64,000 nucleotides of DNA, from NCBI GenBank assembly GCA_040437565.1, contig JBDOQK010000004.1, positions 620,001 to 684,000 on the forward strand, written 5' to 3'. Shown piece by piece: positions 1-64,000 of the stretch; within the stretch, counting starts at the first letter, position 1; each line of letters begins with the position of its first letter. The notes under the pieces were generated by a model. It searched no databases. It was given only the letters and a program-made list of their open reading frames with translations, and was not told where the DNA came from. The DNA is from Albugo candida (taxonomy: Eukaryota). A program made the position numbers and the translations under genes.

Positions 1-1368
1 GAGCCGAGGAACCCAAGATACGAGATACTTATGCAACGCCAAACAGATAGGGAGGATGCTGACGATGGCAAACTCGACATAGCACTTCAATCCTTAAAGA
101 CCGAATATGATACAACAGCCACAAAGGACTCAATTCCGCAGCTCGTCAAAATTAGTATTGGACCTTTTCTTGATGATGAGGATGCTGTCATCGCGTATTG
201 GCGATTTGAGGAAGGCAATAGCATTCTGAAGCAAAGTGAGAATGAAAAGCAAGACATGAGAGCATATCAGCTTTCTCACTTCGACTCGTACGACATGTCT
301 AAACATGAAAATCACCTCAAAGTTTTATCTTTTGGTGGTTTGTATGATCCCTCCGATGAAATAGCTCCCGTGTGCATGACATTTGCTCCTTCAAGCAGTC
401 CTGTTGATAGAGGAGAACCAGGCCGGGTGCAAGAGCCTTTCACATTACGATTTCCGAGTAGCGATCAGAACCGAGAGGTATATGGAGCAAAGTGTCACGT
501 GTTCGAAGGAAGTTCACTGGATCTGGGATTAGTATTTGATGATGACCCATATCGTCGCAAGCTCACTGTCGAATGCTGGATTCGTAATTTCTGCATTGTG
601 AAGGAATCACAGTCCAGCGGCAAATATGACTGTGAGGATGACTCTCTTGATGATCCCGAATCATCAGCGATAAACGAGATGAGAGACACCCGACTGCGCC
701 AGTTGATTGGTAGGAGCTCTGATAGTGGGTCTGTGTGGTGGGAATTATACCTCGAGGAGGCCTCTTTATGTCTTCGTTATGCCGACCAGGTTCTACAAAG
801 CGATTTTAAAGTGACAAATGCTTCTTCTTGGCAACATATTGCCTTCACCATCGATATTCCTTCATACGGCCATGCACTCGGAAAGCTGTTTATACAAGGA
901 CAGCTTGCGGGAGTCAAAGCCTTTGCATCATTCGACGAGACGAATCAAGCAAAAATCGCGGATCCCGAGAGTCCCAGTAAAAGACAAGGGTCATTTTTAT
1001 GGATGGGCAAAAGCCTCGAGAATTATGAGATGACTGAGATTCGATTATGGGCTACTGCCCGATCTCTTGAGCAGCTGCAAGATATGAAGGAGAATTACCT
1101 TGGGATCGCGGAGACGAAAAAGAAGCTCAAAGTTGCGATCCACAAGCGAAATTGCCAATGTGACAAATGTATTGGGTATCGGAAGCGAAAGACTGGCGCG
1201 CTCGTTGCACCAGAGAATTCCCAGCCACTAAATAAGACGGGAAGTAGCAATTTGACAGATGGGGTGGGATTTGTCAGCATACGATCGTGCTTCCCTTCAA
1301 CGCCTCCTTCTTCCAAGTCTCGTGAGCGAAGGTTGCCACAACCCACGCATACAAACGCTCCCAACTAG
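1..1368 (+). CDS. 3' part of a protein with a C-terminal LamG/concanavalin A-like jelly-roll domain (5' end lies outside the window)
   Basis: The frame is open from base 1. The motif series AYWRFEEG...LTVECWIR...WQHIAFT...LFIQGQL...MTEIRLWATARSLEQL is typical of Laminin_G_3-like domains. Confidence 0.65.
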   Translation, partial: EPRNPRYEILMQRQTDREDADDGKLDIALQSLKTEYDTTATKDSIPQLVKISIGPFLDDEDAVIAYWRFEEGNSILKQSENEKQDMRAYQLSHFDSYDMSKHENHLKVLSFGGLYDPSDEIAPVCMTFAPSSSPVDRGEPGRVQEPFTLRFPSSDQNREVYGAKCHVFEGSSLDLGLVFDDDPYRRKLTVECWIRNFCIVKESQSSGKYDCEDDSLDDPESSAINEMRDTRLRQLIGRSSDSGSVWWELYLEEASLCLRYADQVLQSDFKVTNASSWQHIAFTIDIPSYGHALGKLFIQGQLAGVKAFASFDETNQAKIADPESPSKRQGSFLWMGKSLENYEMTEIRLWATARSLEQLQDMKENYLGIAETKKKLKVAIHKRNCQCDKCIGYRKRKTGALVAPENSQPLNKTGSSNLTDGVGFVSIRSCFPSTPPSSKSRERRLPQPTHTNAPN

Positions 1369-1475
1369 ATTGATACGGAACTAGTAAGAGTAATAGCTTG
1401 GATGCTACCATTGCTCGAAGGAGACAGTCTAGTATAACAAATAAAGCGGTTGTATTCCTTCTTCACGGCGTAATA

Positions 1476-4400
1476 ATGACACTAGCAGGCTCACTTTACC
1501 GCCATACGCCGCGCCTATTTCACAAGCATAAACCTGGCAATTGGACACAAGTTTGGTGTGAGCTATTGCTTTCCTCGGGTGAGATTGTCTTATACCAAGA
1601 AAAAGGTGGACGACGGATTATTTTCATACCGATATGCTCGAGCGAATTCGCGCATGTTCGATGTGAAGGTCGCGACTGCATTGAAATTCGGATCCAGCGT
1701 AATAAGAAGGAGATATTCTCCTCCCACGAATCCAGCTACGATGTGGACTTTTGGTCTCAATCTTTTATGCATTCATTGTTGCTTCATTTCCCACGAACTT
1801 TAGTTATTGGATTTTGCTGTGCTTAGGATGAATACGCTTGTGTCGGTGAAGCGAGACATTGAACGAGGCGTTCGGCCTCTCATTTCCATCGTGTGCCCTC
1901 CTTTGGATCCTCCATTGCCACCTAGAACCAGCTCGTCTAGAAGGAAGAGTATTTCCAATCCATCTGATTCAACTTCGTCATCCTCTCCGGGTACACAGAA
2001 GCAGCATTATCGCGAGACTTATCTCGATTCGGTCATACAATACTATGAACGATTCACAGTTTATGAGACGGATTCGGTACGTGCAAGAGTTGTCTTTGTA
2101 CGTAGCTTATCGTATTTTCTATTGCATGGAAGATGTACTACGTCGTAGCTTCCGACCGCCACTACTCTCAATTTCGATTTTTTCAACTGGATCGGACGAT
2201 TGAAAAGCCAAACAGCCTGAATGATATATTGCAGGAAGATTGCAATGTGTACGATTGGGCTGGAATGGAGGCAAAGTTGCAAGAAATCTCTAAAGCAAAG
2301 ACACAAAATACAAAATCAGCTACCGCGTCTAGTAGTTATACACACGGAAAGCTAGTTCGCGTGCTGAGTGCTGTGGGTATCGTTGGATGTTTCCGCTTCC
2401 TTTGTGGGTATTACATGATGTTCGTGACAGAGCGACGCAAAGCTGGGTGTATTGGTGGAAATTTCATATACGGTGTACAAAGTACTCAACAAATCAGCAT
2501 TTCAAGAAAATTAGAGGTTGGAACTGGCTGGTCGTGGTTTCGACGCTGGCTGAATCCAAGCCCAGAAGAAGAAGCCGAAGCAAGATACCTTGGACTGTTC
2601 CATTTTATCGACTTGTCTAAAGACTTTTACTTTAGCTACTCGTACGAGCTTACCAGAACATTACAATATAACATGACCGCTCAACATGTGGAGCCTTCCG
2701 AAATGTTCGTGTGGAACCACTTTCTTATTAGAGAGCTGAATGATTGCTTGTCAAAATCAACATCTGCAAAGATACTGATGCCATATATGCTTGGATGCTA
2801 CGAACAACGAAAATGCTCGATGTTTGGCAGATTGCTCAGTATTGTTCTCGTAGCACGACGTTCGAGGCATTTTGCAGGAACTCGATATCTGAAACGTGGA
2901 ATTGCAGATACAGGAAAGGTTGCCAACGATGTCGAAATTGAGCAGATTATTGAGGATGAAAGTATTGGTATGGGTAAATTCAGCTCTTTTGTGCAGCATC
3001 GGGGCTCTATCCCTGTGTTTTGGTCCCAAGAGACGTCAGCCACATTACCAAAGCCTCCGATTGTACTCAACCGCGTGGATCCAACGTACTCTGCATGCAA
3101 AAAACACATTGCCGACTTGTTTCAGCGATATGGATCGCCAATAGTGGCATTGAACCTTGTCAAACACTCTGAAAAGAAGGAACGTGAAACAATCGTTGGG
3201 AACGAGTACGTAAACGCGGTGGAATATCTCAATAGTTTCATGCCACCACAACATCGAATTCGATATGTGGCGTTGGATTATTCGAGACTAAGCAAGCAGA
3301 AAGACCTTAACGTTCTACACACTATCGACAAGTTCGCCGTATGGGCGCTGACGCAAACAGGGATTTTCTGTAGTGCACCGAAACGATATTTTCTGAAGAA
3401 GCAAGAACAATTGGTTGCAGATTCGCAGGGCCAAGTGTATTTTGCAGGAACTTGGCATATACCAGACCAGCCAACATCACGTCCAAATCCGTCAGGCTGG
3501 CTCGAACAAAAAGGAGTTTTGCGGACAAATTGTATCGATTGCCTGGATCGAACAAATGTTAGCCAGTTTAGTGTGGGAAGACGGGCCCTGGGACAGCAAT
3601 TATACGCTCTGGGAATACGAAACAGCACATTTCTAGAGAACGGGTCTCCGCTTGTCCGAATACTGATGCTTCTCTATTCGCTTATTGGAGACGCCATCTC
3701 TTTGCAGTATGGTGGTTCCGAAGCTCACAAAAACGTGAAAAACAGTGCCGGTCGAGAGAATTTGAAGCATCGCGAATTACTCACATCCATTCGACGCTAT
3801 TACAGCAATTCCTTCACTGACACAGCCAAACAGGATGCCATTAATATCTTTTTGGGTAATTATGTACCTCAAGAAAATGAAATTCCATTATGGGAATTAG
3901 ATTCTGATTACTACTTGCACAACTTCGAAGTACGCAATGGCATCCAGGCCTGTGACCAAGTGGAAGCAAGTGTAGCTTTGTACGCTGAAAAGAAGAGACG
4001 TTTGACGGAAATGATCAGTTCGCTCAGCATGTCCGAGATCAATGCCATCCAAATTTCGGCAACATCGGAACAGCTTTTGGAGCTCAAAATGGCTTGCGAA
4101 TCAGATCGAGAGAATAAAGAGGTCAGGTATGCATACGTGCGCGAGTGTAAACGCATGCTTGATGACTGGTGGAAGGAACCAATTCATGCTTACGAAAATC
4201 TCAAGTATGAATCACGCATTTGTGGCGATGGACAGCTCAATACCGAAGGAATGGAAGCTGTAAAGAAGAAACGCGTCGGGCGAAACACGTCTGATTCTGA
4301 TAAATTTATTCAGCGGTACTATCCCCAAGAGCTGACGTCATTTGATAAATCGCTCAGTTACAAGTTTATGTGTCCGTTGGATCTTTCGAATGAACCAACT

Positions 4401-5808
4401 GAAGATACCGGATACGCTTCAACAGAGACCAGGTCGGGACACAGAAGCGGCTATCTGAGAACGATATCAAGCTCAGCTGCGTCAGACGCTTCATCAGAAA
4501 CAAGCACATATGAAGTGAATGATTCTGGCAATACAGGATTCGATCATATGCGCTGCCGATCCAGTAGCAAGCCCATGACGCGCACAGGTCGAAGTATGAG
4601 TGCACCAGATATTTCAGAGGACGCTCCAATAAACCGCACCAAGTCCCGAAGTGATGCTTGGCAAGATCATGGGGAGCTAGGAACCAACTTGACCCGTACT
4701 TCGCTCAGCTCTATGGTACAGAAGGATCTGACCAGATCTGTTATTTCGCTTCCTTCTTCAACTACAGCTTCACGCCAGCGTCGAACATCGCAAGACGATT
4801 TGTACGAAGGATTGGTGTCAATTACGAACGTAAACAAACGGAAAGACGAATGGAGTGTTGAGGACTATTATCTCCGTAACAAATGGTATGCCTCTGATCT
4901 GACTGTATGTCTTCGAATCTAACAGCGATTTGCATCGTCCAGCACTCGTAGATTTGTTGGAGGTAATACCAAAACGACCCCAGATGGTGTTTATAAGCGA
5001 TACGTTCACTGTGGGCGCTTACGTTCAATGTGGGAAATTGATAAAGAGAGTATTGAGATGTGTTTCCAGGCGTATATGCGTGATAACAATATCAACCCCG
5101 ATGACGTTCGTGCTGTAATGGATGCCCAAATTCGAGGAGGGGCCACATACAAAATTCAGACAGGGGCGTACAGCGGCTTGGATCAGCATCTAAAGGCACG
5201 AGTACTCGTTACCAAGAAATTGAAAATGGATGCTGAAGATAGAAGGTACGCTCTTCCTCAGTACCATTTTGTGATCACATTGTGAATTCTGTCCAAACAG
5301 ACTTTTGGAGAACAATTGTGATTTGGAAAAGCTTAGTTCTACCGACCAAATGTGTATCCCACCCGATAGCCTCGATCTGTACAAATCTTTCTTTATGGAT
5401 CCACTTCCTTACACCAGCGCCAATATACCAGATGCAAGCTCATCAGCAGATACAGCAAGTAACATTGCATCGAGGTTTTCTACGGCAAATGGCCCAGCTT
5501 TATCCGCGTCCGAATCAATTGTGGACGCGAAAAAAATAGCAGCGTCACAACTGTATGGCGAATTTGGAAATGCGTCTGCTTCTCAAGGTATGTCAAGCAG
5601 CAGTGTGCCTCGTGCTCACGAATATCAAGTCAAAAGTCACATTGATTCGGCAGAATACCATAAAAACGACTTGCTACCTTCAATGGATCATTTGGTCAGT
5701 GTCGGACCATTGATGAAGCTGGACGGTGGGAAGGATCAGGACTTTGTACTTTTTAATAAGGCAGCTTTAATGCATGGAATTGGGAGCGCAATTAGCCGCG
5801 AGGCATAG
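1476..5808 (+). CDS. FIG4: FIG4/SAC-domain polyphosphoinositide 5-phosphatase with an N-terminal PH-like domain; 5 exons (predicted introns 1754-1826, 2077-2132, 4886-4942, 5246-5300)
   Basis: SAC motifs KDFYFSYSYELT, RRSRHFAGTRYLKRG, RGSIPVFWSQ and catalytic CX5R RTNCIDCLDRTN. The FIG4-like N-terminus FTVYETDSMYYVVAS is rebuilt after splicing. Frame-consistent GT-AG introns join the ORFs. Confidence 0.9.
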
Positions 5809-6543
5809 GGCCTTCTCCTTATATTCAGTTAAGTACATTATTTCAAGTGCGTCTAATATAGCGTGACACGATGCTTTCACCAAAATCTACACATTGGAAT
5901 TGGAATGAGACTTCATACAGATCGGCCTAGAGAAAGATTATTATCTAATCAACCAGTGCATATGGTCCAGGATGCTCAAACAAATCTGTACTCCCTATAT
6001 CAGAAAGAAATTAAGTAGATCGCATGAACTTTCACGTAAACTCGGCTGACTGCAGCATCTGGCAACATGATATGAAGAATGTGAAGTCACTTTCTCTTCG
6101 ATTGCGTTGCGGACCTCATGTGTCTATGCCCCGAATCAGGGCCGTGGTATTCATTCTTCATCGCTCTGACCTCTGGTCTCATAGCTCTCCGTCTCGACCT
6201 CAACTGACTTGGCGGGGAATTAGGCAACACAGTCTCGGTCTAAACTTATCGCTATACCATCTAACGTCTCATGAGATGCTGCGTCCTCATTCAACGTTCT
6301 GCGGGCTCACGCGTAAGATCGCAATAAGTAAGGACCAAAATTGATTGTAGGACAGATGTCCGAGCACATAGCACATTCACGCCACATCTCTCGATAGGAA
6401 CATCTCTACAAAGAGTGATGCTTTGGTCCCTTTTGGTCTGACTCGGAAACTTGGTCAGTTAGAATCGGTTGGCTCAAAGTAACCGCAGCTTGAGCTATTT
6501 GTGGGCTCTGCTCACTCGCGAATCGCACAAGAAACAGTTGGAG

Positions 6544-8674
6544 ATGACAGACCATCCTGCATTTCTTGTATTAGATTACCTCCGATCTAAACGCATGCAT
6601 GAACCAGCAAAACTGTTTGCCACAAAAGCGTCTATCGTGGACAATGACGCAGAATCTTCACTTCGTGATGATCGTAAATCGAAACTAGAGACTATCATTA
6701 CCGAAAGTATGAGTCTATCCGAACAGCCTTCNNNNNNNNNNNNNNNNNNNNNNNNNNNNNNNNNNNNNNNNNNNNNNNNNNNNNNNNNNNNNNNNNNNNN
6801 NNNNNNNNNNNNNNNNNNNNNNNNNNNNNNNACGCATGCATGAACCAGCAAAACTGTTTGCCACAAAAGCGTCTATCGTGGACAATGACGCAGAATCATC
6901 ACGAAGTGAAGACCGTAAATCGAAACTAGAGACTATCATTACCGAAAGTATGAGTCTATCCGAACAGCCTTCAAAAGAGAAAGAAGACTTTTCTTCACCA
7001 TCGAATATGTGGAATCGAGCACAAATTGAGAGACTTCGAGCAGCAATAAAGAAAACCAAAACCATTTCTGACAAAGCGTCTCGATGGACAGCCATTGCTT
7101 CTCACGTGGGTGCGAGCAAAAAAGTTTGCTATTTAAAATACAAGGAATTGAAGTCAGAATTAGGAGGGGAGAATGGAGGGTCAGCTTCCAAATCGAAAAG
7201 GAGTATCAGTGCAGCGCGAGGATTTGCGAAAGAACCAAAAGAAGAACCAATAATTTGTGATAACATCTGCCAAGATGATAACATTTTTGCAGTATCCTCA
7301 AGGATCAAAGAAGTTAGTGTTATGGTGGCTGACTCCACCCTTCTGTTGGAGAACTTTGATGAGTTTGTGCACAAATCGGAATCTCACATATCTCAGGCCT
7401 TACCGACAGGTGAAATTATGAAGCGGAATAAAGTTACACTTCCACGTGGTCGGAATATGAAGCATGATGAAGCTGATGCAATTCGCGAGATCCTGTTTTC
7501 AAGCTCATCAAAGAGAAAGATGTTTGGTCCACACTGGGAAATGCAGGTACAATTAGCCACCATATAAATTTTGATCTCGCTGATTGTAAGGCAATTTGAG
7601 CAGGGATTTTCTTTCTCGAATGCCAAGAATCTGCGTTACGGACTTGTACAGGTCGAAGGAGGTCCATGCGGCGTACTGGCAGTTGTGCAAGCCTACGTGA
7701 TTCGATACTTATTTGATAAGGTCAACTTTGATGATACATCAGTCGACTGGCAAAATGTAAGATTGCTTCTTTTATTGTCAAAAAGTAAGCACTGAAAGTG
7801 CGAGTAATCTCAGCCCGACAAAAGAACGCAAGAAAACGTATTATCAGCCTCGTTGGCGCATATTTTAACACAAGCATCGCAAAACAATCGACTTCAAATT
7901 GTACTGCCTAAAGCCACAAGCGATCCCAAGTCAAAGCAATTACGATGGGTCCAGGATTTGCAGATTTTTGATTTTGATAGTGATTGCAATCCAAAAGAAG
8001 ACCTGAAAACTTTTTTCATGCAGCATGTAGAGCATTTTGCTGAGCCCAAGGGAAATGGATTGATTCTTTTCGTGCTATCAGTCATCCTATCTGCGGGTAT
8101 CGACCGTATACGAGATGCTATGGATACGGGTAATTCCGAATCGTACTCATCAGCTGAATCTGGATGTTTGATTGGGAGTCATGAGTATTGCACTCAGGAA
8201 CTGGTCAACTTATTGTTATGTGGTCATGCTGTAGGAAATGTGTTCGACAACATGCAGACACTCGATTCTGGTCCTTCCTCTCAGCCCATGATATTAAAAG
8301 GAATTCCTGCGAAAGGAACTGTTGGATTTCTCACACTTTTTGAGAGTTACAACTACATTCAGGTTGGTTCTTTTCTTAAGAGCCCAAAATACAACATATG
8401 GGTCATTTGCAGTGAATCGCATTATTCGGTTCTGTTCATGCCATCTCCTTATACTATAAGCAGCGATTATGACAAGTGTAGTGAGTTTGATCTCTTTTAC
8501 TACGATGGATTAGCAAATCAGGAAGAGACCATCAGGCTTACTATTACCAATTGCGCTGAACAATCCGAGCTGGTGGGAAAAAATGATGAATTGATACCAC
8601 CGTTGAATCTTGTGATCAAGACGAAGTGGCCAAAGGCAATAGTTTCGTGGAATGATACGGATCCTTTACTCTAA
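6544..8674 (+). CDS. MINDY4: MINDY-family (MINDY3/4, DUF4205) deubiquitinase with a LisH-like N-terminus and a SANT/Myb-like domain; two introns near 7547-7590 and 7757-7813; interrupted by an assembly gap with duplicated flank
   Basis: [18 protein letters not shown] (catalytic Cys), [31 protein letters not shown] (catalytic His), YYDGLANQ and a KTKWP C-terminus. Confidence 0.85.
6591..6972. repeat. 141-bp direct overlap flanking the 100-N gap at 6732-6831 (copies 6591-6731 and 6832-6972); the copies differ by a micro-inversion and one SNP
   Basis: Direct comparison of the two flanks. Confidence 0.9.
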
Positions 8675-9232
8675 AGCGATGGAAGCAGCTCATATGTTAT
8701 CTTCACTTCAAAACATTGAGGATACCGATACAAGGCACAGATTTTGCTTCTCGATGTAAAATTTTATTTAAGTGCAATCACGGATTCTAGAGCATATAGA
8801 AACGCGATGATTCACTATCATAAAATTCATCAGTGCATTTCTGGTTGTTGAAGTACTGTCCAAACTTCAATCTCAGGTGCAAGTGACCATCACTCTTCCA
8901 ACACTCATGCCCTACTTGCAAACATTTCGTGCTATCAAGGCACCACGACAAACCAAGAAACTTGACTTTACAGCTCAGATAGCTTTGCTGTGTTATAAGT
9001 CAATGATGAAGATAGACAGATGTTTATCAAAAATGAAGTAAGCTCGCTTCCAGGCACAAGCTTCAGCTCGACCTGTCTGGATGATATTAAAAATATATCT
9101 TTATTGATGCGTTGTGACGCAGCTATTTTGTGCCGTTGCAACTAAGCATATTTTCGCCTGAGATCCCAGAACGACGATAAGAAGACTCGAGACTTGAATT
9201 ACATTCCTTACCTGAGCTGCATCACAATAGCC

Positions 9233-9568
9233 TCAACTGCTCTGAAACTCCCACTCCTGCCGGCACATCGGACATGTCGACTGTGATGAATCAAGCCACT
9301 TCACTAAGCAGTGCATATGAAACGCATGTTGACAGCCGCCCCACACTATCGTACAGATTTATGAGATAGAAGGTGTTACAGAAACTAAGATGCATAACGT
9401 GCCAGGAGGACAGGCGTCTCCAGGTGAGGTACACTCAGGACAGCATGTTTCAAAAGCATTACGACATATCCCGCAGCATTCTTCATTAATGCCCCAAGTC
9501 CAGGTCGCCACACCGTGCCAGCGTTTTATTCTGACTCGAAGGCGCTTAGCTTGCGCGATTTCTGTCAT
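9233..9568 (-). CDS. APC11: Anaphase-promoting complex subunit 11 (RING-H2), 92 aa, two exons (9568-9403, 9345-9233)
   Basis: Spliced product VRIKRWHGVATWTW...CGICRNAFETCCPECTSPGDACPPVWGGCQHAFHMHCLVKWL...CPMCRQEWEF matches the APC11 pattern. Confidence 0.92.
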
Positions 9569-9971
9569 TGAATTGGTGTACGTCTTTTGATTGGAGGAAT
9601 ACAAATGCGATCGAAGCGAATCGAGGCGATTCGTTAGATTGGAACTTGAAGCGAAACACAGTTTCTTAAATGTATCACAGAATTTACAGGCATAGAGACT
9701 TGTGGGTTGATGCGACATGTTTATCAGGCTTCGTATCAGCAAATTATCTCGAATGACAATAGTATGAGATAAGTTCTGGCTGGAATTCCTTGGCGGGATT
9801 CAGCAGCTATATGCATGCGTATACCTATGTCAAAGCCCTTTCTGTGAATACAATACATTAAAGAGCACACCTAGTACGTTTTGATCACCCTTGCTTTTCA
9901 ACTCAAGCCGTTCCGTGTAAAAGCTTGCCCTTGGAGAGCTGTATGCCTTGTCTGCTTTATATTGATAAAGT

Positions 9972-12900
9972 ACACGAGCATTGGTCTGATTCCACTATAC
10001 AATGGGTGATATCTCTTGTGTGCGTGGCATCTCTGATATACTGATCACACTAGCGCTACGCTGCCATGTGATTGACATAGCTCGACCAGATGACGGGAAA
10101 AGCGATGCGCAGTTTATGTTCAGCCAACAGCCAATGAGTGCAATCAGCATTGTATATGCGACAAGATAAAAGGCAGTACGACTGAATCAGATCACTCCAC
10201 TTGCAACTCACTATTTTCAGATGAAGCAGCATGATATTTGTCCAGATAACAGCAAACATCATGTACTATGAACCCAATCCTGCTGCATTCGTGATTTTCC
10301 GCTTTATCATCACATATCAAGCTTCCATACTTTACTCGCTCTTTCTGTCTCGTTTCTCTTTTGATAAAAAGAAAGAAAAATTAAAACAAAGGGAAGATTG
10401 AGTGGTGAAATAGGTACCTTTCGCTTCTATGTATCTTGTTACGCATCTCATGCGCTTATATTTTTTCTAGTTTTGCTTCACGAACGAAGTTTGTCATCAA
10501 ACACAAAAAGAGCATTATTCAAAATCATCCGACTTACGCCCATACTCATCTGACTTGACCGCTTCATGTTCGCAACAGCCGTCGCTCAGATCATCAATCC
10601 GAATGATACAGCTTCTCATGCTTCTCCACATGTGAACAGGACGGTATCCAGTTTGTTTTCGTCTCCTCTCAGCACTATTGCACAGTACTTATTAATGAAT
10701 GATGTACCGGTGCAGGGAGAATCAGAAGCGGTCATGATGGAAGCGTTTATAGCTGCACAACGCAGCTACTTTGAATCTCGATTTTACATCTTGCAGCTAT
10801 TTCTGCTGGCGGGCTATGGGATTATGTTTACTCTATGCGTTATTCTCATTTGTTATATGCGATATAATCGCAGTGTCGCGTTCCGAGGAGATGCCGCAGC
10901 AGCTCGAAAAATCATACTACCAGCATTCGAACCTCTATTGTGGATCCTTGGTGGAACTACTGGCATCTACACTGTTTACTTTTGTGTGGTTATAAGTTGC
11001 AAAGTTTTCACATCCGATATATCAAAAGTTGCAGCTGAGTTTTACTATTCGGGCCGTCAGTTTGTGTTCCTCTCGGTGATCGTGTTCATGCTACAAAAAA
11101 GTGTGTCCATACCATCATTACAGCGCACTGTATTGACTACTTTTGTATTCTCAACGTACACGATACCAATCGTATGGTACATGTCAAAATATGGCAGCAA
11201 TACCGATCTATACTACGTGACAACAATCTCACGCGCCTTACTTCTGCTCCTGTACACATACGTCTTCATCCATCCTCCGTTAAGAGCAAGCAAGCGCACG
11301 ATTAGGGAATTCTGCGCATTCGCATACCTTTATTATACATTGTTGTTCACATACGGAGAGCTATTCCATCATTCTGTAGTCGAGGCAGGTTTCAATCTCA
11401 CTTATGCAAATTTGTTATGCGGATCCTTATGCCCACTCGTGATTTGGCGGGTCTTAAAGGCAGATACCGAATATTGGCGTGGAATGGGACAGCGAGCTTG
11501 TGCTCTCCAGACTCTTTTCCGTCAGAAACACAACATTCATGAGCGTGTTTCGTCTCAGGGACTCCATATTCTGATTGAGATGCATCGCAAGTTCATTATC
11601 GATTTTGCGTATTTAAAGTTAAAACAGCGAATTGGAATGGGTGCAAGTGCGGTCGTGTTCAAAGGAGTACTACACTCGAGAACACCCGTTGCAATCAAAG
11701 TCTACACGCCCTCGCAATATACGGAAGAAACTGTAGCGGCATTTTCGCAAGAAGCCGCATTATCCGGCGCTTTGAAACACCCCAACATTGTCAAGTTTTA
11801 TGGAATGTGTGTTTGTCCGCCGACAATCTGCTTGGTCTCTGAATTATGTCTCGGCAGCTTGGAAGATGTTACCTTGACGATAGTCAGACGTTTGCAATCT
11901 CCGTTCAGGGAGCAGTTTATCATCAATTTGAACTACATGTTAGACGCTGCTCGGGCTGTTGCATACATTCACAGCTTTTCGCCAGCATTTGTGCATCGAG
12001 ACATCAAACCGGCTAATTTTCTCGTTGATTCCGAATCTAACGTCAAATTGACAGACTTTGGAGAGTCCAGAAGTTTACCACGAGCTCAGATTGTCGGTAG
12101 CAATAGTGACCAAGGAAGCAGAGACACAAATGCTTCCGTTAGTAACAGCCATAGCAATCAAGAAAAGATAAATGTGTCATCGCAAGGAATAAAAATGACG
12201 GTTCGAGGCACAGTGGACTACATGGCACCTGAAGTAATCAATGGGAAATCTGGAGTTGCAACTTATGGGGAAGCAGCGGACGTGTATTCATTGGCCATCA
12301 CGATGTGGGATATATTGTACCCCGATGTGGAAAAATTCCCAATGATCAACAAAAACCATCATTTGCAGATTTTCGACGTTGTGATGGATGGAAAGCGTCC
12401 ACCGCTCGGACAGGATCTACATCCAGCAGTTTACGATGTTATTGAAAGCGCGTGGCATGCTGACGCTAGGATGCGCCCATCTGCTCAGGAAATTGTTCGA
12501 GTGCTCGAATCCGTTCAAGGAGAAGTCCTTGGGACGTTAGCAGTACGAATAGCAACTCAAATAGAACAGGACGCAAATATACAACATGANNNNNNNNNNN
12601 NNNNNNNNNNNNNNNNNNNNNNNNNNNNNNNNNNNNNNNNNNNNNNNNNNNNNNNNNNNNNNNNNNNNNNNNNNNNNNNNNNNNNNNNNACACGAGCATT
12701 GGTCTGATTCCACTATACAATGGGTGATATCTCTTGTGTGCGTGGCATCTCTGATATACTGATCACACTAGCGCTACGCTGCCATGTGATTGACATAGCT
12801 CGACCAGATGACGGGAAAAGCGATGCGCAGTTTATGTTCAGCCAACAGCCAATGAGTGCAATCAGCATTGTATATGCGACAAGATAAAAGGCAGTACGAC

Positions 12901-15307
12901 TGAATCAGATCACTCCACTTGCAACTCACTATTTTCAGATGAAGCAGCATGATATTTGTCCAGATAACAGCAAACATCATGTACTATGAACCCAATCCTG
13001 CTGCATTCGTGATTTTCCGCTTTATCATCACATATCAAGCTTCCATACTTTACTCGCTCTTTCTGTCTCGTTTCTCTTTTGATAAAAAGAAAGAAAAATT
13101 AAAACAAAGGGAAGATTGAGTGGTGAAATAGGTACCTTTCGCTTCTATGTATCTTGTTACGCATCTCATGCGCTTATATTTTTTCTAGTTTTGCTTCACG
13201 AACGAAGTTTGTCATCAAACACAAAAAGAGCATTATTCAAAATCATCCGACTTACGCCCATACTCATCTGACTTGACCGCTTCATGTTCGCAACAGCCGT
13301 CGCTCAGATCATCAATCCGAATGATACAGCTTCTCATGCTTCTCCACATGTGAACAGGACGGTATCCAGTTTGTTTTCGTCTCCTCTCAGCACTATTGCA
13401 CAGTACTTATTAATGAATGATGTACCGGTGCAGGGAGAATCAGAAGCGGTCATGATGGAAGCGTTTATAGCTGCACAACGCAGCTACTTTGAATCTCGAT
13501 TTTACATCTTGCAGCTATTTCTGCTGGCGGGCTATGGGATTATGTTTACTCTATGCGTTATTCTCATTTGTTATATGCGATATAATCGCAGTGTCGCGTT
13601 CCGAGGAGATGCCGCAGCAGCTCGAAAAATCATACTACCAGCATTCGAACCTCTATTGTGGATCCTTGGTGGAACTACTGGCATCTACACTGTTTACTTT
13701 TGTGTGGTTATAAGTTGCAAAGTTTTCACATCCGATATATCAAAAGTTGCAGCTGAGTTTTACTATTCGGGCCGTCAGTTTGTGTTCCTCTCGGTGATCG
13801 TGTTCATGCTACAAAAAAGTGTGTCCATACCATCATTACAGCGCACTGTATTGACTACTTTTGTATTCTCAACGTACACGATACCAATCGTATGGTACAT
13901 GTCAAAATATGGCAGCAATACCGATCTATACTACGTGACAACAATCTCACGCGCCTTACTTCTGCTCCTGTACACATACGTCTTCATCCATCCTCCGTTA
14001 AGAGCAAGCAAGCGCACGATTAGGGAATTCTGCGCATTCGCATACCTTTATTATACATTGTTGTTCACATACGGAGAGCTATTCCATCATTCTGTAGTCG
14101 AGGCAGGTTTCAATCTCACTTATGCAAATTTGTTATGCGGATCCTTATGCCCACTCGTGATTTGGCGGGTCTTAAAGGCAGATACCGAATATTGGCGTGG
14201 AATGGGACAGCGAGCTTGTGCTCTCCAGACTCTTTTCCGTCAGAAACACAACATTCATGAGCGTGTTTCGTCTCAGGGACTCCATATTCTGATTGAGATG
14301 CATCGCAAGTTCATTATCGATTTTGCGTATTTAAAGTTAAAACAGCGAATTGGAATGGGTGCAAGTGCGGTCGTGTTCAAAGGAGTACTACACTCGAGAA
14401 CACCCGTTGCAATCAAAGTCTACACGCCCTCGCAATATACGGAAGAAACTGTAGCGGCATTTTCGCAAGAAGCCGCATTATCCGGCGCTTTGAAACACCC
14501 CAACATTGTCAAGTTTTATGGAATGTGTGTTTGTCCGCCGACAATCTGCTTGGTCTCTGAATTATGTCTCGGCAGCTTGGAAGATGTTACCTTGACGATA
14601 GTCAGACGTTTGCAATCTCCGTTCAGGGAGCAGTTTATCATCAATTTGAACTACATGTTAGACGCTGCTCGGGCTGTTGCATACATTCACAGCTTTTCGC
14701 CAGCATTTGTGCATCGAGACATCAAACCGGCTAATTTTCTCGTTGATTCCGAATCTAACGTCAAATTGACAGACTTTGGAGAGTCCAGAAGTTTACCACG
14801 AGCTCAGATTGTCGGTAGCAATAGTGACCAAGGAAGCAGAGACACAAATGCTTCCGTTAGTAACAGCCATAGCAATCAAGAAAAGATAAATGTGTCATCG
14901 CAAGGAATAAAAATGACGGTTCGAGGCACAGTGGACTACATGGCACCTGAAGTAATCAATGGGAAATCTGGAGTTGCAACTTATGGGGAAGCAGCGGACG
15001 TGTATTCATTGGCCATCACGATGTGGGATATATTGTACCCCGATGTGGAAAAATTCCCAATGATCAACAAAAACCATCATTTGCAGATTTTCGACGTTGT
15101 GATGGATGGAAAGCGTCCACCGCTCGGACAGGATCTACATCCAGCAGTTTACGATGTTATTGAAAGCGCGTGGCATGCTGACGCTAGGATGCGCCCATCT
15201 GCTCAGGAAATTGTTCGAGTGCTCGAATCCGTTCAAGGAGAAGTCCTTGGGACGTTAGCAGTACGAATAGCAACTCAAATAGAACAGGACGCAAATATAC
15301 AACATGA
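9972..15307. repeat. ~2.6-kb direct duplication (9972-12589 and 12690-15307) around the 100-N gap at 12590-12689; likely unmerged contig overlap
   Basis: Identical ORF translations at a constant 2718-nt offset; the breakpoints coincide exactly with the gap. Confidence 0.9.
10566..12589 (+). CDS. Gap-truncated duplicate of the 7TM-TKL kinase gene (probably an assembly artefact)
   Basis: The translation is identical to 13284-15773 until the N run. Confidence 0.55.
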
Positions 15308-15773
15308 TGTTCATGGATTTACGAACAAGTGCTTTCATGCAGAAGAAGCAAGTGAAAAGCTTGAAAAACTGGGTTGCGTGGATGGCCCAGGTGAAGCCAT
15401 TCGCGTCGGAAATGCGTTTATGGATGCAGGGTTCTTGCATCACATCAAGCACAGTCAATGTTATGAGCACTCTAGCTCTCTTTACTTGTTTGATGAGAGC
15501 AGCGTCAAAGTTCAAAGCAAATTTGGTAACTTACCAAGCACACCTTCCACAACTCACGTCTGCACCGTTACCTCGCGCTCTGATCCAAATCTACATGAAA
15601 AGAACGATTGTGAATGTCACAAATTGGGGCAAAGGTTGGAACCGACCAAGCTTTATCGCCGACGATTTCGCAAGAAAGGAAAAACAGCGCACGAGGAAAA
15701 CATGCTGACCACACGTTTGCTTGTGGCAGATGGCAACTCCGAGTTTGATGGTTTCGATGAAAACCTTCGCTGA
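13284..15773 (+). CDS. GPCR-like 7TM domain + TKL-group protein kinase + C-terminal DEP domain (829 aa, intronless)
   Basis: Seven hydrophobic segments ending at ADTEYWRG. Kinase motifs IGMGASAVV, VAIK, HRDIKPAN, DFG and GTVDYMAPE. DEP-like CFHAEEASEKL...EAIRVGNAFMDAGFLHHI...LYLF. Confidence 0.88.
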   Translation: MFATAVAQIINPNDTASHASPHVNRTVSSLFSSPLSTIAQYLLMNDVPVQGESEAVMMEAFIAAQRSYFESRFYILQLFLLAGYGIMFTLCVILICYMRYNRSVAFRGDAAAARKIILPAFEPLLWILGGTTGIYTVYFCVVISCKVFTSDISKVAAEFYYSGRQFVFLSVIVFMLQKSVSIPSLQRTVLTTFVFSTYTIPIVWYMSKYGSNTDLYYVTTISRALLLLLYTYVFIHPPLRASKRTIREFCAFAYLYYTLLFTYGELFHHSVVEAGFNLTYANLLCGSLCPLVIWRVLKADTEYWRGMGQRACALQTLFRQKHNIHERVSSQGLHILIEMHRKFIIDFAYLKLKQRIGMGASAVVFKGVLHSRTPVAIKVYTPSQYTEETVAAFSQEAALSGALKHPNIVKFYGMCVCPPTICLVSELCLGSLEDVTLTIVRRLQSPFREQFIINLNYMLDAARAVAYIHSFSPAFVHRDIKPANFLVDSESNVKLTDFGESRSLPRAQIVGSNSDQGSRDTNASVSNSHSNQEKINVSSQGIKMTVRGTVDYMAPEVINGKSGVATYGEAADVYSLAITMWDILYPDVEKFPMINKNHHLQIFDVVMDGKRPPLGQDLHPAVYDVIESAWHADARMRPSAQEIVRVLESVQGEVLGTLAVRIATQIEQDANIQHDVHGFTNKCFHAEEASEKLEKLGCVDGPGEAIRVGNAFMDAGFLHHIKHSQCYEHSSSLYLFDESSVKVQSKFGNLPSTPSTTHVCTVTSRSDPNLHEKNDCECHKLGQRLEPTKLYRRRFRKKGKTAHEENMLTTRLLVADGNSEFDGFDENLR

Positions 15774-16533
15774 TCGCGCTATATGAAAAAACGCACTCGA
15801 TGACTCAACGACGATATAAACAATCGACAAAATTGGGTTTCGTACAGTTCAAGCAACCCCCTTTGATTTGGGATGGTTTTGGATCTGATTGACAAAAGTA
15901 GCTTCTATGGCTTTCCCTACTGCTGTAATTGGCATTAGGATATTCTTCTCAACATTTACCATTATTGGCCCGTATGAACTTCCGACAAAGCAATAAGATC
16001 TGTCGGAATTCTGGATATCATGAAATACCTTTGTGCTCTAGGATGAAAAGTGCCGCGAAACTAGGATCACAAACTCAAGAACATCAAATATGCTGGATGA
16101 AACTATCAAAATCTCTGTAATATAATCTGATTTTTCAAAGCGTAACGGAGTGATAGTATCGGCAATAAGCTCACATATCAACTAGTGATGAGTATTGCCC
16201 CGTGAGCGATCTTATTGAATAATATAAAAGAGCAAGTCCATATAATTTGTCTAATTTGGCGACATCATTGCCGCATAAAAGCTTGTCAGCTCATTTTATG
16301 GATCGATACTGTTCTGTGTAATTTTAACCATAAAATAATAAGTCTCTGATAGGCAATCAATACCCTCATCAGCAGCCCAACTTTCTCGACTTGAAGGCTT
16401 GTCGCAAGCACACTAATACACCCGTTGCGGGAATGCACCTACTCAACTGATGCAAAGCATTAGATCCCTACTATGAGGAGCTGTAAATCAAAGAACGACA
16501 CGTTTTCTTCTCTCTGATTGATTTCTACCAAAT

Positions 16534-19500
16534 ATGAGCATGAAGAAAAGCTTTGTTAGCAGCCAATCAGAGCTCTTGCAAAATATGGACACATTCGAGC
16601 AAGCATGTCTTATTTTGTATGCCGCAAATCCTCCAGATCAGCTCCACCAAGCAGAAGCGTACCTTAATTCAATCGCCGATTCCTCCACATTTTTGCAAGA
16701 TACGTTTCATGTGCTGCAGGTTACAACGCATAAAACTGTTCAGTTCCATTGCATCAAAATTTTCCGAGAGGATTTACTACGAAAATGGATGCAATACTCG
16801 GCTGCTGAACGTGCAGAATGGATTCGTTTGCTAACTGATTTTTTACTTTCGCAGTGTGCTCATTTGGCATCTTATGTATCGAACGCACTCCTTCAAACGA
16901 TCGTGGTGTTTCAGAAACGTTCATGGCTCGAGTTCACACCGACAGAACGTTCTCAACACATTCAGGTTCCAATAAGATTATTGGAACAGAATGGAATCGG
17001 GTTTAAGACTAGCTCGGATGCACAAAACGTGCAATTAATAGCAGTGAAATGGATCCACACTATGATACAAGAATTTGGCTCCCCATCGCGCGCACAGGTC
17101 ATGCATCAACCCATTCAGACGCATATCAAGGCTCGAAGCACATTCGGGGATGATGGCCTTCAAGCAATCGCTCAGTACTTCTTTTCGTTTTTTAGCAGAT
17201 TGCTGCAAAATGGTGATGAACTCAAGCGGTGCATGAATTTATCTCTATCAGATCTTAGCTTGCAAGAGTCTGTCCAAGCTCAATTGGAACTTCTAGAGGG
17301 ATCATACACCATTTGCACCGAGCTTCTGAACTGGAAAGTAAGTTCGTCAGCTACTTTACGAAATAAACAGGATAGATTGGCTTGGAGTCTAACGCCTTCA
17401 AATAACGAAGAACAAGAAGACGTTTTCCTAGAACCATGTCAATTGTGGAGAGCATGGCTCACGCAATCAGAGATTGTTTACATTGCTTTCAAATCATACG
17501 TAGACATAAGAGAGGTATCAGTTCTTACTAAGCGCAACAACTTGGCCCATTTGGGACGACAGCTGCTGATACAATTGGCATCGTTTAGAGGTCCAATTTT
17601 CTTAAACGAAGAAATGCACCAAAATTTCATGAAAGAGGTCTTTCTGGGTACTCTCAGTCTTGCGAGAAATCCATTGGTCAACTTGATCACAACTAACGAT
17701 GTCGATGCCAAAGAAATTGCAACAAAAGAATTGATCGACATATGCCAGATTTTATCACGATTGGTAAAAAATCTGGGCCGCAAGCTTCTTTGTGTCGATT
17801 TATGTGCTGCTTTCGGGAAGACTCTTATCGAAGAAATGGCTACACTGTGTTTGAATTTACTACAAGTATCGTCGAATGATATTCGCCATCATAGGCAATC
17901 ATCTCTGCCAGTAGAAGATATGTGGTCATTAGAAGCGGTCGAAATACTACTTGATGCGTGGGCAATGCTTTCGATCGACACATTCACAGAAGGTATGAAA
18001 AATACAGAAAATGACGGGCAGAATATGCTCTGTATAGAACACGGCGAAATATTAAAGCATCGACTCGACTCTGTCGTCCGGATGTATCTACACATGAAAA
18101 CTGAGTTATGTTCTTTATATGCATTGACAGAAGATGAAAATGAAGAGGAAATTGATGACGATTCAGGCAAGAGCGAGGACTATTTAGAAGTAATAGCTGT
18201 GTTGGCCCGTGTAGACGTCATGAATGTGGCCACGATACTTTTGGATATGCTGGAAGCGCTGAATATAGAACTGCACTCTTTGATTTCGCGAGAAAATGAC
18301 GACATGATGACGTCCGAGATCGTATCAATATTTGAGAAGCTTCATTTTCTGGTTCGATTCACAGGGTTGTTTCTCAGTGACGATTATCTGAATGAACAAC
18401 CCAGTCTTTCTATACAAATTGAGATCGCATGTCAAACGCAGACGCAAGACGTATCCGCACATCCAGTTGTACGGCTTATCATCTTGGTGACGAAAGAATT
18501 ACTCAATTATGAATGCTTACGACTCGCTCATAATCCTACCAGTCAAAAGATGAGTCCATACTTTTTCGAGGAACTTTTCAAGACGACTTCTAGGCTCTGC
18601 GCAACTTATGTGATATGCAGTGATAAAAAGGAAAACACTGAGATGTTAAGGCTACAACGATCCGTACTGAGAGTATTTATTGTCACACCCGATTCAGATG
18701 CGGAAAATCTCGTTCAATTTCTCTTGAAGTGTGTGTTCATATGCTTGGAGAACTGGCCGACCCAAACTCTTGTCATTGAGTATGCCATCAATCTTTTAAT
18801 GATTTTATCACGCACTGGGGCTTTATCGTGTGTACTGAAAACACCACAGTGGCAGTCTATCGTTCAAGCAAACGCTGAGGCTGTAACGTATGTACAATCA
18901 ACTCAAAGTACAGCTACTTCGCCAACACTTAAGGCTGTGTCACGTATTCCGACCGCATTACGTGGAAGGCTGATGGAAGCTGTTTGCCGAGCTACTTGTA
19001 CTTCAAGAATATGTGAATTCCAGACCGTCCAATTGGCCAAGTGTCTAGAAACACTAAAGTCACGCCTCCGGAACCTTTTGCGATATATTGAGGACAATAA
19101 GGAGTATGCACGAAATGATCTGCTTGTGGAAGAAGAATCCATACTCCTGTTGCAGCTATATACAGGAAGCGTACTCGCTAGTCGAACGTAAGTCAAGTGA
19201 CATACTCTCTCTGTGTATCGAATACTCATTTCTTGACGCAGGCACAAATTGGTGACAGAACACTGCTTAGAAGCACTCCCATACTTTGTACGGCTGACTG
19301 AAATTCTGCAGGCAAATATGCAATTGGTATATTACTGCTTGGCTTTTGTTAGAGATTTTGTTGGAGTGCATCTTGCTTATCTAAGCTCAAAAGACGCAAT
19401 TAATGTATACAAGCAGTGCCAACTACTCATTCATTCATACACAAGTATCCATCAAAGCAAAAGAGCGTGGACTGACACGGAAGAAGATGCCTGCAGAGAT

Positions 19501-20306
19501 ATTATTGCACTATTCCACTTGCTGAATCATCTTATCATCAATGAATGCATCAATTTTACCGATGAAGAGTCGACCGAAGATGAGAGCAAGGAATCTACTC
19601 GAGTGCTGGCAGAAGTCGTCTTTGACGGACTCAACTGTATCATTCCTTTGATGACGAAACAACTTATGCAATATCCAGCTCTGACTAAACATTTCTTCAC
19701 GACAATTGAATATATCATTGAGTCTTATCCTGACCAAATGATGCGATTAAATGGTGATTTTTTCGAGGAGTTGACAGAGCTCATTCTTCTTGGAATCCAA
19801 CATTTCAGCGCGGACATTTCCCGAACATGTTTGCAAGCACTTGGCTCAATGGTCACATACTACTACAAAGCCTTGGCTCATGGTCAGCCTCTTGGACCAG
19901 CCGATCACTTGAGAAAATGTGCTTTATTCTTTATGCGTGCTACCCGACTTATTTTGGACATTAGTCTGATGCAGCAGTTCGACCCAGTCATCCTCGATCC
20001 TTGTGCAATCGCATTGTATAATTTGATTTTGATACAAAAGGTGAAGGCAATGTTTGCAATCTTTCCGAAATCACAAGCAGTAACTGTTTATATGATTAGG
20101 CTGAATTCATTACTATTGCACAATCTATCTGCGAAGATTGCGACGATCAAGTGAAGCAGAAAATGATGCAATGTCTAAGTCAATTAGCCGAGAGCGTGGG
20201 TGAACACACTACAAATATTATATCTCTGAGAAAAAATCGTTCGGTATTCAAATCCAGCTACCACAGTTTTGTCGCAGATGCTCGCGGATATCTACAATTC
20301 CGGTAG
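16534..20306 (+). CDS. XPO4: Exportin-4-like karyopherin (HEAT repeats); 3 exons, introns ~19187-19241 and 20041-20099
   Basis: Importin-beta-like N-terminus (FEQACLILY...AEAYL...VQFHC), LLIQLASFRGPIF, GLNCIIPLMTKQLMQYPAL, and a spliced C-terminus FVADARGYLQFR* resembling XPO4. Confidence 0.8.
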
Positions 20307-21271
20307 AGCTCCCACACCAAGAAAAGATTATTTTTGGATAGATTTAGCATCAAAAACATGTATGTAGCCTGTGTTTATGTAAAGATCATCTATCATATAT
20401 CATCACTTCGTAGATAGAGTGATTATGCGCTGGAACTCGGGGTGCGTATTCGATTGGAAATAAAATTCAATCTTCTATTTTTGTGCAAGTAAAAAAGGTT
20501 TTTTGCCAAGATTAAGTGTTACTCGTCGTCCATTATTTTCATTGGTTCTTCAGCTCAAGTGAGTTGACTTATGCAAAGCTCCATAGTCTCCGTCGTCTTC
20601 GCTGCTCAGGTAGCGTTACTGTTCATGTCGATAATCAATATTCGTTATTGTATAGTCAAGCATAATAACCCCTAGAATTTTGGGTGCAATACAATGGCAA
20701 AGTCTACGTGTCATTCCGTATCCTGGTGGGAGCTACTGTGGAAGGCGCCCGACCATCTTGTTGCTGGTGTGCCACTTGTATGGCTACATCACGGCATCTT
20801 CGAAAACGTGTATTACCGATTGTCGAAGATCTGCAATCTCAACAAAAAACCTCAGAATTTGAACCAAAGAAATCGATCTAATTAGTATCTGCGTTATCAA
20901 AATGGGGGTCCTTTCATCGTTTCTTTATTCAGCAAACCAGCTGCTTTGTCTTAGTTGCCATATTGAACCCCGGGGGAACTGAATATCACCACCCAATACG
21001 CATGCGGTGAGCTTAAGTCGAGCCATCTTAGCTCAGTTTGTGTCAGCAGTTATTATCGTTCTGGAGATCCAGAACATTTTGCTAGTAAAACGGCGAGTGT
21101 ACAGTTTTTTGCAGATCATCTCAAATATGAGCCTTTGGCGAATGAAATAATACAAAGCGCAATAGGTTCATAAGCTGCTTCACCCCACGTATCACATCTT
21201 GCAGAGTTTTTTAAAATGGAATCCTACTTTGGGTTTGAATTAGTTGTTATATACACGCAACAGGCGGTACC

Positions 21272-22176
21272 TTAAGAGTCTCTTACGAGTGGAACATATG
21301 CAACACTCATCAGTTTACGCTGTTGAATACCTTGACTTGTGCGCACGACCTCAGTTAAAAATTGCACCTCGTTCGGAGCACCCAGTGGGATGACCATCCT
21401 TCCACCAATTTCAAGCTAAGCTGATGACATTAGCCGGCTTATTTATCAGAAACAAGAATGTACCTGATTTATCAATGAATCCGGTAGTTTATCCGCCGCT
21501 GCACCAACATGTATGAAATGAAAAGGTGCTGTTTTTGCAACTTCTTTCCAGCCGTCTGCGCCTAATCCGAAAGCAAGTGTAAATCCCATAATTCAAATCG
21601 ATTCTCGTGAGCAGGTAGGCATACATAGTATCGTCACGATGCCATTATCAATCAAATCTCTGTCAGACAATTCAATATTTTTTCTCGCAAAATCGGCCAG
21701 TTCCTCGACTCGTTCAATCCCGACCACTTTTCCATTGGCAGATTCGACCTGATTTCTGTAAGTGTGCCATCTTCGTGCGATAAGATATGGTTTCGTACCA
21801 TGCGACCGAAACAAGCAGTCAAGTATCCTGACCCTGAGCCCACATCAAGGATTTGAGGACGCTCTATACCCTGGGTTGAAGCATCTGCCAACTCTAATGC
21901 GTAGGCATGCTACAGAACGTCTGTCAGAAAACTTGCTGTAGGGTGTGGCAATTAGATCATAACCATGTGAGGTGCGGAAATCGTCTGGTTATGGCCTATT
22001 GGTTGAGGTGCATCCGAATAAGCAAGCTGCTGATTCAACGACTCTGCCGATCGCATATACTTTGCACGATCAGTTTTTTTCATTGCGTCTGCCACCCGTT
22101 TGGAGTGTATGATGCCGGATCGGCAAAGATTCTGGACCAGACCCTCATTCGACAATGAACTACAACGCCAAGCCAT
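21272..22176 (-). CDS. PCMT1: Protein-L-isoaspartate O-methyltransferase (PIMT), multi-exon
   Basis: MAWRCSSLSNEGLVQNL, PQPIGHNQTISAPHMHAYALE, LDVGSGSGYLTA, VVGIERVEEL, PFHFIHVGAAA, GGRMVIPLG, LMSVAYVPL; exons separated by GT-AG introns. Confidence 0.93.
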
Positions 22177-25100
22177 TATTTGTAGTGCGTTTAGCTAAAA
22201 AGAAAATGTCAAGTGTGTATTTGGCGTGCTTCAACGATGGGATTCTTACTTATGTACAAGTACCTAACATAGTGTTTTCCCAGTTACGTTGGTAGAGTGC
22301 GCATGCTTTCGAAAAGTTGACTTAATTTTCCTTATACTGCGCGTACAGCCGCGATGGCTAAACAACTTTTGTTGTACGTGGAAGATGTGATATTCTCCAT
22401 AGCAAAATTCAAATGATTTCCGACCCAAATGAGACATAATAGTTCACATCAACGTAAAAACAATGCCAAGAGTGAAAATTCACGGTACGTTTCCGTGCCC
22501 AAATGTCATACCCAAACCGGAGTCTTCTTAGCAACTGCGATGGTTGTTTTACTGAATTTAGGTCATCCTTAGAGAAGAGTTATCGATGCCGTAAAAATTT
22601 ACACTCTTCCACTAAAGCTTCGCGAGTAGTTGTTAGTTTGAATGTTATGTACTGGGTAATTGGTTGGAGCTCCTACTGACCTATATCTGCGGCTGGCGGC
22701 GTTGTGACAAAGTGTTCGTACAGTTATCAGTGCAAATCAGTGCATCGCAAGCAGTCATACTATATTTTATTTGAAGCCAACAAGAAGCCTTGTCATGAAT
22801 CAGCTTAAGGAAACTAAAAAAACACTCGCAGATGCATGCAAGACCATCAGTGATGGGGCGAGATGACGGCGAACGTGGTCGGCATATTGATTTAGAGCCG
22901 TTCAACCAAGGGTCTCTCGATTAAGATGGAGTGTGACTGCTTCTAATTCATCAAGTTGTTTTTCCCCATTATATCACCCCCTTGACGAAAACGTCCTCAA
23001 AGTGCCGACAAAAGTACCAGGACATCAAGAAGCTTAAACTTAATTCAAGTTCAGTCAGAGAAGTTGATTCGTGCCGTCTGAATAAGTCCGTGCGTGCCCG
23101 AAACTCACTTATATCACTTGTAAACACATCATAATTTCAGTTCAATCGATCTTTGTCGGTCGCTCCGTGTTAGCACCTTAAAGGCAAATCTACCTATATA
23201 TTTGCTGTTTTGTATCTCATCATCTCTACAAACCGTTTTCAATGGCTACTCAGACTCATCTGCTGTCGCTCCCACATGATTAGTTCTCGTCCGATTTTAT
23301 CTAGTCGGGCATGAGACAAGGAAATATGTCAACGACAGTGAAGATCAGGAGCTGGATCTTGAATCACATGTACCGCCGCTTCTCGATGCCCTTTATTCGC
23401 ACAAAACATCATGTCTCCTTGAATACTTATTTAGTAGATTCTCAGACGCCCGAACAAATTGACGAAAAATCGCAAAATCATCATTCTATGCTTCTAGTTT
23501 GGCGTCGTAATATTGAAAATCTATGTATAAGATGATGTCACGTGGATTTCGATCCATTTTGCAATTGATGTATGCTAGTGCGAGTTGCTTAGACCTCTGA
23601 CGTCTCAGGAAAGCATTTTAAGGTATCAAATGGAATTTCGATGCTTACATAGAAGCCCTTTGCGCATCACAATTCATAGCATTTCCGACATAAAAAAGTG
23701 CATTGTTCCTTGGGTTGCGAGGAAGTTTTATAGTGAGGAGTCTTACCTAAGGCATCTAGGAGACTTCCAGGTCACTACAATTTTCTCGTGTCATCTCATC
23801 AATATGTTTTTGGCATCCGGCTATTGGAAGCACGTTTGATGTCAAAATTGCAAAGCATTTGTACAATGTACTGTCAGCTGAATTACAAAAGAGAACTTAT
23901 ATGACCGAGAGAAGTAATCTGTAAATTATTTTCAGCTTGAAAGATATGCTTGTTCTGTGTACGCTACGCTGGATCATTGAGAGATGTCCATGAGCAGGAT
24001 ATGACTGGAATTGACCCGATGCAGCGCTTTCTGCATACTTTCTTGTACAAAAAGCCTCTTGGCTGATTAAAAGCTAAAAATCCCCCTTAATGGTGAAAGG
24101 AGTATGCAGTCTCGGGTACTATCTGAAGCAGTGAACCACAGATGAACACCCCATGTTCAGTATCTTGTATTCCATTCGCGGCTACTTGGCCACAATTGAG
24201 AACGCTGACTACTATTATAACCCAACTTCATTTGCACAGTAACCAGTCCTACCAAATGGAAGTCCTTATTCCTCGCATTGATTCATAAAGCCACCATCTC
24301 ATAACCAAACAAGCGGCTTTGCAGATTGCAATAATCACACACATTCGCACTAGAGAGAAAGATTGTAGGAGTGTAACTCAAATGTAAGGTGTCTTTCGAA
24401 ATTTCTACTGGTGTGATTAGAATGAGCTACCGGTGCATATTTATACGACTTTCAAAGCCAGAATTTCTAAAGGTCAAAGCTTTTGGACACTAAGAATCAC
24501 AGCTGACAAATTTCACATTTCTCATTCTGTATTGTGGGTAGCTGCCATAAGCAAATGTGATAGGCCCATGCCAGGAAAAGTCTTTCTACAGCCCCACATT
24601 CCAGACATCCTGCTTCTACCAAATCTTTCGGTTAGTAATCCACAACAGCACAAAAAAACAGAAGTTGCTTTACCGTATCGATGTGATAGAAGCGATATCA
24701 GATCCTCGATCTTTATCGCTCTCTTACTGTTACGTGGGGAAACCAACACCTGCTCTTTGACAACAGATTGTTTATATAGTGACCGCAAAGTCATTTTCAC
24801 AGACAGAGGCTAAAGTCGCGAAATCAGCAAGCGTAGAGACATTGCTCTATCGTTGCTCGCGTATTTCTTCATGACGGTGCTCGAAAATGTTCGAGCATAC
24901 ACGTAGTTCTTTGCTGGGATCATCTTGCTGATTAGTATAGTTGTCGACAGCAAATTTTACGGATTCTACCACTGATATCCGATCTATCTGTGAAGCTCTG
25001 AATAGGGCTGGCCACGAACGAGTATCGAGTAAATATTATGGGTGTAAATCATCTGAGAGTGCGCCATTTTCTATAGTCACATCTTCAAACACCAAATAAT

Positions 25101-25758
25101 GAGAACTCTCCCCCCTGAAAGTCTGCTTCTTTCGCAGCAAAAACCTGACTACCCGCCTAAGAGTTCGATTGAAGTCGCATATTTTTCCAGCTGTCAACGA
25201 CTTTTGAAAACCCTAACAATGTAATCCTGCCCGGTGCGTCACTAGCTTGTTCCAGATAGATTCAATAGACTTTGCATATAACTTGTGCTCCTCTGATTCT
25301 CGGAGGGCTGATGCGTTATGCTTCATATTGGTAATCAGGTTGCTCTGCTTTTCGACCGCGAAGACTATAAGCGGATTTGAATGGATCTCCGATAAGAATA
25401 CATGCCGCTCTGGAGCCGTCGTGATTATAGGAATTGAAGATGAGGACTCGGACTGCATGAAGTGTTTGACGAAGAAGTCGAATTGATAATGCTTTGATAA
25501 GAAAGAGTGTTACCTCGCGCTTAAAAGCATACATACCTGCTCTACAGATTAAGACGATGGTTGATAATGAAAATATTTCTCTTGTAGAGAACCAACAATA
25601 AGTTGTGAAAGCTTGCAAGTCAAGATTTATCTTGGTCGATCAGATCGGTTCCTCTTCCATCCTATCAACCCATTTTTACTATTTAATCAAGACTATTGCG
25701 CGAATCTACCACCAAATGGATGGGTTTAATATGGCTTGATATAATTTCCAAGCGTAAT

Positions 25759-28048
25759 TTACTTGAGGTCCCATTGACGAGTAATGGATAAGGAAGGATC
25801 TTGACTCCACTTCCCCAAATCAAAACGCGAACACTGTGATTCTGGCTTGCACACAGAGACACGTTCCTCCTGATCCACTTTTGTCTTTCTTAGCTCAGTG
25901 AGCTGTAAGTACTCCAGCACTTGGCGCTCTTGTGTTGCGTATTCCTTCATAGGGTCAGAGGGACTATTTGCATGCACGATTGAATCAACATTTTCCGACA
26001 TGAACAGCTCGGAATGTGCCTCAGTGGCCTTACTGAGTTCCATAATGTATACAGCTACAACTGCATCCATGATCTGAACCTCTTGGTGCCACATTAAGCG
26101 CGCATGAGCTTGAGCCAATCGTGTAAGACTTTCCAGCATTCGAATAGTGGTTCTCGCTGCATTTCGATTGTCACTTGATCGTTGGATCTGGTAATATCGC
26201 TCTAAAATCATCATACTTTCTTGCCCAAGCTTTGGATGATATACCTCCTTCACGTAGCCAATGTACGCTTGAAGCTTGTCAATCGACCATATGGAAGAGC
26301 TTGAATCACAAACTTCCGATCTTTGTGCGTCATCTATCCGCAGTATGAATGATGAAATTGCTCGATCCCATGCAGCATCATTCCGATCTTGTAATATAAA
26401 AATCAAGTCGAAGCGGCTCAATAATGGCGTGCCAATTCCTGCGTAAGCAGCGAGCCCTGTATCGGCAGCATAACGCCCTCGTGGATTTGTCGCCGCAATG
26501 ATACTTGTTCGAGTTTGAAGTCGACTTACGAGCCCTGCTTTTGCAACACTGAGGCATTGCTGCTCCATCGCCTCATGGATCGATGTGCGATCGTGGCTTC
26601 GTATACTGTTGAACTCATCGATGCAGCAGAGACCTCTATCCGCAAGTACTAAAGCACCTGCGTCCAACATCCACTCACCACCATCCTTAACAGCGGCACA
26701 CGTCAGACCAGCGCTGGTTGTCCCAATCCCTGTTGTCAATACCGAGCGAGGTGAAAGATCTGCTGCAAATCGTAGCAGTTGCGATTTTCCTGTCCCAGGG
26801 TCACCAATTAACAGCAAATGCGGCTCTCCTCTAACTTTCAGACCAGCATCATCAATATGCGAACATCCACCGACTACTGTCAGCACAATAGCCAATTTGA
26901 TGATATGTAGGCCAAAGACTTTGGGGCAAATGTTTGCAATGATTACATCTCTACCGACAAGAGGATTGTTTGCATTCTGTTGCCAACAGTTTTGAAATTC
27001 CTTGCGGTATTTTTCTTTTGCGATCGAGTCTGTTGAGGCAGCATTTTTTATTCGAACACTGTTTGCCCTTAGAGAGGTTTCAACATCACATCGAACATCT
27101 TTGATACAAGGCTTCCAACACCGGGAAAGAATTCCAACCACCACAATGTGGTCCCCAGCATGCACAATATCGACCAAATCATCTTCGAGAATAATCGTAA
27201 TCGATCGAGGGATTGAACCGATGCCAAGCCTTGACACTTGCTCTTGTACTTTGATAACCTGATGATCAGATACGACTTGAGATCCTTCAACAAGTTCAAA
27301 GTGTGCTGACCGGCATGGCTTTATACTTTCGGATGGGCACACGTTCTAATGAGAGAAATTCGTATCAGTTTGCAGCATCGTACATTCATAGCCTTACTGG
27401 AAGCTGAAGGACGTTGCCTTGCTCAGGATCTGACATTACAAGAAACTGGTAACGACACCGAGAATTACTACATATATATTCTCGAGATCTTTCATGCATT
27501 CTGATCATCCCTGTGCGAATGACTATGCCACAAATCTGGATCAGCTGGTTGATATCATTACTTCGAAGCTTGCTAATCATGGTTTTGCGATACAGCTTCA
27601 AAGGAGGAAGATTTTCTACACGTATCTGCGATTTCGGACGATGTAATTTGAAGTCTCCGGAGGGGTGACTGGCGTAAGATTCCTGTGACTCGCTTATGTG
27701 CTGGGAACTCTGTCGGACAGCGTCGAGGCATTCATGCAGCGCCTGATTGATCAGATGTAGTGATTTTTCTGGATATTGGAGCAGCAAACTGCCAAGATTT
27801 GGATCGAAATCAATGAGAATATGAGCATCAATGAGAAGCGAAAAGCTCATTCCTGAATGCGACTTCAACACCCTTTTAGAATCCGAGCTGGTCTTGCTGC
27901 TTTCTCGATCACTTGTGCCTAAGCGCGTGTACATAATTTGTATGTCTTCATTATAACAGCGATTGAGGAACGCTTTGAATGCACGAATGTATGTGCTTTG
28001 ATGGCGACTTAAGTCCTGTAATGAGGCTTGTACATCATTTCCGGGCAT
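25759..28048 (-). CDS. MCM9: DNA helicase MCM9; intron 27346-27397
   Basis: Walker A LLIGDPGTGKSQ, Walker B CCIDEFNS (MCM9-like), IHEAMEQQ, arginine finger LLSRFDL, TTIRMLESL; the zinc finger spans the intron. Confidence 0.9.
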
Positions 28049-28569
28049 TTGTAAGGTGGGCAAAGAAACTCGTGCTATGGGACTCTAAAGATCAGTTTGC
28101 GCTGATTTGCTTTTTGGGAACAGTACAGACGTGTCTTAATTGTGGGCCAGGCGGCTTACGAATTGTTCAATCATTCAACGCAAGTACGATTATTCGTTTA
28201 CTAGCAGACATGTGTATACAATCAATTACACTTGGGTTGCAACTTCGACTTCGGACACATTTTCTCTCTATCTGTTCAATTCTTCCAGGCGAGATAGATA
28301 TGTGAAGGATCACTCGCAATGCTTCTTATTCTACCTATATAGTTGCCGCTAAGAACAATCCAGAGTACAGGACGCAGTGCTTGTGTCGGCCTCTACCAAA
28401 ACGCTGTCTGATGGCGCTAGCATGAATAGATTAGTATGGCAGGGCTATTTTAATGGATTGTCTTATCGTTGTTCGTATCTGCGCTTGAGCTCAGGTCTAT
28501 GGATATTTCGAATTTCACATATCTGCCAGGAATTTCCATTTTGACCAAGTTTTTGGGGTAAAGGCCTCG

Positions 28570-28751
28570 GGTACAGAGGAATTGAACGGACTTGCTTGAC
28601 TAATTTTGGCNNNNNNNNNNNNNNNNNNNNNNNNNNNNNNNNNNNNNNNNNNNNNNNNNNNNNNNNNNNNNNNNNNNNNNNNNNNNNNNNNNNNNNNNNN
28701 NNNNNNNNNNGGTACAGAGGAATTGAACGGACTTGCTTGACTAATTTTGGC
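28570..28751. repeat. 41-bp direct overlap flanking the 100-N gap at 28611-28710
   Basis: GGTACAGAGG...TAATTTTGGC is present on both sides of the gap. Confidence 0.9.
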
Positions 28752-28861
28752 AAAATTCGTTCTAAAAAAGACGATCTTTATTTAGGAGGGGCACATGGAC
28801 AATGCAAGTGATGTCATTCTGAGAATTGAGTTGAGGTCAGCCCTTCCACTTCTCTGATCGA

Positions 28862-29767
28862 ATGATACGTTCTTTTGCAAAACGATGTCTGAGTAACGGC
28901 GGCGCTCGGCAACTTGGTAGTTTCGGAAAGAATCGGAATCTCTCATCACACGTTCTTGGCTTTAGCACTGTGATCATGAGCGGGTATGCAGCGTATACAA
29001 TTGCGGATCCCACCAACGTCTTCGCGTTGCGTCAGGCAAATGCGGAGACTTCCATACTATTGCAACAGTCGGATTCGTTTGTGCAATATGCGAGCAAAAT
29101 TGCCTCTCAGGTTGGAGTTCGCTCTGCGGAGAACCTGGAAATTCGCTTGAGCCAGCAAAATGCAGGAGCTTCACTCGGGACAAATTTGAAAAAAAAAGCC
29201 TGCATCATTCTTCCATTAGACCTCTATACCGCATTTCATTCCAATTCAAGCGATTCGGTGGACACCGATCTTCCGTCTCCTGCTGAACTTGATTTCGTGA
29301 TTGCGCACGAAAGCGCACATATTGCTGATAATCACATGGTGATCTCACGAGCAGCATTTCCGATCTCGTTATTCGGAGCATACTCTTTCATGAGCAAGAT
29401 TCCCAATAAGTGGGTGGCAGCGATGGTAGGATGCGGAACTCTACTATTGACAAATATATTCGTCTCTAGGCAGATCGAATACAGGGCAGATGCAATTGCA
29501 GCGAAAGCTGGTTACGGACATGGAGGAGTGGTATTGTTCAAGCGAAGTCAGGTTCGAAATTGTAGAGTGCGCGAGCTGACCAAGAGTCGGATGATCACAA
29601 AACGCGGGGATTATTTGGGTGACATCATGCATCCATTGTTGACAAGCCGCATCAAGCGTTTGCTCGCACAGTCGTGTATGCCGCATATCCAACCTGCGTC
29701 TTCCGCGCTTATTTTTGAAGTCGTACGCAGCTGTCAACACGATGGCGCCTTAGCGTTCACGCAATGA
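28862..29767 (+). CDS. Peptidase family M48 zinc metalloprotease (membrane; possible mitochondrial presequence)
   Basis: ELDFVIAHESAH (HExxH), two hydrophobic helices, SRQIEYRADA (ExxAD), MHPLLTSRIKRL; Arg/Ser-rich N-terminus without acidic residues. Confidence 0.8.
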   Translation: MIRSFAKRCLSNGGARQLGSFGKNRNLSSHVLGFSTVIMSGYAAYTIADPTNVFALRQANAETSILLQQSDSFVQYASKIASQVGVRSAENLEIRLSQQNAGASLGTNLKKKACIILPLDLYTAFHSNSSDSVDTDLPSPAELDFVIAHESAHIADNHMVISRAAFPISLFGAYSFMSKIPNKWVAAMVGCGTLLLTNIFVSRQIEYRADAIAAKAGYGHGGVVLFKRSQVRNCRVRELTKSRMITKRGDYLGDIMHPLLTSRIKRLLAQSCMPHIQPASSALIFEVVRSCQHDGALAFTQ

Positions 29768-29982
29768 TTTTTGCCACAGTTTGGCGCTCGACTGGTTCTA
29801 AGTTGCATTCAGGTCTTGAAGTCATCCATGGGATGCCCATTTCACATGTTATGGACATAATGGCAAAGGAAAGCGTCACTTTTGTACTATGCAACACCTC
29901 ACTACTTCATTGCTCGGTCTTCAGCTATACAATTTGCGTCAACTAGGTGGTAGAAAAAGGAAGCGATAGTTGTTCGTGAAGC

Positions 29983-30903
29983 TCAAAGCTTTGAAACGTG
30001 GTCAAGTGTGAAGTGTCCAAATTCACCACGTCGAAATGCTGCTAATAAATAGTCCGCTGCCAATCGGTCATGGGTCTCGGGATCTTTTCCAACCGCTCCA
30101 CATTGTCGTTGAATCTTTTTGAAAACTTCTTCAATGTCATCAGTCGGTTGATCTAATTGTAGTGCCTCCACATACCGAGTCGAATTCATTCGATTCAGCA
30201 CAAATAACATATAATCAGCAAGTACTTCTTTCCCGACAATGTCGTCACGAATGGCGCCAGTAAGCGCCAACTTTAACCCCGTTTCCTGGTTCTCAACATT
30301 TGGAAGCATAACACCAGGAGTATCCACAACGTAGATAGCTGGCGTCGCATTCACTTGAATGATATCTTTCCTTACTGTCACTCCCGGTGTTGGTCCAACC
30401 AGTGCTCGTTTCTTACCTTTGGCAAGCTTTGTTGAGGATGAAAGTCTTCGAAACGCATTTATTAGTGAGGATTTTCCAACGTTGGGAATGCCAAGTACCA
30501 TAACCATTGTACCTGCAGTAGTTTTGAATTGAGCTCGAGTGTTCTCATCACACCATTGTAATACAGACTTCACCTTTTTTCCTTTCAACACCGACGTGAA
30601 CATGCAAGCACGAGGAAAAGAGCTTTCCACCGTTGTTCTTGGACCTTGAATAAACTGAGCTTCCACGACTTGTTGCATATTTGAATTGGCCAAATCACAC
30701 TTATTGAAAACAACCAGGCGAGGTTTTGAATGATCAAAAGCTGTATCTAAGATCGCATTCGCAGAGCTGAACGGGATGCGGGCATCGCGTACTTCAATTA
30801 AAACGTCAATTGACTCAAGCTGTGCTTGCATTTGTTTTTTTGCCGCTGCCATATGTCCAGGAAACCAATTTATTTTCTTGTTCAAAGTGAAGACGCTGCG
30901 CAT
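29983..30903 (-). CDS. MTG1: Mitochondrial ribosome-associated circularly permuted GTPase (MTG1/RbgA/YlqF)
   Basis: INWFPGHM, EVRDARIP, G4 NKCD placed before G1 GIPNVGKS, PGVT, DTPG. Confidence 0.9.
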   Translation of the reverse strand: MRSVFTLNKKINWFPGHMAAAKKQMQAQLESIDVLIEVRDARIPFSSANAILDTAFDHSKPRLVVFNKCDLANSNMQQVVEAQFIQGPRTTVESSFPRACMFTSVLKGKKVKSVLQWCDENTRAQFKTTAGTMVMVLGIPNVGKSSLINAFRRLSSSTKLAKGKKRALVGPTPGVTVRKDIIQVNATPAIYVVDTPGVMLPNVENQETGLKLALTGAIRDDIVGKEVLADYMLFVLNRMNSTRYVEALQLDQPTDDIEEVFKKIQRQCGAVGKDPETHDRLAADYLLAAFRRGEFGHFTLDHVSKL

Positions 30904-31703
30904 TTTTCGCTCTTTCGTCACGCGGATCAATTTTGGCCACCAATTTTAGCCAATGACAATTCATAGATTCAACACACCGATGTGCAACGAATGATGGCAA
31001 AAACGATCAAATTGTGGGTTTTTGATGCGCTGAATTGTTGAGCAACTCACGATTGTGTGAGAATGTATCGGCTTTAATCATATGTCTCTTATCTTCCTTT
31101 AGGAAAAGAAAAATCAATATTATCAATAGAAAGTTCATTAAAATATTTTATATTAGGTTCAATTGCATCAAGTAGCCATTCATGATTGCCATTTGTCATT
31201 ATTGGCATCAATCCGCATAGAACATTTTGCAAAGTGCGCGGGAGAAATATATCGTACTAAAGTGTGGTATGGCACGATATACTTGATGATGAAAGGTGAT
31301 TTAGACAATCGCACTGCAATCGATTTATATATGCGCACGAAAACACCCTTTGTCCAGGCGTAATTTGTGGTAGCAGCGTGCCAAAATATGACATCATGCC
31401 TGACGAGTTTGTCGATTGCAAGCGTATAAAAAACATGTCGTAAGCGTGACTGATAGTCGTTACTCGAAATAGACTTCCATATTGAACGTCATGAAGCTTT
31501 TGGGGTTTCAACGATGGAATCTAGCTGCGCGAATGTGCTCATGCGACTCATGTAGTCAATCATCAAGTGGTTACTCGTGTGATGAAATCTTAGTAACTCA
31601 GGTCATTGAGAAATGTGTTGCTTTGTTTTTGTAGGTGATAAAATGGAGTGGGAAGGGAAAAAGTGTGCCGCTTTGCTAATTCATGTACACGAGCAGTCTA
31701 TAA

Positions 31704-32534
31704 TCAACAAATAGAATATTTCAATGAGCATCGACATACTGGACAAGATGGAGATGATATTAGCCAGTGATTGATACATTCGTGATGAAACATGTGCTGA
31801 CACGGTAATCTAATCGAGCTCTTGGTATCTGTCAATGAGTCCAGGCATATTCGACAAGCGATCTGCGGTTCCAATTCATTTCCATTGTCGGAATGAAAAA
31901 AGTTCTTGAGTAATTTGTGAGCATTTTCCTGTCGTTGTGCGGTTATGTCCAAAAATGAGTACACTAAGGCTTGACTAAGAATTGTGTTGTCGCATTGGCA
32001 ATCGCGATTGAGGGCGACAAGCAAATCGTTCAAAAACTCCTCCATGATATTGGTATGTGTGAACGAATATGTCAACTTCGTTTGCCACGAATGTCGTCGC
32101 GAGTGCTTATACATGGGAGATTTGACTGTACGCCGTAAAGGCCCACAACATTCAAAACTACGGCAATCGCCCATAATCATTTCCATATCTTTGCGAAACT
32201 GTTGATAATCGCAGAATGATTTGCGGAGAATCCACTTGTGCCCAAACATATGATCCATCAGGTACATCACAAACTGTGTGTCTACGTGTGTCTGCGGCCT
32301 CATTGGCAAGCTGAATCGCCGTTCTGTAGACAAGTTAACGGGAGGAGAAACGCTCTTACGACGACTGTGAGTGACCGCTCCTGCATGACACTTTACTGCG
32401 GTCAACGTGGCTGGAGTGACCATAATGGACACAACATTCGTGCCAAGTTTCTCTCGGCAGATGGCTCGAGCTAGAGACATGCAAGTGCTTTCATTCGGTT
32501 CATCTAAAAAACTCCTCAAGGAAACGAAAACCAT
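31704..32534 (-). CDS. RING-H2 E3 ligase-like protein with a PX-like central domain (copy 1)
   Basis: C-terminal CRICLD...LPCQHMFHHECINHWL...CPVCR; KWILRKSFCDYQQF...MEEFLNDLL...YSFLDI resembles a PX fold. Confidence 0.8.
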   Translation of the reverse strand: MVFVSLRSFLDEPNESTCMSLARAICREKLGTNVVSIMVTPATLTAVKCHAGAVTHSRRKSVSPPVNLSTERRFSLPMRPQTHVDTQFVMYLMDHMFGHKWILRKSFCDYQQFRKDMEMIMGDCRSFECCGPLRRTVKSPMYKHSRRHSWQTKLTYSFTHTNIMEEFLNDLLVALNRDCQCDNTILSQALVYSFLDITAQRQENAHKLLKNFFHSDNGNELEPQIACRICLDSLTDTKSSIRLPCQHMFHHECINHWLISSPSCPVCRCSLKYSIC

Positions 32535-32696
32535 TCTGAAATGAGATTGAAAGGCTTCCCTATTGCATTCTTATCTTATCATAGCGCAACTAAGTATAGA
32601 TCTTGGACTCGTTGTATCGCATTTGTAGGTGATATGATGTATCACGGGTAGCTTGCATAAGAGACCAGAAGCTTCGAATTTTGAGTCCATCAAGCA

Positions 32697-33311
32697 ATGC
32701 CTCAGGCTTTACTCAATTTACGGACCACTCCCAACTATGGGAGTACGGGCACGACTAAAGATCATGAAGCAAGTCCAAGACATCGATTGAAGTCCTGGTA
32801 TATGCAAATGTTCCTGATCAATCTTGTCGAGTTCTCAGCAGAGTCTTCCCGGGGGATAGTTTTACCAACTCTATTCCTCTACGGAAAATCACTGGGTGGA
32901 AGCATTGCGTTCATGGGAATCTTGACCTCTGTCTTCTCTGTCGGTAGACTTATTTCTTCGACTGTATTTGGCTGGATGTGCGATCGATGGACATTCAAAG
33001 CTGTTTACATCATTTCGTCGGTGATTTGTCTGTTTGGCAATGTTCTATATCTTCTTGCAGACGAACACGTTGTTAATTCGAAGTATCTTTTGGCTATCAG
33101 TCGATTCATTGTCGGCTTTGGAGCAGGTAATCGAAGTGTATGCCGAGCAAACGTTGCCGCTATCACAACTGTCAGTCAGCGTCTGAAATATTTGACCATT
33201 TTGGCAACAGTTGTATTCCTTGGGTATGCGCTGACTCCTGGTTTTGGATCGTTAGTAGCAAATATTGATGTTTATCTTCTTGGTGTGCACTTTAATCAAT
33301 TCACGTCACCA
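32697..33311 (+). CDS. Gap-truncated duplicate of the MFS transporter (probably an assembly artefact)
   Basis: Identical to the 5' part of 34783-36189. Confidence 0.5.
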
Positions 33312-33789
33312 NNNNNNNNNNNNNNNNNNNNNNNNNNNNNNNNNNNNNNNNNNNNNNNNNNNNNNNNNNNNNNNNNNNNNNNNNNNNNNNNNNNNNNNNN
33401 NNNNNNNNNNNTATATATGCGCACGAAAACACCCTTTGTCCAGGCGTAATTTGTGGTAGCAGCGTGCCAAAATATGACATCATGCCTGACGAGTTTGTCG
33501 ATTGCAAGCGTATAAAAAACATGTCGTAAGCGTGACTGATAGTCGTTACTCGAAATAGACTTCCATATTGAACGTCATGAAGCTTTTGGGGTTTCAACGA
33601 TGGAATCTAGCTGCGCGAATGTGCTCATGCGACTCATGTAGTCAATCATCAAGTGGTTACTCGTGTGATGAAATCTTAGTAACTCAGGTCATTGAGAAAT
33701 GTGTTGCTTTGTTTTTGTAGGTGATAAAATGGAGTGGGAAGGGAAAAAGTGTGCCGCTTTGCTAATTCATGTACACGAGCAGTCTATAA

Positions 33790-34620
33790 TCAACAAATAG
33801 AATATTTCAATGAGCATCGACATACTGGACAAGATGGAGATGATATTAGCCAGTGATTGATACATTCGTGATGAAACATGTGCTGACACGGTAATCTAAT
33901 CGAGCTCTTGGTATCTGTCAATGAGTCCAGGCATATTCGACAAGCGATCTGCGGTTCCAATTCATTTCCATTGTCGGAATGAAAAAAGTTCTTGAGTAAT
34001 TTGTGAGCATTTTCCTGTCGTTGTGCGGTTATGTCCAAAAATGAGTACACTAAGGCTTGACTAAGAATTGTGTTGTCGCATTGGCAATCGCGATTGAGGG
34101 CGACAAGCAAATCGTTCAAAAACTCCTCCATGATATTGGTATGTGTGAACGAATATGTCAACTTCGTTTGCCACGAATGTCGTCGCGAGTGCTTATACAT
34201 GGGAGATTTGACTGTACGCCGTAAAGGCCCACAACATTCAAAACTACGGCAATCGCCCATAATCATTTCCATATCTTTGCGAAACTGTTGATAATCGCAG
34301 AATGATTTGCGGAGAATCCACTTGTGCCCAAACATATGATCCATCAGGTACATCACAAACTGTGTGTCTACGTGTGTCTGCGGCCTCATTGGCAAGCTGA
34401 ATCGCCGTTCTGTAGACAAGTTAACGGGAGGAGAAACGCTCTTACGACGACTGTGAGTGACCGCTCCTGCATGACACTTTACTGCGGTCAACGTGGCTGG
34501 AGTGACCATAATGGACACAACATTCGTGCCAAGTTTCTCTCGGCAGATGGCTCGAGCTAGAGACATGCAAGTGCTTTCATTCGGTTCATCTAAAAAACTC
34601 CTCAAGGAAACGAAAACCAT
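33790..34620 (-). CDS. RING-H2 / PX-like protein (copy 2, identical to copy 1)
   Basis: Same translation as 31704-32534. Confidence 0.7.
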   Translation of the reverse strand: MVFVSLRSFLDEPNESTCMSLARAICREKLGTNVVSIMVTPATLTAVKCHAGAVTHSRRKSVSPPVNLSTERRFSLPMRPQTHVDTQFVMYLMDHMFGHKWILRKSFCDYQQFRKDMEMIMGDCRSFECCGPLRRTVKSPMYKHSRRHSWQTKLTYSFTHTNIMEEFLNDLLVALNRDCQCDNTILSQALVYSFLDITAQRQENAHKLLKNFFHSDNGNELEPQIACRICLDSLTDTKSSIRLPCQHMFHHECINHWLISSPSCPVCRCSLKYSIC

Positions 34621-34782
34621 TCTGAAATGAGATTGAAAGGCTTCCCTATTGCATTCTTATCTTATCATAGCGCAACTAAGTATAGATCTTGGACTCGTTG
34701 TATCGCATTTGTAGGTGATATGATGTATCACGGGTAGCTTGCATAAGAGACCAGAAGCTTCGAATTTTGAGTCCATCAAGCA

Positions 34783-36189
34783 ATGCCTCAGGCTTTACTC
34801 AATTTACGGACCACTCCCAACTATGGGAGTACGGGCACGACTAAAGATCATGAAGCAAGTCCAAGACATCGATTGAAGTCCTGGTATATGCAAATGTTCC
34901 TGATCAATCTTGTCGAGTTCTCAGCAGAGTCTTCCCGGGGGATAGTTTTACCAACTCTATTCCTCTACGGAAAATCACTGGGTGGAAGCATTGCGTTCAT
35001 GGGAATCTTGACCTCTGTCTTCTCTGTCGGTAGACTTATTTCTTCGACTGTATTTGGCTGGATGTGCGATCGATGGACATTCAAAGCTGTTTACATCATT
35101 TCGTCGGTGATTTGTCTGTTTGGCAATGTTCTATATCTTCTTGCAGACGAACACGTTGTTAATTCGAAGTATCTTTTGGCTATCAGTCGATTCATTGTCG
35201 GCTTTGGAGCAGGTAATCGAAGTGTATGCCGAGCAAACGTTGCCGCTATCACAACTGTCAGTCAGCGTCTGAAATATTTGACCATTTTGGCAACAGTTGT
35301 ATTCCTTGGGTATGCGCTGACTCCTGGTTTTGGATCGTTAGTAGCAAATATTGATGTTTATCTTCTTGGTGTGCACTTTAATCAATTCACGTCACCAGGA
35401 ATGATCTTGGTCATCTTGAGTGGATTTACGATAGTTTTGGTACTACTTTTCCATGAGGAGGACCTAGGCATTCATGACGGACCCTGTGAGACACCCGACA
35501 ACCGTAATCCCGACAAAAAACTCGAAAATTCAACGCATCTTCCTACCAAGGTCGTAAATATGGGGGCAGCTATATTCATCTTTTTGAATTTCAATGCACG
35601 TGGTATCCTATCCGTTTTCGAAACTATAAATATTCCCTTGTTCCTGGAAGTAACGGGAAGCAGTTCTAAGCGCACAGAATCGGTTGTGGCAGCGTCAAAC
35701 TTTCAGTTCTATCTAGGACTATTGGGTCTAATCACCTATTTACTCATCGAGTATTTCCGGCACAAAATATCAGATGTTTGCTGGGTACAAACCGGATTCT
35801 CTATGCTATTTGTCGGAAACCTCTTGCTAGTGGTAGCACCGTCCAATCTTACGTTCTTGCGCTTGACTTTGTCTGAAGTGTTTGTGTGGAGTATTGGTTG
35901 TCCGATTACCTCTGCTGTTATCGTAGCAGCATTTTCAAAGTTACTTGGTGGTCGCCCGCAAGGAACCTTAATGGGTCTTCTGGGCTCTGCTGGATCGGTG
36001 TCGCGCATTGTACTGCCTCTGTTACCGGGTGTGTTAGCAACTTTGTCGCCTGTTTTTTGTATCAATTTGGTGCTTTGTGGTATCAGCATTGTGTCGCTGG
36101 CATGGTATAGCCGACTGGTATATGCCCACAAAGAAGGCCTGACAAGAGAAGCACAAATGAGCACATCGCAAGGTAGCGGTCAAGCTTAG
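34783..36189 (+). CDS. Major facilitator superfamily transporter (MFSD8/CLN7-like), 468 aa
   Basis: About 12 hydrophobic helices, motif A FGWMCDRW, SRFIVGFGAG, and FSKLLGGRPQGTLMGLLGSAGSVSRIV. Confidence 0.88.
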   Translation: MPQALLNLRTTPNYGSTGTTKDHEASPRHRLKSWYMQMFLINLVEFSAESSRGIVLPTLFLYGKSLGGSIAFMGILTSVFSVGRLISSTVFGWMCDRWTFKAVYIISSVICLFGNVLYLLADEHVVNSKYLLAISRFIVGFGAGNRSVCRANVAAITTVSQRLKYLTILATVVFLGYALTPGFGSLVANIDVYLLGVHFNQFTSPGMILVILSGFTIVLVLLFHEEDLGIHDGPCETPDNRNPDKKLENSTHLPTKVVNMGAAIFIFLNFNARGILSVFETINIPLFLEVTGSSSKRTESVVAASNFQFYLGLLGLITYLLIEYFRHKISDVCWVQTGFSMLFVGNLLLVVAPSNLTFLRLTLSEVFVWSIGCPITSAVIVAAFSKLLGGRPQGTLMGLLGSAGSVSRIVLPLLPGVLATLSPVFCINLVLCGISIVSLAWYSRLVYAHKEGLTREAQMSTSQGSGQA

Positions 36190-36891
36190 ACAACATTTTT
36201 GATGAACATATAATGAACCCAGGTTTCCTGGTTATCAAACATCTAAGCTTTATGACTGTACTTTTGTGTCTTATGTCCATTTTTAGGAAAGCAATCCCTG
36301 ATCACCTTCTTGCGTGATAACTCTGTGTCAACAAGACTCACTAACCAAACCTGTAAGACTCAGCCAGCCCAAGCAACATAGCATGAATGTTTTACTATAG
36401 CTTGTCTTGCGATTCAGGACTGCTACTTTCGCCAAGGTAATATTTCGTAGTAGCATGACCACTGCATCTAGTAGAAAAGCGATATCAGAGCTAGACAAAT
36501 TTTGGGATCGCTCTCCTTGACTATAGGCAAACGTTGTGACAAAGCGGTTGAATCTACGTGCAAGAACACTGGAGCATAGAATTCAGTGCATTTTTTTGCA
36601 CGATACAATTATGCTCTATAGATGGTTCAGATTGCTGCAATCATGCACATGTTTGTACCAATAATTATTTATGTAAAACAATTTGTGAATTGACTGTCGG
36701 ACGAAAGAGTATTTTGAATCACATCGATTGGCTTTCCAAAATGGAAGTCATACGTCTTAATTCCGTTTGCTTCGTCTGCATCGTACCTTGGCTTGCACCC
36801 TGAGCAGTCTGCAGGAGAAGGCGGCCATCGCGTGGTGGCTACGAGTAAAAACGATCTATTCACCTATGAGTAACAGCTTGTAATATAGATT

Positions 36892-39800
36892 ATGCACATT
36901 GAATCAAGTTCTGATTCTCTTTCAGACTCAAACGATGTTTATCCTATTCGACCCAAACAAAAATCTGCAAGCACACGGCCGCACACAGTCAACGGGAAGG
37001 CGGAGGACAAGCAAGCATGCTTACTCAAATTAGACGCACTAAAAGAACTTCTAGGATCTTCTGGAGGTCAGAAGCCCAAAATATCACGGCGACAACTTCG
37101 AGAGAAATTTTGCAAGTATGATAAGCAAGCTACGGGAATCATGACAAAAGACAATTTCAAAAAGTGTCTTGATAAGACTGGGATGCATATGCTGAAAGAG
37201 ACTTCCTTTAATGATATAATTGACTGCTTCGCTGATGTCTCCAGCACTACGGTCGACTACAACTTGTTTTTGGAGTGTATTTGTAATGTTCGAGTGTCCG
37301 AAAACATGAGCTCGATCGCTGAGAACTTACGTTACAGGATACTACGTTCAAATGGGAAAGCAAGTGCTACGTCTAAAGTAAAATGTAATCTTTTTAAAGA
37401 GCTGTTAAAACTGGACAAACTAAAACGAGGATGGATCACAGATGAGCAGTTTGAAGAGTACCTAGAGAAGGATGATCGAAGATCAGGCGTACGCTTCCAT
37501 TTGGAACAAAATGAAATCGACTGGCTACTGGAGCGCTTTTCTTTCCAATTTGGTCGGCATCAGCATGGTATTGACTACCAACTATTCGCTTCTTGGATTC
37601 AACCAAGCCAGCATTTTGATATGGATCGCTTGCGTGATACATTCCAAAAGCTATTACGCGTGGGGATCGCGAAGCGTGGATGGGATATTGAATATATGCT
37701 GGAGGCTCTCGATACAAATCATTGTCGTTACATAAGTGAAAACGATTTAAGAAGACTGATTCAAGATCTCGGTTTGCCCCTCAGTGAAGCACAAATACAA
37801 TACCTCATCGAGATTTACGATAAGAACCACGACGGGAAGATAATCTACAAGAATTTATTGACTGGATTGGGTGATAAAAGAACTCCAGACAGCCCAAGAA
37901 AGAAGTCCCAAGTTGATCCGGGTCAGGGCAGTGCAAATACCTCTGCAAATAATCAAAATACCATACTACGTAATCTTAGCTCGCGCTTTCGAATAGGAGG
38001 TTCCGATCGAAAGGAAGGTCCTTCACATGGAAAAATAAGTATTGTGGGCAAGACTGTGGAAAAAAGTATTGGAGCTACAGAATCGAAGCACAGGGAAAAT
38101 AAATATTACAATAAACCAAAATTCTTTGGAAAAACTACATCAATCAAAAGCAAAAAAAGAAACCAGAGCACATCATCTGAACAAAGTGAACAAGAGGAAT
38201 CCAAGGCGAAGGTAGGCTTAAGCAGCCGCAGAGGTGCACCGCAAAACTCACGGCGACCAAAAAGCGCTACATCATCCGATTCAAGTGAACATCCAGTAGT
38301 TTCAAGGAGGATTGCGAATTCAACGGATTCCTCTTCAGCCGAAACCTCTAGTGATCATAAAATATCAAAATCCGCCCGTATTGACCAACGTCGTATGAAG
38401 GATACGTCTTCGGGTCGTGTAAATATAAAAGAACGAGAGGATAGGAGAGCACTGGGGGAGAAGAGAAACGAACAAAGTAAGCAACGCATCAAAGCAGATA
38501 GGTGGACGCATACGAAGAATGTACCAGAAAAAAGAAAAACGAAATTCGGGAAAAGCATTCCAACAGCTGAAATCAAGGCCAAAGATACAAACTCTGCTGT
38601 GCAGAAAGAGAAGTCTAAACGTAAAATGAAATCGTCTGCGAAATGTGTCCATACATACGACAAATTAACAAAGCCTTTGAAGCAAATCTTGCGTCGTGCT
38701 TTCGAATTTTTCGACATCGATCGGAGTGGTGCAATTGAAGTACAAGAGCTGGAGATTGTTCTGCAAGCTTTAGGGTATGAGGTCAACTCGTTTGATGTAG
38801 CTAGCGAAATGAGACATACTGACTTGGACTATAATGGTCGACTCGATTTTCAGGAGTTTTGTGCTTTCATCAAGCGCATCATGCAACAAAAACAATTCCT
38901 TATGACTAGTTTGAGAGAACACGAGATACGTAAAGCTTTACAAAGCTTGGATCGAGATAATAATGGATATTTGGATCGCAAAGAATTCGTCTACATGACA
39001 GATCAAATTCTGCAAGTTCAGCTCACTCCAACGCAGCAAACGTCGCTGTTTGACTTCATAGATGTTAATGGGGACGGAATGATCCAAGAGGAAGAATTCA
39101 TCAGTTTTCTGAAATTATACCATCAGCTCCAAGTCAATCGACTGACATCAAATCTCAAAATGCCAAAATTTCCTCCTACAATCACGGATGCGATCAAGAA
39201 ATTGATACACGGATCCCCAGTTGATGTGGATGGCAATCTGCTGATGCTTCTTGGAATTCCGTCAAACTTTCGTCGGGCAGTGTCATCCTTCGTGAGTAGT
39301 GGAAAATTGGAGCAGAATTCTATGGAATATGTTCTGTCCTTCCCAGCACCTCAAGTAGTGACGAGCTTGTCTCAACTAACCACAACAAGCACTTGTAATC
39401 ATTCACGACCACCAAGTTACAATCCCATCGAAACTGCAACTGACTTGGCTNNNNNNNNNNNNNNNNNNNNNNNNNNNNNNNNNNNNNNNNNNNNNNNNNN
39501 NNNNNNNNNNNNNNNNNNNNNNNNNNNNNNNNNNNNNNNNNNNNNNNNNNAAATTTCCTCCTACAATCACGGATGCGATCAAGAAATTGATACACGGATC
39601 CCCAGTTGATGTGGATGGCAATCTGCTGATGCTTCTTGGAATTCCGTCAAACTTTCGTCGGGCAGTGTCATCCTTCGTGAGTAGTGGAAAATTGGAGCAG
39701 AATTCTATGGAATATGTTCTGTCCTTCCCAGCACCTCAAGTAGTGACGAGCTTGTCTCAACTAACCACAACAAGCACTTGTAATCATTCACGACCACCAA

Positions 39801-41305
39801 GTTACAATCCCATCGAAACTGCAACTGACTTGGCTGCGAGGGTGTATAATGATTCAAGCAATACAAAAATTGAAAAGACCATTTTAGCCAAAGCAGAAAA
39901 ATATCAATTTCAGGCCATTCTCTCGCTGAAGCGTGCAACGGGCATTCCAAAACCGTTTGATTCCCGTGAGAGCGATGTGGTCAAACGTTGTGTCAATGTC
40001 TGTATATTTCAAGAATATAAGATTACTCACAGAAACGCTCGCGATCGACGTCACCTTCCGAATACAGGAATTAAGAACTGTTTTCGTGCGGGTCGAATTG
40101 TCGGCAATGTTCTCGAAATTCCAGTCTCGTGGAACCCGAATGAAGAGGATGTCTGGGAATTTTCCAAACGAGCTACGAGTAAACACGACTACAAATTCCT
40201 GGCTCGGACCAACTTGGTCAGTGATGAATTATTTCTCCTGATTGAATTTATCGTACATTTGAAAGTCTCTGATGTCAAGGATAACTCACATAGCCTAGAC
40301 AAAGACTTGCGCAATGTTAAAAGCAAGCGGAATGATTCTGGCGAGCGTTCCTCTTCAAGCCGTGGATTAGTCGAGATGGTATGCTGCTGGACCAAAATAC
40401 CACTTTACCTCTTGCTTGAAAGACGCACTAGCACATTTCGGACGCGGGAAAAGCTGCTCGGGGGAACCGTGTTTAGTCCTTGCGAGGTTGAAGAGGACGA
40501 AATAATGCGTCGACGTTATGGATGGCGAGCTTTTAGCAATGTGTTCCGAGCTACACGGCCTCCGACACCTATAGTCGGGATAAAGTGCTTACCAATCAAA
40601 AATTTGCCGGAAGAATATCAAAAATGCGTGTACAAAATGCCCCCTCTTTTACTACTACCATACTCAGCTATCTCTATCACGGCGGAATACATGATGTACA
40701 TGAATAGCTTACTGTCAGAGACATCAGTCGCATCGAGTGGTACGACCACAGGCTGTTGATAGATGCTCAATCTCACTAATTTTCGCTCTCATTCAAGTTG
40801 TAGCGTGTGCGCCAGCACTGAAAATTTTACCCCGCATTATCGAAAATAACTTGGCATTATCATCATTCTCTCGAGCTTTTGAGTCTGAAGTAACAGGATA
40901 CGAAGAAGTACAGGTCAGATTAACTTTATTGTCTGTTCTACAATGAGCTTATGTCGATGTGTAGGATCGCCAAAGAAAACTGGAAGATATTTGCTTACGT
41001 TTTTGGCCTTTATTTATGAAGTGTCACGGTGACCTTCCTAAATCCGTATTGAGTGCTCATAGAAGACGATCTTTAGCTAACGTTGAGGAATCACAAATCG
41101 CTTGGAGCTCTGAATCTGGCTTTGATATTAATCAAGTGAAAATGCACCCCCAACTGCTTGAAATGGCAGTACAAGGGTAAGCTTTCTTGAAACAAGTCCA
41201 AATGTCTCACGTACTTTTCCACACAGTACTCTGCAAATGCAAGACACTGATATTACGACAGTTCCATTCCACATCAAAGAAACGGCATTTAAGAGGATGG
41301 TGTAA
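36892..41305 (+). CDS. Multi-EF-hand protein with a C-terminal nephrocystin-1 (NPHP1)-like domain; three short introns near the 3' end; gap with duplicated flank at 39451-39550
   Basis: Canonical EF loops DKNHDGKI, DIDRSGAIEVQE, DLDYNGRLDFQE, DRDNNGYLDRKE and DVNGDGMIQEEE. The C-terminal motifs ILSLKRATGIPKP...VVKRCVNVCIF...GNVLEIPVSW...WEFS...LLIEF...EMVCCWTKIPL...LLGGT...VPFHIKE parallel the NPHP1 C-terminus. Confidence 0.75.
39166..39835. repeat. 285-bp direct overlap flanking the 100-N gap at 39451-39550
   Basis: Same sequence at a 385-nt offset on both sides of the gap. Confidence 0.9.
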
Positions 41306-41584
41306 AGCTTAAAAGTCAGACAGTGTGCTCGGAAGTTTAGATACCATGTAATAAAGACAAAAGATATTTTTAACTACGCCCTCCCAAGGACCATATCCCA
41401 CTCATGTGCATGAAGCACTCGACTGATGTATAACGGAGTCAGGTCTGGTTTCTATAGTATTTTGTCTGGAAAGGAATCAAAGATCAGCGTGTCACCCGTA
41501 CTGATCGCAAATTGAGTTTCATGCTTACTTCTTGAAATTCGTTCACATTCTCAATCATAACAACTCTGCTTAATTGATGATACA

Positions 41585-44500
41585 ATGGACCCAACTTCCA
41601 AGTTGCAAGATGAGTTATCTTCGTCTATTGCGAATCAGCATGCACTCACGGCTTCCCCCGATATAAAGAAAATGCTTAGAAATCGAGGTCCTCTCTTCAA
41701 TCCTGCAAACAAGAACCGAGAAGGAGCTCAAATGTGGAAAACCGTCAGAAAAAATTTACTAAACATCGGTACTGGTGCTGTACGATCGCGTTTGAGACCT
41801 CGCAAAGCTCCAATTTATCGAATCAATCCGGAATCGAAGGAAAAACGCGCGTGGGACGTTTTCGTCTCTATGTGTGCACTATATGCCACCTGTATAGTTC
41901 CCTACCGAATTTGCTTTCATCGTGAGGCATCCGGTGCCTACAGAAATCTCGAAAGCATTATCGATTGGGCTTTTGCGCTCGATATCGTTGCACATTTTAT
42001 CACTGGTATATACCTGCCGAATGGTGAAATATGCTATGATGTTGCCTATATCGCGAAAATATACGTCCGAGGCTGGTTCTTCTTTGATCTCATTTCTACG
42101 ATTCCATTCGAGTATATCGCCAAGTGGGCTGGGTATTCAGGGAACACGCAAGCTTCCGCGTCAACAAAGCTTTTGAGGGGAATAAAAATCTTGCGCTTGT
42201 TCAAACTAGTGCGAGTTAGGAAACTGGATACAATGTTGCAAGATTTCGAAGAAAGCATGCTTGCAAATCAAAGTGTCATATCTATCATCAAAATCGGCCT
42301 CGCGATGCTCTTCATCTCACATTTAGTCGCCTGTTTATGGTTCTATATCGCACGAAGCGATTATTCTTATAAAAATCCCGCCTCTAACTGGATTGATTCG
42401 CTCGAGCAAACCGAAAGCTCGTCCGACCAAGCTGCTTTGCAGTATCTAGTCTCAGTGTACTGGGCAATCATTACTATGTCAACGATTGGTTTTGGAGATG
42501 TAGTAGCTCAAAATGATCTCGAACGACTAATTAATGTTCTGATAATGGCACTGGGAGTATCTCTGTTCGGCTATGTTATTGGAACCATTTCTACTCTTGT
42601 TGCCAACATAAATGTCACAGCAACTTTACATGAAGAGCACTTGACACTAGTGAAAGAATACATCATTAGTAGAGAGTTATCTCCTCGGATCGGCAGGAGA
42701 GTAAGAAATCATTTTGAATATTACTATCAAAATCGGTCCGTTTTTCGGGAAAAGCACCTACTTCAGCGCTTACCGGCGACATTTCGAGACAAATTGGTAC
42801 CTGATTTTCAACATGCTTGAAAATTACAATGGTGAAATGATCGTGCTTTGTAGATTCACCACATCCACTTGAAGACTATTACTTCCATCAAGTATTTAGA
42901 GCTTTGCAATAAGTCTGTCGTAAATGATTGCGTGACATTGATGCAGCCGTTCAATGTCTTGAAGGATGAGTATGTGTATGCTCAGTTTGAAATTGCAGCA
43001 CATGTTTTTTTTCTTCACAAAGGAAAAGTTGCATTGATCAGGACCAATCCTAATGACAAGAATCAGATCAGACTCGGCTCCATCAATTCTGGGGATCATT
43101 TTGGTGAGCTAGAAGTTTATGATGAGCATGTTGGGAATGGTATCCGAATAGGGTCAGCAATCGCTAAAATGTATTGCGAACTTACATTTCTGTCACGTGA
43201 GGCGATCTCTAGAATCAGTAAGCCTGGTCTTCAGATGTCACGCTGATGCCTGAGTGTTGATACTTTAGGTGCGAAATGGCCTGAATTACTGACACATTTT
43301 CGAGCTGCAGCTCAAGCAACCTCGACAAGTTATCGTCAAAAAGCAGAACAAGCTGTTTGGGACACCGATTGGTCAGCGGCCCAACATCATCTGATCGAAG
43401 AAGTCGATCTTTTCTCAACACAAAAGGCGACATCTGTGGCTCGTAGCAAATCCGACGTTAGGAAGGTTTTCCCCGGCAATGATGGGACGACAGTGACATC
43501 GTCGGACATCGAATCTACGGTTTTGGCATGTTCAGCATCGCACAGCACTCGTGGTTCATTATTTAGTTGCAACGAAATGAAATTAAGGTCCACTGATGCG
43601 CGGAGCAAAACAACGTTACGTTGTATGGAATCCAGATACATGAAGGCATGCAAAAGTGGAATCGCATTGCTGATAACGACAATTCTTCGAGCGATAGGTC
43701 GAGTAATCGATGAAGATGGTAGTCGAATAATAGAAGGAAGCGCTACAGCGTCATCAGAAATAGATGAACAAGGTGATAGAAACTCACACAATATATCGTC
43801 AAAGATTCAGACTACAAGGCACACACGGAATAGCATCGCCAATCTCAAGGGCCTCATTGCCACGATTCGAGACTCAACAACACCGGGAGCTAGACTACAT
43901 ACGTTTACAACCGAGAAGATGTTGTTAAAGGGAAGACTTATTCTTCATCCGCAGGAAGGATTTGTAGTGACATGGCAAATCGTCGCAAGCACGGGGATTT
44001 TATATTCGATGATCATTATCCCCTTTCGACTTGGATTCAATTACGATGCCATCGGCTTTTGGTTTTACTTTGAGTTAGCGATTGATGTGTCCTTCATGTT
44101 TGATATTCTGCTCAACTTCCGGACAGCTTATTTCAACGAAGAGCGAATTATGGTTTATAATTCACGAATCATTGCAATTCGATATTTAAAAGGGTGGTTC
44201 ACGCTCGATTTACTTTCGTCAATTCCATTCGATCAAGTCGTCTTGTAAGTCTAGCGCAATGATGCATTCCTTGTGATAATCGGATCTGCATGATATTAGT
44301 TCGTTCAGCACATCGTCAGCACAGGTAGCATTTTTACCGACAAGACTACTTCGTCTGGCTCGAACTACCCGGTTGCTGAAGCTGGTCAGGCTCATTCGAC
44401 TGAGTAGGGCATCCGGAAAACTTCGCGAATTTTTCGAGGTTAGTGAGCTAAATGATCGTTTTCTTCATCAGGTTTCACGCAGAGATTTGTTTCAGGTGAG

Positions 44501-45879
44501 CCCGTCCTTGGAACGACTAGGTAGGCTTCTCTTGGTGATGACGCTATTTTGCCACTGGAACGCGTGCATGTTTCATGGGGTTATGCTGTTGAGTGAGAGT
44601 TCTGGTCTTCACAATTGGTGTGCGGACTATTTTCTGCCAGGTGCTCCGCGCGAAATCGCAACGCATTGTTCCGAAAAAGTCCCGCTTGTAGATCGATACA
44701 TCGCAGCTTTATATTGGGCATTTGAGACTCTCACCACAGTCGGCTATGGAGACATACGGCCTGATACCGGCTCTATCTATGAATTGTGTTTTGTCATTCT
44801 TTCGATTGTTTTGAATGCCGCTGTCTTTGGGTATATACTATCGTCTGTCGTTTCTTTGATAAAAAATCTCGATCCAGGTGATCGAGAACGAAAGTTGGTC
44901 ATGACGGAGATGAAAAACTACCTTCGCGAGGCTGGTGTCAGCGCACGTTTGTGCGACAGTGTCAAAGCAGTACGAAGCAATTCGGTGCAGTGAGGCATGC
45001 GTGCTGATCTCAGGATTATTTTGTAGCATTATCATCACCTCTTGTCCAAGTCATGCTTGTTTCCAGAGCAAAAGGTAAGCTGTGCATGTCAAATACTTGC
45101 TATCCTGAAGAGCATTTTCGTAGCTCTTTGACAAAATGCCTCCCAGTCTTCGCTACGACATAGCCCGGATAGTGGCCGGCGATTCATTGTTTGAGGTTCC
45201 TTTAATTGCACTGATGGAAGATTCATTTAGAGGATTCGTCTCCTATGCTTTGTTTTTTTTCAAGCCTGTATGTCTGCATCAAAACGAGCGAGTCTGTCGC
45301 GCAGGGGAGGCCGGCAGAGAGATGTTTTTTCTTGTTAACGGAGTATGTAAAGCTGTTGAGGCGACTACCAAGCAAGAATGGAAACTCAGTCAAAATGCGG
45401 TCTTTGAGCAGTATTCATTGATGGCTCCAGCTGATGAGAATTATCGGACGCATTTGACCGTCACTGTCGAGTCCGAATCATGCGCTCTTTTCTCCCTATC
45501 CGCTCGTAACTTTCGGTGTGCTCAACCTATTCGAATCTCTTCGTTTGCTTACAATCTAATGGATAGAACTCTGTATGGTGTCTCCCCTGCCGTCAGTATG
45601 TTTTTTCTGAGTCATTTGAGCGCCGTATTGGCCGAGGATGATCGCTACAATCTCACGCAAGCACAGACGAAGCAAATTCATAAAATTTTGAGCATTGGAA
45701 AAACATTTCAGGATGTTGCGAAAAGACAGGAGCTCCGAGCTAGCTTGAGTTCGGTCGGGAAGGTTGCAATCGCAGCTGCAAAGCAAAGCCGACGGCCTTA
45801 TGAATGGTCTCCAGCCATGCTACCACGCCAACTTCATAAAATTCATGCCAGTCACCTACAAAAGCATTCTATTGGCTGA
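41585..45879 (+). CDS. Voltage-gated K+ channel of the CNBD (EAG/HCN-like) family with two tandem 6TM+CNBD repeats, multi-exon
   Basis: Two S4 helices (LLRGIKILRLFKLVRVRK; LLRLARTTRLLKLVRLIRLSR), two selectivity filters (TIGFGD, TVGYGD), two C-linker/CNBD regions; exons joined by frame-consistent GT-AG introns. Confidence 0.85.
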
Positions 45880-45919
45880 TATTCATCATTTATAAGCATT
45901 GGATTGGGTAATATCAAGA

Positions 45920-48094
45920 ATGGCTGCGCTTGCTGCAACATCGTTGAATGGCGTAAGAATATACAATCTTGCATCAGGGAAAACTTTCCCGCAATGGCTT
46001 TCAGAGAAAACGAAACGATCACTCGCCAAAGATGAAGGTATACTTCTCTCTTTCTTTGATGTTGTGTTACTTTCATTGTAATCGTTCATTTTAGAGTACC
46101 GGAATCGAGTTGAATTGTTGCAGGATTTTCATTTTCCGTCGGGAACGCAGCGAATAAAAATGTCGCCAGATCAGAATTTCGTCGTAGCTACAGGAATGTA
46201 CCCACCTAGCGTAAAAGTATACGATGTCCGCGACTTGAGTATGAAATTTGAGCGAAGACTTGACGCCGAAGTAGTTCAGTTTGAGATACTCTCACACGAT
46301 ATTGGGAAACTTTGCTTCCTACAGACGGATCGCACATTGACATTTCACGCTGCTTACGGAAAGCATTACAGTCTCCGAATTCCCACGTTTGGACGCGATA
46401 TGGCGTATCATCGTCAGCATTGTGATTTGTATGTGGCAGCCTCAGGAAGTGAAGTGTACCGTGTAAATCTCGATCAAGGTCAATTTCTGTCACCTTTATC
46501 AGTAGCGAGCTCTGGTGCAAATGTGATTGAACTGAATCCCGTACATCAATTGGTTGGGGTTGGATGTGAAGATGGTGCGGTTGAATGTTGGGATTCTAGG
46601 ATACAAAAGCGTGTGGGAAGACTCGACGTTTTTTCATCCTTGTCAGCGAAGCACTTTGTTTCATCTAATACCACGATGGACTTTCGAGGACAGGTAACTT
46701 CTCTCGCGTATCATGACGATGGTCTGAAATTTGCTGTTGGAACCACTTCGGGACACTGTCTTTTGTATGATTTACGGTCTGCCAAACCATTACTGGTAAA
46801 GTCTCATCAGTACGGACTTGATATTTTGGATGTAGAGTTCCATAATAGTGGTCACAAAGTCATTTCTGCAGACAGTAAAGTCATCAAAGTTTGGGAAGCA
46901 CAAGATGGAGCTCCATTCACAACCATCGAAACACCTGCGGAAATCAAAAGCTTTTGCATCGCTGGAAAAGATCACTCTGGCGTCATCTTGGTCGCTGGGG
47001 AACAAGAACGTGTCATGGCATATTATGTGCCTGATTTGGGAGTTGCCCCCAAGTGGTGCTCGTTTCTGGACTCACTTACAGAGGAATTAGAAGAACAATC
47101 CCAGTCAACAGTGTACGATGATTATCATTTTGTCACACGAGAAAACATACAAAAGCTGGGTCTCGGACATTTAATTGGTACACCTTTGCTGAAAGCTTAC
47201 ATGCATGGATTCTTCATGGATGCACGGCTATACAACAAAGTGAAGGCAATAGCTGAACCATTTGCCTACGAAACATGGCGGAAGCAACAAATCGCGGCGA
47301 AAATGGAAGCAAAACAAGGCAATCGCATCTCCATTCAGTCCAAATTGCCTAAAGTCAATCGGGCAGCCGCAGAGCGGATACTCAATGTAGACGCAAAGCG
47401 GAAAAGCAAGCAGTCTGCACCCGCGACTAGCAACCTTCTCGAAGATGATCGTTTCTCCAATATGTTTGCGAACAAGGATTTTGAAATTGATGAAGAAAAT
47501 GATACGTATAAACTACTCCATCCAACTACTAGCAAAGATAAGCAGAATAAGAGATTACAAGCCGCAGATATCGATAGCGATGTTCGAAGTGATGAAGGTG
47601 ACAGTGATGCTTCAGTCGCTCCAAGTTCCATCGAAGGCAAATGCAGCGATGACTCAACTTCCGAAGAAGACGAGATGTCTGAGCCTGAAGTTTTGCTGGA
47701 AACAAAAAGTCGGCAGACCAAGTCTCAAGACAAAGCCTCATTGAATAAAGCAGGCATGAAATACTCCGAACTTGGCAATCTTGTCGGCAAACAAGACTTG
47801 CTTGCAGTAGGCTCTCGAAAGGATCAACAGCAGCGGATCAACAAAAAGCGCTTAGCTCATCTATCGCTCGCTGAGCGAATGCAGCAGCAGTCAGATCAAG
47901 TGACATCAACATTTACAAGAGACACTTCCCGTGGTGGCGCCTACACTCGAGAGATGAAATTTTTCCCAAGTCGATCCAAGCAAGAACAGGGCAAAAGAGG
48001 GGGCAAAGATTCGGCCGGAAAGGATGAAAATGGTAGGAAACGCCGTGCGGCTCATCCAGCAAAACGTGGGCCTTATCGTCGCCCAGTGCGATGA
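45920..48094 (+). CDS. NOL10: Nucleolar protein 10 / Enp2 (WD40 + NUC153); intron 46038-46094
   Basis: VRIYNLASGKTFPQWL, YRNRVELLQDFHFP, LGVAPKWCSFLDSLTEELEE, VYDDYHF, AYMHGFF, DDRFSNMFANKDFEIDE. Confidence 0.93.
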
Positions 48095-48202
48095 TCGAAG
48101 GACTAAGGTATTTGATTTCGAAATTCGTGATGCTTTTGCAGTGATAAATTGGCTGCTATTTGTACAATTTTGATCTCATTAGCACGTATCACAATAATAT
48201 TT

Positions 48203-51200
48203 CTATGACATCAAGTGAGCCAATATATGAATCGTGTTATCGATTCTCTTGAATTTATCGTCCAAGCAACAGTGAATGGCATGTGCAAAGCTTTCTCGAG
48301 CTTCTTTTTCTGAAAGTTCCGGAGCTAGGGCTGTAACCAGGTGATTGATGTCATCTCGACCTGTCAGTTCTGGCATATCTGCTGGAATCATCAGTAATAG
48401 CAACGTCACCAAAAGATGAACGTGTCTACGCAAGACGCAGTAGGCTTTGCAACTTGTTTCAACAAATTTCTTGAACTCGTTCGATTCTATTCCCCCCAAA
48501 ACATGAGCCATCTCTCTGGTAAATACAAACGGCGTTCGTTCTCGCTTCACGCCCAGCTATAAAGAACAAGTGTCAGCATGGACCCAGACATACTTTGCAT
48601 GTTGATCGTACCTGATATTTGAAATGCCCGAGAAAATGACCAAAATCGATATGGAAATAGCGGCCACTTGTCGAGATCTATCACAACACCAGCATCAAGC
48701 TTCTCGGAGAGACCTGAATCTTCTGCGGCTTACCATTATGTTATCATTATGACGATCACCAATTCCAAGAGCACAGGTCGCTACGCAATACCCGGCACAG
48801 GAACGAAGGAACAAATCAACAGCTTTTTGATGTGACTCTGGATCAGGATTGTTTGCCTGAATCCAAGACGAAAAGCTGGGATCCTTGAATGCGCCCAAAA
48901 TCCCAACACGCTTGTGTATTTCAGCCGTTGTCACCGAATTTGGAACTACTTGCAAAACACCCGTCACGGGTGATGTCGCGACACATCCGTAAGGCTCCAT
49001 TGCCAAATTAAGACCTTCTTCACGCCACATCTCATCCATCAATCGTATCAACTGCAGTGTCAAACAGTCTTGTCGAACATCATCGCCAGCTTTAAAAATG
49101 ATCGTCACCGGATCGCCACCAGCTTCAGCATTTTCGAATACCAACCATAAGGGTTTTTTTGCCGAATCTAAAATCCGGCATTTATCGATGATGATCTTTC
49201 CCACCTCAATTCGGGGATCAAGAGGTAGTTGAAACGAAGGTGGTAGATTCTCATTCAAAACCGCCAATTGCTCCTGCATCACCCGTCTCATCTCATCCCA
49301 TCCTTCTTTCTTTCGTGCTTTAATGTGCTGGCAAATCTGATCCAGCAAACCACCGTAGGAGAAGACTTCATCTTGCAATTGTAGTATCGCTCGCATTTTT
49401 TGGCTGCAGACAGCGAGATACCCATTAAGTAGAACACCATATCTTTCGCGATATTGTTCATGATGAAATTCTACCTTCATTGACCAGAACAGATCAAAAC
49501 CGATCTGATTTGGATTTCGAATTGCTCGTTCTATGAGAAAGGTTGCAAGTGGACAAAGATGATGATTCTCGAATTTTAGAGCTTGTACTAACTGGGGAAC
49601 ATAGTAGCGCAACGATGTGTCTGGCATTTCCGCTAATTTTGAAACAGCAAAAGACCGAAGCTTTGGATTAGCAAACTCGCCGTCTAATAATCCAATGTAA
49701 GCAGCTTTGTGAGTAGGATCGGACCATGTAGGTAGTAAGGTAAGAGCGTTTTGGATTTCAGACTTATAACTCCAGTTGACACACGACAGAATGCGAGGTA
49801 ATGCTTCTGGAAGGTCCATAAACGCATCCCGATGACTCCACATTTGCGTCTTCTGATACGCATTCGGACGATAAAGTGGGTCAAGTGAAATAATACGACG
49901 TAATTCCACTATCTGTGAGTCAATATTGGATTGCTCTGCGTCATCATCACCGACCGTGGCTTCTTGCAGCCAATTCTTCAATGACCCGATAAAACCTCGG
50001 GATTTTGCATGCGGTTGGTCAGGCTTCTGTTCTGCTGCATCAAAGGTACCGCCTAAAGTTTTCTCAATGTCACCCGAGGACTCGTTGGTCAAGCTGTTCT
50101 CTAAATCGGCACAGTCTTCCGAATTTTCTGAGATATCGGAAGGGAACTGAGGCAGTAAATGTCGAGCTAATTCTGTTTTGACAGACTGAACAAATTTGTA
50201 GATATTCGGGTAGCCAGATGATTCAGTTTGATCACCTTCCCACTTAGAGACAGTGATGATAGCAAGCATCCATTCTGCGCGTTCTTGCTTGGTCTCGGCT
50301 GAAATGATATACTCTCTAGAAGATTCGGCTGGGCGAACCTTGAAACAATACGTTTGCCGTTCCTTCCGAGTTCCTTTGTTGACTGGTGCGGTTGTGTATT
50401 TTTCATTCATATCGTCCGCTACTACCACCAAGCAGTTCCGTAATGGAATAGATTTGCGCACAACATTTCGGTCATCCGTGTAGGTCAAAGTGCACGTTTC
50501 ATGATCTAAGACAAACCATCGTCGACGCCATCGAGTCCATCGAGTATATCCTAGCTTGTGTAGCCATCCTTCTTTGTGTAGAATAATCTTTCGGTCTTCA
50601 TAGGAGCTCTCCTCCCGTGCCAATTTCGGGGTTGATCTAGGATTTGTTGGGCTTTCTGATTCAGCTCCTAACGTCCAATGGAACTTGACACTCCGATCAA
50701 AAGTGCNNNNNNNNNNNNNNNNNNNNNNNNNNNNNNNNNNNNNNNNNNNNNNNNNNNNNNNNNNNNNNNNNNNNNNNNNNNNNNNNNNNNNNNNNNNNNN
50801 NNNNNNAAAGTGCACGTTTCATGATCTAAGACAAACCATCGTCGACGCCATCGAGTCCATCGAGTATATCCTAGCTTGTGTAGCCATCCTTCTTTGTGTA
50901 GAATAATCTTTCGGTCTTCATAGGAGCTCTCCTCCCGTGCCAATTTCGGGGTTGATCTAGGATTTGTTGGGCTTTCTGATTCAGCTCCTAACGTCCAATG
51001 GAACTTGACACTCCGATCAAAAGTGCCAAATTCGATTTGCAAAACTGGATCATCCGGCGTGACAGTGTGTGGAACTGGACCAATATTGCAAGTGTACAAG
51101 TTGCTGCACATAGCCAAGTACCGTGTTCCCTGCAGCAAAACATCGTCAATTTCGAATATATTAACGCCTGTCACAAGAATTCGCTCGATCTCTTCAGCGC

Positions 51201-53385
51201 AGTCTTCGGTGGACGATGAGGTCGCCATACTGCACATCCGATTGGCATCTTTTACCCCAAGTACAGTCAGTAAGATTCGAGCTGTTCTTGGAATATCACT
51301 TATATTGAGCCCGAAATTCAGCCACATTGGTTCAGGCCATTCCGCCCTCAAGAGGTTCTCATTCTGTATCTTCAGTGTTACCTCTTCCGTCTCTACGAAA
51401 GAATTGTGCAGCAATTTTCCTCCATCGTATAGTCCGGCTCGAATAATTACCTTCGTTGCGGTCAAAGGTTTGTATTCGAGCACCGAATGCTCACTAAAAC
51501 GTTTGCGAGTAGGGACAAGCTTTGGTACATTCATGATGCGACATAGACAGAAAGAGAGTGGTTCAAGCACTGTTTCACTGCATATAAACTCCTCCATAGA
51601 GTCATTGCTCTTTGATGACTGATGAGTCATCACCGATGGATTACCATGCTGAATCATTGTATGACGACCAAGTATGGTGGCTTTGATGCCGGAGATAGCT
51701 GCATTTTCGACTATCATCTGCTGGATCACAGATGTTGCAATCAACGTGAGTCGGACAGTTTTGCCTGTGATAAAGCACTCTCTAACGTGCATGTATTCCA
51801 GTAGGGTGCGTTCACGGTCGAGTAAGTAGTCACGAAAGCCAGTAATTTTTAATGCATAAGCGTTGTGATCAAACGGTATCAGCGGAGCCGCATCGATTGC
51901 ATGTTGGTAGCAATTGAAGATGTGCGCTACTGCCTCCCCGACCGTAAACTGGGACGGAATCGAGATGCGTACATCGGTAATGGCTTTCGCACTGACCTCC
52001 TGTAACTCAAACATTCGCTTGAAATCAACGTGAACCGCTTGAAATCTAACAGCTTGACACAGCTCTTTCAGCCATTTGTGATACTCATCTTCTTCAGCGA
52101 CCAGCTCCCACGTCCGGGATGCTGTCACGAGGACTATTCCATGCTTTTCTAATTTTGCATCCATCGGTTGGAGACTAGAAACATTGTCTAGGTCTATTGT
52201 GCCACGTAAGTAGGCCCCTTGCTTGTCACTTAATACTTTTTGACTCGGCTTCTTTTTGTAATATGATAACTTGCAACCCTTTAGTTCCATATAGCGCCTT
52301 CTGTATGATTTGTTAGTCCCGCCACGTTTGCGCATATATCCAGCAATGATGGGTTCGCGGTCGTGATGCGATGCAGAGTTACTGCTGTTATTATCGCAGT
52401 CCGTTGTGTCTTTGTAGCTACGATCCATCGCAATCAGATCTGTAGGCAAGCGGCCAACGGCCTGTATATAACTGAGAGCTGTTCCCTTTGTGAGATCAAT
52501 CGGTGATGTGTCAAGTGCGACCAGGTACTGGGGGGTGCTAGCAAGGATTTCCAGCTCTCGAGGCGAGATTTCCAGATGAACACGCTTCAAAATATGCGAT
52601 AAAGCCACCATAAAGGCCTTCGATTCCTTCGACTGTATGAGACCCGGCACAGCTTCCCAATCCGAGTCCCCACTCAAGAACTCTGCTGTTTTCTGTTCAC
52701 TTGGGAATATTCCTTCGATGTCGATTTTGTGTCTAGAAGCTGAATTCGAATCCTCTGATGCGGAATGCATTCGTAAGAGGACGGGCACATCTGCATAAGG
52801 ATTTAATACTTCAAAAGGTGGGAGCTCATGGCTCCCTTCAAACAAGTCGGATCGGGCTGCACACTCCTTTTTGTCCTCTGTATCTGACGTTATGATTTTA
52901 TTGCCTGCTTCCTGCCGTCGGGTAACTACAAAGCTTCGCATTATAGTCGCTGCATTACGACTACTTGCTGTACGCAATCGTGTCGATTTGAGGTACGTTT
53001 GACTTTCTCTACCGGTTCGTACATTTGCGTACAAATGCAATGGAGTCTCTGATGTTGTGTCTTTCGGATTCTTTTCAGCGCGTATGGATGGCTCATGTAG
53101 CTGCGGCTCACTTGAGGAAGAAAGATGGAGATTCTGTCGATTCGTAGAAAGCTTCATCTGACCTAATGTGAAGCTATGCTCATGATCTGATTCGCTCATT
53201 TCACCGGTTTCACTCGAAATGGAGATGTTGGAACATTCTTTGCTAGCCACATGCGTTGTGCGTGATTGATGTAAGGAAGAATTAGAATCAGAAAGCGGTG
53301 TTTCATAGACGCCTTCTACATTTTCATATGTTAAGATCTCGGCCGATTTTTCTGGCTTTTTACGTGAAGGTAGAGAGAAAGTCAT
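48203..53385 (-). CDS. Class I-like phosphatidylinositol 3-kinase with two PH domains (PH-RBD-C2-PH-helical-kinase); two introns near the 3' end; gap with duplicated flank at 50707-50806
   Basis: QLVQALKFE, DSAKKPLWL, FKAGDDVRQD, GIGDRHNDN, HIDFGHFLG, KRERTPF. PH motifs GYMRKRGG...RRRYMEL and EGWLHKLG...WRRRWFVLD. The start codon is uncertain; the frame stays open to 53538. Confidence 0.9.
50487..51026. repeat. 220-bp direct overlap flanking the 100-N gap at 50707-50806
   Basis: Same sequence at a 320-nt offset on both sides of the gap. Confidence 0.9.
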
Positions 53386-53737
53386 AAGAGAACCGGTAGT
53401 CCGGCTTTCTACTGGAATATAGTCAGGAGCAGAGTTGGTTGAAAGACAGCGAGTATTGCGTGGAAGAATAGGATAGGCGATAAGCAGCTCACAAAAACTA
53501 GACGAGGTGTACCGTATCTCACAGTAGTCAGCATGCACGTCATTGACTAACGTCGCTTGATGCTGTCGAGTTTGACGCGGTCATTGTAGTGGCCTTGACG
53601 GATATGCTATCTCGTTTGACATATTACTGCACAACGTGTCGACCTCTTTCTCCAGCTTTACACGTAGATTATGACAATTGACTACTTATGCCGAGGCTTC
53701 GACGCAAGTACCGTTTCGCTTTCAACAGAGCTCCCTC

Positions 53738-55769
53738 ATGTCGAATGATCAAAGCAGTAGAAAGAATTCAGAGACTGTGATAATCGATGCTGGCGATACG
53801 GATGACCGCTCTGAGGACGAGGATATTGCAAAGTTCTTAAACGATTATACTGTTGCTCAACATAGTATCACTAATTCCTTGCTTACGAACGTATTGAAGA
53901 TCAATGAAGCGATCAAACTCGGGGATGAAGAGGGAAAAGATGACGATGTCATCGAAGTTATTCGAGTCAATCCTTCGATTTTTACGGAATATAAGCCTAA
54001 ATCCTTAAAAGAAATGTCTGGTAGAAGAGATTTTAATAGAAGGTGTGCGAAAAACGTACCGGAAAAGAAAATAAAGCTATGCGAGGAAGTTGCTGATGAA
54101 ATGCGTTCATTCGACGTCGAGATAGAAGGTGGATTAGGTAAAAGATCGGAATATGAACGTGTGCGTGACAGGGAGAAACGTGTAAAGAGAAAGTTAGAGC
54201 CTATTTGTAATGATAATGGCGCACATGGATCGATGAATCAGACNNNNNNNNNNNNNNNNNNNNNNNNNNNNNNNNNNNNNNNNNNNNNNNNNNNNNNNNN
54301 NNNNNNNNNNNNNNNNNNNNNNNNNNNNNNNNNNNNNNNNNNNACGTGTAAAGAGAAAGTTAGAGCCTATTTGTAATGATAATGGCGCACATGGATCGAT
54401 GAATCAGACACTGACAGCTGACAGAGTCATAGAGTTGCATTCGAGTGAAGATGAAAGTGCCAATTCATCACCGAAATCAACATTCAGGTCTGAGAATGCG
54501 AATGATTCGATAAAAACGACCATGAAAGACTTCAAAGCATATTTCGAGTATCTTCGAAAATGTGTCACGAAGATAAATTTTGATCAAGAGATGCAGCGAA
54601 GAACAAGTCTTAATGAACGTTTTCATGTGGCTGTGAAAAGCATTGAAACAGAGATCGACCGTTACCGCCAAATGTTCCTGCGATATACTCGAAAACATCA
54701 TTGGTCAGAGAAAGTGATGGCTTGTATTCAATCGAACACTCTCCGGGAAGTTAAAGAGAGATCGCAAAAGTTTGATGATGGCTACTGTGAAAATTGCGCA
54801 ACTCAGAAGCGTTTTGCAAAGTACATGCTCATATTCTCAGGTTACAGACTTGATGCCTGCCGATTGTACGAATTTGGTTGGACGCACAGGTTTGGCCTTC
54901 ATGTAATGCTACGGATTTATCTATCTCTAATCGAATCTACTCGCATAGGATCCTGCAAGCTTCTACATGTGAAAATTATCAGCACGAAGAAGTTCTCGTC
55001 GATGATACTTGCTACGCGGTACGTTAAGCCGTCAGGTATTTCCGTATGTTATCGGAGGGGAAGAGCTTCTCACCTTTTGCTTTATTAGCCTGTCGTATTG
55101 TACTGGACACTGGTGCATGTCAAACGACTTTGGTGTGCCACAATTGATGCAATGAAAGATGAAGGTGGTCAGTTGAAGCTTTCCGACACATTTATGGAAT
55201 CTGAATACAGCCGATACAAAGAACTTTTGAAATCTGTACTATTTGTCAGCTCTGGAAGAGATTTGCAGAGCTTGAATTTAGAAAAAGTGTGCAAGTTTTT
55301 TTCACAACCAGAATGTACAAGCCCTTATTTATTACACGCGGAGGTAGACTCAGATTCGGATTCTGATATGGAAGAGAATATTCATGGTGTGCAGGATAGT
55401 GCAACAACCTTCGAAGATGGTGGAGAAGCTACGCTCAGGTCGGACACTGACTCTATCAAGAAGAGCCAAGGTCCGCAAGCACCATTGGACCTAAGCAATG
55501 GTGCCTCTTCTATGGATGACACAGACAAGGTAACACAAGAGGTCAAAGGCACAAACAGTTGTTTACTCTGCTACAATCATCTGATTGATGGGGCTGTGAT
55601 ACATGGAAACTATCTGCATTCGTATTCCTGCTATCAATGTGGTATGCGCCAGTTTGATCAAAGAATTGGATGCTCCGTGTGCAATCGTCCGATTGACAGG
55701 GTTGTTCATCTGTTACCGCTCACCGAAGCCTCAAGAAGGTCGATTACAACCCTAGCAGAACCGATCTGA
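53738..55769 (+). CDS. Protein with a DUF4211/CCDC82-like region and a C-terminal MDM2-type (C2H2C4) RING finger; two introns at ~54890-54948 and ~55019-55088; gap with 66-bp duplicated flank
   Basis: CENCATQKRFAKYMLIFSG and a later LYWTLVHVK segment resemble DUF4211. CLLC...VIHGNYLHSYSCYQC...CSVCNRPI has MDM2-like ligand spacing. Confidence 0.65.
54178..54409. repeat. 66-bp direct overlap flanking the 100-N gap at 54244-54343
   Basis: ACGTGTAAAGAG...GAATCAGAC is present on both sides of the gap. Confidence 0.9.
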
Positions 55770-55919
55770 TAGATTTGAGTTGTCGCATCGATGTTCCGGC
55801 TTGTGGGTGCCCGCTGAAACGAGTATGAATAATGGCGCAAGATGGACGAGACAACGCAATGAAACGTGCTGTCAGTAGAATTAGGAATCGACACTCGCTC
55901 AAACCACTTTGCTATATTA

Positions 55920-57423
55920 TTATAATCTTTCAAAATCTGCATTCGACACCTTTGGCGTACCTGACCGAATCATGATGATACAGCTGAAGTAGGCAGTCAT
56001 AAATCCCATGGCAAGCCCCACTCCTCGAAGCCATCCGCTCATAAATAATGCCCATCGTGCCTCCCGATAGCCATGGAGCTGATATCTCAATGATGGTGTC
56101 ATCCTTTCTGGAAATCTTGGCAGAATTGTTTCATTCACTTTGCAGCTTCCAGGCATTCGGATTGTTGGGGGAAGCTCAGGCGACCAAGGTTTACGTTCAA
56201 ACTCGCTTGGTTCAGGCAGCAATTTCTTTAAAAAATCGGTCGCTAGCTTTGGCACGCTCAAGTCAGTGTACTCATCATTCAACGTGATGATCTTGTACGT
56301 GGATGACCCTGATAATATTTCGTCAAAAGTATTTTGTAGTTTCTTTTTATCCTTATCCTTCAACAAAACCAGTTTGTATGGTTCCATATCTCGCGAAGGA
56401 GGCACATCAATGCCAATTCCGAGCTCCTCACTCCCTTGGCTTGTCATATAGTAATGATGCAGAAGCGGTACGTTCATGTCCGGTCTACTTCGAAACTTGT
56501 TCTTCAGAGTCATATATAAGGGGCGATCAAAAATCTGATGTAGACGTTCAAATGCGTGCCGACTGTAAAGGAATGGAGCATGCTTGATGTAGTATCGTGT
56601 TTCATCTCCCCAGCGAGTGTCCATCTCTTGTTGCGTGTTGAGCACAGAGGAGATCCAAACTCCCTTTTTGGGTGTCGGCGGTGCATGCGAGATCGATCCT
56701 TTTTCATGAAGCAATCGAATGCCACCATCACATGTGAAGAACTCGTGTGGATCTATGAGTTTTGTAAAAATGCAATCGTCATTCACTTGCATGAACAAGT
56801 CGGAAAGGCCTGGAATGAGGTACAGAAATTGCTCGATTACATTCGTATTGAACGTCGGCAAAAACTGTTTGGCGTATGATGGGATTAAATCATCCTGATT
56901 GATTATTTTGATTCTTGTGCTGCTCGCATCGACCCAATGCGGAATATGACCAGGCGTGACAATGTATAAATTTCCCTGGAAACGGAGTTTCTAATTATTA
57001 TGTGCATCACGCAAAAGCGAATATATGTACCTTGTGCCACGGGATGAACTTTTGTAAAGATCGGATGGAATACATCAGCTCATTGAACTCGCGATCTCGC
57101 GATCCGCCGAGGCTTCCTCCAGCCTTTTTTCTCATCTTCCGATAGCACGGAAGACTGCCATTAACCCAAGTGTACACGATCGAAATGTGCTGAAGTCGAT
57201 TAAAGTTTTTAATTTCACATTTTCCACGTAAGAAATTCCCAAAGTGTCCAAAATGCTGAGCGCCGTCTGCGTCACTCACAGGTGTGACCAATCCCAAGTG
57301 GTCCCATTGTCGAATGACATAGAAAATAGAAAAAGTGGCAACTGCGCATAAGACGAGAAGAGATCGAAGTGAACTGCGTTTCGTCATTGATAAACGCATT
57401 CGAACCATAAGTGTTGTTTTCAT
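55920..57423 (-). CDS. Stealth-family hexose-1-phosphate transferase (GNPTAB/CpsY-like) with N- and C-terminal TM helices; one intron at ~56976-57030
   Basis: CR1 ISIVYTWVNG; CR2 ELMYSIRSL...PW...YIVTPGHIPHW...LPTFNTNVIE...IPGLSDLFMQVNDD; CR3 KHAPF...KFRS; CR4 ITLNDE. The start codon is uncertain (57471, 57423 or 57387). Confidence 0.85.
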
Positions 57424-60400
57424 GAGTTTGTAGGGAAGGATATGTTTGATGTAGTCGCTAATTGACATCATCCCGACTGTTAAGTGAAGAATTGCAGGGT
57501 GTGGTCCATTTTTCCGACTGTTGGGACAGGAACTTTGATGTGGTCACTGATTGACATGAACCTGACTATTGTCTAATGTCAACCGCCGTATCGTCATAGA
57601 TCCTAACCTAAATGTGGAACCAATACAGTGGTTTTCGGTGACACTAGAAGATTGAGGCTAGGTGAGATATGTCAGCATAAACGGTGACATAAAAAAGACG
57701 CCATTCGGCGCGCACAATGTCACGAAAGAAATTCGCTATAGCGCACGACATTCAGAATAGAACTGATGTTAGATCGACGGTGTATCGATTCGACACCGTC
57801 TTATCTCAACGCTTTGCAGACACATTTCGAGCATTTTCTTATGCCACAATAGCCATCTGATTTGTATCGCTACACCAGAGCGTCTTTCCTCGCCGAGTGG
57901 TGTGCACGATGAAAGTAATTCCCGTTGTGGGGCTACCTACTTTTGAGACTTTTTGTTCTTTCTTGCGACATTTTTAATAAGCGCGGCTATAACAAATTGA
58001 TCAAGGGATCTTTTTAGATGGCTTCCCCATCTCGCGGGGCTTTGATACGATTTAGTAGTGTACCTGTATCAGTTTTTGTTTGATACCTATGCAACGCACG
58101 TAGCACATATGTTAATGACTGATCAATTGAGTAAGTTTCAGCAGCCATCCTACAAGAATATGTTGAATAGTCTTACTTCAGGGGTACATTTGAAGATCTA
58201 TCACATGCATATAGAATCGTCTGAGAAGGCTCAGAGTGCTATAGTGATCGAGAACCTAATTCAACAGTGTAAGAAATATATACAGAGCATGAACATACGG
58301 AGTGCATGTACATAATCCTCCTGACATAATGTGATGGCAGATGATTTTTTGGGGGCAACTCGTTGAGAGATCGCTAAATACAACAACATCGACACATACT
58401 ATGACCCATCCATCAAACATTGTTGATCTAAATGCAAACCATCTCCACATGGTAACGTTCTTGATTTGAATATTGAAGTACAATGGCAGCTCTTTGCGCC
58501 AAACGAGAAATGTGGATACTACAAAGGAAAATCAAAGTGCGGTCAAGTCATCTTCCTTTGCTTAAAGAAAAGACGAGTGAATCGCTTCTGGTAAACGGTT
58601 GGAATGGTTGACCCGTAAACTTCCCTATTACCATGGGATATGCTTGACACAATGGGTTGGTAAGCATGTACGATCAAAGAGTTACATCGAATAGCGAAGG
58701 TGTGTAATTTTAAGCTATAGAGAGGCAAGTTGCCACCTCGAAGTGGTGCTTCGAAAGGAACATTTCAACTCTAAGAGGGCACACCGAAGAGTCTTTCCTG
58801 ATATAGGTAGAAAATTTGCAGGATTTCCTATTGGCCATGCCAAGTGAAAGCCTGTCGCATGGATCGCATGGGCTTGTAAAGACAGAGATTAAAACACTGG
58901 AAATGGATTTTTGTAGCGGATCTACAGGAACGCTTGTGTGTCCAGTTTGATGGATTATCACAGAGTCAATGTCCTGGCCTTATCGGCAGCGTGAATGACT
59001 TCAGACATATCAAAACACGGGCACAAGAGATGAGAGTATTTGGTGATTATGTGTGTTCTGGGTGAGACTTTGCCTTAGGAATCTGAACAGCGGTGCGTTT
59101 CGTCGATTTATGCTCTTCCGTAAGCCATTACTTCATCAACAAACGAAGAACGTTGACGGCTATAGATCGAAAATGCTCATAGATCAATAATGTTCTATTG
59201 AAGGACACAGTTGCGGGTCATGAAGAATGTATGTTTCAATGTTTTTGCTTCAATTGCAAAAAGGCAAAACTTTTACTTGGGAAAATCGTTAAGCATACCC
59301 GACACGAAAGCATCGTAGATAATCTTACACGACAAGCTTGCACTGGAATCGACGTCGAATAAAGGTCAGTTTGAGCAAACCGGCCTTGTAAGAGGTCCAA
59401 TGCGAACGCAATCTTCCTTTATGACTTGCTTTGGTGACAAATTTATGGTGAATAAGCTACCCATTATGGACGGAGTGGAACATCCTATTATTTAGGTCTT
59501 GCGAGCTTCGATACACGATATGCCTCAATAGACGTGTTGATGGCGAGATATCCACATTTTTTAAATTGGTGCTTCCATCGACATGAGTAGTTGGTGCAGC
59601 GAAGAGCATTATGAGACGGTACCTGTAGGAGTATACAGATTTGATAGCCAAGGTACCAAAATTGACTCTCGGGTGTGATGTGAATACAAGACACAAATTT
59701 AAGAATGCAATCTACAAACTGGAATATCATGATATACTCTTTGGCAAGCTAAAATCCTGCTCACAATCCGTTTTTTTGCGTCCGTCACTGTTAGATAACT
59801 TGTCGGTGTATGAGCGTGCTGAGAATGATGTACCTTTATGTGCTATTGATATAAAGCTGCAGACAGCCGAAAACGAAAGGCGGTCCGACCAGAGGTCATA
59901 ACATGATCGTATCATGCTGAATTAGATTGTTATATGTTTCCGATCGAGTCCAAGACTATTTTCTCGAGAAGAGAGGCACGTCTTTGGTTTCAATAAGAAT
60001 AGATTGATGCCTCAGAATCTTTATCGAATATGATATATCTGTGGTATAAGAAAGTATCCGACAGTAGAGATAGCAGTAAAAATTGCTGCATGGCTGCAAA
60101 GAGGCAACCCAAAGATGCCAATACGTTGGCTCATAGACCATCGCCATGCAGCAATATTTCTGCATAATGCTTGGTGGAATGGCATTAGCTTATCGATGCA
60201 AAAATACTGTTAATGCACTCATGCCACACAAGAAGGCTTGATGCAAGTTTCTCGATAGGATGGCTGGCATGCCAGGAATATGGTCTTATCTTATGCGGAA
60301 TTTCTTTCTAATAAGAACTTCTTAGTCATTAGCTGGATGGTATGTACACAGCTTCCCTCAATGCAGAACCATGTACACCATCTTGGTGAGTGAGAATTCT

Positions 60401-62010
60401 CGTTTGAATTAATGCAGTCGATGCAAAGAAGACCATTGAAATGCAAAATCCTTATTACGACCAGCTCACAGGTATCTATAATGCTCCTCGGTTGTGTCTG
60501 CATTAACGACGATTTAATCACAAGTAAGCACAAGTTGCTTTGCCACTAAATCAACTGAATCATAAAAAAATTATATCAGTAAGTTGCTACAATAGATTTG
60601 ATTCGGGGGTGTAGTAGGCTCCGAGTTTGCATTTTCTTGATTTCACGTGCACCTTGAAGCATCATTGCATAGAGTTGATGCAATTGATGATCCTTTTGTT
60701 TTCGACTCAAAGAATCCGACACATAATAGCTCGATATGAGGAGCTCATGAGTAGGAACTACCTCTAATTGAAATTGACCAATGTGACTGATTGCATTGTC
60801 GTCATGGACCTCAGTTTAATGTGTTTAAGCACTGGTGGGCTGTTGAATGGATCTTCACTCACCCAAAGGTACTTTATAAACTTTCACGGCAGATGCTACT
60901 TTCTACAGGCTGCCTTGACATTTTTTACATTATAGGCAGCATCAATGTGGAGCTGGAGGATTATTTACTGCATAAACAGCCAATCTTCCGTTTCGTGAGA
61001 AGCACGGAAAAAATATGTCACAAATTGTATCCAGCATCAAGTTATAGCTATGCTCTTACTATCTCTTTCTCTCCACCTTCAGCTTCTCGGGTAACGGCAT
61101 GCAATAAGATCAGGATAAAAGAAAGTTGACACCGTTACGGCACACTTGCTTCCGGATATGCATTTAGTGCAAGACACCCGAAAATTTTCTTTTTGATCAT
61201 TCATCACGGTATGACAGAGTTCCGACGAGGATGTGACTTTAGTAAAACATAACAACTTGCTATTCTTGAGCATATGCATACCAAATTGCATCGACGTGAT
61301 CATTGTTATAGCAATAAGTATATAACGCACCAGTACTTGCGAAATAGAAGATTTCGAGGAAGAAAGCTGAAGGAAAAAGTGGTATCAGTTGTCAACTGTA
61401 GAGAAGGATATACGTAGATATGCTGGCAGGTACCAGCTATTGAGCGATGGAAACGTAGTGATCGTCGTCTTATCATGGGGGACAAGAAAAAAACGTGTTA
61501 AGAATTCCTCAGCACACGCAAGAGCGGATGCCGATGATACTGCCGAAGACTTTACTTTGTGGTTCATCACAACATGTGCGAAATGAATTATAAGGACCAT
61601 GATCTTACGTCAACATTCTGTTTTGACAACAACGATACGTATCTATCGGGTATCAGGCTGAGTATGACCACGTCTCATCGTGCGCAAGGAGCGCCAGGTC
61701 GTCTATCAGGTGACGCACTGCGGCATGAAGACGATTGAATAGATAACTTGGGAGCAAACGGGTAGAAGTTTCCGACAACTTGACGAGATTGGCGATTATT
61801 TGTATAAGGTCAAGACCTTGCTCCAATACGACATTCAGAATGGTCAGATCATATGATTCATCACGCTGATCGCTTCGCCATTTGATGCACGCACATGGAA
61901 GCATATTGAGTATGTTTCGCATTGGCCTTTCACCTCATCGAGAAAATGCAAGGTCAAATGGGAAGTTTCTTCCTAGGCTGAGTGAGGGCTCAGTCGATAA
62001 AGTTTTGGTG

Positions 62011-62049
62011 AGTCAATTAGTCAATTAGTCAATTAGTCAATTAGTCAAT
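62011..62049. repeat. Minisatellite (AGTCAATT) x ~4.9
   Basis: The sequence agtcaatt agtcaatt agtcaatt agtcaatt agtcaat is read directly. Confidence 0.95.
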
Positions 62050-62944
62050 GGCCACAGTAAAATTCCTCTCTTCTGCAGACAACAAGATGAAAAAAAAACA
62101 ATTCGGTCAGTGAGTGAACAAGCCGCTGACTACGTACTATGTAGAGCGGCAAATGTTTAACATTGTCAGTTGCTTCGATAGGTACTTCCTTAGTATTAGT
62201 GCAAGATATGGCACTCTCGCATCGGCTTTTGCAATATGTACCAACTGATCAAAGTTGGCGAGATTATTCTTGGAAGCACAAAATTCGCGATACTTGTAGG
62301 CGAATGTGCATATATATAACTACAATCTTGCTGAGAATCTGACCTCATTTTGCTAGACGCTGAATATCAATCTAATTGACGGTATTGGTGTCGTCTTTTA
62401 CGTACTGAACACAGTGTTCCATACAAACAGCGGTGACTGTAGCCGTAGATCTTAGTTACATTGTAGTACCTTGCTTTTCTCTATCGCACTTCGATGATAA
62501 TTTGAGTTGACTACGCAAAAGTGGCGTTTGGTCTCCAGAATCGAATATACCATAGAAAGAGCATAGAAACGTAAGTAAACGAGGACCGGAGCTAACGTGA
62601 AATCTTTTATGCTGATCTGCGATCTTCCTTGCGTTCAGCTCACAAACTTACTTGCTCTTTGCAGCTTAGATAAATGACTAAGCAGACGATTGTGTGCGAC
62701 TGACTCTGGTGCCAATGAATAGCTGAAGGAGTTGAATGAACCTATACGACAAAACAGCAGCTGGTGTCCATTGCTGTAAGTCTATTCAGTGTAGACTTTT
62801 GATAGTTGCGGTGCAACGCTTCGATAGTGTATAATTGAAGGATGTTGTTATGAGAAAAGATCAAGTTGATATATTACTCTTTTGACAGATAAAATATCGT
62901 TAATCTGGTGGGAATGATGGTAATGGTCGATAAGAAGACGATTA

Positions 62945-64000
62945 TCACTTTTTCAATCTGACTCCTTTGCCATATGCAACATTACAAAACTTTGATGGAA
63001 TTTTATGCTTTGTTTCCAGATATGTCACAAACTCCTGTGCCATCTGACCGGAAACCATCACTTCTGCGCGATTAGCATGCGCGGGATTGGTTGTGACTGT
63101 CGCATTGCATCCCCACATTCTGCGCACTTCTTTAGCACATTCACTTATATCGACTTGATAACTTTCCAGATTTGCCACAGTTGTTGCGATCGAGTTTTTG
63201 ATTTTCTTCGCACATATCTCAATTTTAATCATTTCTCCACGGCTTATCTTTTCTGATCCTGAAGGAAGCTTGATGCGATGATATTTTACGCAATGTTTGC
63301 TGTTTGGCGCAAATAAGAGGCTGATGATATCTTTTCGAGGTAACTTGACAGGATATTTTTCCATCAAAGCTAGCTTTTTCGGATACAGTATGTCGATCAG
63401 ATTACCATCTAATCGCACGAATGATTTGTTCCTAGCATCATCGAGGCCAGCTTTTTGTGCATACTGCCAAAGAAGAATTCGTACATCGTGAGCGGTAAAG
63501 TAGGCCGTGGTTTTTGACTCGTGTTGCAGCTCCTCTGGACCAATCAGTCTGTATAAATCTGGAGAAAGACGATACAATTCTTCTACCACTGGAGCCTTTT
63601 GAGTTTGATCATTTGCAAGAGTTGAAGCTTGGTGTTCTGCCTCGCTTTCCATGAAATAGGATTTGTGGGAGACTACATGGCTGAAAAAATACGGAGTTTG
63701 ATCGGTTATACAACGTAAGCAAGAAATGTTTACGTACGGGTGGCGCCGATCAACAGCTGTAACAGACTGGATCCCATCTTTCTCTTCGATCTCTATCACT
63801 CCCTCAGTTGCCATATGTCTTAGAAATACGGATACTTGTTTGTACGAGCTCCGCTTTATCTCTAAGACATGCCCAGCTCGACGACAGGGCAACAAAATGC
63901 TAGCGAAGAAGATATTTGTCAGCATTGGGAGCTGTTTCTGCTTGACAGCTCCAACTTTAATAGCCTGAAAAAAGCTCTCATCAATCCATTTATCAATCAA
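62945..64000 (-). CDS. EIF2D: 3' part of eukaryotic translation initiation factor 2D (ligatin): WH, SWIB and SUI1 domains; probable in-frame 57-nt intron at 63681-63737
   Basis: LEIKRSSYKQVSVFL, SWIB-like VRILLWQYA...FVRLDGNLIDIL, SUI1-like ATTVANLESYQVD...EVMVSGQ; the 5' end lies beyond the window. Confidence 0.85.
   Translation of the reverse strand: MIDKWIDESFFQAIKVGAVKQKQLPMLTNIFFASILLPCRRAGHVLEIKRSSYKQVSVFLRHMATEGVIEIEEKDGIQSVTAVDRRHPYVNISCLRCITDQTPYFFSHVVSHKSYFMESEAEHQASTLANDQTQKAPVVEELYRLSPDLYRLIGPEELQHESKTTAYFTAHDVRILLWQYAQKAGLDDARNKSFVRLDGNLIDILYPKKLALMEKYPVKLPRKDIISLLFAPNSKHCVKYHRIKLPSGSEKISRGEMIKIEICAKKIKNSIATTVANLESYQVDISECAKEVRRMWGCNATVTTNPAHANRAEVMVSGQMAQEFVTYLETKHKIPSKFCNVAYGKGVRLKK

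Follow-up and report, generated by a model that had tools for sequence, protein, structure and literature searches.

A gene for a probable EF-hand form of nephrocystin-1 in Albugo candida

Gene model and an assembly artefact within exon 1

The window, a stretch of 64,000 nucleotides from Albugo candida contig JBDOQK010000004.1, contains a single spliced gene of ~1289 amino acids on its forward strand at 36892-41305, as determined from open reading frames, translation and a tblastn search with the orthologous protein of Albugo laibachii (Table 1). Reading starts at an ATG at 36892 and ends with a TAA stop codon at 41303-41305, so that both ends (36892 and 41305) given by a first-pass annotation of the sequence were confirmed by the reading frames and by tblastn. 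After a gap artefact and three introns are taken out, the corrected coding sequence is 3870 nt long and specifies 1289 aa. From the N-terminus to the C-terminus, the product consists of degenerate EF-hands, a Ser/Lys/Arg-rich linker, a four-EF-hand block, a C2-type β-sandwich and a conserved helical tail, and the PF-H-x-x-E motif at its very end is kept in the distant relatives in our alignment.

Table 1. Coordinates of the gene and its parts within the window
Feature	Position	Strand	Evidence or remarks
Whole coding region, probable EF-hand-type NPHP1	36892..41305	+	ORFs, translation, tblastn with A. laibachii orthologue
Exon 1, first part, to assembly gap	36892..39450	+	Open frame of 853 aa
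Degenerate EF-hand-like repeat cluster, residues ~60-335	37069..37896	+	Pfam EF-hand_8 at 280-317, weak EF-hand-type matches
Basic Ser/Lys/Arg-rich linker, residues 336-590	37897..38661	+	Composition
Calmodulin-like four-EF-hand block, residues ~592-745	38665..39126	+	Pfam EF-hand_7, EF-hand_6, EF-hand_1
Four predicted Ca2+ loops	38713-38751, 38821-38859, 38950-38988, 39061-39099	+	Residues 608, 644, 687, 724
Scaffolding artefact: 100 N (39451-39550) and exact second copy (39551-39835) of 39166-39450	39451..39835	.	To be dropped from gene model
Exon 1, second part	39836..40739	+	Translation; splice joint 40739/40798 in contigs of runs X1 and X2
Predicted NPHP1-type C2 β-sandwich, long inserted loops	39893..40636	+	C-terminal-piece residues 114-361 = model residues ~873-1120
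Conserved, mostly helical C-terminal domain after C2	40637..41302	+	Spans introns 1-3
Intron 1, 58 nt, GT..AG	40740..40797	+	Skipped in X1 and X2 contigs; retained in X4 DNA contig
Exon 2	40798..40913	+	tblastn, spliced contigs, corrected CDS
Intron 2, 51 nt, GT..AG	40914..40964	+	Skipped in X1 and X2 contigs
Exon 3	40965..41176	+	tblastn, spliced contigs, corrected CDS
Intron 3, 50 nt, GT..AG	41177..41226	+	Skipped in X1 and X2 contigs
Exon 4, terminal PF-H-x-x-E motif and TAA stop	41227..41305	+	tblastn, spliced contigs, corrected CDS

Exon 1 is interrupted inside the gene by a run of 100 N flanked by two 285-nt copies of the same segment (39166-39450 and 39551-39835) that are 100% identical. 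The A. laibachii orthologue has this segment only once, with its residues 772-866 matching both window copies by tblastn, and the reading frame differs between the first copy and the second. Exact overlaps of the same kind were found between the flanks of four of the seven 100-N gaps in the window. A genuine in-frame duplication was considered and rejected because the frames differ across exactly 100 N, all orthologues carry one copy, and other gaps in the window look alike. We conclude that the gap and the repeat are a scaffolding artefact. The A. candida database entry that is 100% identical to the window protein is named “hypothetical protein”, and the deposited A. candida model, at 1225 aa, needs correction: because of the artefact it contains 65 duplicated residues, and the true last 135 residues are missing from it.

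All three GT..AG introns are skipped in contigs from runs X1 (4148 nt) and X2 (3969 nt), which we took to be RNA solely because their contigs are spliced, no run being on record as such; contigs from run X3 consisted of two short unspliced pieces at this gene. Measured from 39552, the X1 contig reaches 2485 nt and the X2 contig 2346 nt upstream, which carries both past the ATG if the 285-nt repeat is collapsed. With the repeat collapsed, the spliced contigs thus begin before the ATG and cover the whole coding region through to the 3′ end. The 100-N gap and the repeats flanking it fall precisely where the EF-hand block gives way to the C2 domain, as they would if two genes, one for EF-hands and one for the C-terminal portion, had been misjoined over the gap, and our contig comparison, which used the post-gap stretch only, does not by itself prove a single repeat copy in the genome. 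We nevertheless consider the chance of two separate genes to be vanishingly small. Collapsing the repeat leaves an open frame from 36892 to 40739, the A. laibachii protein is colinear over the junction, the spliced contigs extend for >2.3 kb ahead of the post-gap copy, and both parts are present in 39 of 40 long relatives and also in distant relatives belonging to other phyla. The continuous frame, the fusion in these relatives and the contigs that span the gene together uphold the first-pass view that the two parts form one gene.

EF-hand and C2 regions of the protein

A Pfam scan of the N-terminal 853 aa returned EF-hand families only, with EF-hand_7 at an E value of 1.6e-33 and the best stretches at residues 600-628, 678-740 and 280-317. 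In the N-terminal cluster, not one loop fits the canonical EF-hand pattern in either Albugo species, and we therefore describe this cluster as degenerate; Phytophthora and Pythium orthologues retain up to two canonical loops there. This combination of Pfam matches with no canonical loop agrees with the partly degenerate cluster noted in the first-pass annotation, and the composition of residues 336-590 (Ser 16.5%, Lys 14.5%, Arg 9.8%) likewise bears out the basic Ser/Lys-rich linker described there. No Pfam family matched the linker, which is probably disordered.

The calmodulin-like block of four EF-hands, also proposed earlier, was recovered both by the strong EF-hand_7 match and by loops at residues 608, 644, 687 and 724. 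Three of the four satisfy the strict PROSITE pattern, and the loop at 644 misses it solely by a Tyr at loop position 4. The ligand positions of the four loops are at least 90% conserved among 28 sequences, and the four calcium-loop matches are conserved both among the orthologues and among the distant relatives. By sequence, the protein belongs with the EF-hand/calmodulin-like proteins that are predicted to bind Ca2+.

For the C-terminal piece, Pfam gave no family. The precomputed annotation of 36 of the 40 long relatives carries PF23564, which our local scans, run to an E value of 10, did not recover. A PDB sequence search returned chance-level rows only, whether the query was the protein alone or a profile of 31 sequences; no structure of an NPHP1 C2 domain has been deposited. 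An AlphaFold model of the C-terminal piece built from 51 diverse sequences, in which the last 135 residues of the protein are not included, had a pLDDT of 78.5 and a pTM of 0.78, with strands at residues 119-347 of the piece followed by helices at 353-390. A run with 28 close orthologues gave a pLDDT of 45.7 and was too poor for use.

When the model was compared with 48,161 chains by VIA-align, 41 chains scored Z ≥8. The best match was the AIDA C-terminal domain (Z 11.3, rmsd 2.9 over 136 residues), and the C2 domains of E-Syt, PI3K, Munc13 and PKC-delta followed at Z 9.2-9.6. A C2 domain was named in 25 titles among the best 50 rows, and most of the other rows are proteins known to contain one (PI3K, PLC, cPLA2, DOCK DHR-1, PTEN and AIDA). 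Foldseek gave no match at E ≤0.001, and its top rows, at 4e-3 or weaker, were again C2 domains. On the evidence of the predicted structure, the C-terminal region folds as a C2 β-sandwich and is a member of the C2 superfamily. Conserved motifs continue beyond the sandwich to the C-terminus in an alignment of 31 relatives.

Relatives of the protein and its relationship to nephrocystin-1

A phmmer search against 1.84 billion representatives found 61 relatives, many of them with EF-hands and none of them named nephrocystin. EF-hand families are present in all 40 long relatives, 39 of which align over ≥95% of the C-terminal query. Among 54 proteins scanned (distant relatives and five cluster members), 19 contain EF-hands and none contains an SH3 domain. 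The named taxa are Albugo, Phytophthora, Pythium, Globisporangium, Lagenidium, Aphanomyces, Thraustotheca, Ectocarpus, Heterosigma, Chrysoparadoxa, Chlorochromonas and Spongospora, all of which are known to have a flagellated stage. As judged from these sequences, the fusion of EF-hands to the C2 domain is conserved among oomycetes and also in flagellated protists outside them. Downy mildews were absent from the relatives found, zoospore-forming ones included, and for this reason we do not regard the lists as exhaustive. A profile search of a 5.8-billion-protein set returned only the first sequence of the alignment itself, and a single-sequence search limited to near length found one protein.

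The closest counterpart is A. laibachii Nc14 AlNc14C4G597 (UniRef F0W0F4, gi 325180124), a direct orthologue in which the parts follow one another in the order seen in A. candida. Identity reaches 83% over the C-terminal piece and is 67.8% end to end with the corrected 1289-aa model, and the orthologue shares the four canonical EF loops, the degenerate N-terminal pair and the C-terminal tail. The A. laibachii protein has 1303 aa and a complete deposited model, in contrast to the gap-damaged model of A. candida.

This orthologue connects the Albugo gene to the published family. In their supplementary NPHP1-C2 alignment, Zhang and Aravind 2012 (PMC3495828) include human NPHP1 together with A. 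laibachii gi 325180124, its orthologues from P. sojae and P. infestans, and rows from Paramecium. The same authors give the NPHP1 architecture as an NPHP1-C2 plus an alpha-helical domain, and they report that NPHP1 bears N-terminal EF-hands in place of SH3 in some clades and that this region is variable, with a presumed response to Ca2+ (PMC3495828). The EF-hand layout of NPHP1 and the idea of a Ca2+ response have therefore been known since 2012 and are not new here. Our link to the animal protein is drawn from the published alignment and a comparison of its rows by eye, not from a computed score; in that comparison, the C-terminal motifs of the window translation occur in the same order as in the human NPHP1 rows. 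The first-pass annotation had listed motifs that track the NPHP1 C-terminal region; these are indeed present in the translation in that order, and the identification of the region is further supported by the 83%-identical A. laibachii protein in the published alignment and by the C2 fold model.

Animal nephrocystin-1, which is mutated in nephronophthisis type 1, shares with the Albugo protein an NPHP1-type C2 domain and, probably, the helical domain behind it, and the motif order common to the two is I-P-x-P, R-x-V-x-x-C-x-F, x-S/G-N-x..W..W-x-F, F/L-x-R-S/T-N, L-x-E-x, E-L/M-S/V-C-G/C-W and G-G-T. The N-terminal halves differ. Human NPHP1 has ~730 aa and a coiled coil, whereas in the longer Albugo protein the N-terminus is made up of EF-hands and a long basic linker, and no SH3 domain was found. 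SH3 was absent from the Pfam matches of both protein pieces, consistent with the earlier suggestion that EF-hands are found where animals have SH3. Because the N-terminal region varies and bears EF-hands in some clades (PMC3495828), the coiled coil and SH3 domain define the animal form and not the NPHP1 family.

The C-terminal domain might instead belong to another ciliary C2 type, that of NPHP4 or a different one, as fold alone hardly separates C2 domains. NPHP4 C2 domains are ciliary, do not bind Ca2+ and act in the same module, and in a protein atlas no named entries come closer to the window protein; the atlas lists “putative Nephrocystin 4” (score 0.93-0.94) and a Nephrocystin-4 cluster with NPHP4_C2_2nd (0.88-0.89). 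The names borne by these protein-language-model neighbours, whose recognition value is low, were “SH3 domain-containing protein (fragment)” and “putative nephrocystin 4”, and none of them was NPHP1. Scores in this atlas range, however, give leads and no more, and the A. laibachii protein in the published NPHP4 C2 sets is another one, gi 325185592, while gi 325180124 was placed in NPHP1-C2 (PMC3495828); Albugo thus has a separate NPHP4 protein in the published alignments. The domain order and motifs of NPHP4 also differ from those of the window protein, in which the motif order agrees with the human NPHP1 rows. We consider assignment to another C2 type to be very improbable and are highly confident that this A. 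candida gene is orthologous to nephrocystin-1 in its EF-hand form. The fuller description, of an orthologue whose C2 and, probably, helical core is shared with animals and whose N-terminal half is made of EF-hands, is in our view the best explanation of the data and a quite likely one.

Possible location and calcium role in zoospores

The NPHP1 family is treated as a core component of the transition zone (PMC3495828), and Albugo is described as making motile zoospores. By analogy with animal NPHP1 and the NPHP1-4-8 module, we somewhat favor a location of the protein at the flagellar transition zone of zoospores. There, the C2 and helical core would form a membrane-proximal scaffold of the Y-link or gate, and the EF-hand block may bind Ca2+ and change the conformation or partners of the protein as Ca2+ rises. 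Gate permeability, beat reversal signalling and flagellar loss at encystment are candidates for processes controlled in this way.

Whether the EF-hands have a genuine Ca2+-dependent role is more doubtful; the loss of canonical loops from the N-terminal EF-hand pair in both Albugo species counts against it. A further comparison comes from Paramecium RPGRIP1L (NPHP8), a transition-zone C2 protein of the NPHP module that gained lineage-specific EF-hands in a protist, although it belongs to a different family and carries them at its C-terminus, the opposite end from those of Albugo NPHP1. The EF-hands of Paramecium RPGRIP1L are dispensable for its localisation and for deciliation by Ca2+/ethanol, which argues against assuming that the EF-hands of such proteins are a deflagellation sensor. 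A more specific proposal is that the calmodulin-like block turns NPHP1 itself into the protein that senses Ca2+ at the transition zone of zoospores, and that the encystment Ca2+ rise acts directly on this scaffold, opens or dismantles the gate and leads to flagellar shedding or retraction; we put it forward as speculative and unlikely.

A descendant of the NPHP1 family could also now act away from the flagellum, as a general Ca2+-sensing, membrane-associated C2 protein in, for example, sporangial cleavage, vesicle traffic or signalling. Relatives are labelled “calmodulin-like protein”, “camk protein kinase” and “EF-hand domain pair”, but these source labels merely reflect the EF-hands. The P. 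infestans orthologue PITG_07078 is missing from the published oomycete flagellar gene list, not being among the 257 flagellum-associated proteins in the supplementary files of PMC3471859. It is also not among the rows listed of the life-stage RNA-seq supplement of PMC5322657, in which PITG_07076 and PITG_07077 are, and its absence from those rows has no bearing on expression. We found no data on localisation or stage-specific expression, and the runs that yielded the spliced contigs carry no life-stage record. Against a role away from the flagellum stand the family's treatment as a core transition-zone component and the flagellated stage known for every named taxon among the relatives. We regard such a role as quite unlikely and retain the transition zone as the favored location.

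The EF-hand form of NPHP1 is one that surveys can overlook: NPHP1 was called absent in a survey of Paramecium, although Paramecium rows are present in the 2012 alignment (PMC3495828), and PITG_07078 is missing from the flagellum-associated set of P. infestans noted above. As our literature search found no published experiment on any EF-hand NPHP1, the link between zoospore Ca2+ and the transition zone is a testable question for oomycete biology. If the proposed sensor role is true, the EF-hand NPHP1 of protists would build into a single protein a step that animals lack at this site.

The gene model and an assembly gap

Conceptual translation of the gene gives a product that matches 'hypothetical protein ABG067_000965 [Albugo candida]' at 100% identity. 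Its open frame is interrupted by a run of Ns, and the 285 nt that follow the run (39551-39835) are a letter-for-letter copy of the 285 nt that precede it (39166-39450). In a tblastn alignment, residues 772-866 of the A. laibachii Nc14 orthologue (P0004, 1303 aa) match both copies, which lie in different frames. When P0002, the C-terminal piece of the gene product, was aligned with 27 other sequences, the segment was single-copy in all 27. Of the window's seven 100-N gaps, four have exactly overlapping flanks (41, 285, 220, and 66 nt), and the flanks of the gap at 6732 share an inexact repeat of ~141 nt. Because the copies are out of frame, the orthologue and relatives carry only one, and other gaps are alike, we conclude that 39451-39835 is a scaffolding artefact, in which a placeholder gap was put between overlapping contig ends that were never merged. 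The gaps of the window look like systematic non-merging of this kind, and unmerged contig ends can corrupt gene models assembly-wide.

Alignment by tblastn with P0004 also pointed to three short introns in the 3' part of the gene. All three were missing from contigs of two public sequencing runs from one study, X1 (4148 nt) and X2 (3969 nt), placed on the post-gap stretch and taken as RNA. They were retained in a 68.5-kb contig from a third run, X4, which is therefore DNA. Upstream of 39552, the spliced contigs reach on for 2485 nt (X1) and 2346 nt (X2), so that their ends fall upstream of the ATG once the repeat is collapsed. With the repeat taken as collapsed, the EF-hands and the C-terminal domain thus lie within one spliced contig, in agreement with the fusion proposed in the first-pass annotation. 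The contigs agree with, but fall short of proving, a 285-nt segment that occurs once.

The corrected product is 67.8% identical to P0004 end to end. The deposited A. candida model (P0003, 1225 aa, window 36892-40759) crosses the assembly gap by an invented intron and consequently contains residues 778-841 twice, running from 1 to 841, through 778-841 again, and on to 1154, with its last six residues read from intron 1. Compared to the corrected model, it has 65 extra residues and is missing the true last 135. The X1 and X2 spliced contigs differ from the window at 39875 (A>G), 40268 (T>C), and 41107 (G>A), and the X4 contig departs from it at eight positions and lacks 1 nt of intron 3. Strain variation is the likeliest cause of these mismatches.

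Features of the gene and gaps of the window
Feature	Position	Strand	Size	Remarks
Open frame from ATG	36892-39450	+	853 aa	ORF translation
N run	39451-39550		exactly 100	interrupts open frame
Intron 1	40740-40797	+	58 nt	GT..AG; absent from X1 and X2 contigs
Intron 2	40914-40964	+	51 nt	GT..AG; absent from X1 and X2 contigs
Intron 3	41177-41226	+	50 nt	GT..AG; absent from X1 and X2 contigs
Corrected CDS	36892-39450, 39836-40739, 40798-40913, 40965-41176, 41227-41305	+	3870 nt, 1289 aa
100-N gaps (n=7)	6732-6831, 12590-12689, 28611-28710, 33312-33411, 39451-39550, 50707-50806, 54244-54343

EF-hands and the C-terminal domain

The Pfam scan of the first 853 aa returned EF-hand families alone (EF-hand_7, E 1.6e-33). 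The calmodulin-like block noted earlier from sequence does contain four loops fitting the calcium-loop pattern, at residues 608, 644, 687, and 724; loop 644 misses the strict PROSITE form only because its position 4 is a Tyr. Since these loops are intact and their ligand positions at least 90% conserved across 28 sequences, they are likely to bind Ca2+. The N-terminal cluster, described as partly degenerate EF-hands, belongs to EF-hand families by Pfam; a loop-pattern scan of this region found no canonical loop in either Albugo species and up to two more in Phytophthora/Pythium orthologues. The basic Ser/Lys-rich linker was likewise recovered (residues 336-590; Ser 16.5%, Lys 14.5%, Arg 9.8%). 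The four elements that the first-pass annotation described are confirmed.

No Pfam family was found in the C-terminal piece. The AlphaFold model was poor with close orthologues only (pLDDT 45.7); with 51 diverse relatives (pLDDT 78.5, pTM 0.78) it contained a beta-sandwich at P0002 residues 119-347, followed by helices. Comparison of this model with 48,161 chains by VIA-align gave Z of at least 8 for 41 chains, led by the AIDA C-terminal domain (Z 11.3, rmsd 2.9, 136 aligned) and then by C2 domains of E-Syt, PI3K, Munc13, PKC-delta, DOCK180, and CEP120 (Z 8.8-9.6); 25 of the 50 row titles listed name a C2 domain outright. Foldseek placed the same kind of domain at the top (best E 4e-3), with no match at E ≤0.001. 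As modeled, the C-terminal piece adopts a C2 sandwich fold into which long loops are inserted. Single-sequence and profile sequence searches found no NPHP1 C2 structure in the PDB.

NPHP1 identity and relatives

A literature search for NPHP1 in oomycetes gave only Zhang & Aravind 2012 (Cell Cycle 11:3861, PMC3495828). That paper describes the NPHP1 architecture as 'SH3 + NPHP1-C2 + alpha-helical domain', states that in some clades N-terminal EF-hands take the place of SH3, and takes these EF-hands to suggest a Ca2+ response. It adds that Ca2+ binding appears to be lacking in all the ancestral ciliary C2 domains. The supplementary NPHP1-C2 alignment includes human NPHP1 (gi 189491774 and others) and A. 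laibachii gi 325180124, whose printed row matches P0004 (UniRef F0W0F4) by eye, with further rows from P. sojae, P. infestans, Ectocarpus, Micromonas, and ciliates; the NPHP4 alignments hold another A. laibachii protein, gi 325185592. The NPHP1 identity and EF-hand architecture of the gene are thus supported, the C-terminal domain by both the modeled C2 sandwich and the orthologue's place in the published alignment. Because the 2012 text and alignment give both, the first-pass identification and its central inference, a Ca2+-responsive NPHP1, are already in print; family and architecture were already known.

A word-indexed search returned 40 long relatives from Albugo, many Phytophthora, Pythium, Globisporangium, and Nothophytophthora, with a partial Ectocarpus match; all 40 carry EF-hand families, and 39 reach at least 95% query coverage. 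Of the 40, 36 have a precomputed assignment to Pfam PF23564.2, which local Pfam scans of P0004, P0005, P0013, P0033, and P0040 (three of them at E up to 10) did not recover. Exhaustive phmmer found 61 proteins at E ≤0.001 (20 at ≤1e-10), named matches including Thraustotheca, Aphanomyces, Lagenidium, Heterosigma, Chrysoparadoxa, Chlorochromonas, and the rhizarian Spongospora. We scanned 54 distinct proteins with Pfam, comprising phmmer matches (minus six very short fragments and six matches known from the word-indexed search) and five cluster members; EF-hands were present in 19 and SH3 in none. In an alignment of 31 EF-hand-free relatives, conserved motifs begin where the C2 domain begins and extend to a terminal P-F-x-x-x-E. 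One match, P0088, has immunoglobulin repeats by Pfam and is probably false. Two metagenome proteins among the distant relatives, P0090 (2096 aa) and P0105 (2122 aa), have an unusual architecture of Tudor/Agenet-like domains, then EF-hands, then the NPHP1-like domain. Protein-atlas neighbors, of low recognition value and taken as leads only, were a chordate 'SH3 domain-containing protein (fragment)' (0.94) and 'putative nephrocystin 4' (0.93-0.94).

Genomic neighbors and possible function

Upstream lies a 468-aa major facilitator superfamily transporter (34783-36189, +; MFS_1, E 4.2e-28). The downstream gene encodes an ion-transport protein that has a pore domain (41585-42820, +; Ion_trans, E 3.5e-23; Ion_trans_2, E 1.6e-13); its ORF may extend by splicing, and its post-pore sequence resembles the start of a cyclic-nucleotide-binding channel. 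That a cation channel adjoins a gene predicted to encode a Ca2+-binding flagellar protein may be coincidence.

By homology, the protein is most likely located in the NPHP module of the flagellar transition zone, where the C2 and helical core would be its scaffold part. Albugo releases motile zoospores, which Hyaloperonospora has lost. According to a Paramecium study (PMC7093003), cilia depleted of NPHP4, RPGRIP1L, or CEP290 resist Ca2+/ethanol deciliation, and the extra EF-hands of RPGRIP1L are not needed for localization or deciliation, which counsels caution against the suggestion of a deflagellation sensor. We consider it improbable that Ca2+ acts as a direct switch at the transition zone of zoospores. 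The Paramecium study lists that organism as being without NPHP1, whereas the 2012 NPHP1-C2 alignment (PMC3495828) contains Paramecium rows. The P. infestans orthologue (PITG_07078) did not turn up when the three supplementary files of a paper on 257 flagellum-associated proteins (PMC3471859) were searched by term; an SH3-less NPHP1 may be easy to overlook in such surveys. The orthologue was also not among the listed rows of a life-stage RNA-seq supplement. In practice, the analysis provides a corrected gene model and lets a previously unnamed protein be named.
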